A stretch of DNA of 64,000 nt. Origin: an uncultured archaeon (lineage in GTDB: Archaea > Thermoproteota > Nitrososphaeria_A > Caldarchaeales > Wolframiiraptoraceae). Under the pieces are notes generated by a model. That model ran no database searches and was not told where the DNA came from. It saw only the letters and a list, made by a program, of their open reading frames with translations. The stretch covers positions 44,539-108,538 of the forward strand of contig CALKCF010000001.1 of NCBI GenBank assembly GCA_938083505.1. The letters are read 5' to 3'. Positions 1 to 64,000 of the stretch are shown one piece after another. The position numbers and the translations under genes were made by a program. How positions within the stretch are numbered: position 1 is the first letter of the stretch; every line of letters begins with the position of its first letter.

Positions 1-317
1 AGACAGAGAAACCCGTGAACATAAACGATGCAAAAAAGGTGTTAGCAGAATTCAAAGGTCTTCCACAGGAGCAGGCTCTCCCTACAGCTCCTGATAAACC
101 GATAATTGTCATGGAAGAGGAAGATAGGCCGCAACCAAGGCTTGACATATATGCTGGAAGTGTTCCGGGAATGAGTGCGGTCGTTGGGAGAGTAAGGTCT
201 GCAAAAGACGAGAGAGCTCTGAAGTTCTTTGTTCTTAGCCATAATACGATAAGAGGTGCTGCCGGCATAGCAATACTGACAGCTGAGTTGCTACACGTAT
301 CCGGGAGGATAGAGTAA
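1..317 (+). CDS. asd: Aspartate-semialdehyde dehydrogenase, 3' part (gene begins before the window)
   Basis: C-terminal ASADH motifs DRPQPRLD, VVGRVR and HNTIRGAAG; directly upstream of the ASA-consuming aroA'. Confidence 0.93.
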   Translation, partial: TEKPVNINDAKKVLAEFKGLPQEQALPTAPDKPIIVMEEEDRPQPRLDIYAGSVPGMSAVVGRVRSAKDERALKFFVLSHNTIRGAAGIAILTAELLHVSGRIE

Positions 318-319
318 AC

Positions 320-1117
320 ATGGTTTTCGGAAAGCAGGTCAGGTTGAGTAGAATAACAGAAAAAGGAAAGATGCTTTGCATACCGATGGACCACGGTGTT
401 ACTATAGGGCCGGTCAAAGGCTTAGACAAGATATTTGATATAATAGAAAAGATTAGCTTTGGAGGAGCCACGGCCGTTTTGACACAAAAAGGTATACTGA
501 GGATGATGCCCAAGCCCTTGAACGTTGGCACTATAATGCATGTCTCTGCAAGTACGTCATTAGGACCATCACCTAACTTCAAAGTGAGAGTTTCGAGTGT
601 GGAAGAAGCCCTAAGGCTCGGAGCAGATGCTGTTTCCGTTCACGTTAATATAGGATGTAGTGATGAGCCGAAGATGCTGAGAAAGCTTGGAATGCTTGCT
701 GATGAGTGCGACGAATGGCAAGTACCGTTCATAGCGATGATGTATCCGAGGGGCGAGAACATAAAGAATCCAAACGACCCTGAGATCGTAGCACATGTTG
801 CAAGGATAGGTGCTGAGCTTGGAGCTGACATCGTAAAGACGCCCTACACAGGCACTCTGGAGACATTTAGGAAGGTTGTGGATGGTTGCCCAGTTCCCAT
901 AGTCATAGCCGGTGGACCGAAAGCAGAGAGCGACCTAGAAGTTTTGAAGATGGTAAGGGAAGCTATGGACGCCGGCGCTATCGGCGCAGCAATAGGCAGG
1001 AACGTTTTTCAACATGATAATCCGTTTGCGATAACCAAAGCGCTCAGGGCCATAATAATTGAGGATTACACACTCAATGAGGCGCTGGAGGTGCTTAAGG
1101 ACGCATCTACCAAGTAA
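320..1117 (+). CDS. aroA': 2-amino-3,7-dideoxy-D-threo-hept-6-ulosonate (ADH) synthase, class I aldolase
   Basis: PMDHG, MMYPRG, GADIVKT (Schiff-base Lys), AGGPK and GRNVFQ; adjacent to DHQ synthase II. Confidence 0.9.
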   Translation: MVFGKQVRLSRITEKGKMLCIPMDHGVTIGPVKGLDKIFDIIEKISFGGATAVLTQKGILRMMPKPLNVGTIMHVSASTSLGPSPNFKVRVSSVEEALRLGADAVSVHVNIGCSDEPKMLRKLGMLADECDEWQVPFIAMMYPRGENIKNPNDPEIVAHVARIGAELGADIVKTPYTGTLETFRKVVDGCPVPIVIAGGPKAESDLEVLKMVREAMDAGAIGAAIGRNVFQHDNPFAITKALRAIIIEDYTLNEALEVLKDASTK

Positions 1118-2159
1118 AAAGGAGTTTTGCATAGATTTAAGAGACTGGAACGACGAAATCTTTAGAGAAGCTTTCTCGAGAGGGATTACTACATATTATT
1201 GTGATCCTACCAACATTCCACAAGAGCTTAGACAAAAGCTGACGATATACTCGGATTTGTCGACCGGAGATGTCATTGTTATACCTCTCGGTAAAGAGGT
1301 ACCGCAGGTGAGAAGGTTTGCGGTGTATGCTGTCGTGCTAAATTATAGCGATGTAGAGAAGTTAATCTCCGCGGTAAAGCTTGGCGCCGAGGCTTTGATA
1401 GTTGATGCTAAAGATTGGAAGATAATACCGTTAGAAAACATAATCGCATACCTGCAAAAAACATCCACGAAGCTTATGGCGAAGGTCGATAGCTTAGAGG
1501 AGATCGAAACTATGTACGGCATCTTGGAGAGAGGGGTTGATGTTGTCTTGTTTAAACCAAAGAGCAAAGAGGATGTTAGCAGAATATTTGAGGCGATCAG
1601 CTACATCGTAAGTGTTCAGCTAACTTCGGTGGAAGTTACAGAAGTCAAGGATGTAGGGATGGGGGATAGGGCATGTATCGATACGATATCTATTTTATCG
1701 ATAGGGGAGGGCATGCTCGTTGGAAGTAAAGCAAGTTTTCTATTCCTCATTCACAGTGAATCGTTAGGTTCTTCGTTCACGGAACCAAGACCCTTCAGGG
1801 TAAATGCAGGTGCGATACATAGTTATGTTTTAACACCTACTGGTGGAACTAAGTACTTATCAGAGATAAAGGCAGGTGATAGAGTCCTGATAATTAACAT
1901 GCAAGGCTCGGCAAGACCCGCCACAGTCGGCAGGGTTAAGATAGAGAGGAGGCCGATGAGACTTATCAGGGCTGAGGCTAACGGTGAAGAGGGTACTGTT
2001 GTTTTGCAAAACGCTGAGACCATAAGGCTTATAGGACCAGACGGTAAGCCCGTCCCGGTAACTGAAGTTAAACCTGGTGATAAAGTGTTAGCGTACATAA
2101 GCAGAGAGAAGGCTAGGCATTTCGGAGTGGCGATTGACGAATTCATAGTGGAGAAATAA
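1059..2159 (+). CDS. aroB': 3-dehydroquinate synthase II (true start probably 1077-1101)
   Basis: WKIIPLENIIA, GDRACIDT, RPFRVNAGAIHSY, GRVKIERRP, LQNAETIRL and ARHFG..IDEFIVEK. Confidence 0.93.
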   Translation: MRITHSMRRWRCLRTHLPSKKEFCIDLRDWNDEIFREAFSRGITTYYCDPTNIPQELRQKLTIYSDLSTGDVIVIPLGKEVPQVRRFAVYAVVLNYSDVEKLISAVKLGAEALIVDAKDWKIIPLENIIAYLQKTSTKLMAKVDSLEEIETMYGILERGVDVVLFKPKSKEDVSRIFEAISYIVSVQLTSVEVTEVKDVGMGDRACIDTISILSIGEGMLVGSKASFLFLIHSESLGSSFTEPRPFRVNAGAIHSYVLTPTGGTKYLSEIKAGDRVLIINMQGSARPATVGRVKIERRPMRLIRAEANGEEGTVVLQNAETIRLIGPDGKPVPVTEVKPGDKVLAYISREKARHFGVAIDEFIVEK

Positions 2160-2190
2160 TTCTCGATTATTCATTGAAACTGGTGAAACG

Positions 2191-2898
2191 ATGTTTACGA
2201 GAGCAAAACTGTTCAAATTATGTGTATCGACATTTGGAAGAGACATACACTCTTTGAGAGATTCTGTAGTTAAGGCAATAAGCGTTGGCGCAGACCTCGT
2301 AGAGGTTAGGCTTGATTATTTAGATGAATTGAACGTTAATGTTGTAAGCTCAACGCTAAAGCCTTACATGAATAGACTCGTGTTAACGCTCAGAGCGCAT
2401 TATGAGAATGGACTATTTGAAGGTGATGAAAAGGAAAGAGCAGAAATCCTCAAACAATTGGGTCGGGAAGGTCCAGCGTATGTCGATATAGAGCTTCGTT
2501 CTCCTATGTTTCAGGACTTATCAAAAGAGTTGATGAAGGCAGGTACCGCTTTAATAGTTTCATGGCATGACTTTGAGAAGACACTAGATACCGACACACT
2601 CAGAAGAATAGCCAATATGGCCATGATTGGTGGAAGTATTGCGAAAGTTGTAACTATGGCGAGATCTTTCAGCGATAACCTTAAGGTCCTCTCGCTATAC
2701 CATACAGGCGATAAACACAGACTTGTAGCCTTCTGTATGGGAACAGAAGGTGTCTTATCTCGGTTTCTCTCGGTAATGTTGGGAGCACCCTTCATGTATG
2801 TCTCATTGCCTGGGGAGCCAACAGCACCCGGCCAACCCAGCATCACCGAAGCAAAGGAGATCTTCCGCATGCTTTCGTTAAGCTGTTGTGGAGAGTGA
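2191..2898 (+). CDS. aroD: 3-dehydroquinate dehydratase type I
   Basis: DLVEVRLD, VSWHDFEKT, AKVV, FCMG..G..SR and TAPGQ; operon context. Confidence 0.92.
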   Translation: MFTRAKLFKLCVSTFGRDIHSLRDSVVKAISVGADLVEVRLDYLDELNVNVVSSTLKPYMNRLVLTLRAHYENGLFEGDEKERAEILKQLGREGPAYVDIELRSPMFQDLSKELMKAGTALIVSWHDFEKTLDTDTLRRIANMAMIGGSIAKVVTMARSFSDNLKVLSLYHTGDKHRLVAFCMGTEGVLSRFLSVMLGAPFMYVSLPGEPTAPGQPSITEAKEIFRMLSLSCCGE

Positions 2899-3777
2899 TT
2901 GGGCATATCACCACAAACACGCTTCGGTAACAAAAGACTCATAGGCCTCATTGGACAACCGGTTAAGCATTCGATATCACCGGATATTCACAATGCTGCT
3001 TTTAACTATATGAACCTCGATTACTTTTACATCGCCTTTGATGTGAAGGAAAGGGCCTTAGGACTTGCTGTTAAGGGTCTTAAGGCCCTAGGAGCTTTAG
3101 GTTTTAATGTAACGATACCATATAAGCAGAAGGTCGTGAAGTTCCTGGATAAACTTGTAGACGATGCTAAAGTCCTAAAGACCGTAAATACTGTGGTGAT
3201 CGAAAAAGATAGAATGATTGGGTACAATACAGATGTTTTAGGTATAATGAATACCCTGGTGCCTTACAAAGACGTAATAAGTGGTTGTGAAGCATTGATT
3301 CTTGGTGCAGGTGGAGGCGCTTCTGCCGCCGCCTTAGCCTTGGCCAGATTTGGTTGTAATCACATAACGTTTGCTAACCGAACACTTTCAAGGGCCCGTA
3401 GGCTTGCGAACTTCCTACGTCAGAAGATTAAAATTTCTGCAGAGGGCATAGGTCTTTCGGCCAGCAACTTATCTGCAATTGCCAAAACTTGTGGTATTGT
3501 AATCAACGCGACACCCATCGGTATGTGGCCGAATAACAATAATTCATTGCTTAAAAAGGAACAGATACGAAGTGGCTCTATAATAATGGATATGGTATAC
3601 AATCCTTCTGAAACAGCACTCCTTAGAGAAGCAAAGCTTGCAGGTGCTATATGCGTCTCCGGACTTGACATGTTGGTATTTCAGGCTGCAGAGTCCTTTA
3701 AATTATGGACATCCTTAGAGCCGCCGATAGAGGTTATGAAGGAGGTTGCCTTAGAGGCAATAGGTCGTTTTGTATGA
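2899..3777 (+). CDS. aroE: Shikimate dehydrogenase
   Basis: HSISP, NVTIPYK, VNT, NTD, GAGG, NATPIGM, DMVYNP and GLDMLVFQA. Confidence 0.95.
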   Translation: MGISPQTRFGNKRLIGLIGQPVKHSISPDIHNAAFNYMNLDYFYIAFDVKERALGLAVKGLKALGALGFNVTIPYKQKVVKFLDKLVDDAKVLKTVNTVVIEKDRMIGYNTDVLGIMNTLVPYKDVISGCEALILGAGGGASAAALALARFGCNHITFANRTLSRARRLANFLRQKIKISAEGIGLSASNLSAIAKTCGIVINATPIGMWPNNNNSLLKKEQIRSGSIIMDMVYNPSETALLREAKLAGAICVSGLDMLVFQAAESFKLWTSLEPPIEVMKEVALEAIGRFV

Positions 3778-4652
3778 AGGCGAGCGCTAGGGCGCACGGC
3801 GCTATAACGATCGTTAACGCCATATCGATTGGTAAAGGGGCGGCCATGGGTATCGATCTTTATACAGAGGTCACTGTGGAGATAGGTGGTAAAGACATAG
3901 ATGTGATGATAAAGGAAAACCCGGATGAGGATACAACACTAGCGAAGGTGGCGGTAAGCAAAGTCTTGAAGTTGGCACATATGAACTGCGGAGCTTATGT
4001 CGAAATCAGCTCAAACATACCAATCGGCAAGGGATTGAAGAGTTCCAGCGCAGCCGCCAATGCTATAGTTCTGGCTACGGCAAGGGCTGCGGATTTGAAC
4101 TTGAATGATATTGAGATGTTAAATATAGCCGTTGACGCGGCAATAGAAGCTGGCGTTACCATAACCGGTGCATATGACGATGCGTGTGCTAGCTATTATG
4201 GCGGCATAGTCATCACAGATAATTTGAAGAGGCAGATTGTGAGAAAGGATAAAGCTCCAGAAGACCTTTTTGTTATTTTGCTCGTCCCAGAATCAAAGAG
4301 TTATACTAAATTTTTTGATAAGAACGTACTTAAATCTATTGCATCATTTATTGAGGATGTATATAGCATGACTCTGAACGGGGAATATTGGAAAGCCCTG
4401 ACACTTAACGGCATACTTCATTCGGTGGTGTTAAATTACGACGCGAAAAAAGCTATAAACGCTATGAAAGCAGGAGCTTTAGCTGCCGGTCTATCTGGAA
4501 CCGGGCCCGCCATTGCCGCTGTATGTAGAAAAGATGCTTTGGACAACGTTGTCAATACATTAAGCGAAAAGAGATGTAAGCTCATAATAGCTAAACCGAA
4601 TAACAAAAAAGCTTACTCATGGAGAGGTGGTCGTGTTGCAGGTTTCGATTAA
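3774..4652 (+). CDS. aroK: Archaeal shikimate kinase (GHMP family); start moved to ATG 3774
   Basis: GAITIVNAI, PIGKGLKSSSA, TGAYDDA and GLSGTGP. Confidence 0.92.
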   Translation: MKASARAHGAITIVNAISIGKGAAMGIDLYTEVTVEIGGKDIDVMIKENPDEDTTLAKVAVSKVLKLAHMNCGAYVEISSNIPIGKGLKSSSAAANAIVLATARAADLNLNDIEMLNIAVDAAIEAGVTITGAYDDACASYYGGIVITDNLKRQIVRKDKAPEDLFVILLVPESKSYTKFFDKNVLKSIASFIEDVYSMTLNGEYWKALTLNGILHSVVLNYDAKKAINAMKAGALAAGLSGTGPAIAAVCRKDALDNVVNTLSEKRCKLIIAKPNNKKAYSWRGGRVAGFD

Positions 4653-5925
4653 ACCCTCAGTGATATATGGTAGGGTACAAGCACCTCCCAGCAAAAGCTA
4701 CAGCCATAGGGCTATAATAGCTGCCTCTATGTCAGATGGCGAATGTGTTGTAGAAAACGTTTCAAAATCCGATGATGTTCTTGCCACAATTAGTGCGTGT
4801 AAAAAATTTGGCACCTCAATAGTCGAAGAAGGTGATAAGCTCATCATCGACGGCCTCTCAACACCTAAGACACCAGAGGATGTTGTGAACGTTCAGAACT
4901 CGGGAACGACATTGAGGATAATGACTGGTATAAGTTGCTTAGTTCAAGACGGGTACGTAATACTCACGGGCGATGAGAGTATAAGAAGAAGGCCAATGCA
5001 GCCACTCCTTGACGCCCTTAACATGCTTGGAGGGGAGTGCTGGTCTACAAGGCTTAATGGTTGCGCTCCCATTGTCGTTAAAGGTGGTGGATTAAAGGGT
5101 GGGAATGCCTGGATGAATGGTAAAGTATCTTCCCAGTTCGTATCATCCATACTGTTCTCATCACCGAAGGCTACAAGCGATACGACGCTCACGATACAAG
5201 GAGATCTCGTATCAAAACCTTACGTTGACGCCACCATACATGTACTAGAACAGTTCAACATTCATATAGAAAGGGAAGGATACAAAGTATTTCGCATTGC
5301 TTCACAGCAGAATTTTAAGCCCACGCATTTTGTAGTGCCCGGAGATTTTGGGCTTGCCTCCTTCATGATGGCTGCAGCGCTTATTACAGATGGTTCAGTA
5401 AATGTTGAAGGGCTTAATCAAGAGTTACCGCAAGCCGATGCTGCCATAGTTGATATACTTATCAAGATGGGGGCCAGCGTTAAGTTGGATTACAGTTCTA
5501 GGCGTGTAACAGTTAGTGGAGGTGGAAGGCTTAAGGGCGGTAGCTTTAACTTATCCGATTCTCCAGACCTTTTGCCAGTCTTAGCAGTCCTAGCTACCAA
5601 ATGTGAAGGGACTGTTGAAATAACAGGTGTGGAACATGCAAGGTTTAAGGAAAGCGATAGGGTTAGTGCCCTTGCACATGCTCTTTCTATGATAGGAATG
5701 AATGTAAAAGAGATGCCGGAGGGATTAAGCATAACGCAAGGTAAATTGGTTAAGCATGCAGTACTCGACTCAAAAGGTGACCATAGACTCTTCATGGCCT
5801 ATTGTCTTTTAGGGCTCATCCTAGAAGAGGGGTGCACTATAGCGGGAGCAGAGTGCATGAACGTATCTTATCCGAATTTTCTTAGAGACCTTGCTAGTTT
5901 AGGTGCAAAAATTGAGCTCATATAA
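4627..5925 (+). CDS. aroA: EPSP synthase
   Basis: SKSYSHR, NSGTTLR, SSQFVS, KESDR, DHRL and SYPNF. Confidence 0.96.
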   Translation: MVVLQVSIKPSVIYGRVQAPPSKSYSHRAIIAASMSDGECVVENVSKSDDVLATISACKKFGTSIVEEGDKLIIDGLSTPKTPEDVVNVQNSGTTLRIMTGISCLVQDGYVILTGDESIRRRPMQPLLDALNMLGGECWSTRLNGCAPIVVKGGGLKGGNAWMNGKVSSQFVSSILFSSPKATSDTTLTIQGDLVSKPYVDATIHVLEQFNIHIEREGYKVFRIASQQNFKPTHFVVPGDFGLASFMMAAALITDGSVNVEGLNQELPQADAAIVDILIKMGASVKLDYSSRRVTVSGGGRLKGGSFNLSDSPDLLPVLAVLATKCEGTVEITGVEHARFKESDRVSALAHALSMIGMNVKEMPEGLSITQGKLVKHAVLDSKGDHRLFMAYCLLGLILEEGCTIAGAECMNVSYPNFLRDLASLGAKIELI

Positions 5926-5953
5926 CTATACTAAGTTTAAATTTAAATAATAG

Positions 5954-5967
5954 TTAGGCTAACCTAA
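5954..5967. promoter_or_regulatory. Putative DtxR/MntR-type operator TTAGG-ctaa-CCTAA upstream of feoA
   Basis: Palindrome just downstream of an AT-rich TATA-like stretch; similar boxes precede the DtxR gene at 54034. Confidence 0.7.
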
Positions 5968-5991
5968 TTCTGACAAACTCTATGGAAGGTA

Positions 5992-6300
5992 ATGATGCCC
6001 GAACGTTGTGGATGTCATAGGCAGAGGCATATGTATAGACACGGTCAACGACTCGGAGATTTAGTCTCTTTGCTAGAGCTTAAAAACGGTCAGGAAGGCG
6101 TAGTGGTTATTCTAGAAGGAGATGAAAAAGTCATTCATAGACTTTCAGAGTTAGGCATAGTACCCAACACTATCATAAAGGTTATAAACTCGATACCTTT
6201 TGGTGGACCTGTTGAAATCCTTGTAAGAGGGAGCAAACTCATTATCGGAAGGGATATTGCCAAAGGAGTATTGGTACGTGTAGAAGAGTGCGAAAAATGA
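5992..6300 (+). CDS. feoA: Ferrous iron transport protein A
   Basis: RLSELGIVP..PFGGP...RGS motif; upstream of feoB. Confidence 0.92.
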   Translation: MMPERCGCHRQRHMYRHGQRLGDLVSLLELKNGQEGVVVILEGDEKVIHRLSELGIVPNTIIKVINSIPFGGPVEILVRGSKLIIGRDIAKGVLVRVEECEK

Positions 6301-8246
6301 GTGCCTGCTGTACGCCCTCAAGTACAAAAAAGAATAAAAGAGCAGATTTTGTTGTCGCACTGGCGGGTAATGCAAACGTCGGTAAGAGCACACTCTTCAA
6401 TCAGCTAACGGGATTGCATCAACACGTGGGTAATTGGCCAGGTAAGACTGTCGAAAGACGTGAGGGGAGCCTAGTAGTCGACGGTTACACAATAGATGTT
6501 GTAGATCTACCTGGCATATACTCTTTATCAACCTTCTCGATAGAGGAGCTCATATCACGTGAGTACATAGTATTCGAAAGACCTGATGTTGTAATAAATG
6601 TCGTGGATGCCTCTGTGTTAGAGAGAAATCTGTATTTTACACTCCAACTTCTAGAGTTGCAGGTACCTATTGTTATTGCTCTAAACATGGTTGACTTAGC
6701 CGGAGATAAAGGTCTGAGCATAGACGATAAAAAGCTGAGCGAAGAACTTGGCGTACCTGTCGTTCCTACAGTTGCGAACAAAGGCATAGGTGTATACGAG
6801 TTAATTCGACAGGTTATCAATTTAGCACAACGTAAGATAAAGTTAAGACCCATACGAATTACGTACAGTAAGGACGTCGAAGAAAGGTTAGAAAAGTTGA
6901 CAGAACTTCTTAAGAATGAAGACGTAAGTTACCCACTCCGTTTTGTTGCTATAAAACTCCTCGAAGGGGATGAAGACATTAAAAGAAGGGTTAGTAAAAA
7001 TATTGTTGAAGTTGCTGAGAAGTTTGCAAAGGAGATCAAGGAAATAAGAGACATACCAGCCCCAATCGTAATAACTTCTGAAAGATATGCAATTGTAAGC
7101 AAAATCATCAAGAAATCCCAGAAAGTTTTAGCATCTCCTAAAATCAGCTTGATGGAGAAAATTGACCAATTACTTACACATAAAGTCCTAGGATATTTGA
7201 TAATGGTGATAGTTATCTTCTCGTCTTTTTACATTATATTCACTTTAGGTGACTATCTTTCTACAATACTTTTGGAAACATTTGATTTGATTAAACCATC
7301 AATAGTCGCAATAATAGGTGAGATGATGTGGGAAGGGTTCTTTGGTGGGTTCATAGCCGGCGTTACACTTTTAATTCCATTTGTTTTTCCATTCTATTTG
7401 CTTCTCTCTGTATTAGAAGATACAGGATACCTTCCAAGGATTGCGTTCCTTCTTGATAATGTCATGCATAAGGTAGGCCTTCATGGAAAAGCCATCATAC
7501 CACTCATCATGGGTTATGGTTGCAATGTTCCCGCATGTTTTGCGTGCAGAATAATGGAAACTCAAAGGGAGCGACTCATATCTGCATTTGCAGTTACGTT
7601 CATTCCTTGCACTGCGCGACTCGTTGTGATATATGCGTTAGTAGGTGTGTTCGTCGGCATAGAGTGGGCATATCTGTTACTGTTAATAAACTTTGTAGTC
7701 GTTATGGGTATGGCGAGACTGGCTTTCAAGGTGTGTCCAGGAGAGTCTATGGGTCTCATAATGGAGGTGCCGCCGTTAAGATTGCCTGCATTAAAAACCG
7801 TATTGCTGCAGACATGGGGTAACATTAAGTCAATAATCTACATCGTTTTTCCTGTCTACATTCTGGGAGGTGGAATATTAGCGACATTGTATTCATTCAA
7901 CTTTTTACAACCAGTAGAAAGTTTGCTAACACCATTAACTGTAGAATGGTTGGGTTTGCCATCATACGCAAGTATTCCATTGCTCTTCGGTGTGGTAAGA
8001 AAAGAAATGGTCATAATCATGCCGGCCATAATTTTTGGAACCATGAATTTTACACATCTATTTACACACATCCAAATGATAACGCTAGCGTTTGTGAGCA
8101 TGTATTACGTGCCTTGCATCTCTACATTCATGATGTTGAAGAGGGAGTTTGGGTGGAAGACAGCTTACTACATCACGATTTCCCAGATCGCATTTGCAAC
8201 GTTCCTCGGAGGTTTATTCTACAGAGCTCTCGAAGTGTTACTTTAA
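6288..8246 (+). CDS. feoB: Ferrous iron transporter B
   Basis: GNANVGKS, GNWPGKT, DLPG, NMVD, GCNVPA and many TM helices. Confidence 0.96.
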   Translation: MRKMSACCTPSSTKKNKRADFVVALAGNANVGKSTLFNQLTGLHQHVGNWPGKTVERREGSLVVDGYTIDVVDLPGIYSLSTFSIEELISREYIVFERPDVVINVVDASVLERNLYFTLQLLELQVPIVIALNMVDLAGDKGLSIDDKKLSEELGVPVVPTVANKGIGVYELIRQVINLAQRKIKLRPIRITYSKDVEERLEKLTELLKNEDVSYPLRFVAIKLLEGDEDIKRRVSKNIVEVAEKFAKEIKEIRDIPAPIVITSERYAIVSKIIKKSQKVLASPKISLMEKIDQLLTHKVLGYLIMVIVIFSSFYIIFTLGDYLSTILLETFDLIKPSIVAIIGEMMWEGFFGGFIAGVTLLIPFVFPFYLLLSVLEDTGYLPRIAFLLDNVMHKVGLHGKAIIPLIMGYGCNVPACFACRIMETQRERLISAFAVTFIPCTARLVVIYALVGVFVGIEWAYLLLLINFVVVMGMARLAFKVCPGESMGLIMEVPPLRLPALKTVLLQTWGNIKSIIYIVFPVYILGGGILATLYSFNFLQPVESLLTPLTVEWLGLPSYASIPLLFGVVRKEMVIIMPAIIFGTMNFTHLFTHIQMITLAFVSMYYVPCISTFMMLKREFGWKTAYYITISQIAFATFLGGLFYRALEVLL

Positions 8247-9379
8247 CCTATAACTAACTTTTCAGGTATCAGTTTCCCTTCCTTGAACCTAGTAGGTAGG
8301 AACGGTCTCATGAGCTCGTCTATTTCTCCGTACAATATGTTCTTAGCCAACAGCTTACCGATTAGAGGCCCCATCATGAAGCCATGACCACTATCACCGT
8401 AGCTCACGTAAAGCCCTTCCGGCCACTCAGGGTCCCTTCCCATTATATGGCTTGAATCTGCAGACATGGAGTAATACCCGCTCCAGCATCTCATGATTCT
8501 GGCTCCTCTTAACGCAGGGAACCTCTTGTATACGGCTTTTGCCCACTTTACCAAGAACTCAAGTGTGTTCTCCAACGGCAGGAGTCCACTCTTTGCTGGA
8601 ATCTCTATACTTCCGAGTATCTCACCTTTAAGTGCTTGACCAATATACGCTGAAGTTCCGAAGTCTATGATCAGAGGTTTAATAAAGTATTTGTAAGACT
8701 CCGTTAGGGCAATCTCCTTCCTTTCGGGTTCCGTTGGTAACTCAATTCCCAAACCTATCAGGAGCTCATCAGTCCAAGCACCTGCAGTCAACAAAACGAC
8801 ATCAGCTTCTATATTGCCTTGAGGTAGTTCAACGCCTATAACTTTGTTGTTTTCTACGAGTACCCTTTTAACGGGAGACTTCTCGAAGAGCCTGGCACCA
8901 AGCTTAGTTGCTGCTTTGTAGTAACCGAACGCTACGTAACTGTGAAAACAGCTTCCGTTCTGCGGACCAAAGAAGCCTTCAACAACGTCATCCGTGTATA
9001 TATACGGATACCTTTCTTTAATTTCTGATGATGAGAGAAACTTTCCAGCTATCCCAAGCCGCTCCCACATTTTGTTCTTTTCACGGAATGCTTTAACTTG
9101 CTCCTCACTAAACAGCAACCAAAGATAGCCACCTGTTGTCACTATAATATTCCAGCCAGTAATCGATGATAGTTTGAGCATAATTTTCTTTGCTTCTAAA
9201 GCAAACCTAGAATTTTCCTCGGTCCAGAAATGAACCCTGAACCTGCTGGCAGACCTTACCGTTGAACCATATGATAGATACTCCTTTTCTAAGATGATTA
9301 TATTCTTTGCTCCAAGCTTTGCTAAGTTATATGCTGAAGAGAGTCCCATAACTCCTGAACCAACTATCACGATTCTCAT
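8243..9379 (-). CDS. FAD-dependent dye-linked proline dehydrogenase / sarcosine oxidase beta-like subunit
   Basis: GSGVMG Rossmann motif, GST.RS, RCWSGYY and SGHGFM; paired with an alpha subunit. Confidence 0.85.
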   Translation of the reverse strand: MRIVIVGSGVMGLSSAYNLAKLGAKNIIILEKEYLSYGSTVRSASRFRVHFWTEENSRFALEAKKIMLKLSSITGWNIIVTTGGYLWLLFSEEQVKAFREKNKMWERLGIAGKFLSSSEIKERYPYIYTDDVVEGFFGPQNGSCFHSYVAFGYYKAATKLGARLFEKSPVKRVLVENNKVIGVELPQGNIEADVVLLTAGAWTDELLIGLGIELPTEPERKEIALTESYKYFIKPLIIDFGTSAYIGQALKGEILGSIEIPAKSGLLPLENTLEFLVKWAKAVYKRFPALRGARIMRCWSGYYSMSADSSHIMGRDPEWPEGLYVSYGDSGHGFMMGPLIGKLLAKNILYGEIDELMRPFLPTRFKEGKLIPEKLVIG

Positions 9380-11172
9380 GTTTTATTCATCTCCATAGCA
9401 GCCAGCAAGTTAATGGGCATAGATATGGTAAGCGGTCTTTGTCTAGCTATACCTACTGCGTTAGGACTTAAGCCTGCGACATATGCTATGTATAACGCAG
9501 AATTAACAAGGCATAGCCTGCCCTGACAGCTAGCCGTGCCGATTCCAGTACTACGCTTCACCTTCTCAAGACATGTGAAGCCGTAGACGGATATAGAGCG
9601 GTGCAGGTCCCACAGCCTGATGTCTTCACAGAAACAAACGAATGCATCTCTTCTCGGTCCTGAGCAGAATAACGTGGGCAGCTCGGTTATCTTCTCATCT
9701 GGAATAAGGGCCGTTTCAAAAGACCTGAATACCTTCTCTTTGGGGTCGCTTATGCCAAACTTTTGGAGCAATGATCTGTATTCTTTCACGAGCGCCTCAC
9801 GTTCAGCTTCGGCACTAGTTTTATTTAACATAACAGCGGCGGAGAGTCCTGCGATTCTTCCTTCGATTATGTGAAGTATTCCATAGGGTGAGCCGGAAGC
9901 ACCACCCGCCACGAAAAGACCATCCTTTGAAGTTCTCATGAAAAAATCATGAAGTGGTAGAAAGCCAAGCTCTTTGACGTATGCTATTTTTGCACCAGCT
10001 TGGGCAGAAATCCTTATGTCAGGGTTCGTAGAAGCTGCGCAAATTACGCAATCAACGTTTAACCTAAACTCCTCACCCTCACATTTTACCTTAAGAAGTT
10101 TAACCATCTCTTTTCCTATTGCAACAATCTCTTTCACTCCATGTATGACGTCACCTTTACCGGTATTGCCACACGATTTGTCAAGTACGACCGTATTGAC
10201 GTCATTTTTTTTCAGATTTTCTGCTAACCTTAATCCACGTTCTGTGGCTCCCAATATGGCAACATTCTTTCCTGGAATAACGCCGTGCATATTTAACATC
10301 ATGAGAGCGGATGAAGCGTCTATTATTCCTGGCAAGTCGTTATTGGCGAATATGCATGGCAAATCTACGGTGCCCGTAGCAACAATATACGCTTTAGCTG
10401 AGATTATATAAGGTGTTCCAACATTGAGCGGATAAGGTGAAAATGCAAGCGCTGCATCTTCAAAGAAGCCAACAAATGTAGTTTTCGATAAGACCCTCAC
10501 ACCAAGTTCAAGTGCTTTTCTCCTCAGGTTTTTTACGAATACGTGACCAGGTTCTGATATTCCAGGCGGTTCAAACTTGTCGTATAACATCTCCCCGCCG
10601 AGCTCAACACCATCATCTATTTGGAGAACCTTAAGATCGTACTTTCTGGCCTCGATGGCTGCTGAAAGTCCAGCTGAGCCACCACCGATTATCACTAAAT
10701 CAGCATTTTCTACAATCGTGGAAACACTATGCGAAATTTCATATTTAGCTGGTTCTGGATTATTGATGCTATTTGCAATGAACTTAAGAGCTATAGGCCA
10801 AATTAACCTATTCTTCACGAGAGGTTTATGTAGCAGACTCGTGTCTACCATGGATTCGAAAACACGCATTAATAACGGTCTTTTTTGTTGGGTACGAACC
10901 TTAAGCCCATCCGTTAGATAAATTTCGGACGGGTTCATGGCGGGTATGCCGTTTATGCTGACCATTACCGTTCTAGCTTGTGGATGTAAACTGAAGAATC
11001 CACGAGGTCTGTAGAGCTTTTTGCTCCTACCAAGAAATTTTATACCGTTAGCGTATAACGCTACGCTTATGGATTCCGACGTAAAGCCACTTATAGTCGC
11101 GCCATTAACGTCGATAGAAACAACGTTACCTTGGCTATCTGCCGTCAAATCCTTAGCACGTAAAGCACCCAT
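9376..11172 (-). CDS. Dye-linked proline dehydrogenase / sarcosine oxidase alpha-like subunit
   Basis: RPRG N-domain, IGGGSAG, ATG..NNDLPG and C-terminal CFCED...CQGRLC BFD-like cluster. Confidence 0.82.
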   Translation of the reverse strand: MGALRAKDLTADSQGNVVSIDVNGATISGFTSESISVALYANGIKFLGRSKKLYRPRGFFSLHPQARTVMVSINGIPAMNPSEIYLTDGLKVRTQQKRPLLMRVFESMVDTSLLHKPLVKNRLIWPIALKFIANSINNPEPAKYEISHSVSTIVENADLVIIGGGSAGLSAAIEARKYDLKVLQIDDGVELGGEMLYDKFEPPGISEPGHVFVKNLRRKALELGVRVLSKTTFVGFFEDAALAFSPYPLNVGTPYIISAKAYIVATGTVDLPCIFANNDLPGIIDASSALMMLNMHGVIPGKNVAILGATERGLRLAENLKKNDVNTVVLDKSCGNTGKGDVIHGVKEIVAIGKEMVKLLKVKCEGEEFRLNVDCVICAASTNPDIRISAQAGAKIAYVKELGFLPLHDFFMRTSKDGLFVAGGASGSPYGILHIIEGRIAGLSAAVMLNKTSAEAEREALVKEYRSLLQKFGISDPKEKVFRSFETALIPDEKITELPTLFCSGPRRDAFVCFCEDIRLWDLHRSISVYGFTCLEKVKRSTGIGTASCQGRLCLVNSALYIAYVAGLSPNAVGIARQRPLTISMPINLLAAMEMNKT

Positions 11173-11222
11173 GTCTCTAAATTTATAGGGATCAATTTAA
11201 AAACTTTTTAAAACATTATAAA

Positions 11223-12146
11223 TTGAAGAACTGTGCTAAGACTTGGTGGTATTCGTTGGGAGGGCCATGGTCCGCTCTAGTCAATTATTGGCAAGTTACA
11301 AAACCACGTACATGGTTCCTTCTAACATTCACCGGATTTTGTAGCGCCATAGTTGGTTTCGGAGTTTCTGGAAAAAACATAGATTGGTATGTCGTCATGC
11401 TGACAACTTTAGCCATTATCTTAGGTTCAGCAGGAGCTAATGCGATCACATGTTATATAGATAGAGATATTGATGCTGTAATGGATAGGACTAGAATGAG
11501 ACCCTTACCCTCTGGTAAGATAAAGCCAGCTGAAAAAGCACTTTACTTTGGTCTCATACTCTCAACGATAGCCATCGCGATATCCATTATGCTTAATCTC
11601 ATATGCTTTGGTCTGATGCTCTTCGGATTAATAGACAACATCTTAGTTTATAACAAATGGTTAAAGCGCCGAAACCCCATTAATATAATAGCTGGCAGCT
11701 TTTCTGGTGGTGCGCCAGCTATGATAGGTTACTCAGCGGCTACAACCGAAAATCTCACTTTCGGCTTAATACTTGCAGCAATTGTCGTTCTTTGGGTACC
11801 TACACATATCTGGAGTCTTGCACTCAAATATAAGGAGGATTATATGAAAGTAAAAGTTCCTATGTTACCAGTAGTCGTGCCTGAAAAAGTTGCTATAAGG
11901 TGTATAGCATCTACCAGCGTCTTGATGGTGGCGTTCAGCTTTTTGCCGGTCCTTATGAGCGTTTTTCAAATGATATACGCGATGATAGCATCCATTTTCG
12001 GTGCAGTAATTTTAATTCTTAACTCCTTGCTTGTCATCAGGCCGGATGCTAGGAAAGCGTGGTTTGTATTTAAGATGTCAAGTCCTTACTTAGCTGCCTT
12101 ATTCACGGCTATGGTCCTTGATGTTTTCTTCCTAACTCACCTATAG
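11223..12146 (+). CDS. cyoE: Protoheme IX farnesyltransferase (heme O synthase)
   Basis: TKPR, DRDIDAVMDRTRMRPLP, LKRR, WVPTHIWSLA and DY...VPMLPVV. Confidence 0.93.
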   Translation: MKNCAKTWWYSLGGPWSALVNYWQVTKPRTWFLLTFTGFCSAIVGFGVSGKNIDWYVVMLTTLAIILGSAGANAITCYIDRDIDAVMDRTRMRPLPSGKIKPAEKALYFGLILSTIAIAISIMLNLICFGLMLFGLIDNILVYNKWLKRRNPINIIAGSFSGGAPAMIGYSAATTENLTFGLILAAIVVLWVPTHIWSLALKYKEDYMKVKVPMLPVVVPEKVAIRCIASTSVLMVAFSFLPVLMSVFQMIYAMIASIFGAVILILNSLLVIRPDARKAWFVFKMSSPYLAALFTAMVLDVFFLTHL

Positions 12147-12805
12147 TTTATTGTCCTATCTGGTTTAATCGCTGAGAGAACATATTCAACAAACTGCATC
12201 TCCGGTAAGGCTCCCTCAAAAGAAACAACATCGTTTATTATGGTCTTAGGAACTGCTATAACGTCGTATTTATTCGCAAGTTGAGGAAATTCTATAGCCT
12301 CTATCATATCAGCCCTAATGAGCTCGTTCTCGATCGCCAACTGATGCGCAACCCTTACAGCTCTAGGACAATATGGACAGGTTGGTGTTACGAATACCTG
12401 AATATGTACAGGCTCCTTTACGTTTTTAATTTTTTCTTTTACTATAGGTTGGAGTTTTGTCGTTCCCCTTGACGCATCTATTATAGTGTCGATGAAAGCT
12501 GGAAATTCATAACCCGTCGGTAAACCAAAGAACCTTATGCCGTACTCACGGATGCCAAATACTGCTGTTGCCGGTATTTTATCTATGCCCCACCTTTGCG
12601 CTTTCTCGTAATCCTTTTCGAAATCGAATACTTCGAGCTTTATCTTATCTGAAAGCGACGCTAGGTCTTCCATCAATTCTCTATTTGTTGCACAATACTC
12701 ACACTCAAAATCCTGCGTAAATACAATGAGCCTAACATCGTTTTCCATATTTCTATTAAGCTTTTCTGCAATAAGCTTTTTCTCCCTTTCTTTCAAGATG
12801 GGCAT
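12137..12805 (-). CDS. pdo: Protein disulfide oxidoreductase (two thioredoxin folds)
   Basis: CEYC and CPYC motifs, G.P.GYEF, and VP cis-Pro motif. Confidence 0.9.
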   Translation of the reverse strand: MPILKEREKKLIAEKLNRNMENDVRLIVFTQDFECEYCATNRELMEDLASLSDKIKLEVFDFEKDYEKAQRWGIDKIPATAVFGIREYGIRFFGLPTGYEFPAFIDTIIDASRGTTKLQPIVKEKIKNVKEPVHIQVFVTPTCPYCPRAVRVAHQLAIENELIRADMIEAIEFPQLANKYDVIAVPKTIINDVVSFEGALPEMQFVEYVLSAIKPDRTINYR

Positions 12806-12837
12806 TAATCAAATATTTACGAGTCAAATTTATAAAT

Positions 12838-13260
12838 CTAACGGTTATCATCTATAGCCTCATTAGCAAGCTCGTCGGCCAGCTTGTTCAACTCTCTGGA
12901 GATGTGAAAGTACTCGACATTAAGTAATCTTTCCAGCTCTTTAACCTCGGAGTAAAGCTTGCCAAGCCTTGCCTCTTTAACAGAGAATTCACCCCTAAGC
13001 TGCTTCACTATCAGCTCACTATCGGAGAAAACCTTTACTTTTTTTACATTAAACTCTATAGCTAACTTTAGTCCTTCTAGGAGTGCTAAATATTCGACCT
13101 CATTGTTTGTTTTGTTGCCAACAAACTTCTTGAAACAAATCGTCTTAGAATTGAACTTGAGAACAATGCCGATACCAGCGGGTCCAGGATTACCTCTAGA
13201 TGCACCGTCAACGTATATCTCGACCTCGGCAAGCCCTTGAGTGCTGCGATTTGATTGCAA
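12838..13260 (-). CDS. rnhA: Ribonuclease HI
   Basis: DGASRGNPG, TNNEVEY, SDSELIV and N..AD.LAN. Confidence 0.92.
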   Translation of the reverse strand: MQSNRSTQGLAEVEIYVDGASRGNPGPAGIGIVLKFNSKTICFKKFVGNKTNNEVEYLALLEGLKLAIEFNVKKVKVFSDSELIVKQLRGEFSVKEARLGKLYSEVKELERLLNVEYFHISRELNKLADELANEAIDDNR

Positions 13261-13279
13261 GTAATTTTTACCCTAAAGT

Positions 13280-15655
13280 TCAGTTTTTAGATTTTGTAAG
13301 TTCGTTGAGTTTTTCTAAAATTATTTTCTGTTCTATGCTGGCGACGAGCTGCTTCGTTTTGATCACAACGTCTGGGTTGACGCTTATTGAATCGATACCA
13401 CATCTAACTAGGAATTCTGTGAATTCTGGATAAACGCTGGGTGCCTGTCCGCAAATCGAAACGGTAACACCATTTTCGTGCGCAACTTTTATCAGATTTT
13501 CTATTGCCCTCAGTACAGCCGGGTCTCTTTCGTCAAAATATCTGGCGTCTATGCTGGGCAATATGGCAGAATCTCTGTCGGTCGCCAAGATGAACTGAGT
13601 GAGGTCGTTAGAACCTATGCTGAAACCATCGCATAACTTGCTAAACTCATCCGCCATGAGTATCGTGCTTGGAACTTCTGCCATCAGCCATACTTTAAAG
13701 TCCCTGCCTCTCTCAAGCCCTTCCTCTTTCATTATTTCTAAGACTCTTTCTATTTCCCATATGGTCCTCGCCATCGGTATCATGACCCAAACATTCTTCA
13801 GACCCCACTCATCTCTAACCTTTTTGATAGCCTTACATTCAAGTCTAAATGCCTTTTCGTACCCTTTGCTTATATACCTCGCTGCCCCTCTCCATCCCAT
13901 CATCGGGTTCGCTTCTTCAACCTCATACTTCTCTCCGCCCTTTAATTCTCTATACTCATTCGTCTTGAAGTCTGAAAACCTGACCACGACTGGTCTGGGT
14001 TGTATCGCCCTAGCAACTTTTGCAACCCCCTCAGCTAGCTTATCCACGAACTTTTCAGGCTGACCTATCTCAATGAGATAATTTGGGTGCTCGCCTATGT
14101 ATGAGGCCAGTATGAACTCTATGCGCATTAAACCTATACCATCAAAGGGCAGATCTGCATACTCATCTATCTTTTCTGGAACACCAAGGTTCATCATGAT
14201 CTTCGTAGCTGTAACTGGCACATTAATTAAAGAGACTGGGGCACCAGAAGGTACGCCTGCGGGAGTCGGTGGTTTTGCCATTAACTCCTCTACAGCACCT
14301 TCGTATACTACGCCCGATTTAGCATCTACTGTGTAAATCTGTCCATCTTTCATAGTCTCGATGGCATCACCAGTGCCTACTATACAAGGTATGCCCAACT
14401 CTCTTGAAACTATAGCTGCATGACATGTCATTCCGCCTTCTGAGGTCACTATTGCTGATGCTATCCGCATTGCAGGTACCCAATCGGGCGACGTCATTCG
14501 TGTGACTAATATGTCGCCCTTTCTCATCTGCCCTATGTTCTTTATGTCTAAGATCACCCTGGCAGTCCCAATAGCAATGCCAGGGCTTGCTGGCAATCCT
14601 TTCGTGACAACTTTTCTAGCAACCGTTACGGTTCCAGATTTTACAGGAATTTCTGCAGCTGCTTTCTGGGACCATACAGTCTCAGGTCTAGACTGAACTA
14701 TGAAAACATTGTATGGGAAAGGTACATCCATATCTATGCTCCATTCTATGTCCTGTGGTGTGCCATAATGTTCTTCGATGCGGATAGCGAGTTCTGCGAG
14801 CCTATATATCTCTTCATCAGTTAAGCATGGCACATTCTGCTTCGAAAGTGGGACCCCATGCTTCTCCGTACCACCTTTTGGGCTGTAAATAATCTCGATA
14901 GTTTTCCTCGCAACCTTCTTTTCAATTATCTTTAATGTTTTTTTGTCAACAATATATACATCTGGTGTTGCTTCACCGCTTACTACAGACTCGCCAAGTC
15001 CCCAGTTGGCTTCTATTAGTATCTTTGATGTATCACCTGTAATTGGGTGTAGTGTGAACATTACGCCAGAGGCTTTTGCATTAACCATCTTCTGAACTAC
15101 TACACATAAGTACACACTCATATGATCGAATCCTTTCTCATGTCTGTAAAATGTTGCCCTTGACGTGAACAAGCTTGCCCAACATTTCTTAACACTTTCC
15201 AACAGTTGCTTTTCACCCCTAACGTTTAGGTAAGTTTCTTGCTGTCCAGCGAAGCTGGCCGATGTCAAATCTTCAGCAGTTGCACTCGATCTGACGGCTA
15301 CAGGAGGGTCTATCATACCTACTTTCTCAGCCAACTTCCTGTACGCCGCTATTATCTCTACCTCTAACTCTTTGGGAATTTCTTGCTTTAATATGAGTCC
15401 CCTTATTTCTCTGGTTTTCTCTTCTATCGACTCAGGATTTGAGTAATTTATTTCACTCAATATATTATGTATTTGTTCAACAATACCAGCCTTCTCTATA
15501 AAATACTTGTATGCATATGCTGTTATTGTAAAACCGGGAGGTACAGGTATGCCAAGTCTTAACATTTCGCCTAAGTTCGCACCCTTACCCCCAACTAGGG
15601 GTACATCCTCCTTTGTTATTGACTCCAGTTCAAGTATGAACGTGTTCTCTTTCAT
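13280..15655 (-). CDS. ppsA: Phosphoenolpyruvate synthase
   Basis: [27 protein letters not shown] and SIGSNDLTQ. Confidence 0.96.
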
Positions 15656-15716
15656 TTCTCTTACCTCATTAATCTTATTAAGGAATTATATTCCTTGTTA
15701 ATTTTTAAGCGTTTAG

Positions 15717-16229
15717 CTAGGAGGATGTCTTTAGCTCTACTAATTTGCTAATAGTTACCTTATAACTCTTAGGAAGCTTTTTTGACGCCAGCTCAAGGGC
15801 TTCCTTAGCCACATTAACGCCGTTTTCATACACAAGAACCCTGAAGACAGGCTTTCCAGGTTCCAGCCTTGCAGCCCTTCCTATGGGCTTTCCGAATGCC
15901 CTTCTCATACCTTCCTGTAGCCTATCGGCATGCGCCCCAAAGATCATCTTGTTTTCCCTTAAAATGATGTGTGGGTGGGTCTTGAGTTCTAGGAAATAAT
16001 TTTCACCTAATTTGCTACTAAGCATCTTTCCTATGGACACTCTGGCCGACTCTAGCGCTACATCCCTAACCTGAAGCTCTTCCAACGCTATAAGCTCAAG
16101 TTCGTGTGTATAGTCTTCTCTGTAAGTTCCCATCGTGTACTTACTTATTCTTGGCTCAGGTGCACCATGGATATATTCCCCTCTTGTATAGGGCATACCT
16201 TCTGTCCTGCGGTAGTTCCTAGCCTTCAT
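15717..16229 (-). CDS. rpl10e: 50S ribosomal protein L10e (uL16)
   Basis: ILRENKM...ADRLQEGMRRAFGKP. Confidence 0.95.
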   Translation of the reverse strand: MKARNYRRTEGMPYTRGEYIHGAPEPRISKYTMGTYREDYTHELELIALEELQVRDVALESARVSIGKMLSSKLGENYFLELKTHPHIILRENKMIFGAHADRLQEGMRRAFGKPIGRAARLEPGKPVFRVLVYENGVNVAKEALELASKKLPKSYKVTISKLVELKTSS

Positions 16230-16319
16230 CTATCTACCCTCTTTGCTTATATTACAAGAATCAGCCGCTAATTAATCTTTATCAAGGTTTGTTTTTAATA
16301 AATTTGACCTTCTATAACA

Positions 16320-16937
16320 TCATTCCCTTCTGAGGAATCTTTCTGATGCAATACTAGACGGTTCTCGAACCAGCAAGAAATAACCGCCGCCTCGGCCGGT
16401 CAACTCATCCATTATCCTTTTAGTAATCGCCTTTGCAGGATCTGAGAGCCCGCCCCTTTCATGCAAATCTTTAAAGGATTCGAAAGGTTTCTTTTCCCTT
16501 TCTTCCAGAATTTTTTGCATAGATTTTTTACCAATGCCAGGAATCAGTTCAAGCGCATGGAGTCTTGGTGACACGGGTGTGCATGTATTAAAGAACTCTA
16601 CAAACCTTTGCTCATTTGCCTGAACTATCTTTTGGATAACATCCTCCAATTCAAGTTTAGCATTCTCAGTAAGCTCATCATAATTTATACGTCTGAGTAT
16701 TCTTAAGATGTTTCTCGGAACATCTTTACCTATATAGAGCCTTATGCCTACGCGCGGTCTATAATTCTCGTTTATCGCAGCCTCCAGGAGAGTAAAGTAT
16801 TCTTCACCTAACAATTGGATAAGCAATTCATCCTTATGTATATTTACATGAGAAGTTGAGCTCCTGAGCAGTGTCGCATCGACTACATCCAATACATAAG
16901 CATAATCCTCATATTTCTTCTGCTTTTGCAGATGCAA
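16320..16937 (-). CDS. DUF655 family HhH-containing protein
   Basis: YAYVLD, FTLLE and RLHALELIPGIGKK; conserved next to rpo4. Confidence 0.88.
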   Translation of the reverse strand: MHLQKQKKYEDYAYVLDVVDATLLRSSTSHVNIHKDELLIQLLGEEYFTLLEAAINENYRPRVGIRLYIGKDVPRNILRILRRINYDELTENAKLELEDVIQKIVQANEQRFVEFFNTCTPVSPRLHALELIPGIGKKSMQKILEEREKKPFESFKDLHERGGLSDPAKAITKRIMDELTGRGGGYFLLVREPSSIASERFLRRE

Positions 16938-16976
16938 TCCCCCTTTTGACGTCCTGCCTTACACGTTCAAAATTCG

Positions 16977-17339
16977 TTATTTGCTTGCCTCTAAAGCTTG
17001 CTCAACAAGGTTCAATATACCGCGCATCTTTTCTTCAGAGAATAATAAAAACGATACTAGGCGACGGTAACCACTCAGGATTGTTCTAAGTTCATCGAGA
17101 GTCTCAGGACATATGTCAGCAACTTGGACCGCCTCCTCCCTTTCTAGTCCGTATTCGTTCATAAGCTTAGTGATAAGCAACTCAGCCTGCTCAGGAGTTA
17201 ATTTTGAGTACTTTTTTGTATAATTCAACGTTTTTAGCTGAAATGGGTTTAAGTATTGTTCCCTTTCTTCCAAGAGCTTCTTGACCTCAGCTATGGGTAT
17301 AGGTTTAGAACTCAATATCTTCCTTGGCAACTCAGCCAC
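16977..17339 (-). CDS. rpo4: RNA polymerase subunit Rpo4 (F)
   Basis: QVADICPETLDELRTIL; L21e-rpoF-DUF655 synteny. Confidence 0.9.
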   Translation of the reverse strand: MAELPRKILSSKPIPIAEVKKLLEEREQYLNPFQLKTLNYTKKYSKLTPEQAELLITKLMNEYGLEREEAVQVADICPETLDELRTILSGYRRLVSFLLFSEEKMRGILNLVEQALEASK

Positions 17340-17628
17340 CTTCCCAAGGTCTGAGATGGTCTGGCAATATCGTTAGCTTCTTCAACTTATCTCCTAACAT
17401 TAGAGAGACTTCGTATGCATTACCCTTCTTAGATAGTATTGTGCCTATTTTACCATAAAATCTTTTATGCGGCATCCCCTTCTGAACTGCCGGGTCAACT
17501 ACTATTAACACTTTATCACCCGGATTATACTCTCTGATGTATATATCCGGTCTTGGACCACTTCGCAAGCCATACTTCTTCCTAAGTAGTTGCCTAGTTC
17601 TCACCCTGTAACCATGCGAGTTGGGCAT
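17332..17628 (-). CDS. rpl21e: 50S ribosomal protein L21e
   Basis: SHGYRVRTR and KGMPHKRFYGKIG. Confidence 0.95.
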   Translation of the reverse strand: MPNSHGYRVRTRQLLRKKYGLRSGPRPDIYIREYNPGDKVLIVVDPAVQKGMPHKRFYGKIGTILSKKGNAYEVSLMLGDKLKKLTILPDHLRPWEGG

Positions 17629-17636
17629 ACCAGCCT

Positions 17637-18965
17637 TTACTCCTCCACTTCTAGTACTGAAAGGGTAATATTTATTGGTGTGGTTCCTAGAGTATCAGCT
17701 ATATTAGGCACAGTCCTCCCACCATCCCCGTTTATCACCTCTTTTATGTAAAGACCTCCTTGTGCCTTTATCTTGAACTCTACGAGCTTATCTCCTTTCT
17801 TTTCAGCCTCTATGAAATAGAGGTATTTTTTCCTAACTTTTTCGCCTCTACGGAAAATTCTGCTCGGCGTCCTCTGATGTATCAATAAGTTTCTGAATTT
17901 CTCGCAGAGTTCTTTTAGCCTTTCCTCATCTACACTCGACTCGAACTCAACAAGCGCAATGTAAGTTTTTGATGTAATTGCTGATTTTGCTTTCATATCC
18001 CTCACATCTTTTTTTGTTGCATAAGATAAAGATAAGACTTCGACCTTACCCTTTGCACACTCATTTATAGCATCTTGTAGTTGGTTGAGTTGAACAAATC
18101 TCTTCCTTGGTGATTTTAACTCGAGGATAAATGGTCTTCCATTTCCAAGAACTGTTACATCCACATCTTCTCTTCCTGCTGCATGAAATTTATAGTCTAG
18201 GGCTTCAAAGAAGCCCAGCGCCGGATTTCCTATAAGTTCGCTGATGGAATCCGAATATTCCCTTCCAGTATGGCCGCAAGCATCACACCCCTTACCTCGA
18301 CACTTCCTGCATATCCATGGTGCCTGAGGTATGTTAGGTTGTAACTTTTTATAATAACCCTTGATAAACACAGGATTTGACTTAATAGTAAATGTACCTG
18401 AAAAAATGTCCACAATTATAGTTACATCTGGTGTGGCAAATTCAACGGGCTTTTTCATAATTCCTTCAATAATTTTCCCTATTTCTCTCGTTATGTCGCT
18501 CTTGATTTCTTCACCAAAGGTTAAGGCGAACTCGGCCTTTATTTGGTCATCTTTTTCTTTTATATGAGCTGGGATGGTTGCGCCTATTAAAAAGTTCGAA
18601 AATTCATATTCTTTCAGCTCTTCCACTATCTTTTCAGCCATACGACGAAAATTCTCATCAGTCAATTTGCCTTCGCAAATATAGCATGTTTTAATTTCGT
18701 TAATCTGATAATTGAGCAATTTGGCAAACTTTATCACGTATCTGTTCATGCCATTTTCAGCAACCGTTTTCAAAATATTTGCTGCATCCATATTGTTCAT
18801 TAATAACTTTAGGTTTGCCTCCATCGCTAACACGACTTTAAGATTCTCACCCCTTGCCTTATTGCCCACGCCGGATAGTAGCCTCGCAAATTGTCTTCCG
18901 AGGCAGTAATCACAAAGTGCATACTTCTGCAACATCCTATAAGCTAAGTCAAGTATCCCCTCCAT
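17637..18965 (-). CDS. pus10: tRNA pseudouridine(54/55) synthase Pus10
   Basis: LCDYCLGR, THUMP region, AGREDVDV and GGLYIKE. Confidence 0.93.
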   Translation of the reverse strand: MEGILDLAYRMLQKYALCDYCLGRQFARLLSGVGNKARGENLKVVLAMEANLKLLMNNMDAANILKTVAENGMNRYVIKFAKLLNYQINEIKTCYICEGKLTDENFRRMAEKIVEELKEYEFSNFLIGATIPAHIKEKDDQIKAEFALTFGEEIKSDITREIGKIIEGIMKKPVEFATPDVTIIVDIFSGTFTIKSNPVFIKGYYKKLQPNIPQAPWICRKCRGKGCDACGHTGREYSDSISELIGNPALGFFEALDYKFHAAGREDVDVTVLGNGRPFILELKSPRKRFVQLNQLQDAINECAKGKVEVLSLSYATKKDVRDMKAKSAITSKTYIALVEFESSVDEERLKELCEKFRNLLIHQRTPSRIFRRGEKVRKKYLYFIEAEKKGDKLVEFKIKAQGGLYIKEVINGDGGRTVPNIADTLGTTPINITLSVLEVEE

Positions 18966-18989
18966 TTGTGTTCACCAACTTTGCTCATT

Positions 18990-20336
18990 TCATTCTCCTA
19001 ATTCTGCACTAAACATACGCTTTGGTAACTTCAAAGGAGACCTTTTTATAGATTTTATCATCCTTTTTAATAAATTATATTGTTGGAGGAGGTGTTTAAC
19101 ATCCTTCTCGGTCACACCCGATCCTCTAGCTATACGTCTTATCCTCGAGGAGTCTATAATGTGAGGGTTCTTCCTTTCCTCAGGCGTCATAGAAAGTAAA
19201 ATCGCCGACCATTTTTCGATCTGCGTCTCAACCTTTTCGAATTCCTCGTCAGGTATATTGGGAAGTCCAGGTAAAGGTAACTTCGATATTATTTTCTTCA
19301 AAGGTCCTAATTTTTTCATTTCTTTAAACTGTTTTATAAAATCTTCTAAGGTAAACTTCCCGCTTGTAAAACTCTTGAGCCTCTCCTTGTTAAACTCCAA
19401 CTCGGCAATCTTTACTCTTTCTAGTAAACCCTTTATGTCGCCTATACCTAAGAGCCTACCGATGAAGCCTTGTGGGTTAAACACTTCTATATCTTCGAGT
19501 TTCTCACCAGTTCCGATAAATTTTATCTGTGCTCCAGTGGCCGCCACGGCCGATAGTGCACCACCACCTTTCGCAGAGGTATCCATCTTAGTGATTATTA
19601 TAGAACCTATTGGTGTTGCTTTGTGAAATGCCTCAGCATGTGCACCAGCCTGTTGACCTATCGTTCCATCCAACACCAACATTATTTCGTTAGGTTTAAT
19701 GTTTTCCTCTAACATCTTCATCTCTTGCATTAGCGATTGTTGATCTTTGTGTCTACCAGCCGTATCTATAATTATAACGTTGCATTTTTGTTTGGATAGA
19801 CATTCAACACCCTTTGTGGCTATAGTAATAGCATCACGCTCTTCAGGTAGGCCGTAGACAGGTATGTCTTTCCCATCAAGGAGTTGTCTTAACTGTTCAT
19901 ATGCTCCAGTTCTGAATGTGTCAGCGCAGACTACACCTACCGAGTAACCCAATTTCTTGAGATAATTTGCCAGCTTTGCAACTGTAGTTGTTTTTCCGTG
20001 TCCTTGTATGCCAACAACCATGATTACGTATTGTTTAGATTTATCTATGGTAATCTTATAGGGCTTCTCACCTATCAGCGATATAAGTTCCTCGTACACT
20101 ATTTTTATAATTTGATCTTTCTTGGAAATACCTGGTGGAACTTTCTCTGTCAATGTCCTATTCCTTATCTTCTCCGAGAGTTTCATCACGAGCTCAACAT
20201 TTACGTCCGAGACCAGGAGAGCTCTTTGTATGCCTCTTATGAGTTCCTCGACGACATTTTTATCTACACCTGTTGCAGACATGAATTTGCTTATGGCCTG
20301 TTTTATGAGTTCACCGAGCGAAGTTATCGGGTTCAA
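18990..20336 (-). CDS. srp54: Signal recognition particle protein SRP54
   Basis: GHGKTTT, DTAGR, TKMD and M domain SMT.EER..SRIRRIARGSG. Confidence 0.96.
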   Translation of the reverse strand: MNPITSLGELIKQAISKFMSATGVDKNVVEELIRGIQRALLVSDVNVELVMKLSEKIRNRTLTEKVPPGISKKDQIIKIVYEELISLIGEKPYKITIDKSKQYVIMVVGIQGHGKTTTVAKLANYLKKLGYSVGVVCADTFRTGAYEQLRQLLDGKDIPVYGLPEERDAITIATKGVECLSKQKCNVIIIDTAGRHKDQQSLMQEMKMLEENIKPNEIMLVLDGTIGQQAGAHAEAFHKATPIGSIIITKMDTSAKGGGALSAVAATGAQIKFIGTGEKLEDIEVFNPQGFIGRLLGIGDIKGLLERVKIAELEFNKERLKSFTSGKFTLEDFIKQFKEMKKLGPLKKIISKLPLPGLPNIPDEEFEKVETQIEKWSAILLSMTPEERKNPHIIDSSRIRRIARGSGVTEKDVKHLLQQYNLLKRMIKSIKRSPLKLPKRMFSAELGE

Positions 20337-20411
20337 GGCTTAAGTAATACTCTGAAATCTAATAATAAAGGTTGCTCAAGAAGTATTTATCCTCAACGAG
20401 TGCATAAGGGG

Positions 20412-21401
20412 GTGGTGCCGCATTTGAACAGCAAAAGAACAGCCCTAATAGAGGGTAGTTATGTCGAGGTAGGAGTCGGTGTGATATTTGCAGTAAAGGG
20501 TGTATCACATCCACCTAAAGGAGTTATAGCGGTTCCAAAGTATATAAAAACAGAAGGTTCGGTCGTCAAATTGAACAGTTTCAATTCCTCGGTGTATTTT
20601 CTCAGGAGACATTTTCGTGAGTTTTTAATACATGACGAGTACTTAGGCCAAGAGATACCGTTTGTACCTTTAGAGGAAGTTAAGCGAGTTTACGACCCGA
20701 TCGATGGAAAGAATTATTTGAGAAAAGATGCGATATCGAGCATTGCCCTTAAAATGGTGGAGCTAATTGTTGAGAACTCCGGAATAGAGAGCGACTTCGT
20801 TGGCATATCAGGTTCTATCCTTTTAGGTCTTTATAACGAATTCTCTGACATTGACATTGTAGTTTATGGTATAAAAAATTGTTTGAAAGTTTATGACGCC
20901 CTAAAACTTATGCGTGAAAATAATATAACTGAACATCTTTCTGAAGGTTTCTTAAAAAAAATCTTGGAATCTAGATCTGACACGCTCATGGAACCTATCG
21001 TGTGGATGATGCATGAAAAAAGAAAACTTACAAACGGAGTATTCATGGGAAGACCATATACACTAAAACTCACTCCTCTTCCAGAAGAATTTTGGGACAA
21101 ATACGGAGAGCGCCGTTTTAAGGAAATCGGTAGGGCCATCATACGCTTCCAAGTAAGTGATGCTTCAAAGAGCATCTTCACACCTTGTCGTTATGAGATC
21201 AAGGTGATTAGTATAATCAATGGACCGGAGATTTCGTCGAAGGTATCTTCGATCGTTTCATTCAGAAGTAGATTTGCCGAACAGCTTCGCGAAGGTGAAG
21301 TTGGTATAGCTTCAGGAAGGCTTGAATTATCAAACGATGAGAGGTTAAGATTATTTATCGGAAATGATCCACATGACCTTTTAATGGTCGATTCGTCTTG
21401 A
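20412..21401 (+). CDS. COG1665-like predicted nucleotidyltransferase, paralog 1 (start ~20412-20424; the longer ORF overlapping srp54 is spurious at its 5' end)
   Basis: IFAVKG.SHP..V.A.PKY N-motif, GISGSILLG....SDIDIVVYG Pol-beta motif, and C-terminal OB-like region. Confidence 0.78.
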   Translation: MVPHLNSKRTALIEGSYVEVGVGVIFAVKGVSHPPKGVIAVPKYIKTEGSVVKLNSFNSSVYFLRRHFREFLIHDEYLGQEIPFVPLEEVKRVYDPIDGKNYLRKDAISSIALKMVELIVENSGIESDFVGISGSILLGLYNEFSDIDIVVYGIKNCLKVYDALKLMRENNITEHLSEGFLKKILESRSDTLMEPIVWMMHEKRKLTNGVFMGRPYTLKLTPLPEEFWDKYGERRFKEIGRAIIRFQVSDASKSIFTPCRYEIKVISIINGPEISSKVSSIVSFRSRFAEQLREGEVGIASGRLELSNDERLRLFIGNDPHDLLMVDSS

Positions 21402-22441
21402 GAAGGTTTAGAGACAAAGATTATGTTGAGACATATGAAGAGCGGTTCTTCTGTGTAGTAGGTGAAAACCATCCTCATGATAGACTTATTGCATATTTGA
21501 AGTACTTGCCGGGCGATGGTGCATGGTCACGGCGAGGAAAAAGTTTCACGAGAGTCATACGTAGTTATTCGATGCAAGAGTTAGTTGATACGATAAATTT
21601 TCTTAAGAAAAATAAACCTGAGTATGTTTTTTACGACGAAACGATAGCTACTGAGATGTCTTGTGTTCCACTTAACAAAGTGTTAAAATACTATAGATGC
21701 GACAAGAGATTACGTGAGATATTAAAGGATGATAGGTTAGATGAACTTGAGAGCAAAGCTAAGGAATTGGTGGAATCAATAGTAAAAGTTTCTGGTATAG
21801 ACGTTAAAAACATGGGAATCACCGGCTCAATACTTTTAAAAATACATCATCTGAATTCGGACATAGATCTTGTTGTATATGGAAAAAACAACTTTTGGAA
21901 AGTGTTACACAACTTATACTTGATTAATGATATTAAACCCCTCGACGAGTTAAGATTAAACGAGTGGATTAAGAGGATAAGTGCAAAATATCCTATTTCT
22001 ATAGATATAATATCGAAGCTGGTAAAGTTGGTAAGGAACAAATACATTTACAAAGGCACACCTTTCTCGATTCATGGTGTCAGATTAGATGAAGAAGTGA
22101 CAAGAAGTTATGGTGAAGTTATTTACCGTAAATTAGGTCTTGCTAAAATAAGGGCAGTAATTTCTGACGCATCAGAATCTTGTTTCACACCGGCTATTTA
22201 TAGACTATCTAACGTGGAGACAGAACAAGAATACGCTAAAGATGTAGAAATACTGGCATGTTTTGATGGAACATTCACAGCGATGTTTGATGAGGGTACA
22301 TATATAGAGGCTTTCGGAAAGGTCGAGCGCGTTATGGAGCTAAAAAGTGGGCGCGTATTTAAATGGTTGCTAATCGGTACGTTTGAAGGTATGGACAAAG
22401 AGTATATTATTCCGATTAAAGAAGCACCTTTACCTCATTAA
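21398..22441 (+). CDS. COG1665-like predicted nucleotidyltransferase, paralog 2
   Basis: FRDKDYV, HP.DR.IAYLKY and GITGSILL....SDIDLVVYG. Confidence 0.8.
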   Translation: MRRFRDKDYVETYEERFFCVVGENHPHDRLIAYLKYLPGDGAWSRRGKSFTRVIRSYSMQELVDTINFLKKNKPEYVFYDETIATEMSCVPLNKVLKYYRCDKRLREILKDDRLDELESKAKELVESIVKVSGIDVKNMGITGSILLKIHHLNSDIDLVVYGKNNFWKVLHNLYLINDIKPLDELRLNEWIKRISAKYPISIDIISKLVKLVRNKYIYKGTPFSIHGVRLDEEVTRSYGEVIYRKLGLAKIRAVISDASESCFTPAIYRLSNVETEQEYAKDVEILACFDGTFTAMFDEGTYIEAFGKVERVMELKSGRVFKWLLIGTFEGMDKEYIIPIKEAPLPH

Positions 22442-24065
22442 GTACCCTATTCTGTATCCACAGTGGTGTCCAAGGCATTAGTAGCAAGGCATACTTACCC
22501 TCAGCGGCACTCTTCAGAACATCTTTGCTTCCAACAGATAGGTATCCAGATAAAAGATAGCGCGCATACTCTACCGATTTATTTACATCAAGATAGTGCC
22601 CTATGTAAAGCAAAACCTCTGTCAAGTCCCATACCTTATCACCATTAAATGAGGCCTGTTCTAAGTCTACTATGTAAACTTTGTCTCCTGATATTATGAA
22701 GTTTTCAGGTTTACAATCACCCAACGTGATGTCATGTTGATGAATTTTTGCTAATTCTCTCCCAACCATAAACGCAGCTCTATTTAACACGTTTTGTTCA
22801 CTTCCCGACATCCACATTTGCATAAGATCCTGCCCTTCAATGAATTTCTGGAACAACATCTTCTTCTTCCAATTTATATGATATATATCGGCTGTATTGA
22901 AACCAAGTTCCGCAAGCTTATTAACAAAGTAAATCTCATTAGAAAGCCTGACATCAGCTATGACCGAGAAGTTCTTCATACCAATAGTCCAGACCCTAGC
23001 CGCTACCCACTTCAGGTCCGTCCAGTTAATATATTTCTTAACAAAAACCCTCTCTTCTGAATCTTTTGTTCGGATTATGATGACATAAGTCGAGTTAAGC
23101 ATCCGACCTATCTTCTTTATAAGTATCTGACTTCTGTTCACATTATAAACTCGTTCAACGAAGTCCATGATGTCGAATCGTTCTTTTAACGGTTGTTTCC
23201 CTATGGCAGTTTTTATGAACACGTATTCCTCCGGATCAGGAAGGTCGTTTTCAGTTTTGTAAAATAGTGACCTCCTGATTTTTGAGTATAATTCCTCTGC
23301 TATGATGCGTGGATTAAAGCGTCCTGCATAACCATGCACGAGATACATTTTAAACATCTTTTCGAAATCATAAACTTTTTTAGCAAACTTATTCGCTTGG
23401 TTTAAAGTTGAAAGTATGAACTTGTTAGAAAGGCGATAATACTCACCATCCTTGAGTAGAAAACCCTCAGATTCTAAATCAGCTAAGGCTAAGTAAAATC
23501 CTTTCATACAAATTTCTGTATTAACCTTCTTATAAGGTGCAGAAAATATCTTCGAATAACTATAACGCGCCGGCGGATACATCAGAGCCCTTCTCCTTAA
23601 CTTCTCGAAGAGAAAGTATTCAGGCTGCATCAAAAGCTCGTTTGCAGCCATTCTGTGCTCCAGTATTAGATTCTCACATAATTCCAACACAACATTTTTC
23701 TTGTAAGTCTTGTCAAATTCTTTCAAAAGTGTGACACCTATAATAGGATAAAACGGTGTTAGAAGTCTTCCTGCCACAAATTCTCCAAAAGAGCCGTTTC
23801 TCACATCATCCCTCATGATATTTTCATCAACCGCTAAAATGGCAACTGTAGGTTCAAAATTTCTTAGATAGTAGTATTTTATACCCTCCTTGAATTTTTT
23901 CACGATACATAACACATCCAAATCGCTACTCTTCAAAGAGTAGCCAGAAAGTTGAGAGCCGTAAATGCAAAGGCACGATATGTCATCTTCCTTAAAGATA
24001 CTTTTCGAGGCTTCAAGTGCTATTTGAGCTAACATATTAAGCCTATCCTCTGGAATTGCATACAT
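22416..24065 (-). CDS. Nucleotidyltransferase-domain / Bud32-Kdo-like kinase fusion protein
   Basis: N-terminal YGS....SDLD motif; C-terminal VFVKK, NE, LGDCKPEN, VDLEQ and WDL kinase motifs. Confidence 0.75.
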   Translation of the reverse strand: MYAIPEDRLNMLAQIALEASKSIFKEDDISCLCIYGSQLSGYSLKSSDLDVLCIVKKFKEGIKYYYLRNFEPTVAILAVDENIMRDDVRNGSFGEFVAGRLLTPFYPIIGVTLLKEFDKTYKKNVVLELCENLILEHRMAANELLMQPEYFLFEKLRRRALMYPPARYSYSKIFSAPYKKVNTEICMKGFYLALADLESEGFLLKDGEYYRLSNKFILSTLNQANKFAKKVYDFEKMFKMYLVHGYAGRFNPRIIAEELYSKIRRSLFYKTENDLPDPEEYVFIKTAIGKQPLKERFDIMDFVERVYNVNRSQILIKKIGRMLNSTYVIIIRTKDSEERVFVKKYINWTDLKWVAARVWTIGMKNFSVIADVRLSNEIYFVNKLAELGFNTADIYHINWKKKMLFQKFIEGQDLMQMWMSGSEQNVLNRAAFMVGRELAKIHQHDITLGDCKPENFIISGDKVYIVDLEQASFNGDKVWDLTEVLLYIGHYLDVNKSVEYARYLLSGYLSVGSKDVLKSAAEGKYALLLMPWTPLWIQNRVLNEVKVLL

Positions 24066-24130
24066 TTCTCTTATAGAGTAATCAGGCTCAAGGTTTAAAC
24101 TTTTATTCTCGCTTAGTATAACAAGGGCTT

Positions 24131-25474
24131 ATGCTAACAATCTCGGAGGCTAAAGAACTTCCTAGAAAGCTGGTCAAGAAAATTTTAAAGCTAGGTGCAT
24201 CTGATGCAACAGTAAGGTTAAGCGTATCAAATTCAACGATGATAAGGTTTTCAAACAATAATGTCACAATTTCGAACTCTTTTAAGATTGCCGTATTGGA
24301 AATATACATAGCATTTAAAGAGAGGAGAGTTACAGGTACAATAACTGACCTCTCACAAGCTTCAATTGAACAAACGATTGAACGATTGATGTCTACTGCT
24401 AAGACCGTTCAACCTTCTGACGTTTATGCACCGCTTCCAAAAGGTCCATTTAAGTATGATAGATATCTCCTGAAAGTTGGCAACATTAGTATGGAGCCGG
24501 ACATACTTGTCGATTACGTGAATGCGGCCGTAAATTCTGCAATCTCCATGGGTGCTAAAAGAGTCGCTGGTTTTCTTAGGTTTATGAAGAGTGAAACTGT
24601 GCTTTGCACTAGCGGCAACGTAGAAGCATCATCCAAAAAGAATGCTGCTGCACTTTATGTGAGAGCATTCGCGGCGGACGATGCTACAGGGCAATTCGCC
24701 ACAGCTACAGCTGACAGTTCGGAATTTAGGCCAGAAAAAGTTGGCTCCATTGCCGGTGAGATAGCAAAGATTGCCTTAAATCCAGTTGAAGGTGAGCCAG
24801 GTAGATATGACGCGATTCTGGGACCAATGGCGTTTGCCCATATCATTGATGAATTCGGCTCAGCTACATCTGCTTTTAACGTTGACATCGGTGCGTCCTT
24901 CTTAGTCGATATGTTAGGGAAACAGGTTGCTTCACAAAAATTCACGTTAATTGATGATCCTACATTGTATAACACTTACGGTGCGGAGCCTTTTGATGAC
25001 GAAGGACTACCGACTAGGAGGAACATAATTGTGGAGAACGGTATCTTGAAAACTTATCTTCATAATAGTACAACGGCGAAAAGGCACGGTACAACGAGTA
25101 CCGCAAATGCTGGGATAATAGTTCCTACACCGTTTAACCTAATAATTGAGGCTGGCGATAGAAGTTTCGAGAAGTTGCTTTCTGAGGTTGATAGAGGCAT
25201 ATATGTAACAAACGATTGGTACCTAAGATATTCAAACTACAGAGAGGGTGATTTCTCTACTGTACCGAGGGATGGGCTCTTCATGATAAAGAACGGTAGT
25301 ATAGAAAAACCCCTCAAGGGTCTCAGACTCGTCGGCAACATGATAAAGCTCTTAAGCTCTATAATAGCGTTAAGTATGGAGAGGCACTGGATAGAGTGGT
25401 GGGAAGTAGAAACACCCGTCTACGCTCCTTGGGCGTTAATCGCCGACGTTGAATTTACAAAAAGTATGCTTTGA
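24131..25474 (+). CDS. TldE/PmbA family protein
   Basis: IRFSNN, DDP...PFDDEG, NAG and GDFS; no HExxGH zinc motif. Confidence 0.85.
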   Translation: MLTISEAKELPRKLVKKILKLGASDATVRLSVSNSTMIRFSNNNVTISNSFKIAVLEIYIAFKERRVTGTITDLSQASIEQTIERLMSTAKTVQPSDVYAPLPKGPFKYDRYLLKVGNISMEPDILVDYVNAAVNSAISMGAKRVAGFLRFMKSETVLCTSGNVEASSKKNAAALYVRAFAADDATGQFATATADSSEFRPEKVGSIAGEIAKIALNPVEGEPGRYDAILGPMAFAHIIDEFGSATSAFNVDIGASFLVDMLGKQVASQKFTLIDDPTLYNTYGAEPFDDEGLPTRRNIIVENGILKTYLHNSTTAKRHGTTSTANAGIIVPTPFNLIIEAGDRSFEKLLSEVDRGIYVTNDWYLRYSNYREGDFSTVPRDGLFMIKNGSIEKPLKGLRLVGNMIKLLSSIIALSMERHWIEWWEVETPVYAPWALIADVEFTKSML

Positions 25475-25482
25475 ATATTCTG

Positions 25483-25965
25483 CTATAATTTATACCCTAT
25501 CTTCCTTAGAAATTCCTTCCTCTTCTTTATGTCCTCTTCTCCTTCTATTCCCTTTGATTTGTAACCGTCGATTACGCCCATTATACCTCTGCCCTGTTCT
25601 GACTCAACCACAATGATCTGGAGCGGATTTGCTGTAGCTGCTAGGATTGTGCAAACTTCAGGTACTTCTTTTAATCTGTTCAACACATTTATGGGATACA
25701 TATCCTTTATGAACAACAAAAACGTATGACCACATCCAATCTTGAGCAATGTTTCGGCGGCGAGCTTCCTTAGTTCTTCATCCGTGCCTTCATGTCTAAT
25801 GAGGCACGGACCGCTGGCTTCAGCGAACGCTAAGCCAAACTTCGCTCCTGGTACAGAGTTCATTATAGCTTCATAAATGTCCTCTACACTCTTTATGAAG
25901 TGTGTTATGCCGAATATAACGTTACAACCTTCAGGCACTTTTATGTCTATTATTTCCAACTTCAA
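25483..25965 (-). CDS. Adenosine-specific kinase family (DUF355); start TTG 25965
   Basis: HFIKSVED, FAEASG, GCGH, ATANP and GVIDG...FLRKIGYK. Confidence 0.88.
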   Translation of the reverse strand: MKLEIIDIKVPEGCNVIFGITHFIKSVEDIYEAIMNSVPGAKFGLAFAEASGPCLIRHEGTDEELRKLAAETLLKIGCGHTFLLFIKDMYPINVLNRLKEVPEVCTILAATANPLQIIVVESEQGRGIMGVIDGYKSKGIEGEEDIKKRKEFLRKIGYKL

Positions 25966-26087
25966 CCTATATACACCTAAGACACTCAAAATTTTATGGT
26001 GTGATAAAAACATTACATTTTCAACCACGACACATACGTTCGAACAACATCACATTTATTATCGTCCAAGTTTTTAATTTATTATGA

Positions 26088-27236
26088 ATGGTACCTGTCA
26101 AGACAGGCGTTGCCGAACTACCGTTGCACTCCGGTCATGTGCCAAGCTGGCTTATAGAGAAGATGAAAAAGCTTGCAGACGCCATAGTTAAAGTTATCGT
26201 TGAAAGCTACAATACGGAAGAGTTTCTCAAAAGAGTATCGGATCCTTTCTGGTTCCAGTCATTCGGCTGTGTTCTTGGTTTCGATTGGCACTCAAGTGGT
26301 TTGACGACGGTAGTGACTGGGGTTCTTAGGGAGAGTCTGAGTCTCGATAAACATGGTGTTATGGTTGCTGGCGGAAAGGGTCTGAAAAGTAAAAAGGTAC
26401 CTGACGATTTAAAATCAGCACTTCTCATGTATAGGTTTGATGAGGGCATGATAGAGCGTTTGTTACGTGCAAGCAGACTGTCCGCAAAAGTTGACAACAC
26501 ACTCGTCCAAGATGGTTATGAGCTATATCATCACGCTATATTCGTGAATGAAAAAGGAAAGTGGGCTGTAGTCCAGCAAGGCATGAATATTTCAGATGAG
26601 TATGCAAGAAGGTATCATTGGCTTGGTGAGTCGGTGAAGAGCTTCGTTATTGAACCACATTACTCCATAATCAGCGATAACGTGTCCTCTGTGGTTCTCA
26701 ATATGACTTCACGAAAATGTGAGAATGTCAGGAAAGTTTCTATAGACCTTGTATGCGAATCACCATCGAAGTTGATACGTATTTTTAACACCCTCAACAA
26801 ACAGGAAAGTTTGACTAAATGGTTAGATGAAGAAACCGGTAAACCGATGATAGAAAAGATTCCAGCGTATCTTCGTATGCCTAAGAAGGTGAACTGGGAT
26901 TTGTTGCGAAAAGTATACGAGCTCAAACCAAGAAATTATGAAGAGTTGGTCGAGATAAGAGGTGTTGGACCATCAACTGTTAGGGCACTTGCCCTTATCG
27001 CTACGCTAATATTCGGCGCAGAAATCGACTGGAAGGACCCCGTAAAGTATAGCTTTGCCGTGGGTGGGAAAGACGGCGTGCCGTATCCTGTATCAAGAAG
27101 GACCATAGGCAAGGCGACGAGATTCTTAAGAGAAATGATAGACGCGGCTGATTTGGAAAGAGAGGCAAAAAAAGAAGCTCTTAGAAGGTTAGCACATGCC
27201 GAGCGAATGAAGGTGTTAGAATTCACGAGTGATTAG
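26088..27236 (+). CDS. DUF763 family protein
   Basis: LPLH.G, DP.WFQS.G...FDWHSSG.TT and GGKDG.PYPV. Confidence 0.9.
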   Translation: MVPVKTGVAELPLHSGHVPSWLIEKMKKLADAIVKVIVESYNTEEFLKRVSDPFWFQSFGCVLGFDWHSSGLTTVVTGVLRESLSLDKHGVMVAGGKGLKSKKVPDDLKSALLMYRFDEGMIERLLRASRLSAKVDNTLVQDGYELYHHAIFVNEKGKWAVVQQGMNISDEYARRYHWLGESVKSFVIEPHYSIISDNVSSVVLNMTSRKCENVRKVSIDLVCESPSKLIRIFNTLNKQESLTKWLDEETGKPMIEKIPAYLRMPKKVNWDLLRKVYELKPRNYEELVEIRGVGPSTVRALALIATLIFGAEIDWKDPVKYSFAVGGKDGVPYPVSRRTIGKATRFLREMIDAADLEREAKKEALRRLAHAERMKVLEFTSD

Positions 27237-28289
27237 AAAGTCTGCTAGGGCTTTGAGTTTTTTCTTTGCAGGCGTATCCGGTAAGAGTTTGTCTAGAGCC
27301 TTCCAAGATTCGCTAACCAGCTCTCTAGCGACTTTGCTTGCATACTCTACCGCACCGCTCTTCTTTATTAGAGTGATTGCCTCTTCTATTAGGCTAGGTT
27401 CGTTCGTGTGTAACGAAAGGATTTTCTTGAGCCTGTTTGCCTCCTCTTTTGACAGATGCTTTAGTGCATAAATCACCATCAAAGTCCTCTTACCTTCCTT
27501 TATGTCACCTCCTATCTCCTTACCGTACTTCGTCATATCGCCTACAATGTTTAATATGTCATCCTGTATCTGGAAAGCTATGCTAAGAGACTCTGCAAAC
27601 TCTTTTAAGCTCTCTAAAAGTTTGTGATCTGCGCCTGCCATTATACCAGCTATCCCGACCGCCATACGTGACAACGAGCCTGTTTTAAAAGAACACATTT
27701 GCATATAGTGTTCTTCGGTAATTTCTTCAACAAGTCCTTTATGCCAAGCTATATCCATAGCCTGGCCTAGACTTAGCCTGAGCATTTCTTCCACATAACA
27801 TCGCATGATCGCGAGCATCTTATCAGAATCTATTTTTTTATTGTTCAACAAAGCTAAGAGCGGGAGATAATACATCGTGTTGCCAACGTTGACCGCTACA
27901 TCAACACCGTAGATTTTATGAATGCACTCTTTGCCACGTCTAAAATCTCCGTTATCTTCCACATCGTCAACTATTAGCGTACCGTTATGTATGATTTCAG
28001 GTATTATGGTTATGTCCAATATATCCTCGGCCCTACCACCCAACGCTTCGTACGTTATTAAAAGCAAGGCTGGTCTCCACCTCTTTCCACCTCTATCTAT
28101 TAAGTCCCAAAACGGTTCAGATATTGCCTTAGTTAACGACTTAGGTTCGTATGAAAACCTCGACTTACCAAATAATCTGATAGCCTCTTCTTGTGTAAAC
28201 TTTCTTGGCACATAATGTTCCATAACCTTTTCGACAAGCTGGGAATATTCCTTCAGTATATTCAACACTTGCCGTTCTATTTCCATCAT
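27216..28289 (-). CDS. Polyprenyl (geranylgeranyl) diphosphate synthase
   Basis: GGKRWRP, DDVED..RRG, GQ.MD, FQIQDDIL and DIKEGK. Confidence 0.92.
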   Translation of the reverse strand: MMEIERQVLNILKEYSQLVEKVMEHYVPRKFTQEEAIRLFGKSRFSYEPKSLTKAISEPFWDLIDRGGKRWRPALLLITYEALGGRAEDILDITIIPEIIHNGTLIVDDVEDNGDFRRGKECIHKIYGVDVAVNVGNTMYYLPLLALLNNKKIDSDKMLAIMRCYVEEMLRLSLGQAMDIAWHKGLVEEITEEHYMQMCSFKTGSLSRMAVGIAGIMAGADHKLLESLKEFAESLSIAFQIQDDILNIVGDMTKYGKEIGGDIKEGKRTLMVIYALKHLSKEEANRLKKILSLHTNEPSLIEEAITLIKKSGAVEYASKVARELVSESWKALDKLLPDTPAKKKLKALADFLITREF

Positions 28290-28355
28290 GTTTTCAAGTA
28301 CGCTTTTCTACATTAATGATATAAAAAGCTTAGGATTTTTTACAAATCAGTATAG

Positions 28356-29123
28356 CTATATTTTGAAGCCTGCCTTCTTAAGAAATTTCGATAATTTTTC
28401 GTACTTCTTTTCTACCTCTTTCGTCTTTTCTATCTTTGCTATAAAATAATCTTTGTATTTCATAGAAATGCCTGCATACTTCATCAAGTAACCCTCCTGA
28501 TCATACGTTTCTGAAGATTCTTCGACGTAGTTGGCAATCTCATACGAATTCGGCTCCCGATACTTGTTTTTATGAAACACTATATGTAACGGCCATCTAG
28601 GCCTTTTAGGTGGCAACTCATCCTTTTCACCTATGCAAAGAAGACCAATAGGAATTACACCTTTCGGGAGTTCTAACAAGGCCGCCACCTGTTCCGCCTC
28701 AACAAGCACGCAATCAAGTAAAGCGGTGCCGAAGCCTAAAACCTCGGCAGCAATTATCATGTTCTGGGTTGCGAGCCCTGTCTCGAATATGCTATATATT
28801 ACCTCGACAGGATGTTCATTAGAAGTCAAAACATGGTTGGGGTTAAGGTAATTAAACATTTTATTAACCCTATTAAGGTCACTACATATGACTATTATCG
28901 CAGAGGCGTTTGATATGTACTTTATACCACAAACCTCCTCAAGTGCTCTCCTTTTTTCCTTATCGCTGACAAGTATGAACGAATAAGCCTGATTATATGA
29001 TGGTGCTCTTTGACCTGCCTCCACTATCATGTGAAGTATATCTTCTGGTATGTCGGCGGGCTTAAACTTTCTAATCGTCCTTCTGTTATATATGAGGTTT
29101 AGCAAACTCCTAGTTATGCTCAT
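28356..29123 (-). CDS. Nitroreductase family protein
   Basis: RRTIRKF, APS..Q and QN..IAAE.LG. Confidence 0.88.
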   Translation of the reverse strand: MSITRSLLNLIYNRRTIRKFKPADIPEDILHMIVEAGQRAPSYNQAYSFILVSDKEKRRALEEVCGIKYISNASAIIVICSDLNRVNKMFNYLNPNHVLTSNEHPVEVIYSIFETGLATQNMIIAAEVLGFGTALLDCVLVEAEQVAALLELPKGVIPIGLLCIGEKDELPPKRPRWPLHIVFHKNKYREPNSYEIANYVEESSETYDQEGYLMKYAGISMKYKDYFIAKIEKTKEVEKKYEKLSKFLKKAGFKI

Positions 29124-29179
29124 GGTTTATTCTTAACTAAAGCCTTAAGTTCTTTAAATAAAAATTTTGTTATTGTGCC

Positions 29180-31228
29180 TTATCTTAGCTTTAACCTTTT
29201 TAACGTTAAGGAGTTTGTGACAACACTGACGGAACTCAACGCCATGGCTATACCGGCCAGTATAGGATTAAGATACCCCATGGCAGCAATCGGTATGAGT
29301 GATGCGTTGTAAGCGAAGGCCCAAAAAAGATTTTGCTTTATCTTACGCATTATGTTCTTGCTAAGCTTTATCGCTGCCACGACGTTCCTTAAATCATCTT
29401 TTATCAGGACTATTCCAGAAGTTTCTATGGCGACGTCCGTTCCACTACTTATAGCAATACCTACGTCAGCCTGAGCCAGTGCTGGAGCATCGTTCACACC
29501 ATCGCCGACCATAGCCACTCTCCTTCCTTCTAGCTGAAGTTTCTTTATGACGTTAAGCTTTTCGGAGGGCAGAACCTCCGCTATCACGTGCTCTATATCA
29601 AGCTTCTTTGCTATCACCTTCGCCGTCCTTTCATTGTCACCCGTGAGCATTATGACTTCGAGACCCATGGACTTCAACTGCTTCACGGTTTCAGCTGCAT
29701 GCTCCTTCAGGATATCCTCTAAACCTATCAAAGCGACTGGTCTTTCATCAACCGAAATTATTAAAACTGTCTTACCTTCCTGCTCAAGCTTCCTCAGAGT
29801 TTCTTCAAACTCAAATAATCTGAGATTCATTGAGATAAGTAACTTTCTGTTACCTATAACTACGTGTTTTCCATTTACGGTTGCAATGACACCTTTGCCG
29901 GGAACTGCCTCAAATTTTTCCGGTTTGATAAGCTCTATTCCGAGCTCTTTCGCCTTCTTAATTATAGCCTCTCCCAATGGGTGTTCCGAGCCGAACTCGG
30001 CGGATGCAGCTAGCAATATAACCTCTTCTTCATTCATATCATCTAATAGTGTGATGCTCGTTACTGTTGGCTCACCTTTTGTGAGTGTACCAGTTTTATC
30101 AAATACTACGCTCGTTATATTATATGCTCTTTCAAGGTTTTCTCCACCTTTTATCAGTATACCGTTTTCGGCACCTTTTCCTACACCAACGACCACAGCC
30201 GCTGGTGTTGCTAGACCTAGAGCGCAGGGGCAGGCTACTATTAAAACTGCTATGAATGATTTAAGACCGAGAAGAGGGTTGCCAAAAAGGAGATACCATG
30301 TTAAGAATGCGATGATGCTGATGCTCACAACTGCAGGAACGAAGTATGAGGCCACCCTATCCACCAATCGCTCTATTGGAGCTTGAGCGGTCTGAGCTTC
30401 TTCAACAAGCCTTACTATCTGGGATAGTGTGGTGTCAGCTCCAACCTTAGTTGCTCTAATCAAGAGAAGGCCACTCCTGTTAATCGTACCGCCTATAACT
30501 TTGTCACCAACTTCTTTTTCTACGGGAATGCTTTCACCAGTCACGATTTTTTCATCGACTGCAGAATGACCGTCGATGACTATACCATCTACCGGTATCT
30601 TCTCACCCGGTTTAACTAATAACAAGTCACCAACCCTAACCTTTTCGACAGGAACTACCGTCTCGACATTATCCCATATGACTCTTGCCGTGGTTGGCTG
30701 TAGTTCCATAAGCTTCCTTACAACATCCGATGCCCTCCTTCTTACGCTATGCTCGAGCAGTCTTCCGAGAAGTACGAATGCTATTATCAACGCTGATACT
30801 TCATAGTACAATTCTCCGGAAAACACGGATGGCAAGAATGTCGCAAGCGTGCTATAAAACCAAGCTGCAGAGGTTCCTATGGCTATGAGCGTATCCATGT
30901 TTGCTGACTTGGCTCTAATCGCGTGCCACATGCCTTTGTAGAAAGACCAACCCGCAATAAACTGTACCGAAGTTGCCATAAAGAACAACAGTAGGCTATT
31001 ATTTACGGGTAAAGATGGAGTCGAAAACCATGTTAGTATAAAGATAGATATTCCTAGTGCGAAGCTAAAGATTGTCATCATTTTCAATTTTCTAACTTCA
31101 ATCTCGGGCATTAAGAAAGTCTTGAGGCAAGTTTCACTGCAAAAGTAGTACGTTCTCCCCCTCACGGTTGCCTTTAGGGCATCCTCCGTCTCTTCCACGA
31201 ACATTCCACATACAGGGTCTTTTGCCAC
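29180..31228 (-). CDS. copA: Cu(I)-translocating P1B ATPase with N-terminal TRASH/YHS domain
   Basis: DPVCGM...YFCS..C, TGES, CPC, DKTGT, HP, GDGVND, YN and MALSS. Confidence 0.93.
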
Positions 31229-31375
31229 ATATTGGTTATGTACAACGTTAATTTATAAATATTGCAGAATATGCCTCACAATCATATGGTCAGAACTTAA
31301 AATCAGTTATTTGTTATTCACGACGGTTCTGGGTTTGTCAAAAGTTTATCTTTATCTGAAAGCTTAAGGCTTCTG

Positions 31376-32041
31376 ATGAATAAGTTTGAAGAAGACCTAT
31401 CGAAAATCATTGCACGTATAGGCGACAAGTACGGCAAAGAAGTTATAAATAAACTCCATAACATGTACAAGAAGTTGTGTAAACTGTACGAAGCTAACAT
31501 TGTTAAGATAAATCATTCAGTGATGGAGGTTGTCTGTGCTACTGAGTTAATCGTTAAAGGTTATGATGTAGATGTTGAGTATAGACTCAACGACATACTC
31601 GTGTGCGACGTATATGGAGTAAAAGGTGATGGTAACATTATAATCGAGATAGAGACTGGCTTCGTACCCCCCGAACATGCACTTGACCCAAATACTTACC
31701 TATTAGCTAGGGTTGCCAGCAAGATAGCAAGGTACAGTACCTTCGCAAAAAAGTTTGGTATCGGAACACCGCCGCATAACATCGTTCAGATACCGTACGT
31801 ATTCCTAAAGCCGCCAAGAGACAGGACTGAGAAAGAGGTGCTTTATCTCAAGAAGATCTGCGACCTCTACTACACAAAACCACCTGTTAGTTTTGAAGAA
31901 ATACTCAACGCAAGACTTTGCGTAGTCTATGTGATAAACGTTGACGAAGCGACGGTCAGCGAATTATCACCACAAGAATACTATGAAATGCTCAAACAAG
32001 CGATGAAGGACACAAATACATCTCTATTTGTTCATAAATAA
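31376..32041 (+). CDS. Conserved archaeal hypothetical protein, possible PD-(D/E)XK-like fold
   Basis: 221 aa with host-like composition; H..ME, DVE, CDVYG...IEIETG pattern. Confidence 0.6.
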   Translation: MNKFEEDLSKIIARIGDKYGKEVINKLHNMYKKLCKLYEANIVKINHSVMEVVCATELIVKGYDVDVEYRLNDILVCDVYGVKGDGNIIIEIETGFVPPEHALDPNTYLLARVASKIARYSTFAKKFGIGTPPHNIVQIPYVFLKPPRDRTEKEVLYLKKICDLYYTKPPVSFEEILNARLCVVYVINVDEATVSELSPQEYYEMLKQAMKDTNTSLFVHK

Positions 32042-32051
32042 TGTTTTAAAG

Positions 32052-32268
32052 TCGCGTCGTCTTTCGGAGATGGCAGGCCTCCCTGCTAGGGCACCCCTCC
32101 GTGGGTTTTAATCCCCCAGGTACCCTATGGGCACCTCCCACCCATACCCAGCTTAGGGACGCTGCCAAGGCGGCCTCTGAAGCACTGGGCATGGGTCGGC
32201 GCATACAACATCTGAGGCTTCCCCCAGATGCTGTTTAGCACCGGCCTCTCCTTTTCCGGACGACGCAA
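32052..32268 (-). ncRNA. Unassigned structured RNA, ~215 nt
   Basis: GC-rich segment between AT-rich flanks; ends pair (GCGUCGUC/GACGACGC); at least 4 internal helices with G-U pairs on the minus strand; TATA box 23-30 nt upstream. Confidence 0.75.
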
Positions 32269-32289
32269 ATTGTTGTATAGCTTAATGTT

Positions 32290-32303
32290 AATTTATACAT
32301 TTC
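32290..32303 (-). promoter_or_regulatory. BRE/TATA (GAAATG-TATAAATT) for the minus-strand RNA
   Basis: TATAAATT at 32297-32290 predicts a start at ~32267, the beginning of the terminal helix. Confidence 0.6.
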
Positions 32304-32525
32304 ACTCTAAAATAGTAAAAGCATTACTTCATAATTGTAACGAGGAAAAATGTTTTTGAAAATTTTATTAAAAATAACCATTAATAAAATCTTAAAAGCT
32401 CAATCCAAATTCTAAATTAGCCAAATTCGCAAGATTGTCATATTTTATTTGTAACGTCTTCCTAATTCTTGAAAAATATGACAACAACCTTCTCGAATTA
32501 CCAAATAAATTCTGATCTTGTCGAT

Positions 32526-33596
32526 TTATGCGACTACTTTTACTTTTTCTTTATAAAGACGTCTTCTAAACCAAAGCGCCACGTTTACCAACGAAATCAT
32601 CACGGGAACTTCTATCAAGGGGCCGATAACCGTTGCAAAAGCTTCCTTGGAAGCTAAGCCGAAAACGGATACGGATACGGCTATCGCAAGGTCAAAGTTG
32701 TTGCTCGCGGCCGTAAAAGCCAGGGAAGTGACCCTACTGTAATCAAGGCCTGATTTATAACCAATTAGGAAGGATAGGAGGAACATTATAACAAAGTAGG
32801 AAAGTAGTGGTATTGCCACCCTCACAACGTCCATTGGAAGGGTGATTATGTACTCACCTTTTAAGGAGAACATTACGATGATTGTAAACAACAGGGCAAA
32901 AAGAGATGTTGGTCCAAGTCTTGGCATAAGAATTTTATCATACCATTCTCTTCCTTTCTTTTTAAGGAAATAGAAACGTGTAATAATTCCACCAAAGAAT
33001 GGAATGCCGAGGTATACGAGAACCGACGTAGCAACTTCTATAAAGGATATTTCAACTAACGTGCCAGTGCCAGCAATCCAAGAACTTGCGAGGGTGATAT
33101 AGAAGTAAGCGTAGACGGAATAGAAAGCTGTCTGGAATACCGAGTTTAAGGCGACGAGTATAGCAGCCCACTCCCTATCACCGTCAGCAAGATCGTTCCA
33201 GACGATGACCATAGCTATGCACCTTGCTAAACCCACTAGAATTACGCCATTTCTGAATTCAGGGTAATCTGCGAGGAATACCCATGCAAGAACGAACATA
33301 AGAAACGGGCCCACCAAGTAGTTGAGTATAAGCGACTCTGTAACCATGGTTTTCGAGCCTCCAGCCGTGACGATCTTCCTAAGCTCTTCATACCTTACCT
33401 TGGCAAGGGACGGATACATCATCCAAATTAGACCTATCGCTATAGGGATAGAAGTAGTGCCTATGCTTAACTGGCCCAGTATATCAGCGATACTTGAAAA
33501 GACGTAACCCAAGCTTATGCCGATTATCATTGCTAAAAAAATCCAAAGCGTTAGAAACTTGCTCAAGATTGGGAGGCCAGTTTTTTGTTCGGTCAT
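32526..33596 (-). CDS. acr3: Acr3 arsenite efflux transporter
   Basis: ARCIAMV..WNDLA.GD, ASNNF.LAIA and GPLIEVP. Confidence 0.94.
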   Translation of the reverse strand: MTEQKTGLPILSKFLTLWIFLAMIIGISLGYVFSSIADILGQLSIGTTSIPIAIGLIWMMYPSLAKVRYEELRKIVTAGGSKTMVTESLILNYLVGPFLMFVLAWVFLADYPEFRNGVILVGLARCIAMVIVWNDLADGDREWAAILVALNSVFQTAFYSVYAYFYITLASSWIAGTGTLVEISFIEVATSVLVYLGIPFFGGIITRFYFLKKKGREWYDKILMPRLGPTSLFALLFTIIVMFSLKGEYIITLPMDVVRVAIPLLSYFVIMFLLSFLIGYKSGLDYSRVTSLAFTAASNNFDLAIAVSVSVFGLASKEAFATVIGPLIEVPVMISLVNVALWFRRRLYKEKVKVVA

Positions 33597-33648
33597 ATTA
33601 TGAGCACCAAGACGTTTTAGGAGTTTTTATCAAGAAACAACACTAATA

Positions 33649-33674
33649 ACTATATTATAATACTATATTATAAT
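33649..33674. repeat. Tandem 13-bp duplication (ACTATATTATAAT)x2 upstream of acr3
   Basis: Read directly from sequence; overlaps the palindrome TATTATAATA twice. Confidence 0.6.
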
Positions 33675-33794
33675 ACTTTAAATAAAAATAAAAAATATAT
33701 AAACTCATCATTGAGTTGTTTTTAGATTACGGACTTTAGGAGGAATACTAGGCAGACTTTTGCTTTATGGATATCTTCGTAACTCGGGAAGCTA

Positions 33795-33878
33795 TGCCGG
33801 GGCTGGGATTCGAACCCAGGATGGCCTACGCCAGTGGGTCTTAAGCCCACCCCCTTGACCAGGCTCGGGTACCCCGGC
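33795..33878 (-). tRNA. tRNA-Leu(TAA)
   Basis: GCCGGGG acceptor, GTGGG-CT-TAA-GA-CCCAC anticodon arm, long variable arm, GGTTCGAATCC. Confidence 0.95.
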
Positions 33879-33929
33879 CATCATATTACAATAAAACAAC
33901 AGAGGTGTTATAAGATTTAACTTATGATC

Positions 33930-34694
33930 TTATGCTTGCCGTGTGTAAAGCTCGGTAACCTTTACCCTCTCTATGCCTTGTATATTCTCTTGAATTTCTT
34001 TGGCTATTAGTCTCTTGGCTATCTGTAAGTTTGGCAGAAGATATGCCTCTTCCGGCATAGTGATAACCACTTCCGGTGGTGCAAATTCAATAGTGAATTT
34101 TTGAAGATCCACGTCTGGTAACCTATTATGTATTATCTGCTGGATCTTTTCCTTGTCATTCGTTATGAGTTTCCTTATAGTGACGTTGCAGACGAGTGTC
34201 TTGCCAGCAAGGTATGGGTTAAAGTCCACCTGAACTCTTCCAGAACCTATAGAACGTATTATGCCCTCCTTTCCATCGATGTTGACCTTAGCACCTATGA
34301 CTAGTGGTGTTTCGACGTCCTTAAACCTTCTGATTGGGTAAACCTTAACTTTTGTTGGGTCTCTCTGACCAAAGGCCTTTTCCGGCGATATTTCAAACGT
34401 CTTGGACTCACCAACAGACATTGTGATTAATTCGTCTTCAATTGCCTTGAGCAACATGCCCTTACCGATTATTACTAATCTAGGTTCGTAAAGCCTTGAG
34501 GCATCATAGATGCCTGCCTCCCTCGCTTCCTCCTCTGAAGTTGTATCAACTAGTTCACCAGTTTCTTTTACCCTTATAGTATAGTCTACCAAAAGGAAGC
34601 TGCCTGGAGATAAGCTAGACTTTGTGACCTCTTGTGCCTGCCTCTCGTCAGCACTTTCTTTTTCTTCAGGAGTTTCTAAACCTTCTGGGGACAT
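33930..34694 (-). CDS. slyD: Long-type archaeal FKBP peptidyl-prolyl isomerase
   Basis: VDYT, DTT, PEKAFG.RD and RVQVDFNP.LAGK. Confidence 0.9.
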   Translation of the reverse strand: MSPEGLETPEEKESADERQAQEVTKSSLSPGSFLLVDYTIRVKETGELVDTTSEEEAREAGIYDASRLYEPRLVIIGKGMLLKAIEDELITMSVGESKTFEISPEKAFGQRDPTKVKVYPIRRFKDVETPLVIGAKVNIDGKEGIIRSIGSGRVQVDFNPYLAGKTLVCNVTIRKLITNDKEKIQQIIHNRLPDVDLQKFTIEFAPPEVVITMPEEAYLLPNLQIAKRLIAKEIQENIQGIERVKVTELYTRQA

Positions 34695-34771
34695 CTCTCA
34701 ACTTTTTGCTTAATGGCTTTTATTAAAGTGTTAACATGCAAACATTTTTATTTTGGTAGAATTATAAACCT

Positions 34772-34795
34772 TATGGCTTTATGCATAAAGCCATA
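34772..34795. promoter_or_regulatory. Perfect 24-bp palindrome TATGGCTTTATGCATAAAGCCATA between the divergent FKBP and psmB genes
   Basis: Exact self-complementarity, immediately after TATA-like ATTATAAA (34761-34768). Confidence 0.6.
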
Positions 34796-34816
34796 GAGAA
34801 GTTATTGGACTAATAG

Positions 34817-35497
34817 TTGGTGTCCAAGACGATGTTTGAGTACGAAATGAGTAGAAACAAACTCTTGAAGACTGGGACCACGACAGTAGGTATAGTTGTA
34901 AAAGATGCCGTAGTTTTCGCTACAGACACTAGGGTTACAGCAGGTTATTTTATAGCCCATAAAAAAGGAAAGAAGGTATTCCCATTAGCGGACCATGTAG
35001 CGATAACGATTGCGGGTAGGGTCGCTGATGCACAAAACATTATAGACGTACTCCGCACTAACATCAACTATTATCAGATCCAATGGACAAGACGTATGGA
35101 GATAGCGTCTGTAGCTAGGCTCGCCTCAAACATTCTATTCAATAATAGGTACTTCCCATTAATAGCACAGTTGATAATAGGTGGTGTGGATGACCAAGGA
35201 CCACATCTATATAACCTAGACCCAACGGGCTCTATGACCGAGGAGCTTATGATCGCAACAGGCTCAGGCTCCCCTATCGCATATGGCATAATCGAGTCGA
35301 GCTACAGACCAGACTTAAAGCTTGAGGATGGTATTAAGTTAGCCTTTAAGAGTGTTGCGTCAGCTATCAAGAGGGATATTGGCACAGGGGACAGTATTGA
35401 CGTTGTGTATATTACTACTACCAAACCATATACCGAGTTAACACTCGAAGAGAAGTTACCACTTTATGAGGAGTTTCTGAAAGTCAGTGTTAAATAA
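34817..35497 (+). CDS. psmB: Proteasome beta subunit
   Basis: Propeptide followed by TG/TTTVG, D.R.T, GSGS and RD..TG. Confidence 0.95.
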   Translation: MVSKTMFEYEMSRNKLLKTGTTTVGIVVKDAVVFATDTRVTAGYFIAHKKGKKVFPLADHVAITIAGRVADAQNIIDVLRTNINYYQIQWTRRMEIASVARLASNILFNNRYFPLIAQLIIGGVDDQGPHLYNLDPTGSMTEELMIATGSGSPIAYGIIESSYRPDLKLEDGIKLAFKSVASAIKRDIGTGDSIDVVYITTTKPYTELTLEEKLPLYEEFLKVSVK

Positions 35498-35517
35498 AAT
35501 AGTCCAGGTGCAATAGG

Positions 35518-37419
35518 TTGAGTGCAGCAGATAGGCTCAGAGCAGAGATATTAAGATATTTCTCTGTAGTTAGCCCTAGGGAGGCGGCTATTACAAAAGT
35601 TGAGTACGAAGGGACGAGGCTCGCTATATACACTAAGAATCCTGAGTTGTTCGCGGAAAGGGACCAGATCGCAAAAGACCTCGTGAACATGCTTAAGAAA
35701 CGCGTGATCATAAGGTCCGACCCAGCAATAAGATTGCCTCAGGAGGAAGTGGAAAAGATGCTCAAATCAACCTTTGGCGAAGATGCCACTGTCTTCTTCG
35801 ATGATATTTTAGGGGAAGCTATAGTTGAAGTTAAGGAGCTTAACACCAACAAAAATGGGGAGAAAATCAAGAATGTTTGTAAGGTAACGGGTTGGCATGT
35901 AAAAGTATTAAGGAAAACGTTAATACCTTCAAAGACAATCGAGAAGATTAACCAATACCTTTATAAAGATTCGGATAAGAGGCTCGGCATATTAAGAACA
36001 ATAGGTGAAAGAGTATTTGCAACACAAACTTTTAGAACCAGCGACGTAACGCTCACAACACTCGGCTCCGGAAGGCAAGTTGGAAGGTCCGCCATATTGC
36101 TTCAGACCAATGAGAGCAAGATATTGTTGGACTGTGGTGTTGCCCTTGGTGCTGTAAGCAAGCTCGATATGTTACCTAGATTTGATGCCTACCCTTCAAT
36201 CTTTAATGAACTTGATGCCGTAATAGCAACACATGCACACCTCGACCACACTGGCGCCATACCTTACCTGTTCAAGTATGGTTACAGAGGGCCTGTTTAT
36301 TGTACTGAACCAACATTGCCTCTTATGACTATGGAGCAGTTAGACTTTATTAATGTCGCAGAAAAGGAGGGGTTATTTCCGCTATACAATGAGAATGACG
36401 TAAAAACGGCAGTCCAGCATACTATAACCCTAAAATACGGTAGCGTTACAAGCGTAACACCAGATATAAGGGTAACAATGTACAATGCTGGACACATACT
36501 GGGCTCTTCAGTTGTTCATATACATATAGGTGAGGGGCTATACAACATCGTTTACACTAGCGACTTTAAATTTGAAAAGAGTAGGACACTAGATGCATGT
36601 GTTCATAAATTCTTAAGGGCAGAGACCTTGATAATGGAGAGCACGTATGGTGCGACGCCCCTACCATTTACTAGAGAAGAAAGCGAGGCATTGTTGGCCG
36701 GCTATATAAAGCAGACGGTAGAGGCTGGTGGGAAAGTGCTGATACCCGTACCGGCCGTCGGTAGAGCTCAAGAGATAATGCTCGTCCTTAATGATCTTTT
36801 AAACTCAAAGAGTATACCAGAAGTACCCATTTACTTAGATGGTCTCGTCATAGAGGCAACTGCGATATACACAGCATTTCCTGAATATGTTTCTCAGGAG
36901 CTGCAGGCTGTTATGGAATCTCAGGGTAATGTGTTTATGTCAGAGTACTTCACGCCGATAAAGAGCCATTCGCAAAGAAATGAAGCACTAAACGCTGAAG
37001 GGCCCGCCATTGTGATTTCCACGTCAGGAATGCTAGAAGGTGGGCCGGTACTGAACTATTTAAAAGAGTTTGCAGGTGATGAAAAAAACATGTTAATATT
37101 TGTCAGCTACCAGGTTGAGGGAACTTTGGGTAGAAAGTTGCTCAAGGGCATAAGGGAAGTGTCGTTTATAGATGAGAGGGGTAAGACTGAGGTTTTTAAC
37201 GTTAAGCTACGCATAGAAAAGGTAGACGGATTCTCTGGACATTCTAGTAGACAACAATTACTGAACTATCTGAAGAAGTTCACGCCGAAGCCAAAGAACG
37301 TAATATTATTACATGGTGAGGTCAAAGCTATCGAGAGTCTAGCAGAATCCGCCTCAAAGATCGTTACAGCAAACATCTGCATGCCAAAGAATCTTGAAAC
37401 CATATCACTTTTTGGTTAA
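35518..37419 (+). CDS. fttA: aCPSF1 / FttA KH-beta-CASP ribonuclease (transcription termination factor)
   Basis: N-terminal KH region, HAHLDH, AGHILGS, MESTYG, SGML.GG and FSGH; psmB synteny. Confidence 0.93.
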   Translation: MSAADRLRAEILRYFSVVSPREAAITKVEYEGTRLAIYTKNPELFAERDQIAKDLVNMLKKRVIIRSDPAIRLPQEEVEKMLKSTFGEDATVFFDDILGEAIVEVKELNTNKNGEKIKNVCKVTGWHVKVLRKTLIPSKTIEKINQYLYKDSDKRLGILRTIGERVFATQTFRTSDVTLTTLGSGRQVGRSAILLQTNESKILLDCGVALGAVSKLDMLPRFDAYPSIFNELDAVIATHAHLDHTGAIPYLFKYGYRGPVYCTEPTLPLMTMEQLDFINVAEKEGLFPLYNENDVKTAVQHTITLKYGSVTSVTPDIRVTMYNAGHILGSSVVHIHIGEGLYNIVYTSDFKFEKSRTLDACVHKFLRAETLIMESTYGATPLPFTREESEALLAGYIKQTVEAGGKVLIPVPAVGRAQEIMLVLNDLLNSKSIPEVPIYLDGLVIEATAIYTAFPEYVSQELQAVMESQGNVFMSEYFTPIKSHSQRNEALNAEGPAIVISTSGMLEGGPVLNYLKEFAGDEKNMLIFVSYQVEGTLGRKLLKGIREVSFIDERGKTEVFNVKLRIEKVDGFSGHSSRQQLLNYLKKFTPKPKNVILLHGEVKAIESLAESASKIVTANICMPKNLETISLFG

Positions 37420-37498
37420 ATAATTGGCGCTCGAACGATAAATTTAAATTATTAAAAGAAACATCAGAAAAATCAGAAGACAAGAGGTTGTGTGAGGT

Positions 37499-37732
37499 AT
37501 GTCTGGCGACATATCACTAAAAGTTCTTTCCAAAAGTCTAGGCGAAAAAGTTCTAGTAAAGCTTAGGAATGGTAAGCTGATCAGAGGCCTACTTCAGGGT
37601 TATGACCAACATCTAAACTTAGTCCTCGAAAATGCTGAGGAAGTCATAGATCAGAACAACAGTAATCAGATAGGAACCATAGTCGTAAGGGGAGATAACA
37701 TAATAATGATAAGCACAAGCCCTAAGGAATAG
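37499..37732 (+). CDS. Sm-like protein (SmAP1)
   Basis: G.L.GYDQHLNLVL and VRGDNI; precedes L37e. Confidence 0.93.
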   Translation: MSGDISLKVLSKSLGEKVLVKLRNGKLIRGLLQGYDQHLNLVLENAEEVIDQNNSNQIGTIVVRGDNIIMISTSPKE

Positions 37733-37777
37733 CGTGATAAACTTATTAGCAAGGATTTTAATGTTGTTGAGTATAGT

Positions 37778-37954
37778 ATGGTAAAGGGTACACCCTCCTT
37801 CGGAAAGCGAAATAAGCCGGTGCATATACGCTGTAGGAGGTGTGGACGTAGATCGTTTCATGTTTCTAAGAAACGGTGCGCTGCCTGCGGCTTTGGTGCT
37901 TCAAAAAAGCTAAGGTCCTACACGTGGTTAAAACCGTTAAAAATGAAGACTTGA
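37778..37954 (+). CDS. rpl37e: 50S ribosomal protein L37e (58 aa, not in the ORF track)
   Basis: Manual translation [40 protein letters not shown]... Confidence 0.95.
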
Positions 37955-37995
37955 AGAAAAACTTTAAACACTACGAACGATTTCGCCTATAATTG

Positions 37996-38086
37996 GGGCC
38001 GGTAGATCAGCGGAAGATCGCGCGCCTGGCGACTCTGTTTTTGGCTGGATTGCGCGAGGTCCGGGGTTCGAATCCCCGCCGGTCCA
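37996..38086 (+). tRNA. tRNA-Ala(GGC) with 19-nt intron at 37/38 (38032-38050)
   Basis: GGGCCGG/CCGGTCC-A acceptor with G3:U70; CGCGC-CT-GGC-G[intron]T-GCGCG. Confidence 0.88.
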
Positions 38087-38104
38087 TTATAAATTATTAA
38101 CCTC

Positions 38105-39073
38105 CTATGCTTTCGTAAAATCGTAAAGATGACACTTAACAAGATGTCCAGAGCTTATTTCCAACATAAATGGCTCCACTTTATCGCAAATTTCTAACCT
38201 TTCGGGGCATCTTGGATGGAAACTGCAACCTGGAGGTACGTTCAGAGCTCCTGGAATTTCACCAGTCGAGATTATCTTCTTTGGCTTCATTGCCTCTTCC
38301 TCGTCCGTTATTACGGGTATGGATGACAGGAGCATCTTCGTGTATGGGTGTAGTGGGTTATAGAAGAATTCTTCAGTTGATGCAAGTTCCACAATTTTAC
38401 CTAAGTACATTATGGCTACACGTGAAGCAACATTTCTCATTAAGCTCAAGTTGTGCGTTATGAATAGGTAAGACAAGTTAAACTCTTTCTGGAACCTCAT
38501 AAGCATGTTTATGATTTTTGCTTGAATCGATACATCAAGGGCCGACGTTGGTTCGTCTAATATTATGAATGATGGGTTTACAGCTAAAGCCCTAGCTATT
38601 GCAACCATTTGTTTCTCACCACCGCCCAGCTCTGTGGGATACCTATCCATATATTCGACTGGAAGCTCAACCATTTGCAATAACTCAGCCACTTTTTGGG
38701 AAGTATCACCATGACATATATCGTGAACTTTTAAGGGTAGCTCTATTATCTGCTTTATAGTTCTCTTTGGATTAAGTGAAGTTGCAGGATCTTGGAAGAC
38801 CATTTGAATTTTCTTTTTTAAGGAAAGTGGCCTCCTTTCGACTCCCGCGGAAATATCTGCTCCTTCAAATAGAATCCTACCTGATGTCGGTGCATAGAGT
38901 CCGACTATGACATGTCCCGTCGTACTCTTTCCTGAGCCTGACTCGCCTACGAGACCGAATGTTTCACCATACTTGACGGTAAAGCTGATGTCATCAACCG
39001 CTTTAATTGTACCTTTGCTGACTTTGAAATATTTTTTAAGGTTTATAACTTCTAATATGTTATCGTTCGACAT
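38105..39073 (-). CDS. Peptide ABC transporter ATPase (OppF/DppF)
   Basis: GESGSGKS, DEPTSALD, HPYT and C-terminal Cys cluster. Confidence 0.92.
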   Translation of the reverse strand: MSNDNILEVINLKKYFKVSKGTIKAVDDISFTVKYGETFGLVGESGSGKSTTGHVIVGLYAPTSGRILFEGADISAGVERRPLSLKKKIQMVFQDPATSLNPKRTIKQIIELPLKVHDICHGDTSQKVAELLQMVELPVEYMDRYPTELGGGEKQMVAIARALAVNPSFIILDEPTSALDVSIQAKIINMLMRFQKEFNLSYLFITHNLSLMRNVASRVAIMYLGKIVELASTEEFFYNPLHPYTKMLLSSIPVITDEEEAMKPKKIISTGEIPGALNVPPGCSFHPRCPERLEICDKVEPFMLEISSGHLVKCHLYDFTKA

Positions 39074-39075
39074 GT

Positions 39076-40056
39076 TTACTCACCATAAAGGAAACATGCT
39101 ACTTCGTGATTGTTTCCTGCGTTTACCATTCTTGGCTGCTTTCTTTCACATATTGGCATCGCATGTACACAACGTGTAATAAACCTGCAACCTAAGGGCG
39201 GGTTCATGTAATCTGGAACTCTGCCCTTAATTCCTTCAGGGATGCCTCCACCCGTCAACTTGGGTACAGCAGCAAGAAGACCCTTTGTGTATGGATGGAG
39301 TGGTTCATGGAATAAGTCAAACGTTCTTGCAGATTCGACAATGCACCCAGCATACATGACATAAACCCTATCCACGAAACCTTTAACGGCACCAAGCGCA
39401 TGACTGATGAGTATAATTGAAGTACGCCTCTCTTCTACTATCTGCTTCAATAGTCTTAAGATTTGATCTTCTATCGTAACGTCGAGTGATGTGCCAGGTT
39501 CATCTGCTATTAACAATTCACGTGCGGATGCAAGTGCCATGGCTATGCATACTCTTTGCCTCATACCTCCACTGAGCTGAAATGGATAACTATCAAGTAT
39601 TCTTTCGGGTTCTGGGAGTGCAGCTTCCCTCAAGAGCCTAATCGCCTCTTCTTCTATTTCTTTTTTTGAGAGATTTTTTCCCATCTCGAGATTTGCGTAC
39701 TTAACGACGTCGAAAATCTGGTCTCTTATTTTGAATACTGGGTTCAATGCTGCAGTTGGGTCTTGGAATATCATGGATATGCTGCTCCTCCTGAGCTTTT
39801 TTAATTCGCTGTCATTCATTTTCATGACGTCCTTTCCCTTAAAGTATATCTTAGCTTTCGGTACTATGGCATTCCAAGGAAGAATCCTTATTATCGCTTT
39901 CATCGTCGTGGTCTTACCACAACCCGATTCTCCTATCAGCCCCACCTTCTCTTTTTCATTCACCGTTAGGGTAACATCATTTAAAACTTTCAGTATACCA
40001 CCATAAACCTTGAAATGAACTTGGAGTTCCTTAACGTTTAGTAGAGTGTTGTTCAT
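39076..40056 (-). CDS. Peptide ABC transporter ATPase (OppD/DppD)
   Basis: GESGCGKT, LSGGMRQR and HPYT. Confidence 0.92.
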   Translation of the reverse strand: MNNTLLNVKELQVHFKVYGGILKVLNDVTLTVNEKEKVGLIGESGCGKTTTMKAIIRILPWNAIVPKAKIYFKGKDVMKMNDSELKKLRRSSISMIFQDPTAALNPVFKIRDQIFDVVKYANLEMGKNLSKKEIEEEAIRLLREAALPEPERILDSYPFQLSGGMRQRVCIAMALASARELLIADEPGTSLDVTIEDQILRLLKQIVEERRTSIILISHALGAVKGFVDRVYVMYAGCIVESARTFDLFHEPLHPYTKGLLAAVPKLTGGGIPEGIKGRVPDYMNPPLGCRFITRCVHAMPICERKQPRMVNAGNNHEVACFLYGE

Positions 40057-40078
40057 ATTTTAACACTCTCACATTTAC

Positions 40079-40987
40079 TCAATGAGCCTCAGCCGCGAAT
40101 ACATCTCTAATACCATCACCTAATAGATTAAAGCCAAGTACTATTACCGCTATCGCGATCGCGGGGAACACTGTTATCCACCATATGCCCGGCATATACT
40201 TTGCTCCATCCGATAACATCGTTCCAAGGTCAGGTGTCGGAGGTTGTGCTCCAAGTCCCACGAAGCTAAGGGCTGAACCAAGAATGATTACCCAAGCAGC
40301 ATCAAGTGTGACCTTAGTTAATATAGCTCCAAGACAGTTCGGTAAAATCTCTTTAAACATTATGTGGAATTTGCTTGCACCGACTATCTCAGCTGCCTGA
40401 ACAAATGGTTCCATGCGTAACGATGATGCCATACCGTACACAAGTCTGGTATACCATGGCCACCACATAAGCGACACCGCCATCATGGCATTAAATATGT
40501 TCGGCTCTAACACCGAGCATATGGCAAGAGCTAAGACGAGTGGGGGGACTGCGACGAATATGTCTGCAACTCTCATTATAACTATGTCTGGCCATCTATC
40601 TCTATAATATCCAGCTATCAAACCAAGTATCACACCAGGTGGTGTGACTATGGCTAAGACTGTTGCTGCCATCATGAGTGAGTACCTGAAACCAAAAATT
40701 ATCCTCGTAAGCACATCCCTCCCAAACTGATCTGTACCAAATGGGTGAGCTAAGCTTGGGGGCTGGTTTGCGTTATCGTAGTCTACGAAAAAGCCAGCAT
40801 GATGGGGATACGGTGTTACATATGGTGCCAAGATGGCAAGGGCAACCACTAAAATGACAATCGCTAGGCCCGCAATAGAAAGCGGATTTCTAGAAAATTT
40901 ATACCACGCTTTTTTGTAATCCTCAGCTTTCCTTGGTGATAGGACGCCTAATTCCTTCAATTTTTCTAACAAAAACATGATACACAT
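40079..40987 (-). CDS. Peptide ABC transporter permease (DppC)
   Basis: HPFGTD..GRD, EAA-like loop and LSFVGLG. Confidence 0.92.
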   Translation of the reverse strand: MCIMFLLEKLKELGVLSPRKAEDYKKAWYKFSRNPLSIAGLAIVILVVALAILAPYVTPYPHHAGFFVDYDNANQPPSLAHPFGTDQFGRDVLTRIIFGFRYSLMMAATVLAIVTPPGVILGLIAGYYRDRWPDIVIMRVADIFVAVPPLVLALAICSVLEPNIFNAMMAVSLMWWPWYTRLVYGMASSLRMEPFVQAAEIVGASKFHIMFKEILPNCLGAILTKVTLDAAWVIILGSALSFVGLGAQPPTPDLGTMLSDGAKYMPGIWWITVFPAIAIAVIVLGFNLLGDGIRDVFAAEAH

Positions 40988-40990
40988 TGA

Positions 40991-42028
40991 CTACTTCGCC
41001 CTCTCCACCATCCTTATCCTTGGATCCAACAAAGATACTATTATGTCCACCAATATGTTTGCTATAGCAAAGACTAATCCCGTAACCATGACCACACCTA
41101 CTATGGCGTTCAGGTCCTTCCTGAGCATCGCTATTATACCATACCTTGACATTCCGGGCCAATTAAAAATCGACTCTACAAGGAATGCCCATCCTATAAG
41201 CGATGCGATGTCTAATCCCATAATAGATACGGTCGGTATCAGAGATGGCTTCATCAAGTATTTTAAAACTATTAGTCTTTCGGGTAAGCCATGTGAAACG
41301 CTTGCGAGGATGTAGTCTTTGTTCAGATTCTCGACAACACTAGCACGTGTTATTCTGGCCTCTTGTGCGATTGGCCCGAGTGCTAAAGCGAGCGATGGTA
41401 GAATAAGATGGGATAGGGCATCTACAAATGTTGAAAAGTTCCCTGTAATGAGTGAATCTATCGTGAACAAACCTGTTATTCTTGGCGGCGGCACTACGCC
41501 TGGACTAAGTCTTCCAACAACAGGTGCAATATGTAATATATATCCGAAGACTAGTAGAAATATTATTGCGAAGACGAATGCGGGAATTGTTACCCCTATA
41601 TACGCAAAACCCCTTACAAGGTTGTCAACCCAAGTGTTAGCCTTCCTACCCGCAAGCATGCCTACAGGTATGGCAATAGCTACATCGAATATGAGGGCAA
41701 AAAGTAATAACTCAAGCGTTGCAGGTAAGAACTCTGTTATGTCCGTTAAAACGTCACGTCTTGTTACTAGCGACTCACCCAAGCTACCACTGAACACGTC
41801 TCTTAACCAATAAAGATACTGAACAGGTAACGGTTCGTTAAGTCTAAGCTGTTCCCTGAGTTTTTCTATAGCCCATTCTGGAGCTCTAGGACTAAGGGCC
41901 ATCCTAGCAGGATCTCCCGGCAAGACCCTAGCTAGCGTAAATATCAGTATCGAGAGTCCTAGCAATACAAATATTGTATAACCTATTCTTTTCGCAAGGT
42001 ATGTTGCAAGTCGCAACTCCGACCACAC
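40991..42028 (-). CDS. Peptide ABC transporter permease (DppB)
   Basis: PGDPA, LPATLEL, ESIFNWPG and LDPRIR. Confidence 0.92.
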   Translation of the reverse strand: MWSELRLATYLAKRIGYTIFVLLGLSILIFTLARVLPGDPARMALSPRAPEWAIEKLREQLRLNEPLPVQYLYWLRDVFSGSLGESLVTRRDVLTDITEFLPATLELLLFALIFDVAIAIPVGMLAGRKANTWVDNLVRGFAYIGVTIPAFVFAIIFLLVFGYILHIAPVVGRLSPGVVPPPRITGLFTIDSLITGNFSTFVDALSHLILPSLALALGPIAQEARITRASVVENLNKDYILASVSHGLPERLIVLKYLMKPSLIPTVSIMGLDIASLIGWAFLVESIFNWPGMSRYGIIAMLRKDLNAIVGVVMVTGLVFAIANILVDIIVSLLDPRIRMVERAK

Positions 42029-42060
42029 TTAAAAAAATTAGGAGAGTATTTATTTTTTAA

Positions 42061-43740
42061 TCACTTAAAGAGTTCTGCTTTCTTTTCTGGGAAGACCTCA
42101 ATGAGCCTTAGGTCAAAGAAGTAGCCTAAAACTGGCACCCCTTCCCCTTTGGCAGCATACCAGTCAACGTAGTAGGAATAGTATGCCCTTCTTTCGACCA
42201 TGTCGAATAGGAACAATGATGGGCAAAGCTCAACTATACGGTGCTGCAGCTCGGCATACTTAGCAAACCTTTCTTTCATATCTAGGGTTGCTATTGCGTC
42301 CTCTATAGCAGCATCTAATTCAGGGTCGAGCAACCATTCGTTCTGCTCCCATGTGGGTGCAGACTTTGAGTGGTACCTAGATTCTAATATTGAGCCGGCC
42401 TCTAGGTAATGCGGTGCGACGAATATCGACACTATGTGCGGGCTCGTCTCCGGTCTTGCCATACCATCTATCACCGTTAACCATGGCACCTTCACGACCT
42501 TGACCTTGATTCCAATCTCCTCCATATTCTTGGCAAAGAGTAGGGCAACCTTCTCCTCGTCTGGAACTTCTGCTATCCACCAATATTCAACTTCATATTT
42601 CTCAAGCTCAGGATAGTATTTTGACTTCATGAGTTCTTCTCTAGCCTTATCTAGGTCTCTTGTGTATTGAAAAACGGTCGGGTCATGTCCTGGAACTACC
42701 GCTGATACCGGACCCTTAGCGAGTTTTGTGCCCACGAATATTTTTTCTACCACAGTATTATAGTCGAAAGCGTATGCCATTGCTTTTCTAAAGTGAATAT
42801 CATCAGTAGGTGCCTTCTTTGTGTGTATCATTAAGTAAAACATACCGCCGCTTGGTATGTAAACAATCTCTGCACCTTTAAGTTTAGCCATCTCAAGGAG
42901 GTTTTCATAAGGTTGCCACTGGTCCGTTATGTCAAGCTCACCCCTTGCAAACAATGTTCTTATCGTAACAGGTTCGCTTGTGCCGATAAATTTTACCTCA
43001 TCTGGTGCATTCGGCTTGAAGTATCCCCAGTAATCCTCAAAACGTTCAAAGATCACGTACTCTTCGAGCTTCACTTCCTTTAACTTATACGGTCCAGACC
43101 CTGCATCGTTGGTCAGTAGCCAAGCCTTCCCGTAGTCTCCAAACTCTCCATAAGGACCTGGAATCTTGATATTCTTCATAACTAAGTCTTTGTTCAGTAT
43201 GTATAACCTTACAAGCGCCATCAGGAACGGTCCGAATGTAGTTTTTAGTTTAAACTCGACGGTATAATCGTCTATTGCCCTAACGTCCTCTAAGTAGGGC
43301 GAAAGTAGGTAGGAATACCCCTCACCAATTGTTACGAATCTTTTAGTTGAGAAGACAACGTCCTCAGCCGTAAGCTCCTTACCGTCATGGAACTTTACGC
43401 CCTTTCTTAAGTAGAACGTCCAAGTGAGTCCATCCGGTGAGACATCCCATCTTTCAGCCAAATGGGGTACTACTTCACCGGTCTTTGTTGGGTAAACAAG
43501 CGTGTCATAGAGGTTCACAAAGGCGCTTGAGCTAGCCTCATCCGAACCTACTGCCGGGTCTAGTGTCGGAACATTCGCAAACGATATCGTCAGGGTTCGT
43601 TTTAGTACAGGCGTTGGGGTTGGAGTAGGTGTTGGAGTTGGTGGAATCTGCGTGGTAAGCCACACCGCGCCAATGATGATTGCGATAATCACGATCGCAA
43701 CTACGGCCGCAACAACTGAACGCTTTACCATATTTTTCAC
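42061..43740 (-). CDS. Peptide ABC transporter substrate-binding protein (family 5)
   Basis: N-terminal TM anchor, Thr-Pro linker, LDPA, LRKGVKFHDG and GSGPY. Confidence 0.92.
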   Translation of the reverse strand: MKNMVKRSVVAAVVAIVIIAIIIGAVWLTTQIPPTPTPTPTPTPVLKRTLTISFANVPTLDPAVGSDEASSSAFVNLYDTLVYPTKTGEVVPHLAERWDVSPDGLTWTFYLRKGVKFHDGKELTAEDVVFSTKRFVTIGEGYSYLLSPYLEDVRAIDDYTVEFKLKTTFGPFLMALVRLYILNKDLVMKNIKIPGPYGEFGDYGKAWLLTNDAGSGPYKLKEVKLEEYVIFERFEDYWGYFKPNAPDEVKFIGTSEPVTIRTLFARGELDITDQWQPYENLLEMAKLKGAEIVYIPSGGMFYLMIHTKKAPTDDIHFRKAMAYAFDYNTVVEKIFVGTKLAKGPVSAVVPGHDPTVFQYTRDLDKAREELMKSKYYPELEKYEVEYWWIAEVPDEEKVALLFAKNMEEIGIKVKVVKVPWLTVIDGMARPETSPHIVSIFVAPHYLEAGSILESRYHSKSAPTWEQNEWLLDPELDAAIEDAIATLDMKERFAKYAELQHRIVELCPSLFLFDMVERRAYYSYYVDWYAAKGEGVPVLGYFFDLRLIEVFPEKKAELFK

Positions 43741-43908
43741 CTAGATTTCCGGAATTTTAATAGAATTTGTCTCGTTTTACGTTTATAAATTTTTCGTAAG
43801 ATCTGAGATCGACCAAAAATTTCCATCTCTTATCTCTTTTTTTGTGTAATAGAAAAGAAAGCAAAAAATTTTAAATAGGCTATAAGAACAAAAATTAATT
43901 GATGGTGT

Positions 43909-44955
43909 ATGGTTGGAAGGTATGAATATGAATTAGGAAAAGCTGCAGATATTCTCGTTCGAGAACTTTTCAAACTTAAGCCCGATGAAACCTTTATAAT
44001 AACGGCAGACACGGAGTCCGACCCCAGAGTTGTGGACGCAACAGCCAGGGCAGCTTTCTCCGTTGGAGCTAAACCGATGGTTATATGGTTAGCCTCGCCG
44101 CTGGGTGTTGGAAAAGCGGCTGATCCAATGCTGCCGCTCAAACCCCTGACTGCTGCATTGAAAGAGGCTGATGCGTGGGTTGAGTTCAACAACCAATGGT
44201 TGCTTTACTCTACGCCATGGGACATTGCTATGGAGGAAAACAAGAAACTAAGGTATCTTTGTCTCGTCGGTATGGACACGGATATGATGATAAGATGCAT
44301 TGGTAGAGTTGACTTTCCCACTTTAAAAGAGTTTCAGACAAAAGTCGTGGAGCTGACTAGAAAAGCCAAAAGGATGAGAATAACTACACCAGCTGGAACT
44401 GATGTATCCTTTGAGAACGACCCGAATAGGCCGATACTCTTGGAGGTCGGCTACGCTGATACACCCGGAGCTCACTTCATGTCCGGTCAAATAGGGTGGT
44501 CTCCGATATTTGAAACAATCAACGGAACGATAGTCTTTGACGGGTCGCTTTCACCACCAATAGGCTTATTAAAAGAGCCGGTTAAGCTTCACATAAAAGA
44601 GAGCAAGATTGTAAAGATTGAAGGAGGCAAAGAGGCGATAGAATTCGAGGCATGGTTAAAGAGTTTTAACGACCCGAACATGTTTTACATGGCGCACGTA
44701 TGTTATGGCTTCCATCCAAATGCAAAGCTAACGGGCGCGATCCTCGAAGACGAGAGGGTTTGGGGATGTACTGAATGGGGAATCGGCAACGTAGGGCCTA
44801 TGTTAGCACCACCAAAAGGAAGATCGGCAAAGTCCCATACAGATGGGATATGTCTTAACTCTTCAGTGTGGCTCGATGATGTACAATTGCTTGACAAGGG
44901 CAAAGTGGTTCATCCAGAGCTCATAGAACTGGCTAAGAAATTGGGCAAGGCATAA
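43909..44955 (+). CDS. M29 / aminopeptidase-T-fold protein with variant metal site
   Basis: GTD..F, NGTIVFDG, AHVCYG, EDER and SHTDG. Confidence 0.72.
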   Translation: MVGRYEYELGKAADILVRELFKLKPDETFIITADTESDPRVVDATARAAFSVGAKPMVIWLASPLGVGKAADPMLPLKPLTAALKEADAWVEFNNQWLLYSTPWDIAMEENKKLRYLCLVGMDTDMMIRCIGRVDFPTLKEFQTKVVELTRKAKRMRITTPAGTDVSFENDPNRPILLEVGYADTPGAHFMSGQIGWSPIFETINGTIVFDGSLSPPIGLLKEPVKLHIKESKIVKIEGGKEAIEFEAWLKSFNDPNMFYMAHVCYGFHPNAKLTGAILEDERVWGCTEWGIGNVGPMLAPPKGRSAKSHTDGICLNSSVWLDDVQLLDKGKVVHPELIELAKKLGKA

Positions 44956-44994
44956 ATTACATACTCAATTTATAATTTTATTTGTTTGTTTTAA

Positions 44995-46047
44995 GTGGTG
45001 ATGTACTTGATCGAAGTTGAGAAGATCGAGCTAGGCGTTGTTAACATGTTTAAAGTCAACATGGGAGTTAAGCCAGGTGAAAAGATACTTGTTGTTACAG
45101 ATTTCCCGACGGCAGAAGAATGGAAGACAAAATCAAGCGATAGACTTCTGGATGCACTCAGAAGATCAATTCTGGCTAAGATGGTGAGTGAGATTGCAGT
45201 GAAGAATTTCCCCGAATGCACCGTTGAGTTTTTTGCATACCCGTCAGTCGGTAAACATGGAACTTATCCAGGAAGAGAAGTCGAGGAGAAAATGAAAGTT
45301 GCAGATGTCGTTGTCGCAATAACGACATACTCCTTAACGCATACGGATGCTCGGGTGAATGCATGTAAGGCTGGTGCAAGGGTTGCGAGTATGCCGATGT
45401 TCCTGCCTGAAATGTTCTATCCTAGCGGACCAATGGCAGCAGATTACCAGAAGATAGCTGATGAAACAAAGAAGATTGCTAAGCTACTTAGTGAGACGAA
45501 TAAAGCAAGAATCAAAACAGAAACTGGTACGGATATAACGTTTAGCTTAGAAGGTAGAGAAGGAAAGGTAGACGCAGGTATATTTAGAGAGAAAGGTTCA
45601 TGGGGCAACTTACCCTCAGGAGAGGCATACATAGCCCCACTAGAGGGGACGGCTAACGGTAAGGTCGTCGTCGAAGTAGGATGGTACCCAGACCTAAAAG
45701 AGAACATGGTTTTAACTTTTAAGGATGGTTATGTAATCGATATTTCTGGTGGCGGCGAAGTAGGCGATAGGTTCAGGAGTCTTCTGGCATTAGATAAGAC
45801 CGAACAACCCTACATCTCAAGAAGAAATTTAGCAGAGCTCGGTGTAGGAACAAATCCGTATGCAAGACGTCCGGACAACGTGTTAGAGGCAGAAAAGATA
45901 AGGGGTACTGTTCACATCGCGATCGGCGATAACTCACACATGGGTGGAAAGGTTGAATCTGACATACATGAAGACTTTATAATACCGCGTCCGACGTTAA
46001 TGCTAGACGACAAAGTCGTGATGAAAAACGGAGAGTTGTTGGTTTAA
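44995..46047 (+). CDS. M29 family aminopeptidase
   Basis: NLPSGE, AELGVGTN, EAEKIRGTVHIAIGDN and IHED. Confidence 0.85.
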   Translation: MVMYLIEVEKIELGVVNMFKVNMGVKPGEKILVVTDFPTAEEWKTKSSDRLLDALRRSILAKMVSEIAVKNFPECTVEFFAYPSVGKHGTYPGREVEEKMKVADVVVAITTYSLTHTDARVNACKAGARVASMPMFLPEMFYPSGPMAADYQKIADETKKIAKLLSETNKARIKTETGTDITFSLEGREGKVDAGIFREKGSWGNLPSGEAYIAPLEGTANGKVVVEVGWYPDLKENMVLTFKDGYVIDISGGGEVGDRFRSLLALDKTEQPYISRRNLAELGVGTNPYARRPDNVLEAEKIRGTVHIAIGDNSHMGGKVESDIHEDFIIPRPTLMLDDKVVMKNGELLV

Positions 46048-46050
46048 TTT

Positions 46051-46323
46051 TTAAACCTCTAGAATTTCACCACTTTTTTTATGCGTGTGAAGAACTATAG
46101 ATGACGTAATTGCTTTTATGCCCTCTATTTTTAGCAGATTCGTCTTTAAAATTTCTCTAAATTTTTGGATAGATTCTGTCGTTATTATTGCTATTATGTC
46201 ATAATCCCCACTAACTTCAAATACATCGGTAACCTCATGTATGTTGTTTAACAATTTACAAACATTGTCAAGCTTATTAGATTCTACGTAGATATGGAGA
46301 ATCACGGTAATCGTCATTTCCAC
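46051..46323 (-). CDS. Stand-alone Lrp/AsnC ligand-binding (RAM) domain protein
   Basis: EVSGDYDII...I.GI..TSS.VL; no HTH. Confidence 0.8.
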   Translation of the reverse strand: MEMTITVILHIYVESNKLDNVCKLLNNIHEVTDVFEVSGDYDIIAIITTESIQKFREILKTNLLKIEGIKAITSSIVLHTHKKSGEILEV

Positions 46324-46345
46324 TCAAAAATAGCGTTTTAGAATT

Positions 46346-48313
46346 GTGCTTATTAATATTAATTTAAGATATCCTTATATCTGCCCACTTATTTGTTGGC
46401 TCTTTAGCTATCTGGATTTGTTGCAAGAAAGGAAAAAAGCTGTTACGTTAAAAAGGGACATTGGCTGGCTCGAGTCATTTGCTATTGGTTATGGGGACGT
46501 AGGCGCAGACATCTTCTTAGCCTTGGGTGTTGTATTTCTCTATGCGGCAGGGGCTGCACCGTTTGCCTTCATGATTGCCGCCGTTGTTTATCTGCTTATC
46601 GGATTAACGTATGCAGAGTTAAGTTCAGTCTATCCCTATGCAGGGGGGTGTCACATCTTCGCTCTCAAAGGGTTCAACAGCTTGCTTGGGTTTATAGCAG
46701 GTTGGGCACTAATGCTGGATTATGTAATATGCATATCGCTATTCTCTCTTGCGGCCGCTGGATATCTCAAATTTCTCTTACCCGAACTCTTTACATTAAG
46801 TCTAAGCAGTCCATTTAATCTGAATATATCCTCACTAGGTTTGGTTGCGGTATTGCTTGTGTTGTCCCTTTTATTTATCAATTATATCGGCATAAAATAT
46901 TCTGCAAAATTTACGACAACGTTGGTCATATTTGGCCTAGCAGTTGAGGCGCTTATACTTTTGTTGGGTTTTTCACTGTCTTTTGATCTGAAAACTCTTT
47001 CGCATCAATTAAACATTTTTGGAAATAATAAAGTCTTACCGGACGTGGAATATTTCTTTTCTGACTCATTACAATTCAATAATTTTATCTACGGCATAAC
47101 AGTGGCAATGGCTAGCTTTATTGGAATAGAATCCATATCACAAGCGGCAGAAGAAACGAGAAAACCATACAAATGGATACCAAGAGCTGCCAAGCTCACA
47201 ATATTGGCAGTTATGTTGTCTGTCCTTCTCTTCGCATTTTTGGCCGCCGGTAGCGTAAGCTGGGAAACTATGGCAACATCTTACGAAAACTCCGTCGCGG
47301 TTTTAACTTCAAAACTTCCGGTTATAGGTCCACTTTTCTCACCAATAGTCGCCATAACTGCCTTCATACTCTGCTATGCCTCTGCCAATACGGGTGTTGT
47401 GGGTGTCTCAAGGCTCATGGCTAGCATGGGCAAATTTAGGCTCATGCCCAGATGGTTCTATAACATACATCCAGTATTTAGAACACCTACAAGGACCTTG
47501 CTAGTTTTCGGAGGCATAGGGGCACTGATAGCGTTGATAGGGAACATTCCTTTTGTGGTCAGTCTATACAACTTCGGGGGACTCCTGAGTTATATGATTT
47601 TGATGACCAGCTTCATCAAGCTTCGGATGGTTGATCATGACGTCTACCGTCCATGGAAGGTACCATTGAACATCGCTCTTAAATTTAAGGACAGGGTCAT
47701 TGAATTACCCTTAGTAGGGCTGATAGGGTTGCCTCTCACACTTCTTTTATGGACACTCGTAATAATATTGCACCCACATGGAAGACTTTTTGGTTTCATT
47801 TGGGTTGCGATAGGTCTAATGTTTTATGCATTATACCGTAAATCTCACAAACTTCCGTTGATAAGCAGGGATGAAGGATCATGGGTGGTGTCATCATCTT
47901 ATGTGATGGAGATAACGGTTTTATTAGACCCAATGGATGACTATAATGCGATTAAAAAGACGATACAGTATACATACGACAAAAGATACAAACTAAGGCT
48001 TTTAAGCGTTATAAACCACCTAGCAGAAAAGGGGCAGGACCTCAAAGAATTGCAAATATCTGTGTTAGGTGATCTCGAGAAGTTAGCAATCGAACTCAGG
48101 AGGGAAGGGGGATATGAGGTAAACTATGACGTCTTCTTTGGTGACCTCGAGGAGGCGGTCAGGCAGGAGATTTCTGTTTTTAACGTAGACTTTATACTAT
48201 ACATAAGGCACTCAGTAAAAGAAACGTTATCAGGCAAACACCGTGAGGAGATCATAAATAGGTTATCGCAGGAATATCCTGGAAGGCTTATGATAATAAG
48301 AAGGATTGAGTGA
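46346..48313 (+). CDS. APC-family amino acid permease with C-terminal USP-like domain (true start probably ~46420)
   Basis: YAEL...P.AGG, GIESISQAAEE, SR..MG and FRTP, plus a soluble C-terminus. Confidence 0.85.
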   Translation: MLININLRYPYICPLICWLFSYLDLLQERKKAVTLKRDIGWLESFAIGYGDVGADIFLALGVVFLYAAGAAPFAFMIAAVVYLLIGLTYAELSSVYPYAGGCHIFALKGFNSLLGFIAGWALMLDYVICISLFSLAAAGYLKFLLPELFTLSLSSPFNLNISSLGLVAVLLVLSLLFINYIGIKYSAKFTTTLVIFGLAVEALILLLGFSLSFDLKTLSHQLNIFGNNKVLPDVEYFFSDSLQFNNFIYGITVAMASFIGIESISQAAEETRKPYKWIPRAAKLTILAVMLSVLLFAFLAAGSVSWETMATSYENSVAVLTSKLPVIGPLFSPIVAITAFILCYASANTGVVGVSRLMASMGKFRLMPRWFYNIHPVFRTPTRTLLVFGGIGALIALIGNIPFVVSLYNFGGLLSYMILMTSFIKLRMVDHDVYRPWKVPLNIALKFKDRVIELPLVGLIGLPLTLLLWTLVIILHPHGRLFGFIWVAIGLMFYALYRKSHKLPLISRDEGSWVVSSSYVMEITVLLDPMDDYNAIKKTIQYTYDKRYKLRLLSVINHLAEKGQDLKELQISVLGDLEKLAIELRREGGYEVNYDVFFGDLEEAVRQEISVFNVDFILYIRHSVKETLSGKHREEIINRLSQEYPGRLMIIRRIE

Positions 48314-48818
48314 TCATACGATTAACTCCAACGCGTAGGGATTTCTCTGATGACTTGAAGTAAAGCGGCAAAAGTGTTAAAGACTTAGCTGTGAATGTGA
48401 GGTTAGAGTATATCTTTGCTAAAGGTTTTACCTTAACTGACCTATTTATGAACGCTGTTCCAGGACTCAGCTCTCCAGAAAAGATCTTCTTTGCAACGTC
48501 ATACGTACTTTCTACTATGTAGTCGGGGACTGGCGTCCTCAGGCATTTCTCTAGTAACGAGAAAACGTTTAGTCAAACCTTTGTCTAGCTCTATATAAAT
48601 TGTTAAAGTTTTACCAAACTTCTCCTTCATTATATCTGGCAAATCTCTTATCACATATGCTACGCTGAGACTAAAGCCTGACGCTAAGGACATAATTTCT
48701 GTATTATTTAACTTTTAACTTTGCCTTTTCGATTGCTGCGACAGCTTTACGAATCCAGCCCTCTGATAAGAAGTACTCTGCCACCAACGTCATTAAGTAT
48801 GCATGATTTCATATCTCT

Positions 48819-48845
48819 TTTAAATGTAACGCCGTTACGTTTAAA
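48819..48845. promoter_or_regulatory. Imperfect palindrome TTTAAATGTAACG-C-CGTTACGTTTAAA
   Basis: 12 of 13 arm positions complementary; upstream of the hemerythrin pseudogene. Confidence 0.45.
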
Positions 48846-48883
48846 TACGGGTTAAATTAAGTTCTTACCATACGAGTGGAGAG

Positions 48884-49368
48884 TTGGATCCCATTAAAGA
48901 ACTAAGAGAAGATCATAAAAAGTGAAGGACTATGTGTTGGAATTAATTAAAGCACTTAATAAAAAAGACGTGCAGAAGTCTCTTGAACTTCTGATATTGC
49001 TCGACAAACTTGGAGGGCCGCACTTCAGATTCGAAGAGGAAACATTATACCCGATCCTAAAAAAGTTCTTTGGAGAAAAATATTACCAATATTTGCTGAA
49101 GGTCCATGACAGGGTTATCGCTAATGCTAAAAAAATCGTTGAAATTGTAGGTAAGGGATACATCACAGAAGATGAGGCAAGAATGCTAATAAGTATGGTT
49201 AGATCGGAGATTTTGCCACATCCCATAGAATGTGAAGGTTTAACGTTATTAATGGGCAGGTTATCGGAAGAAGAACTTTAGGACTATTGCGAAAACATTG
49301 AACAAAGTAGAAATGAGGGCATTCCCTTGCTTGAGTGGGCTGAGACAATTAGGGGTAAAAAGGTATAG
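48884..49368 (+). pseudogene. Hemerythrin-like domain protein, disrupted
   Basis: TTG-DPIKELREDHKK then a frameshift in the A-run at ~48917-48921; HF..EE..LYP and H motifs; TAG at 49279, with the reading frame continuing as ...GIPLLEWAETIRGKKV*. Confidence 0.72.
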
Positions 49369-49373
49369 CTAAA

Positions 49374-49657
49374 ATGGAAAAGCTTGTGATAATGATAAAC
49401 ACGACATCCTTCGAGAGGGTTGCTTATGCATTGTCTTTTGCAATCATAGCGGCTGCGCGTGGCACTGAAGTTTTTGACTCTTTACGTTTGGAAGTTTGTA
49501 CAGGTTAATTAAAGGAAAGTGTGATTTATTAGACGTTGAGACGGATCCTTCTATAAGATAATGAAATAGAATCCGGATAGAAGAGGTTGACAGAGTACTG
49601 GGTCTGGCTGCATTTCTTGAATTAGTAGATGATGTCTCAGCAATTATTTATATTTAA
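49374..49657 (+). pseudogene. DsrE2/DsrF-like sulfur-transfer protein, frameshifted and internally deleted
   Basis: MEKLVIMI..SFERVAYAL..AAARGTEV, then another frame LFTFGSLYRL, then tail EVDRVLGLAAFLELVDD.SAIIYI*. Confidence 0.62.
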
Positions 49658-49670
49658 CTTTCTTTAATCT

Positions 49671-50009
49671 TTAATCTTTTTTATTTAGCGTACCATGTTT
49701 ATCTGATTTAAGTATTTGACATATCTCACAAATAATATTAGTTATAGATTCACTTGTGGCCTCATTTTTAACAACCGTGCTAGCCGCGCGGCTTATTAAT
49801 TCACGGATAACAGGGTTTATTCTCAATTGTTTTATCATTTTAGAGCCGCGCCTTGCGGAGAGGTACTGACTTATTGCTGGTCTTGTAATTCCGATAATCT
49901 TTGCCGCCTCTGTTTGGGATAGTGCATATTTATCAATAAGCTCTTTAGCTATAAGTGCGCGCACGGAGGGCATTACCTCAAGAACAAATTTTTCACATGG
50001 TGACTTCAA
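49671..50009 (-). CDS. HTH transcriptional regulator (COG2522-like)
   Basis: SPCE...PSVRALIAKEL, SQTEAA..GIT.PAISQYL..RRG and C-terminal CxxC. Confidence 0.82.
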   Translation of the reverse strand: MKSPCEKFVLEVMPSVRALIAKELIDKYALSQTEAAKIIGITRPAISQYLSARRGSKMIKQLRINPVIRELISRAASTVVKNEATSESITNIICEICQILKSDKHGTLNKKD

Positions 50010-50053
50010 CTTAAGACCTCAATACAAACACTAAGTTATGGGTAAATATAAAT

Positions 50054-51151
50054 TTACACCTTAGCTGGAGAGAGGGAAAAATTTTTGACCAATTCTTCGT
50101 AAAGTTCTAAAACTGTATTCTCATCGTAGATTCCGGAGTTTGATGCAGCTTTGACTACAACAACTCCGCCCTTCAAGAACGTTATCGTTACACCTTTTTC
50201 GTACTCAAATGTTATTCCCAGCCTTGTCCTTTTCTTTAGATTTATGCTGTTTTGGATGAGCAGATATTCAATATGATTCAAATCAATCTCCGAGGTTATC
50301 GTTATCACGAATACGCCCTTACCATCCCTTCCACAGAGCCCACTCACGAGTTTCTCATTAAGCGATCTTAAGGCAACTTTGCCACTTCCACATACAGGAC
50401 AAGTGGGTACTTTAGCAATTTCCACAAAGTCAAAAGACATTTTGTCAATGTTAATATAAAGTAGACGATTCTTTAGCAACGGGTTTTTGTTCAGCAGAAC
50501 CCTTACTGCCTCTGATATCTGCACCCCAGATATAATGTCTATAAGTGGAGGGAATACACCGACGGTAGCACACTTAGGGAGATCTTCATCCTGAAGACCG
50601 AAATAAAAGCATTCAAGACAGGCTGTCTCATTAGGTAAAATTGTTGAAGTTACTCCAATTGTTTCTATCGCAGCAGCAAATATATACGGAATCTTTAACT
50701 TCACAATTGCTCTATTTACTATATACCTTGTTTCAATGTTGTCGAGGCCATCGATTACTATGTCAACGTCTTCCAGTAACTTTTCGACGTTTTTTGATGA
50801 GATGCTTGTTGCAATTGCATCAACCTTTACGTTAGGATTTAAGGAATTTATTCTTTCCTCTAAAACTTCAACTTTTGGCACATCTACGAAATTTTCTTCA
50901 TAGAATCTCTGTCTGTGTAAATCCGACAAGGATACTACATCCCTATCTACTATTCGAATGTAACCTACACCCATAGCCGCCAGTGTAATGGCGGCAGGCG
51001 AGCCCAGTCCTCCAGCTCCCATTATACAAACTCTGCTGGATTTCAGTTTGATCTGACCAGTGTAACCGATGTAATTGAGTACGATTTGTCTTGAGTACCT
51101 CTCCAATTCTTTATCGTTAAGTTCTTCTACTTTCACAAATGGTAGTAACAA
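50054..51151 (-). CDS. ThiF/MoeB/UbaA E1-like adenylyltransferase
   Basis: RYSRQ, GAGGLG, DRD.V..SDLHRQ, CLEC and CPVC. Confidence 0.9.
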   Translation of the reverse strand: MLLPFVKVEELNDKELERYSRQIVLNYIGYTGQIKLKSSRVCIMGAGGLGSPAAITLAAMGVGYIRIVDRDVVSLSDLHRQRFYEENFVDVPKVEVLEERINSLNPNVKVDAIATSISSKNVEKLLEDVDIVIDGLDNIETRYIVNRAIVKLKIPYIFAAAIETIGVTSTILPNETACLECFYFGLQDEDLPKCATVGVFPPLIDIISGVQISEAVRVLLNKNPLLKNRLLYINIDKMSFDFVEIAKVPTCPVCGSGKVALRSLNEKLVSGLCGRDGKGVFVITITSEIDLNHIEYLLIQNSINLKKRTRLGITFEYEKGVTITFLKGGVVVVKAASNSGIYDENTVLELYEELVKNFSLSPAKV

Positions 51152-51191
51152 CGTTAACTATATAAAGGTGTCGTTAATTTAATGATTAACG

Positions 51192-51437
51192 ATGTTAAAA
51201 CAGCACATAATTGTGGACGCCCGTTTCAAGTCTTGTCCCGGTCCCTTGATAAGTCATATTGAGACGAGCAAGTAAGCCAAACCAGGTCAAGTAATAAAAC
51301 TGCTCACAACCAACCCAGCATCATCCGTAGACGTTAAAGTTTGGATTAAGACTACAAAGTACAGGGTGTTAGAAGTGAGGAAAGAAGAGAACGCTTATGA
51401 GATCTACGTAGAAGTATTGGGTGATGACTCTGGCTAG
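51192..51437 (+). pseudogene. tusA: TusA/SirA sulfur carrier with in-frame TAA at 51273
   Basis: MLKQHIIVDARFKSCPGPLISHIETSK*AKPGQVIKLLTTNPASSVDVKVW...YEIYVEV; CPGP motif. Confidence 0.82.
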
Positions 51438-51445
51438 CGATGTGC

Positions 51446-51735
51446 ATGGTAGGTATAAGAGAGCTGTTAGAGACGCACGGGGAAACCTGCTACAGAAGTA
51501 TACTTAGACTCTGAAAATTCAGGCATAATTTTCCCTGAAGCCTTGAAGTCAATGATTGATGCGTACAAAGAATCTTTTGCTGGTCATCCATCAATCACTC
51601 ACAGGCGTGGTTGGGAATCCTATGAGATATTCTATAAGACGTCCTTAACCACAGCTAAGTTTATAAACTATAAACCTAATGAATTAGTTTTTACACATAA
51701 TGGTACGGAGGCAAACAATTTAGCGATACTTTTTA
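51446..51735 (+). pseudogene. Cysteine desulfurase (IscS/NifS) 5' fragment, frameshifted and truncated
   Basis: EVYLDSENS, GHPS..H..G and ELVFTHNGTEANNLAI; similarity stops at ~51735 and the PLP-Lys region is absent. Confidence 0.75.
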
Positions 51736-52130
51736 AGAGCCACGGACGTGCAATCAACATAGCTGTATCTAGCATACTAACAGAAATGCTTAAGGGCAAA
51801 AACCAGAGGATAATGTGGAAAATTTCATGGAAAGACGTATCAAGTAAGCTTGGAGGGTTACCCGGCCGTCAAATATCAATGCGGCGTTATGGCCGTGGGT
51901 GCTTTCAGAAGGGCAGTCAGGGAATACTTCAAGAACTTACAAAACCAGAATGGTTTCCAGAGGAGTTAACAGCGGAAGAAAGATATGTCATCGAGGAGGG
52001 AAAAGCTCATCGAGGTGCTCTATAAAAGGATGTCGTCTGGCTCGTTGTTACCAACTTGCTAAAAATCAGAATAAATTGTATGAAAAGTATATACGAGTTT
52101 AACAAGAGTTTATTATATAGTAAAAACTGT

Positions 52131-52228
52131 TGGCGCCGCGGGTCGGATTCGAACCGACGACCAACGGGTTAACAGCCTCAGCCCCCTTTTGTGAGGTCCG
52201 CTGCTCTACCGAGCTGAGCTACCGCGGC
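52131..52228 (-). tRNA. tRNA-Asn(GTT) with encoded CCA and a 21-nt intron at position 30/31 (52177-52197)
   Basis: GCCGCGG acceptor; GCGG[intron]G-CT-GTT-AA-CCCGT; BHB central helix CAGC/GCTG. Confidence 0.9.
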
Positions 52229-52278
52229 TTAATTTTTGAAGTATATGCAGGATGTTTTAAATTTTTAGTTTAAATATA

Positions 52279-53952
52279 CTAACTCAAAGATAATGAAACG
52301 TATTTTGACTTATTGTAACTCCCAAGATGCTTTCTTCTGTTAAGAGCGGCCCTTATAAATCCTAAGTACACGGCTTCAGGTCTCCCTGGCTTCGAGACAA
52401 ACTCTGCATGATATTGGGTTGCTATAAAGTATGGATGATTTGATAATTCGATAACCTCGACCCTTTTTCCATCTTCGGAAATACCTGAGAAGACCATACC
52501 TGCGTATGTTAGCACATCCCAATATGCCGGATTGACCTCGTATCTATGACGATGCCTTTGACGTGTCACCCTAGAGTTGTAGAGATTGTATGCTAACGTT
52601 CCGGGTTTTATAATAACATTAAACGCTCCGAGTCTCATCGTACCTCCTAAGTTTTCAAGGTTACGTTGTTCTGGTAAAAGGTCTATGACCGGGTGTGGCG
52701 TATCTGCCGCTACTTCTGTACTGTTGGCCCCCTCAAGGCCGCAAACATTCCTCGCATATTCAACGACCGAAAGCTGCATACCAAAGCATATTCCGAGAAA
52801 CGGTATTTCGTTTTCTCTAGAATATCTGATTGCATTTATCTTACCCTCAACACCTCTCTGACCGAATCCACCCGGTACCAGTATACCATCGTATCTACCA
52901 AGCAAGCTAACCCTTTCAGGATGTGTTTCAAACTCTTCGGCATCCACCCAGTCTATGATTACCTTTGCGCCTGTATGAGCGGCGGCATGTATTAGCGCCT
53001 CTTTTACGCTAACATAAGAATCCATGAGCTTAGTATACTTACCACACACAGCAATCCTGACCTCTTCTCTAGCGTTCTTCATCGAAGCGACTATATCGCC
53101 CCACTCCTTCAGCCTCGGTTGTCTCCAAGTGAGGTTAAGCCTGCTGGTTATAAAAACACCCATGCCCTGCTCTTCCAGTATCAGCGGTACCTCATACACG
53201 TATTCTACGTCATAGGAACAAAAAACTGCACTCTCTGGAAGCGTTCCGAATAGAGCTATCTTGCTCCTTGTTGCCTTATCTATCGGTTTTTCACACCTTG
53301 CCACTATAGCGTCTGGTTGTATTCCTATTCTACGAAGCTCGTTTACACTGTGTTGCAAAGCCTTGGTTTTAAATTCCTCAGTAGCTTTCAATATGGGCAC
53401 CAGAGCTACATGGATGAAAAGCGTATTCTCGAACCCTTCTTCGAGGCGCATTTGTCTTGCTGCCTCTAGGAATGGTTGTCCTTCTATATCGCCCGTTGTG
53501 CCACCTATTTCGACTATGGTTATATCAACACTATCCCTTTCTGCTACTAGCCTTATTCTACGCTTAATCTCGTCGGTTATGTGTGGGACTATTTGGACAC
53601 ATTTGCCTAAGTAATCTCCACGTCTTTCTCTAGTAATGACCTCTAAGTAAACCTGACCGGTTGTGATGTTGTTATACTTTGAAAGCGTGATGTCTAGGAA
53701 ACGCTCATACCATCCTACATCTAGGTCAGTTTCACCACCGTCATCAGTAACGAAAACCTCACCGTGAGCATACGGGTTCATCGTACCGCTATCAACGTTT
53801 AGATATGGGTCTATCTTGATGGCCGTTACCTTGTAACCCCTGGCCTGTAAAATCTTACCAACGGAAGCTGCAACTATGCCCTTACCAACCGACGAGACTA
53901 CACCGCCTGTTACGAAGATATACTTCGGCACAAAGATGAAGTTCCTGAGCAT
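52279..53952 (-). CDS. pyrG: CTP synthase (likely start GTG 53931)
   Basis: TGGVVSSVGKG, GTMNP..HGE, GICFGMQ, RHRHRYE and QYHAEF. Confidence 0.97.
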   Translation of the reverse strand: MLRNFIFVPKYIFVTGGVVSSVGKGIVAASVGKILQARGYKVTAIKIDPYLNVDSGTMNPYAHGEVFVTDDGGETDLDVGWYERFLDITLSKYNNITTGQVYLEVITRERRGDYLGKCVQIVPHITDEIKRRIRLVAERDSVDITIVEIGGTTGDIEGQPFLEAARQMRLEEGFENTLFIHVALVPILKATEEFKTKALQHSVNELRRIGIQPDAIVARCEKPIDKATRSKIALFGTLPESAVFCSYDVEYVYEVPLILEEQGMGVFITSRLNLTWRQPRLKEWGDIVASMKNAREEVRIAVCGKYTKLMDSYVSVKEALIHAAAHTGAKVIIDWVDAEEFETHPERVSLLGRYDGILVPGGFGQRGVEGKINAIRYSRENEIPFLGICFGMQLSVVEYARNVCGLEGANSTEVAADTPHPVIDLLPEQRNLENLGGTMRLGAFNVIIKPGTLAYNLYNSRVTRQRHRHRYEVNPAYWDVLTYAGMVFSGISEDGKRVEVIELSNHPYFIATQYHAEFVSKPGRPEAVYLGFIRAALNRRKHLGSYNKSKYVSLSLS

Positions 53953-54033
53953 AATATAAACGTTTACAAAAGCTCATAGCTACTTTACGAGCGTTGTTGA
54001 GCGCAGAAATCCTTTGGCCAAAAAACTTAATAG

Positions 54034-54064
54034 TTAGGTACTGCCTAACATTAGGCGTGTCTAA
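54034..54064. promoter_or_regulatory. Two DtxR-type boxes, TTAGG-n5-CCTAA and TTAGG-n4-TCTAA, overlapping the regulator start codon
   Basis: Palindromes at 54034-54048 and 54051-54064; same TAATAGTTAGG context as the feoA box. Confidence 0.65.
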
Positions 54065-54491
54065 GAATCTCAGCAGGGTTGAGTGTTGTTATCTCAAGCG
54101 CATATATGCCTTAACAGTTGAAGAAGGACGGCAGATTACGAGCGGTTACCTTGCTAAGACATTTAACGTCAAAATACCTTCGGCTATAGATATTTTGAAC
54201 AAGCTAGAGAAGAAGACGTATATCAAGAAAGAAAGGTACGGATATGTCACGCTAACCCAAACAGGCTACAAGGTTGCTGTAGAACTATTACATGCTCATA
54301 GAATCTTTGAAGTCTTTCTTGTTAACAATCTTAAAATGAAGTCTGGTGAAGCATGTAGGATAGCAGACCATTTGGATCACATCCTTGACAAGGAAGTCAT
54401 AACTAGACTCTGCGCATATCTCAATAAGCCCGCGAAGTGCTGTCATAACCGCACAATAATCCATGTAGGTTGCGAGGCGAGGAATAAATGA
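54057..54491 (+). CDS. DtxR/MntR family metal-dependent repressor (start GTG 54057)
   Basis: YLKRIY wHTH, LT..G, HRIFEVFL, A..LDH and P.KCCH. Confidence 0.85.
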   Translation: MSKNLSRVECCYLKRIYALTVEEGRQITSGYLAKTFNVKIPSAIDILNKLEKKTYIKKERYGYVTLTQTGYKVAVELLHAHRIFEVFLVNNLKMKSGEACRIADHLDHILDKEVITRLCAYLNKPAKCCHNRTIIHVGCEARNK

Positions 54492-55495
54492 ATCCAAAAC
54501 CACCATTATTTTTAACATCCTTCTTTATGTTGATAATACTCCTCCTCCTTCCGACACCACTTGCTGTTAATGTAACCACAAGACTGAGCATCGTGGTATC
54601 TACACCGACGCTAGCACCACTAGTTAAGTCTGTTGCTGGGGATTATGTCCAAGTTACGAGCGTGGTGCCGTTTGGGACCGATCCCCATGAGTATCAGCTC
54701 GTATCTAAAGATTTAGAAAAAATATTAAACTCTGACTTGCTGATCGTTACGGGGCACTTCAAATGGGAGGAAGAGCTTGTTTCGCTCGTAAATCATGCCG
54801 CAACCTTAAACTTGTATGAAGTATTTGATGGAAAGCTGAAGTTGCTTAACCTTCCGGATGGTGACATAAACTTACATGAATGGTGGCTTTCACCGTACAA
54901 TGCTAAGCTTGTCATAAACAAAGTAGCGTCCAGATTGGCAGAAATGGATAAGTATAACGCTAATCTTTATATGGGCATTGCCGAAAAGTCCGCAGAATCT
55001 ATAGACAAAATTATAGCTGAAGTTAATAGAATGTTAAGCGAAAGGGGTATTACTGGTAATGTCGCAATCTGTTCAACACCAATCGAACAATACCTAATCG
55101 AAGGGTTTGGTATAGGTTGTGCGCTTATTTTAGCAGAAGAATCGTTCGGTATAGAGCCCTTAAAGCTTGAGAATGCGAGAACATTACTTGCTGAAAACTC
55201 TTCTAAGGTACTCGTGTTGGCTGATATCACTGAAGGCACTTCTGGTGCACATATGGCAAAGAAGCTCGCTGATGAGACGAGCGCATACCTCTTGAGGCTC
55301 GTTATGATGCCAAAAGACGACTGGGATTATGTGGCGCTTTTAGCGTACAACGCAGGCTTAATTAGCAGCATATTTCTCATACCGAAAAATAGTCCTGTGA
55401 CGAATTCATTCATGAGTGTATTGGTTTTGATATTATCGATCATCATAGTACTTGAGGCGGTGCTCATACTAAAGTTAAGGGTGAAGAAGCCATGA
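54488..55495 (+). CDS. Zn/Mn ABC substrate-binding protein with C-terminal membrane anchor
   Basis: DPHEY and NLHEWWLSP; N- and C-terminal hydrophobic helices. Confidence 0.85.
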   Translation: MNPKPPLFLTSFFMLIILLLLPTPLAVNVTTRLSIVVSTPTLAPLVKSVAGDYVQVTSVVPFGTDPHEYQLVSKDLEKILNSDLLIVTGHFKWEEELVSLVNHAATLNLYEVFDGKLKLLNLPDGDINLHEWWLSPYNAKLVINKVASRLAEMDKYNANLYMGIAEKSAESIDKIIAEVNRMLSERGITGNVAICSTPIEQYLIEGFGIGCALILAEESFGIEPLKLENARTLLAENSSKVLVLADITEGTSGAHMAKKLADETSAYLLRLVMMPKDDWDYVALLAYNAGLISSIFLIPKNSPVTNSFMSVLVLILSIIIVLEAVLILKLRVKKP

Positions 55496-56268
55496 ACTCT
55501 CTCGAAGCCTCAGGGTTAACCGTTAGATTGAATGGTCTCGAGGTGTTAAGTAACATAACACTATCCCTGAGTCACCCGACTTTTACGGTAATAATAGGAC
55601 CTAACGGTGCTGGCAAGACTACGTTGCTTAAAACAATTCTTGGACTCATAGAACCATGGGACGGAGACATTAGGGTGATGGGATTAGATCCGGTAAAAGA
55701 ACCAAAAAAAGTTAGATCGATGATCGGCTACGTTCCGCAAAGAGATAAGATATCCTCCTTCGTACCAATGAAGGTCAAAGATGTAGTCGCGATGTCAAGA
55801 ATAATACGGAAAAGGCCACTTAGGTGGTTAACAAATTACGACGAGTTTGCTGTAAAAGAGGCTTTAAGAACCGTAGGAGTCGAGGATTTAGCAGACAAGA
55901 GGTTTGATGAGCTTAGCGGCGGACAACAACAAAGGGTTCTGATAGCTAGGGCCATAGTTTCCGAGCCCAAGCTATTGTTACTTGATGAGCCCTTTAATGG
56001 TGTTGACGTAATGAGTCAACATGAGATAATGAACCTCATCCTGAACCTGAAAGAGAGCGGTGTATCAATCATAATGGTCACACACGACGTGAGTGATGTT
56101 ATTAACTTCATCGACAACATTGTCTTACTATACAGAAGAGTCATAGCAACAGGTAAACCGGAAGATGTTCTAAGGGAAGACATCCTGAAAACCGTATACG
56201 GTAACAGAATCAGGATTTACTCTCATGAACAATATACGATGTTCGTACCTAGAGATTCGCATGGTTGA
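55492..56268 (+). CDS. Zn/Mn ABC ATPase
   Basis: GPNGAGKT, GYVPQ, LSGGQQQR and LDEPF. Confidence 0.92.
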   Translation: MNSLEASGLTVRLNGLEVLSNITLSLSHPTFTVIIGPNGAGKTTLLKTILGLIEPWDGDIRVMGLDPVKEPKKVRSMIGYVPQRDKISSFVPMKVKDVVAMSRIIRKRPLRWLTNYDEFAVKEALRTVGVEDLADKRFDELSGGQQQRVLIARAIVSEPKLLLLDEPFNGVDVMSQHEIMNLILNLKESGVSIIMVTHDVSDVINFIDNIVLLYRRVIATGKPEDVLREDILKTVYGNRIRIYSHEQYTMFVPRDSHG

Positions 56269-57088
56269 TCTATTATCGCCTTTTTTGATAAAGGCCTACA
56301 TCGCTATCCTACTCATGGCAGCCATATCCACGATTGGTTCTATCTCTGTATTAAGGGGTGTTGCTTATATGCCCGCCGAAGCAGCCCATGCGGCATTAGG
56401 TGGCGCAGCATTAGGAGTCTTGCTCGGACATGTAACCAACCTAGTGTTAGACCCATACATACTCGCAACGATCTTCGCTAGCGTCACGACACTTTTTGCG
56501 GGCTATGTAGGAAGGAAAGGTGGCCCGGAGGCAGTTGCGGCCGCACTCGCTGGCGCGTTAACTCTCGGTGTATCTGTTTATGCGTTTGTTAGATACGTTT
56601 TACCTGCAAACCTTAGAGTCGTTTTGGACGGCTATCTCGTAGGTGATATACTCCTTCTGGGAGATTTTGATATAGCCACATTGTCTATTCTAACTGTGAT
56701 ATGTATTATCATATTTGCGGTGTTTTACAATGAGATAGTTTATGTGTGCTTTGATCCAGAAAGTGCTGAGGCCATGGGTATGAACGTTTCATTCTATGAC
56801 TTCGTAATATTCTTCTTGATAGGTTTAGCTGGCAGCATAACCACGAAGGCTGTAGGCACACTTATCGTTTATGCTCTCGTGATAGCGCCGGCCATAACGG
56901 CAAAAGAGCTATCGAGAAGTGTCAATGGTATGTTGAGCCTTGCTACAGCCATAACTCTAGTAGCAGGTTATGGAGGTTTAATGTTCTCTATTGTATTTAA
57001 TATACCGAGTAGTGGATCCATAGCAATACTCGCAAGTGTTATATATGTCGGCACGATGCTATTCAAGAGGCTAGTTCAAAAACGATGA
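56261..57088 (+). CDS. Zn/Mn ABC permease
   Basis: AHAALGG, YLVGDIL, FDPESA and VG.LIV.AL..AP. Confidence 0.9.
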   Translation: MVDLLSPFLIKAYIAILLMAAISTIGSISVLRGVAYMPAEAAHAALGGAALGVLLGHVTNLVLDPYILATIFASVTTLFAGYVGRKGGPEAVAAALAGALTLGVSVYAFVRYVLPANLRVVLDGYLVGDILLLGDFDIATLSILTVICIIIFAVFYNEIVYVCFDPESAEAMGMNVSFYDFVIFFLIGLAGSITTKAVGTLIVYALVIAPAITAKELSRSVNGMLSLATAITLVAGYGGLMFSIVFNIPSSGSIAILASVIYVGTMLFKRLVQKR

Positions 57089-57133
57089 AACTATAATTAA
57101 GGCTTTGTGATATGAAAAAATATAAGGATAAAT

Positions 57134-57205
57134 GGGCCGGTAGCGTAGCGGAAGCGCGCCCGCCTCGCACGCGGGAGGTCGCGGGTTCGAGTCCCGCCCG
57201 GTCCA
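57134..57205 (+). tRNA. tRNA-Ala(CGC), intronless; probable island attachment site
   Basis: GGGCCGG/CCGGTCC-A; CCCGC-CT-CGC-AC-GCGGG; GGTTCGAGTCC. Confidence 0.95.
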
Positions 57206-57262
57206 CTCCTAATTGAGTGCGAATACTTTATGTAGGAGAGTAGTTTACTATTTTTGTGGGCG

Positions 57263-58585
57263 ATGCCAAAAAGAGGGAGTAAGTATAGCAAGCTTCTCAG
57301 CGATCCGCAGGTTAAGCGCTGGTTCATGAATGTTGCTAGAGGGAGCCCTATAACAGCCGAGGTCGCTTTGAGGAGGTTGAGCAAGCTTTGCGAGCTTTTG
57401 GATGCAACTCCTAAAGGAATGGTTGAAAGCGCCAGGAATGATCTGGCTGGCTTTCAAGACAAGCTTGAGGACATGGTTGCAGGACTTGAGGCTGATGGCA
57501 AGGCTCCAGGCTACATAGCTGATTTGATGAAGACCGTTAAGTCTTGGCTCAAGTACAACGACATAACTTTAACGAGAAGGATTAAGATAAAGAACTCAAC
57601 AGCTACGCCTACGATAGAGAATGAGCAAGTTCCTACGCAAGAAGAGCTTGCGAGAATATTGAGGGCCTCTCCACCAAGAGTTAGAGCAGCAATAGCTTTG
57701 ATAGCATTCGCTGATCTTAGGCCACAAAGTCTAGGAAACTATGATGGAAGCGATGGACTAATGATTAAAGATTTGCCAGAAATGAGGATAGAGGGCAATG
57801 AAGTTAAGTTTGAGAAGATACCAACAATGGTTATTGTTAGAGCAACGCTCAGCAAAGCTAGGCATAAGTACTTCACATTTCTTTCAAGCGAAGGATGCAC
57901 ATATTTGAAGGAATATCTTGAGGAAAGGATTAGAAATGGGGAGAAATTGACCCCTGAAAGCCCGTTAATAGCCCATGAAAGAAAAGAAGTTGCGGTTAAG
58001 AAGTTTGTTCAGACAAGGAAGATAACTCATTTTATAAGGCAGTGTATGCGTAAAGCTGGAGTATACAAGAGGCCTTATGTTCTAAGAGCTTATGCAGAAA
58101 CCCAATTGATAATTGCCGAATCTAAGGGAAAGATTTCCCATCCCTACCTTCAGTTCATAGCCGGTCATAAGGGAGATATAGAGGCAAGGTATTCAACAAA
58201 CAAAGGAGTTCTACCTCCAGATATGATCGAGGATATGAGGAAGTGCTACAAGGATTGCGAGCCCTTCCTAAGCACAATAGCTCAGCCATTAGAGCAATCG
58301 AGCATCATAAAGGAAGCCAAGATTGAGGCTTTAAAAAGTATAGCAAAGAGCTTGCTTGGAATAGATCTACTTGAAGTAAAAATTGCTAAAGAAAAAGAGA
58401 TTGGAAGAGAGTTAAGCAAAGATGAAGAAATGGAACTTTTTGAGAATGAACTTAAAAAATTAAGAGAAGGAAGGCATAATCCTCAGAGGATAGTGCATGA
58501 GAAGGAACTTGAGAAATATTTAGCTGGAGGTTGGCAGTTCGTTAGCGTGTTGCCTTCGCAGAGGATATTGATAAGGAAGGGTTAG
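57263..58585 (+). CDS. Tyrosine recombinase / integrase
   Basis: DLRP (R), SKARHK (K), RPYVLR (YxxR), AGH and RY (catalytic Tyr). Confidence 0.88.
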   Translation: MPKRGSKYSKLLSDPQVKRWFMNVARGSPITAEVALRRLSKLCELLDATPKGMVESARNDLAGFQDKLEDMVAGLEADGKAPGYIADLMKTVKSWLKYNDITLTRRIKIKNSTATPTIENEQVPTQEELARILRASPPRVRAAIALIAFADLRPQSLGNYDGSDGLMIKDLPEMRIEGNEVKFEKIPTMVIVRATLSKARHKYFTFLSSEGCTYLKEYLEERIRNGEKLTPESPLIAHERKEVAVKKFVQTRKITHFIRQCMRKAGVYKRPYVLRAYAETQLIIAESKGKISHPYLQFIAGHKGDIEARYSTNKGVLPPDMIEDMRKCYKDCEPFLSTIAQPLEQSSIIKEAKIEALKSIAKSLLGIDLLEVKIAKEKEIGRELSKDEEMELFENELKKLREGRHNPQRIVHEKELEKYLAGGWQFVSVLPSQRILIRKG

Positions 58586-58696
58586 CAAACGATATGGTTA
58601 AGCAAGGATTGTGGAGAAAAAGCTTTTATTTAAATTTTAAAAATATATCAGAGTTGTGAAGAAAGAAAACGCACTAAGTGTGGGATTTATTTTAAG

Positions 58697-59878
58697 ATGA
58701 AAAAATTGCATGTTCTCGATACCCTTGTTGGCGAGACAAATAAATCAATTTTTAATGGGTTAAAAATGTTGGTCGTTCAACATCTTTTTCCCGATACTCT
58801 GGAGCTTTTACTTCATTTAAAATCTCTTGGAATTTCACACATATGGGTAATCGGTAAACCGTACTCCAGTAGACAAGATGTGGTTTCAGAATTACGGAGA
58901 AATGGTATAAGTGTATTCCTTCCAACTTTTGATGAGCTGGAAGAAGGTTCAGCTCTAGAGCCTCTAATTAAAAATGTAATTGAAGAATGTAAAGATCGAA
59001 ATGAAAAATTCATAATCTTGGAGGATGGGGGATACATAGTACCATATCTTCATAAACATTTTGTGAATGAGTTAAGATATTGCGTAGGCGCAGTTGAACA
59101 AACCACGAGCGGAAAATGGGCAGATGAAGAAATAGAACGTGCAGGTTTGCTACGAATCCCCGTTGCTACAATCGCTTCTTCCTATCTAAAGACTGGGGTA
59201 GAGGCCACACATGTTGCTGACGCCGTACTCCGCTCAATTGAAAAAATCTGTTATAATTTAGGAAAAACGCTAACAGGCATGAGAGTTGGAGTAATTGGTT
59301 ATGGAACTATTGGAAGTAATATCGCCAAAAAACTACGTGATAGACATGCGATTGTTGCGGTAAATGATGAGGATCCCATACGGATGACAGTAGCGCGAAG
59401 TGGAGATGGGTTTGATACAGGAAATAAAAACAGTATAATAAATAGATCAGAATTAATTATAGGATGTACGGGTAGAAGATCTGTAATAGATGCAACCAAT
59501 ATTTTGCATGACCTACAAAATGACGCTATGATAGCTAACGCCAGTTCTAGGAGATTCGAGATAGATTTTGATTCCTTGAAAAGATTATCGGGGAGTATAA
59601 AGAAAATAGAAAGTGTGGGAACGGAATTTAAATTAATTGATGATAGACGCATATTTGTTCTTGCCCACGGATTTCCAGTCAATTTTTTCTTCGGTGAAAG
59701 TTTACCTGCAATGATAGCAGATCTGACACTATGCGAACTTTTCCTGTGTCTTCGACATATCGCTAAAGGTAATCTCAAGCCGAAAATATATTATATCGAA
59801 AAGGATTTTTATCAAGGTGAAAAAGACTTAGCACGTAGGTGGTATGACTATTGGTACAGAGAAAGGAAAAGAAACTGA
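58697..59878 (+). CDS. Divergent S-adenosylhomocysteine hydrolase-like NAD-binding protein
   Basis: QHL, EDGGY, EQTTSG, K...E, GYGTIG, GCTG, N....EID and LAHG.PVNF. Confidence 0.78.
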   Translation: MKKLHVLDTLVGETNKSIFNGLKMLVVQHLFPDTLELLLHLKSLGISHIWVIGKPYSSRQDVVSELRRNGISVFLPTFDELEEGSALEPLIKNVIEECKDRNEKFIILEDGGYIVPYLHKHFVNELRYCVGAVEQTTSGKWADEEIERAGLLRIPVATIASSYLKTGVEATHVADAVLRSIEKICYNLGKTLTGMRVGVIGYGTIGSNIAKKLRDRHAIVAVNDEDPIRMTVARSGDGFDTGNKNSIINRSELIIGCTGRRSVIDATNILHDLQNDAMIANASSRRFEIDFDSLKRLSGSIKKIESVGTEFKLIDDRRIFVLAHGFPVNFFFGESLPAMIADLTLCELFLCLRHIAKGNLKPKIYYIEKDFYQGEKDLARRWYDYWYRERKRN

Positions 59879-60237
59879 AGATTGTTTATGAAAAGGACAT
59901 CGAAGGTTTTAAAGGGATTTGTGGTTGGGTAAAGGAATTAATTGACCCTAACAATTCTGATGTAGAAAATCTTAATATGGCACTAATAACAGTTGAGCCA
60001 GGCAAAAGTTCTGAACCTCATTATCATGGTAAAACCGAGGAGATTTACTACATCTTGGAAGGAATAGGCGTTTTAACGTACGATGAGCAAAAACAAGAAA
60101 TTAGTGGAGGGTGCGCAATTTACATACCGCCCGGAAAGACGCATATGATAACCAATGTCGGAAGGCAAATTCTTAAGCTTTTATCGATTAATGCGCCTCC
60201 TTATGACCCAGATGATACACATATAGTAAAAACGTAA
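59851..60237 (+). CDS. Cupin domain protein
   Basis: PHYHGKTEEIYYILEG and IPPGKTHMI; ends with APPY.PDD. Confidence 0.88.
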   Translation: MVQRKEKKLKIVYEKDIEGFKGICGWVKELIDPNNSDVENLNMALITVEPGKSSEPHYHGKTEEIYYILEGIGVLTYDEQKQEISGGCAIYIPPGKTHMITNVGRQILKLLSINAPPYDPDDTHIVKT

Positions 60238-60328
60238 ACTGGAAGCCGTGTTTTAGTTCACTTGGCTCTGTATAAGGGCATAAAGGTTTATATAGTGGAG
60301 GGCTAATCAATAATCAGGTGGAATAATT

Positions 60329-60766
60329 ATGATTACCTACACCTCGATTGCAGAAGAAATTTTGAAAAGATTGTATAGTACAGGTGTAGTTCGTTCATCG
60401 GAACTTACAAAAGGATTAAAGTATTCAAAGTCACCTGTGTATCAAACTTTAAAGGAATTAGAAAAAGCAGGATTAATTCAAGTTGCTACCAATAGGCCTC
60501 GTTTCAAGGAGTATGTCATTACTCAAAAAGGAAAAGAATTGATCTCCGAGGAATTTCGAAAAAGTTATAGTGAAATATTCAAACTAGTGAGGGAATCTCC
60601 ATATTCATATGATTTAACACTTGAATTATTGAGCGAGCAAGTGCTTCAAAGTCTTCCAGAAAATTTAAGATCGTTTTCGATAATTCCCCTAATTAAAGAA
60701 AAAATTAGAAAAAATATTGAAAATATAAAGGAGGAGCTAAAAAAGGGGCTTCCTGCAATTCTTTAA
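60329..60766 (+). CDS. Winged-helix transcriptional regulator
   Basis: SELT...SKSPVYQTLKELEKAGLI...Y.ITQKG. Confidence 0.8.
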   Translation: MITYTSIAEEILKRLYSTGVVRSSELTKGLKYSKSPVYQTLKELEKAGLIQVATNRPRFKEYVITQKGKELISEEFRKSYSEIFKLVRESPYSYDLTLELLSEQVLQSLPENLRSFSIIPLIKEKIRKNIENIKEELKKGLPAIL

Positions 60767-60800
60767 CTTCTTGTAGACCTACCTAAAATTAAAATAAGCT

Positions 60801-61043
60801 GTGGAGCATAGTGGGAGTTACGTTCATGGCAAGGTGTACGAAATCGAAAATGTAGACGAGATTTTGCCGCTACTCGACGAGTATGAGGGATTCTATCCAG
60901 ACAAACCGGAAAGCAGTTTGTTTATTAGAAAAGTTATGAACGTGCTCATGGAAAATGGAGAAAATGTGAGGGCTTTCGTTTATCTCTACAACGGAAGCGT
61001 GAAGGGGAAAAAGGTACTCCCCACAGGTATTTGGGAGAAATGA
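60801..61043 (+). pseudogene. Gamma-glutamylcyclotransferase (AIG2-like) C-terminal fragment
   Basis: VHGKVYEI, LDEYEG, F.R and AFVYLY; N-terminal YGTL motif missing. Confidence 0.68.
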
Positions 61044-61068
61044 GATGGAAAATCAAACCATACGTAGA

Positions 61069-61280
61069 TCAAACCAGCTTAGTTAAAGCCTCTAAGAGTT
61101 TTTCCTTCCTTCTGTAAGCTTCTTCGTTTAAGAATGAAATAAGCTTGTTGGCAACTTGCCTATAAGGTTCAACAATCTGAGAGATAGCGTAATTCAAGAA
61201 CTTGTGCTTTAAGGTTTCTAAAGCTTTTTCAAAGTCTTCTTCATAGATATAGATGATTTCTCCCTTAACCTCTCCAGACA
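61069..61280 (-). pseudogene. 3' fragment of an unknown gene
   Basis: Protein-like C-terminus abutting the integrase remnant; no plausible start. Confidence 0.35.
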
Positions 61281-61285
61281 AGCTG

Positions 61286-61468
61286 GAGTTGGGTAGAGAA
61301 TTGAGCAAGGATGAGGAAATGGAGCTTTTTGAGAATGAATTGAAGAAACTGAGAGAAGGTAAACATAACCCTCAGAGGATAATACATGAAAGCGGGCTTG
61401 AAAGCTATTTAGCTAAAGGATGGCAGTTTGTTAGCGTGCTACCAGGCTAAAGGATATTGATAAAGAAA
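61286..61468 (+). pseudogene. 3' remnant of a second, related integrase (homologous to 58397-58585)
   Basis: ELGRELSKDEEMELFENELKKLREGKHNPQRII...GWQFVSVLP.*RILI; many third-position differences from the intact copy. Confidence 0.85.
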
Positions 61469-61622
61469 AAAATAAACACATTAGCAATAAGTGTGAGATT
61501 CCTTTACATTCACATTCATATGGTGATCTGATCTTTTAATGATAATAATTTAAACTTATACTTCAAATTTTAAAAGGTGCTTGCATTGAAGCATTTGGCT
61601 ATAAATTAATTAAAGGGTTTCC

Positions 61623-61997
61623 ATGCAAGATAAGAAGTTACAAAAAAGATTATTTGCTATATATTTTAAGAATAGGGAAGATGCGAGAAAGGCGCGGTGC
61701 ATTCTTTCAAATCAAATACCAAATATACAAATTCAACGTAGCTATATAGTTGTAGATGAAAGGCAACTTAAAGCGTTAAAAAAGCAAGGAATTAAATATA
61801 GATTTGGCATCAACCCAGATTATATCCCTCTCTATCCTGTATATATCGATCCTAAACTGCAGAGAAAAGTTGACGAAATTTTAGCAGAGTTTCCTCCTCT
61901 ACCGATTAAACATATGCTTTGCTTTTATTTGCTAAGTAAAATGCACCTAAAGGCATTAGACGTGTCTGGCATTAAGTACGAAATGTTGGAGTTATAA
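61623..61997 (+). CDS. Hypothetical protein with internal repeat
   Basis: LKALKKQGIKYRF and LKALDVSGIKYEM. Confidence 0.55.
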   Translation: MQDKKLQKRLFAIYFKNREDARKARCILSNQIPNIQIQRSYIVVDERQLKALKKQGIKYRFGINPDYIPLYPVYIDPKLQRKVDEILAEFPPLPIKHMLCFYLLSKMHLKALDVSGIKYEMLEL

Positions 61998-62270
61998 ATC
62001 AGATGTTTTATTTCACAGAGTGTGTTCCACAATTCATCCATACAACTATCTCACTACGATCTTTAAGCAGTAGACTGCGAGTCTTAGGAGAGTTCTCGTC
62101 TCGCCCGACTCCTTCCTCCTCGTCTTCATTCTATCTCCGAACCCTAGCCCATAGCCTCTAAGGCTTCTTTCCAAACTATGGGATTAGCCCTTGGAAACTA
62201 GAAAACGAGAAGCTCCTCATTTCATAGAAAAGCTTTATATAAATAGAGTGGACATTAAATTTTTTGATTT

Positions 62271-63166
62271 GTGTTGGAACAGCGAACCTTAAGAGAGCCG
62301 CTACAGGTATTCATGGAGAAATTACCGACTAAAATTCTTGTTAACTTTGCGAGAAAATATAAGGAGCGTTTCGGCCTTGGAACACATCTACCTCGAGAGG
62401 AAGTTGTATCGCAAATTTTAGAAAAACTGCCAAGAGATATAATTCTTCAAGAATTATACGCTCCATATGGGTGGGCGGTGATGTAACGATTCATTTATTC
62501 CGGATTTCTGAAAGCAAGCTTAACAATATTACTGGGGAAACTGAACTAGCAGAGATATCAAAGAGCATAGAGTTAAAGAAAGAATTGTCCGCGTTACCAG
62601 AACCTGTTGAAATAATTTTGTCAGAAGATAAGGTAGGAATTCGTTACGAATTCCTTGGTGAGCCTATTGTTTATCAAGATCCAGAGACACGTGAATTAAA
62701 AACCGTCAGACCCTTAAAAACGGCCTTTTCAATAGTACACTTCTCGACAGGCTTAACAGAAGTACGTATTTATGAAAGAATTCACGCTTTAAATGTTATC
62801 AAGGTGTTTAAGCAGTATTTTGGTGGAGAGTATGAAATATTAAAATTTACACGTGAACATCTAGGTCAATGGCTTGAGTGGGCAACACACTTAAGGAACG
62901 CTAGGTTTAAACCGAAAGGTCCCATCAGCACTCTATATATGGGTGCAAAAGGGTGGCGTGATTTACGGGATATAGATCTGTTTAGAGAATGGTGGAGAAA
63001 AGGTGAGCCGGTAGAAGGTATTTATATAAAATTCGAGTATGCCCCAAAAGAAGAAGTAGGCTTTGGTATAAATGCAAAGATGGGAAAGATTATGTTCAGA
63101 ACGTTTGCATCTGAAGAAGAAATAAAATTAATAATTGATCAGGCGGGACGGATACTTGAAATATGA
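62271..63166 (+). pseudogene. Single ~298-aa gene split by a 1-nt frameshift at ~62478 (or a sequencing error); unknown alpha/beta protein
   Basis: ORFs 62271-62486 and 62471-63166 join as ...PYGWA-GDVTIHLF if one G is restored in GCGGTGAT. Confidence 0.6.
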
Positions 63167-64000
63167 AATAGATAATACTCTCAAACGGATTATAGAGTAT
63201 ATAGGAAGCATTAGGGATCTTCCAGTTGAGGAGGATGAAATATTAGAAGATTTGATGATACCTGAAAAGGATGGCAAAAAAAGCTTACAGAATGGCGTTC
63301 ATCAAGGTCTCCTAGATGTTAAGATGGTAATCTCATGCGAAAGATGTGGTGAAGATATTCGAGAAATAAAAGATTATGAAGAAGTAGTTGGAAAGGAAGA
63401 AAAATGCGAATCCTGTGGCGAAGTATTCATTGTAACTGATGATTGTATCCGCTATTATTACTCACTCAGTTTCAAGGGAATGAATATCTATGCCACGTTT
63501 AAAAAACAATATTTCCTGATGCCTAAGTTTAATTTACTCCCATATTATATTGATAAAATGCATAAAAAGATACGAAGTAATATCCTTAAAGATTATTTCA
63601 TTCTTATATTGCTTCACTTCTTAAGAGATATAATCCCATTTGTTGAGGCGTTAAAAAGGTTTGGAGCAAAGCCAGACAAATGTTATCTTATCTGTAAACC
63701 ATATCCTTATGCTTATAAGGATCAGATAAGCTATTACTTAAGAAGAGAAGGATACCATATAAAAATTGCAGAATCATTTTACGAGATGCCTACTATAGTT
63801 TCTTCCATACTTCAGGAAGTCCAGCAAAGAATCAAGACTGAAGGTGGTTTTCTGATCGTTGTAGAAGATGGGGGTTACATTGCACCTATTCTTCACGAAA
63901 AATTCAGCAATCTAATTCCTGTTTGTAAAGGTATAATTGCCACCTGTGATGGCATTGATTGGTTTAATGTAAGTGTCGAATTCTTGATGTTGTTTTTGCA
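63156..64000 (+). CDS. wHTH/Zn-ribbon + SAH-hydrolase-like N-domain fusion, open to the window end (not in the ORF track)
   Basis: TTG start overlapping the upstream gene; CERC...CESC; then LLHFLRD, KPY and VEDGGYIAPILH matching 58697-59878. Confidence 0.75.
   Translation, partial: MKYEIDNTLKRIIEYIGSIRDLPVEEDEILEDLMIPEKDGKKSLQNGVHQGLLDVKMVISCERCGEDIREIKDYEEVVGKEEKCESCGEVFIVTDDCIRYYYSLSFKGMNIYATFKKQYFLMPKFNLLPYYIDKMHKKIRSNILKDYFILILLHFLRDIIPFVEALKRFGAKPDKCYLICKPYPYAYKDQISYYLRREGYHIKIAESFYEMPTIVSSILQEVQQRIKTEGGFLIVVEDGGYIAPILHEKFSNLIPVCKGIIATCDGIDWFNVSVEFLMLFL

Follow-up and report, generated by a model that had tools for sequence, protein, structure and literature searches.

A putative family of circular RNA genes with bulge-helix-bulge ends, linked to a nuclease-fold protein in Caldarchaeales and other archaea

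The tRNA splicing endonuclease cleaves RNAs at bulge-helix-bulge (BHB) motifs, and the inner piece released in this way is circularized by RtcB (PMC4731332, PMC7714728). The closest described counterpart of the RNA analyzed here is the permuted circular SRP RNA of Thermoproteus tenax, the product of a stand-alone TATA gene whose leader and trailer form a BHB and whose closure by EndA and RtcB places the ligation loop at a helix tip (PMC4731332). The present RNA gene has the same layout, and the same closure is predicted for it. However, the T. tenax circle is a rearranged SRP RNA that replaces a missing gene (PMC4731332), whereas here a normal SRP RNA coexists with the candidate circle, which is 190 nt long, contains no SRP54-binding loop and accompanies a nuclease-fold protein. 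A BHB-cut, circularized inner piece is likewise typical of the BHB introns of tRNA, rRNA and mRNA and of the circular tRNA-Trp intron that serves as a C/D guide (PMC7714728, PMC12558985). In contrast to these introns, the RNA described here interrupts no host RNA, its "exons" being a mere 8-10-bp clamp; furthermore, selection appears to act on the excised circle, and C/D boxes are lacking. The BHB-made archaeal circles that we found described are processing intermediates, tRNA introns, circular rRNA and the rearranged SRP RNA.

Two other systems are comparable with respect to the association of an RNA with a protein. In type III toxin-antitoxin systems (ToxIN, CptIN, TenpIN), a structured RNA gene lies beside a nuclease gene. 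The pair analyzed here shares this arrangement and, possibly, shape-based inhibition, but has no tandem repeats or shared operon, involves a different nuclease fold, and would yield a stable circle rather than labile pieces; besides, in many cases the protein gene has no detectable RNA beside it. Y RNAs are encoded by small genes for stem-closed RNAs that are linked to the partner protein, Ro60, and combine a constant binding stem with variable modules. A constant stem, variable added modules and a probable partner protein are found here as well, but the protein is a different one, and for the RNA a circular form produced by the splicing enzymes is predicted.

A stand-alone RNA gene in Ca. Terraquivivens

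The window, that is, the whole stretch of 64,000 nt that was analyzed, comes from a genome of the genus Ca. Terraquivivens, which we take to be a member of Caldarchaeales. The coordinates of the RNA gene and of the associated features are given in Table 1; the core of the RNA (32054-32266) is 213 nt long. An earlier note, made from the sequence alone, had proposed a structured RNA gene of about 215 nt encoded on the minus strand. The minus strand folds with an energy of -121.9 kcal/mol (z -6.8), which none of 200 shuffled sequences equals, and the plus-strand fold is weaker (z -3.5). The presence of the structured RNA gene is thereby confirmed.

Table 1. Positions of the RNA gene, its parts and the adjacent protein gene within the window
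Feature	Position	Strand	Basis or remark
Archaeal promoter: BRE-like purine run and TATA box TATAAATT (TATA box at 32290-32297)	32290..32306	-	conservation
RNA precursor	32052..32268	-	fold z -6.8, homologs
BHB 5' half: outer helix GCGUCGUC, central CGGA, bulge AAA	32252..32266	-	predicted cut 32253/32252
BHB 3' half: central UCCG, bulge AAA, outer helix GACGACGC	32054..32068	-	predicted cut 32063/32062
Predicted 190-nt circular RNA, joint UCUCC-GAAA-GGAGA	32063..32252	-	inferred
Arm P2, tip a 13-bp hairpin with GAAG loop (family tip GGGG-GNNG-CCYY)	32197..32243	-	
Arm P3: 13-bp basal helix, internal loop, short capped hairpin	32140..32196	-	covariation
Arm P4, long hairpin; short-hairpin alternative possible in this genus	32075..32139	-	
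A/U-rich tract, likely terminator region	32040..32053	-	sequence
Orphan PD-(D/E)xK-fold protein, 221 aa, convergent	31376..32041	+	probable partner

The promoter spacing predicts a transcription start at ~32267-32268. The promoter block is near-invariant across 7 Terraquivivens genomes, with a variable spacer between promoter and RNA; in other genera, BRE/TATA-like elements are located at a similar distance from the RNA. Homologs are also trailed by U-rich tracts. Both the TATA promoter of the gene and the downstream A/U tract are found where they had previously been placed. A sigma-70 scan is uninformative for archaea.

The RNA is present in a single copy in the genome, which argues against a repeat or MITE, for which many dispersed copies would be expected. 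Copies with 78-83% identity occupy the same place in all six same-genus genomes (6/6), and the relatives in general carry one copy per genome, the exception being a degenerate whole-locus duplicate in one genome (G029). This second pair of RNA and protein genes (L103, on contig C26) contains stops and is either a decaying duplicate or an assembly artefact. The RNA gene is syntenic and interrupts no host gene.

Comparison with Rfam, a check that the earlier note had named, yielded no match at the gathering score for the RNA searched as linear DNA, and the best hit in a permissive scan had an E-value of 0.93; 15 related RNA loci, also searched as linear DNA at both gathering and permissive thresholds, gave no match either. 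No description of the RNA or of the RNA-protein pair was found in the literature, and no viral homolog of the RNA was detected. Several known classes were considered and rejected. For archaeal SRP RNA, including permuted forms, helix 8 (CAGG/AGCA) is absent in both the linear and the circular form and there is no Rfam hit; the canonical SRP RNA is encoded on contig C3 (136 bits). For RNase P RNA (types A, M and T), the P4 pseudoknot with conserved regions I and V is lacking, and Rfam gave no hit even at E-values up to 10; the canonical RNA is on contig C5 (155 bits). The RNA does not match 5S rRNA, of which the canonical gene is also on C3. A C/D or H/ACA guide is contradicted by the lack of position-conserved boxes in 35 circles and by rRNA complementarity at chance level. 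The motif checks and Rfam agree here with the earlier note, which had reported the absence of the RNase P P4, SRP helix 8, and C/D and ACA boxes. It had also deemed a riboswitch unlikely; indeed, a riboswitch or 5' leader is at odds with the orientation of the next gene, which is convergent at every Caldarchaeales locus with linked RNA and protein genes. Some visual similarity to SRP helix 6, to the 3' end of 5S rRNA and to cobalamin or lysine riboswitches was not considered further, as no conserved motifs support it. A type III toxin-antitoxin operon is not the layout of this locus, which has a single, convergent RNA unit with its own promoter; the toxin-antitoxin reading is further weakened by the predicted stability of the circle, the conservation of the protein gene in single copy, and the persistence of the protein without the RNA. 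Rolling-circle translation is unlikely given that circle lengths vary modulo 3.

The element is thus a genuine RNA gene, found in hot-spring archaea and not yet catalogued. Covariation across genera, a conserved promoter of its own, the single copy and the lack of an Rfam match jointly support the earlier suggestion of an independent, possibly undescribed archaeal ncRNA. That reading holds as far as the ncRNA gene is concerned; the designation "orphan" does not, the gene being linked to a convergent nuclease-fold gene, and the BHB had been overlooked.

Bulge-helix-bulge ends and the predicted circle

The two ends of the RNA form a canonical BHB, in which an outer helix (32266-32259 with 32061-32054) accompanies a central 4-bp helix (CGGA/UCCG), each strand of which is followed on its 3' side by an AAA bulge. 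The cut sites were placed by the canonical BHB rule, after the second base of each bulge (PMC4731332). With the cleavage signal for the tRNA-splicing enzyme at its ends, the RNA is probably sealed into a 190-base ring with a C(GAAA)G hairpin at the predicted joint. Two EndA genes and RtcB are encoded in the genome, and, judging from the sequence, circularization through EndA cleavage and RtcB ligation is very probable. The 23S precursor of the same genome has its own BHB with a different sequence. As a pattern, the strict BHB is not rarer than expected by chance (three real matches in the genome vs 0-5 in shuffled sequences), so that the case for it rests on conservation; the other strict match in the genome sits within a coding gene.

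BHB genes were collected by following the neighboring protein gene across genomes, which yielded 35 distinct homologs. The BHB geometry is constant in all of these and the outer helix covaries, although part of the BHB consensus was set in advance by the search motif and the genomes are related rather than independent. A sequence-blind scan recovers this closing stem at almost every locus. In relatives with differing sequences, the outer helix is 100% paired and shows two-sided changes at 5 of its 8 pairs; arm P3 shows such changes at 13 of 14 pairs. Altogether, a covariation count on 16 sequences drawn from three other genera revealed two-sided changes in 33 of the 53 predicted pairs. None of 500 shuffles reached a value as high, and slid controls were far lower (~40% paired). 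Two covariance models, R1 and R2, have little sensitivity from one family to another; a known copy (in G035) escaped R2, so that blanks in g9, g8 and g3 are to be read as "not found", not as absence. A loose pattern searched over the whole order gave matches at the control level.

In the precursor, GGAGA/UCUCC competes with the central CGGA/UCCG pairing. The probability of the central BHB pairs in the precursor fold model is 0.07 at 37 C, where a slipped register is favored, vs 0.69 at 70 C, where the BHB register dominates. The closing helix described in the earlier note is in place, but its supposed GGAGA/UCUCC extension is not part of it: this pairing belongs to the ligated product. Across the family, the inner stem fits the ligated register better than the precursor register (5.7 vs 4.6 of 8 pairs), as is also the case for the second RNA type described below (6.8 vs 4.2 pairs), and in one divergent copy, CUUC-GAAA-GAAG, compensation works only in the circle. 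The discarded bulge bases drift (n=35; 5' middle base A20/G8/C6/U1, 3' last base A20/G8/U6/C1), and the retained free middle base of the 3' bulge is A in 31 of 35 sequences. These sequence comparisons speak for the circle, including its ligated joint, as the form under selection. Neither viral contigs nor the collected loci contain the joint sequence, as expected, these being DNA.

The 190-nt circle is predicted to be a four-armed cruciform that is almost fully double-stranded. A single four-way junction is present in 31 of 35 circle folds, 14 of which have no unpaired junction base, and most loop sequences are interchangeable caps. The 13-bp hairpin noted earlier (32205-32234) forms as described and the 11-bp helix corresponds to the 11-13-bp helix of P3; by contrast, the two small 3' hairpins represent an alternative fold, and family-wide this part of the RNA forms one long fourth arm. 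Circles of 153-194 nt are predicted in Caldarchaeales and one of 74 nt in Korarchaeum cryptofilum. Across the whole range of 74-202 nt, there are rods as well as three-way and four-way forms, with arms gained and lost around the constant joint hairpin. The K. cryptofilum-type RNA (L215:2120-2210) is a tRNA-sized cloverleaf with a GAAA joint and lies tail-to-tail with a homolog of the protein gene.

The probable partner protein and its linkage to two RNA types

The convergent gene encodes a protein that matches no Pfam or NCBIfam family at a meaningful score. It has 3,776 homologs, the named ones coming from Bathyarchaeia and Nitrososphaerales, and is present in 126 of 301 genomes of the phylum, usually in a single copy and strongly conserved. 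The predicted structure (pLDDT 93.9) contains a restriction-endonuclease-like PD-(D/E)xK core. Structural matches include the MmcB-like protein SPO1766 (3dnx; Z 9.9, rmsd 2.7, 105 aligned), XisH (2okf; Z 9.2, rmsd 3.1, 113 aligned) and NucS (2vld; Z 7.1, rmsd 2.9, 95 aligned), with which it shares the core fold at just 12-14% identity; unlike these, it has an E-x-E motif with a conserved lysine in the next helix and an N-terminal helical hairpin. The predicted catalytic residues are E68, D78, E91-x-E93 and K116; H47, E68, D78, E91, E93, K116 and Y120 are invariant in 77 homologs. By its acidic metal ligands and modeled core, the protein belongs to the PD-(D/E)xK superfamily, and a nuclease role is predicted. 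Modeling supports a homodimer, with a score of 0.82 vs 0.57 for the best of 3 controls, pLDDT 90 and agreement between runs on at least 75% of contacts. Among solved homodimers, 20 of 30 attain this mark, as does 1 of 23 single chains. The score could also stem from resemblance to other dimeric nucleases. For the protein, no viral homolog, no PADLOC family and no convincing defense-system match were found.

In Caldarchaeales, the protein is encoded in 48 of 76 genomes: 38 have this RNA tail-to-tail with the protein gene, 3 have a second BHB RNA head-to-head, 6 genomes of one genus have no detectable RNA nearby, and in 1 the contig is cut. The first RNA type is also tail-to-tail with the protein gene in Korarchaeum. 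Both flanks of the protein gene were examined for RNA in distant homologs. The second RNA type (core RRGY-ANG and GCUU-AGA; joint GGC-UUAG-GCU or C(UUCG)G) is BHB-closed, with predicted circles of 77-202 nt. It is divergent from the protein gene in ~20 loci of other Thermoproteota, in tandem with it in loci labeled Thorarchaeota and Lokiarchaeota, and convergent in one more; the search for this type returned no matches in 87 kb of unrelated loci and none in the present 1.15-Mb genome. The two RNA types have no common sequence and may be of independent origin. None of the protein columns tells the two RNA types apart, and just two weak columns, P105 and K159, split RNA-linked from unlinked proteins. 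The protein tree is a quick version that is poorly resolved at depth, and accordingly we do not propose an order of events. Nor is the RNA obligatory, as in the one Caldarchaeales genus and in many other Thermoproteota no RNA is detectable near the protein gene; conversely, the RNA is unlinked from the protein gene in three genomes (G032, G211 and G217). The main argument for a physical partnership is that the linkage persists in three orientations and with either RNA type, whereas the other neighbors change; the same nuclease-like protein beside such RNAs in several archaeal groups points in this direction. No third gene travels with the pair in the loci inspected.

Several of these loci show additional features. 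Upstream of the protein gene in three loci of Caldarchaeales family f3 (L071, L073 and L076), 77-nt rod circles with a C(UUCG)G joint are predicted. Two f20 loci, L191 and L193, contain stable GC-rich rods (217 and 182 nt, respectively) just downstream of the protein gene and in tandem with it, behind a TATA-like stretch and without an Rfam match; the end of the L193 rod is BHB-like. In the complete 2.15-Mb genome of G217, there are 3 second-type copies far from the protein gene (L217-L219), of which 2 pass the BHB test. A long terminal helix upstream of a protein homolog (L195:1690-1890) matches neither RNA type. Three f19 circles of ~200 nt (L187, L189 and L190) consist of two repeats of a module that the 106-nt circles of L188 and L223 carry once. 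In genus g4 and in G011 (L054-L056, L087 and L127), the RNA gene is head-to-head with the leader of the 16S rRNA gene, and in six f15 loci (L104, L106, L110, L111, L114 and L120), a small ORF, GIY-YIG-like on visual inspection, is convergent with the protein gene. In the window itself, the pair is flanked upstream by a gene for an Acr3-like arsenite transporter (Pfam SBF; 32526-33596, minus strand) and downstream by one for a YHS-domain heavy-metal P-type ATPase (29180-31228, minus strand), neighbors that are not kept outside the genus. The window also contains an intron-bearing tRNA gene (52134-52228, minus strand) that was detected with Rfam and missed in the ARAGORN run.

Possible function of the circle

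The stand-alone gene would be transcribed from its own TATA promoter into a precursor of ~215 nt, whose ends would pair to form the BHB; the tRNA splicing endonuclease would cut both bulges and RtcB would join the inner piece into the 190-nt circle. Upon ligation, the stem would slip to a new register, with the GAAA tetraloop capping the joint, to give a stable four-armed ring, the putative functional product. Given the linkage of the two genes, the balance tips slightly towards the circle binding the neighboring nuclease-fold protein. How it would act on its partner is a more tentative matter. The preferred mechanism, which we consider possible rather than probable, is that the circle is a shape-based pseudo-substrate, or decoy, that restrains or stores the nuclease dimer; it is favored because the circle is nearly all helix, keeps its shape over its sequence and has no guide segment. 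The perfect four-way junction of the Caldarchaeales circle could mimic a branched substrate. Taken as a whole, the best explanation, to which we give about an even chance, is a circular RNA that binds the nuclease and restrains or scaffolds it.

Ranking next after the decoy, and rather unlikely in our estimate, is a circle that does not inhibit the nuclease but serves as a scaffold or adaptor between it and other proteins or a class of substrates, as in Y RNA-Ro60. The variable arms around a constant joint hairpin would suit such a role, as would a usually single-copy, strongly conserved protein lacking convincing defense or viral matches; yet a gene for a third participant is not seen to accompany the pair, and the protein persists without the RNA. 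A comparably low probability is assigned to a circular ncRNA that functions independently of the protein, with adjacency reflecting inherited gene order. Plain synteny could account for the convergent order within Caldarchaeales, and both unlinked RNA copies and the many proteins without an RNA neighbor are compatible with it, but it is hard to reconcile with adjacency in three orientations and with two RNA types, from Korarchaeum to Asgard and amid changing neighbors, or with the sole g8 genome that has the protein also carrying the RNA.

Two further readings appear highly improbable. An RNA-guided nuclease of the omegaRNA/TnpB kind, or an rRNA-modification guide, is brought to mind by a structured RNA adjoining a nuclease-fold gene and by the circular omegaRNA isoforms known in archaea (PMC12558985). 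Those circles, however, have no BHB (PMC12558985), and the RNA considered here has no long unpaired or variable guide segment and no conserved C/D or ACA boxes; its complementarity to 16S and 23S rRNA (9 nt) is within the shuffled range, the longest match elsewhere in the genome being 14 nt. The RNA might also be a permuted SRP, RNase P or 5S RNA of the Thermoproteus kind, or the remnant of a mobile intron or MITE. The predicted circularization route and GAAA loop at the joint are the same as in the permuted RNA (PMC4731332), and the GNAG loop at the P2 tip resembles SRP helix 6; nevertheless, canonical genes for all three RNAs are present in the genome, the predicted circle contains neither the SRP54 loop nor the P4 motif, and the RNA gene, present once and syntenic, interrupts no host gene.

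Returning to the preferred explanation, a circle that binds and restrains or scaffolds the nuclease, the system would be an undescribed ribonucleoprotein of TACK and Asgard archaea, in which a dedicated gene produces a circular RNA that binds, controls or scaffolds a nuclease dimer, a proposal that we regard as evenly poised. We rate it as a new kind of RNA-protein module with biogenesis by known machinery. The small size of the circles predicted in Korarchaeum (74 nt) and in some Caldarchaeales (77 nt) would allow them to be studied directly in vitro. If the proposal is correct, archaea would possess a family of dedicated circular-RNA genes with selection on the ligated joint, the genomic partner of which is a conserved, unstudied nuclease-fold protein with a range that extends from Korarchaeum to Asgard archaea, the relatives of eukaryotes; this orphan protein would gain a testable ligand, and the range of substrates of the tRNA splicing machinery would be extended.

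Follow-up and report, generated by a model that had tools for sequence, protein, structure and literature searches.

The effector of the lambda RexAB exclusion system, RexB, is a membrane protein. The first component of that system is an RdgC-fold DNA-binding dimer (PMC11077077), and in this respect RexAB is like the locus described here, a pair of overlapping genes of which the first encodes a predicted RdgC-fold ring protein and the second a fusion of a wHTH/Zn-ribbon unit with a domain of the S-adenosylhomocysteine hydrolase (SAHH) fold. RexAB differs in that the module's ring protein is paired, judging from the model, with a soluble enzyme and carries an N-terminal SAP-like domain. GAPS4, which consists of the PD-(D/E)xK nuclease GAPS4a and of GAPS4b (PMC13748975), is likewise a two-gene system on mobile elements, in which a predicted ring that carries a docked effector is the proposed sensor of aberrant DNA. 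However, its effector is a PD-(D/E)xK nuclease (HGxD-SxK), whereas the second gene of the module encodes the wHTH-ribbon unit and the SAHH fold, and the GAPS4 paper makes no mention of RdgC, zinc, winged helix or SAP (PMC13748975). The closest published glimpse of the module's chassis is an RdgC-histone operon, in which an RdgC-like protein with extra small domains is followed by a winged-helix-containing gene (PMC11390915). There, a histone comes first and a transmembrane protein last, no function has been shown and no SAHH-like domain is mentioned; the two are likened by description, not by sequence, and are possibly the same chassis.

On the side of the enzyme, AhcY (EC 3.13.2.1; PDB 6gbn, 3x2f) shares with the clade of the fused domain the whole two-Rossmann-domain fold and the residues that contact ribose and NAD. 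The clade differs from it by its long branch, by D190E, by changes in the gate, signature and C-terminal arm, and by its many fusions to sensor domains. The immune ATP nucleosidases Cap17/DtcC are, like the clade, a housekeeping nucleoside-metabolism fold serving as a swappable immune effector, and they are used across CBASS, NLR-like and other systems (10.1101/2023.01.24.525353). Their fold is a different one, and they act by hydrolysis, in contrast to the NAD-dependent redox elimination proposed here. The module would work in the manner of GAPS4 and RexAB but belongs to neither, nor is it a housekeeping AhcY.

The window is the whole stretch of DNA analysed, 64,000 nucleotides of an uncultured archaeon, and its end (64000) is also the end of the contig (C1, 108538 nt). 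The source genome has 1.15 Mb and is 98.5% complete. The features of the window that matter here are as follows.

57134-58585, forward strand: tRNA-Ala(CGC), then a tyrosine-integrase-like gene, recognised by context and a weak match (Phage_integrase, E 0.045).
58697-59878, forward strand: stand-alone intact SAHH-like gene, from another subgroup of the clade, 27% identical to the fusion.
62233-62242, forward strand: TATA-like box some 30 nt upstream of the partner gene, seen in the sequence; candidate archaeal promoter.
62271-63166, forward strand: partner gene of about 298 codons, with a SAP-like helical N-domain and an RdgC-fold body (predicted DNA ring), from relatives and a structure model.
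63156-63500, forward strand: wHTH domain whose wing holds an inserted C4 Zn ribbon, the conserved adaptor of the module, from the P0005 model, the 3nrv alignment and invariant Cys.
63519-63932, forward strand: N-terminal part (substrate-binding domain) of the putative SAHH-fold effector, truncated, from homologue alignments and Foldseek.
63933-64000, no strand: junction to unrelated sequence at the contig end, with the break at about 63939.

The module copy sits in a low-G+C integrase island at tRNA-Ala. Over the 6.7 kb from the tRNA-Ala/integrase region to the contig end, G+C is 37.4%, compared with 41.9% before it. The 3' end of the integrase gene (58397-58578) recurs at 61286-61467 as a copy of 182 nt (78%), the remnant of a second, related element. 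A gamma-glutamyl cyclotransferase (AIG2-like) fragment at 60801-61043, 5'-truncated and matching model positions 50-119 of 120, is a further sign of island decay. The non-coding stretch at 62018-62141 is 79% identical to another, apparently also intergenic, at G000:C6:178419-178543; a regulatory element, a small RNA or an element end are possible identities for it. A canonical housekeeping ahcY of the short archaeal type is present in the source genome on C6. Each of 60 related genomes has at most one SAHH match, always of the housekeeping ahcY type, and the ring gene is present in 2 of 401 genomes of the phylum; the SAHH-like fusion module is therefore accessory.

The fusion gene starts with a TTG at 63156 that overlaps the stop of the partner gene by 11 nt, and the frame has no stop up to 64000, as reported in the initial annotation. 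It cannot be extended, because the contig ends there. The gene itself is shorter than the open frame that had been assigned to it: homology stops at about 63932-63939, directly before a conserved EQT motif, and the final ~61 nt are unrelated, with no match elsewhere in the genome, in 40 relatives or in viral contigs. The N-terminal unit proved to be the winged helix with a C4 Zn ribbon in its wing that had been read from the translation. The ribbon Cys are residues 61, 64, 84 and 87 (nt 63336-63416) and are invariant in 10 close homologues. In the model of an intact fusion homologue, P0005 (pLDDT 93.6), this domain comprises three helices, a beta-wing with the inserted four-Cys ribbon and a fourth helix, and residues 1-117 align with the MarR-type wHTH 3nrv (Z 13.0, rmsd 1.8, 72 aligned). 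The homology that had been claimed between the C-terminal part and the 58697 protein is also borne out, with 27% identity over 156 aa for residues 122-275 (E 2e-10). Within this part, H154 and D238 correspond to human H55 and D131.

About 270 residues, including the whole NAD-binding domain, are absent from the window copy, and the missing half of the gene is on no other contig of the genome. Because homology ends before the EQT motif, the equivalents of E156, K186 and D190 are lost together with the NAD-binding domain, and in this cut gene H55 and D131 are the only ribose/redox residues kept. To judge from what the sequence retains, the window copy is probably inactive and decayed. The break at about 63939 may mark the site of a deletion or insertion, or else come from misassembly of the contig tip.

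A gene at a contig end, with a foreign tail and a frameshifted partner, could also be read as a chance chimera or an assembly artefact, but for the fusion this explanation is hardly credible. There are eight full-length fusion homologues of 527-698 aa (51-61% identity over 98-100% of the query), and among the fusion homologues codon position 3 is the most diverged (identity 0.48-0.52 vs 0.80-0.82 at position 2). The same architecture in eight full-length homologues and the coding pattern of divergence imply that the fusion is real and not due to chance, and the same fusion with the same 11-nt overlap is found in many independent assemblies. The artefact explanation is thus refuted for the fusion, while the lesions alone could be artefacts.

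The 58697 gene belongs to the clade as a distant member and lies outside the ring-fusion module. A recent duplication as the origin of the 58697 and 63156 genes was rejected on account of their 27% identity and different subclades. The window region 58697-60766, with the SAHH-like gene, an overlapping cupin gene and a wHTH gene, is a separate cassette. P0158, the nearest relative of the 58697 protein, adjoins a homologous wHTH gene (39% identity, L103:4315-4785); the cupin gene was not seen beside P0158. As the wHTH gene adjoins both 58697 and P0158, enzyme and regulator form a conserved cassette.

In the window, the partner gene is split into ORFs 62271-62486 and 62471-63166 by one missing base at about 62477. 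It is 57-64% identical, across both frames, to intact 297/299-aa genes in L001 and L005; an interpretation of the two ORFs as separate genes was rejected, since the relatives have a single gene. The model of the partner (pLDDT 80) resembles RdgC 2owl (Z 9.8, rmsd 5.3, 210 aligned; Foldseek E 2.5e-7). Residues 67-297 match RdgC, and residues 2-68 match the SAP domains of FAN1 and PIAS. The next structural matches of the ring model after RdgC are the kinetochore proteins CENP-L/CENP-N/Iml3 (Z 7.6-8.2), and the CENP-N match also covers the N-terminal helical domain; scores of this height are close to what a common arrangement alone can give. By its features, the window ring protein scored 0.91 against a cluster in which 15% of the members have GAPS4b_N. 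GAPS4b_N had no Pfam match on the ring proteins, a result of little weight, as the Pfam copy searched was one without PF26110. The ring proteins and the fusion match no PADLOC model, and the ring and the adaptor have no NCBIfam name. Prediction of a 1:1 complex of ring and adaptor, made without controls, gave a score of 0.09 against a mark of 0.32, which speaks neither for nor against a contact of the two.

The initial annotation had proposed a search for intact two-gene homologues and for effector swaps, and both were found. Linked and overlapping, the ring gene and the fusion occur in L001, L005, L023-L030, L099, L101 and L102, and also in the distant L010-L012, L031 and L032. The pair of L001, at 864-3336, is intact, as are those of L031 and L032. 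Among the close relatives of archaeal type, every one whose downstream gene can be read has the SAHH-like version. It had been allowed for that no other genome would show the fusion or the linkage, or that homologues would lie in ordinary metabolic operons. Instead, both recur in many assemblies, and no examined locus resembled a methyl-cycle operon. The distant adaptor-SAHH fusions P0067, P0041 and P0028 follow an overlapping gene of about 330 aa, with a weak SAP match in two of the three cases. This second ring family is homologous at its N-terminus to the window ring family (HHalign probability 89%, E 2e-6).

Searching species genomes with the ~330-aa ring family led to 58 loci, distributed over Planctomycetota, Acidobacteriota, Proteobacteria, Chloroflexota, a Methanotrichaceae archaeon and other lineages. 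A downstream ORF is present at 53 of the 58, almost all of them bacterial, and in all but one of these 53 loci (52/53) it overlaps the ring gene or lies within 15 nt of it. The adaptor profile reaches at least 8 bits in 42 of the 53 downstream ORFs vs none of the 1179 other ORFs of the same loci. The best reading of the wHTH/ribbon unit is that of an adaptor accompanying the RdgC-like partner. The C-terminal domains behind the ring, tallied by reading the sequences, with Pfam support for examples, are alpha/beta-hydrolase (31 of 53), TIR (3, one with a weak EAD7 match), CHAT (2), PNP (2), SAHH-like (2), CN-hydrolase (nitrilase; 1) and TauD (1); 11 have none or an unknown one. At L039 and L057, the place of the SAHH-like domain behind the same ring is taken by PNP domains. 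Other loci adjoin Pepco/Trypco, trypsin, ParB or restriction-like genes.

Some single loci show further arrangements. An archaeal locus of the same phylum (L090:620-2421, G184) has a ring gene, a free wHTH/Zn-ribbon adaptor of 133 aa and an Mrr-type nuclease, and this module adjoins an integrase-like remnant. At L004:384-2480 (P0008), a nucleotide deaminase domain precedes the wHTH-ribbon-SAHH fusion, which is without the ring gene immediately upstream. In L043-L054 and L093-L098, ring and adaptor with short non-enzymatic C-termini lie in prophage-like regions, with LexA-like, recombinase and primase genes as neighbours; this group is possibly a regulatory branch of the chassis.

These observations bear on the possibility that the whole module is a regulatory switch of a mobile element. 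The ring would sense the state of DNA, the wHTH would bind an operator and the SAHH-like domain would be a non-catalytic sensor of nucleoside or NAD, so that the pair would control expression or excision and kill nothing. The N-domain does have a MarR-type wHTH fold, and the 11 of 53 partners without a recognisable enzyme, some of them in prophage-like regions by repressor and primase genes, fit a regulatory role, as do the versions on viral contigs beside LexA-like and primase genes. RexA, moreover, biases the lambda switch independently of RexB (PMC11077077). However, TIR, CHAT, PNP, nuclease or hydrolase domains, of kinds typical of cell-suicide effectors, are present in most partners, and a mere switch is considered unlikely.

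The fold of the fused enzyme is that of SAHH. P0005 aligns with 6gbn over 378 residues (Z 39.0, rmsd 2.7) and with 3x2f in Foldseek (E 1e-22), and its Z to other dehydrogenases, at most 18, is far below that to SAHH. The clade is nevertheless apart from housekeeping AhcY: the canonical rows form one side of a branch with support 100, and P0005 is below the AhcY equivalog cut-offs (86.7 vs 275 bits for NF004005; 82.4 vs 497.6 for TIGR00936). Residues were counted in 158 clade members and are numbered after human SAHH. Those by which SAHH binds and oxidises the ribose (PMC4647836) are kept, with H55 in 152 members, D131 in 157, E156 in 157, T157 in 156, K186 in 157 and N346 in 157. In P0005, the counterparts of D131, E156 and K186 are D238, E262 and K290. 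GxGxxG is kept in 155-157 of the 158, and D190 is replaced by E in 157/158. The near-invariance of H55, D131, E156, K186 and the acidic residue at 190 argues for chemistry, and it also speaks against the regulatory switch.

The rest of the active site has been rebuilt. The nucleobase signature of SAHH, HxTxE/Q or HxExK (PMC10978960), is absent from the clade, in which T57 is L in 145/158 and E59 is D in 147/158, so that HxTxE of AhcY becomes HxLxD. The GHF molecular gate, conserved in all SAHH (PMC13406329), is replaced by S-S-D/E, with H301 changed to S in 157/158. The GHP loop is replaced (H353 to V, M, I or L), L347 is changed to F, and M358, F362 and the C-terminal arm of AhcY are without conservation. 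The loss of H301, which also favours the regulatory switch, could mean a slow or a non-catalytic, ligand-sensing domain. With the redox core kept and the base pocket and homocysteine gate rebuilt, SAH itself is probably not the substrate; a nucleotide or another ribonucleoside of the SAM type is the probable one. An active NAD-dependent enzyme that cleaves nucleosides or nucleotides is rather likely. SAHH is known to release nucleobases as a side reaction (PMC10978960), which offers a plausible route to nucleotide destruction.

A function in SAH removal is decidedly unlikely. Such an accessory enzyme would spare co-travelling restriction or defence methyltransferases from product inhibition, with the adaptor bringing it to DNA. 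SAH does inhibit most methyltransferases (PMC10978960), a large restriction-modification-like gene lies near the L001 module (by reading of the sequence), and at L105:2127-7441 an ORC-CDC6-like ATPase fused to the SAHH-like domain is followed by a CARF-type gene and then, two genes from the fusion, by an N6/N4 DNA methyltransferase, which fits SAH removal. Nevertheless, none of the HxTxE/HxExK signature, the GHF gate and the GHP loop is retained, the host already has its canonical ahcY on C6, most examined ring loci are without a linked methyltransferase, and TIR and nucleases can take the place of the SAHH-like domain.

The clade was sampled by 182 representative proteins at E 1e-30 or better, and their N-termini are very varied. 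SAVED is fused to the SAHH-like domain in four proteins, above the Pfam cut-off (P0087, P0085, P0104 and P0045). Genomic context was examined for one of the four, P0087 (L107:169-3186), which lies directly behind a CBASS cyclase (SMODS E 6e-27, PADLOC cyclase E 1e-71). The same clade thus fills the effector slot of a CBASS operon, which agrees with the earlier proposal that the SAHH-like fold is used as an effector, and this output position is a further argument against the regulatory switch. A CD-NTase cyclase was seen neither in window 57000-64000 nor beside intact homologues, and is present for the SAVED-fused relative at L107 only. Further fusions of the SAHH-like domain involve CARF-like, PRTase-CE, ORC-CDC6-like, STAND, AlbA, CHAT, HD and deaminase domains; the deaminase fusions P0061 and P0113 are without adaptor. 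The adaptor-fused state of SAHH-like domains requires 17 changes on a FastTree tree vs a shuffled mean of 26, which suggests repeated recombination. This double interchangeability, in which the chassis swaps effectors and the effector swaps sensors, is the strongest evidence for an immune effector. As the SAHH-like enzyme occupies the place of the cell-killing enzyme in known antiviral systems, it is probably a new kind of immune effector.

That the locus is a conflict module is quite probable. It can be said with fair confidence that the copy in the window is the decayed form of a mobile sensor-effector conflict module of two genes, probably antiviral, whose effector would destroy a nucleoside-type metabolite. 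Starting from the folds, linkage, swaps and residues described above, its binding, trigger, substrate and outcome are proposed by analogy with GAPS4, RexA and Cap17. Two copies of the partner protein would close into a ring on DNA, which is what RdgC and RexA do and what has been modelled for GAPS4b, and the wHTH/ribbon would dock the fusion protein on this ring. Aberrant or foreign DNA, such as ends or viral replication intermediates, would then switch on or cluster the effector; DNA damage as the trigger is a tentative and somewhat doubtful suggestion. By means of its bound NAD+, the effector would oxidise a nucleoside or nucleotide at the ribose 3'-OH, after which the 5' group would be eliminated or the base released. 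An essential pool would be drained, and the infected cell would stall or die. The initial annotation's idea of an undescribed two-gene mobile defence module with an SAHH-like effector has gained the linkage, the swaps and the CBASS slot, while its defence role and chemistry we still infer. The idea needed refinement in that the wHTH/ribbon is an adaptor, the substrate is probably not SAH, the 58697 gene is not part of the module and the copy is probably non-functional.

Neither an SAHH-fold defence effector nor an RdgC-based module of this kind was found in the literature searched, to which the PRTase-CE and SAVED/SMODS surveys and supplements did not belong, and terms for an SAHH-like effector are absent from the defence and conflict survey papers covered. 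Within the same literature, the earlier statement that no AdoHcyase of such architecture has been described also stands. Viral contigs contained no SAHH-like match with the patterns used. The SAHH-like clade is possibly a new effector class. Its broadest interpretation is an evenly balanced one: an SAHH-derived clade would be an unrecognised, widely shared immune effector that degrades a nucleotide or SAM-type cofactor with the help of bound NAD+, in CBASS, CARF, PRTase-CE and STAND settings as well as on archaeal and bacterial RdgC rings with a universal wHTH/Zn-ribbon adaptor.

Proteins of this clade are at present annotated as ordinary S-adenosylhomocysteine hydrolase, which misleads metabolic reconstructions. 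The SAVED fusion behind the cyclase (L107) is probably the cleanest system for finding the substrate, because the ligand that activates it can be synthesised in vitro and metabolomics can then identify the substrate. Through the ring-plus-adaptor chassis, which occurs in both archaea and bacteria, the RexA/GAPS4 design gains at least seven interchangeable outputs. If the proposed function is true, it would mean a new chemistry in prokaryotic immunity, in which a methyl-cycle enzyme has been turned into a metabolite-destroying effector, comparable to PNP (Cap17) and TIR.
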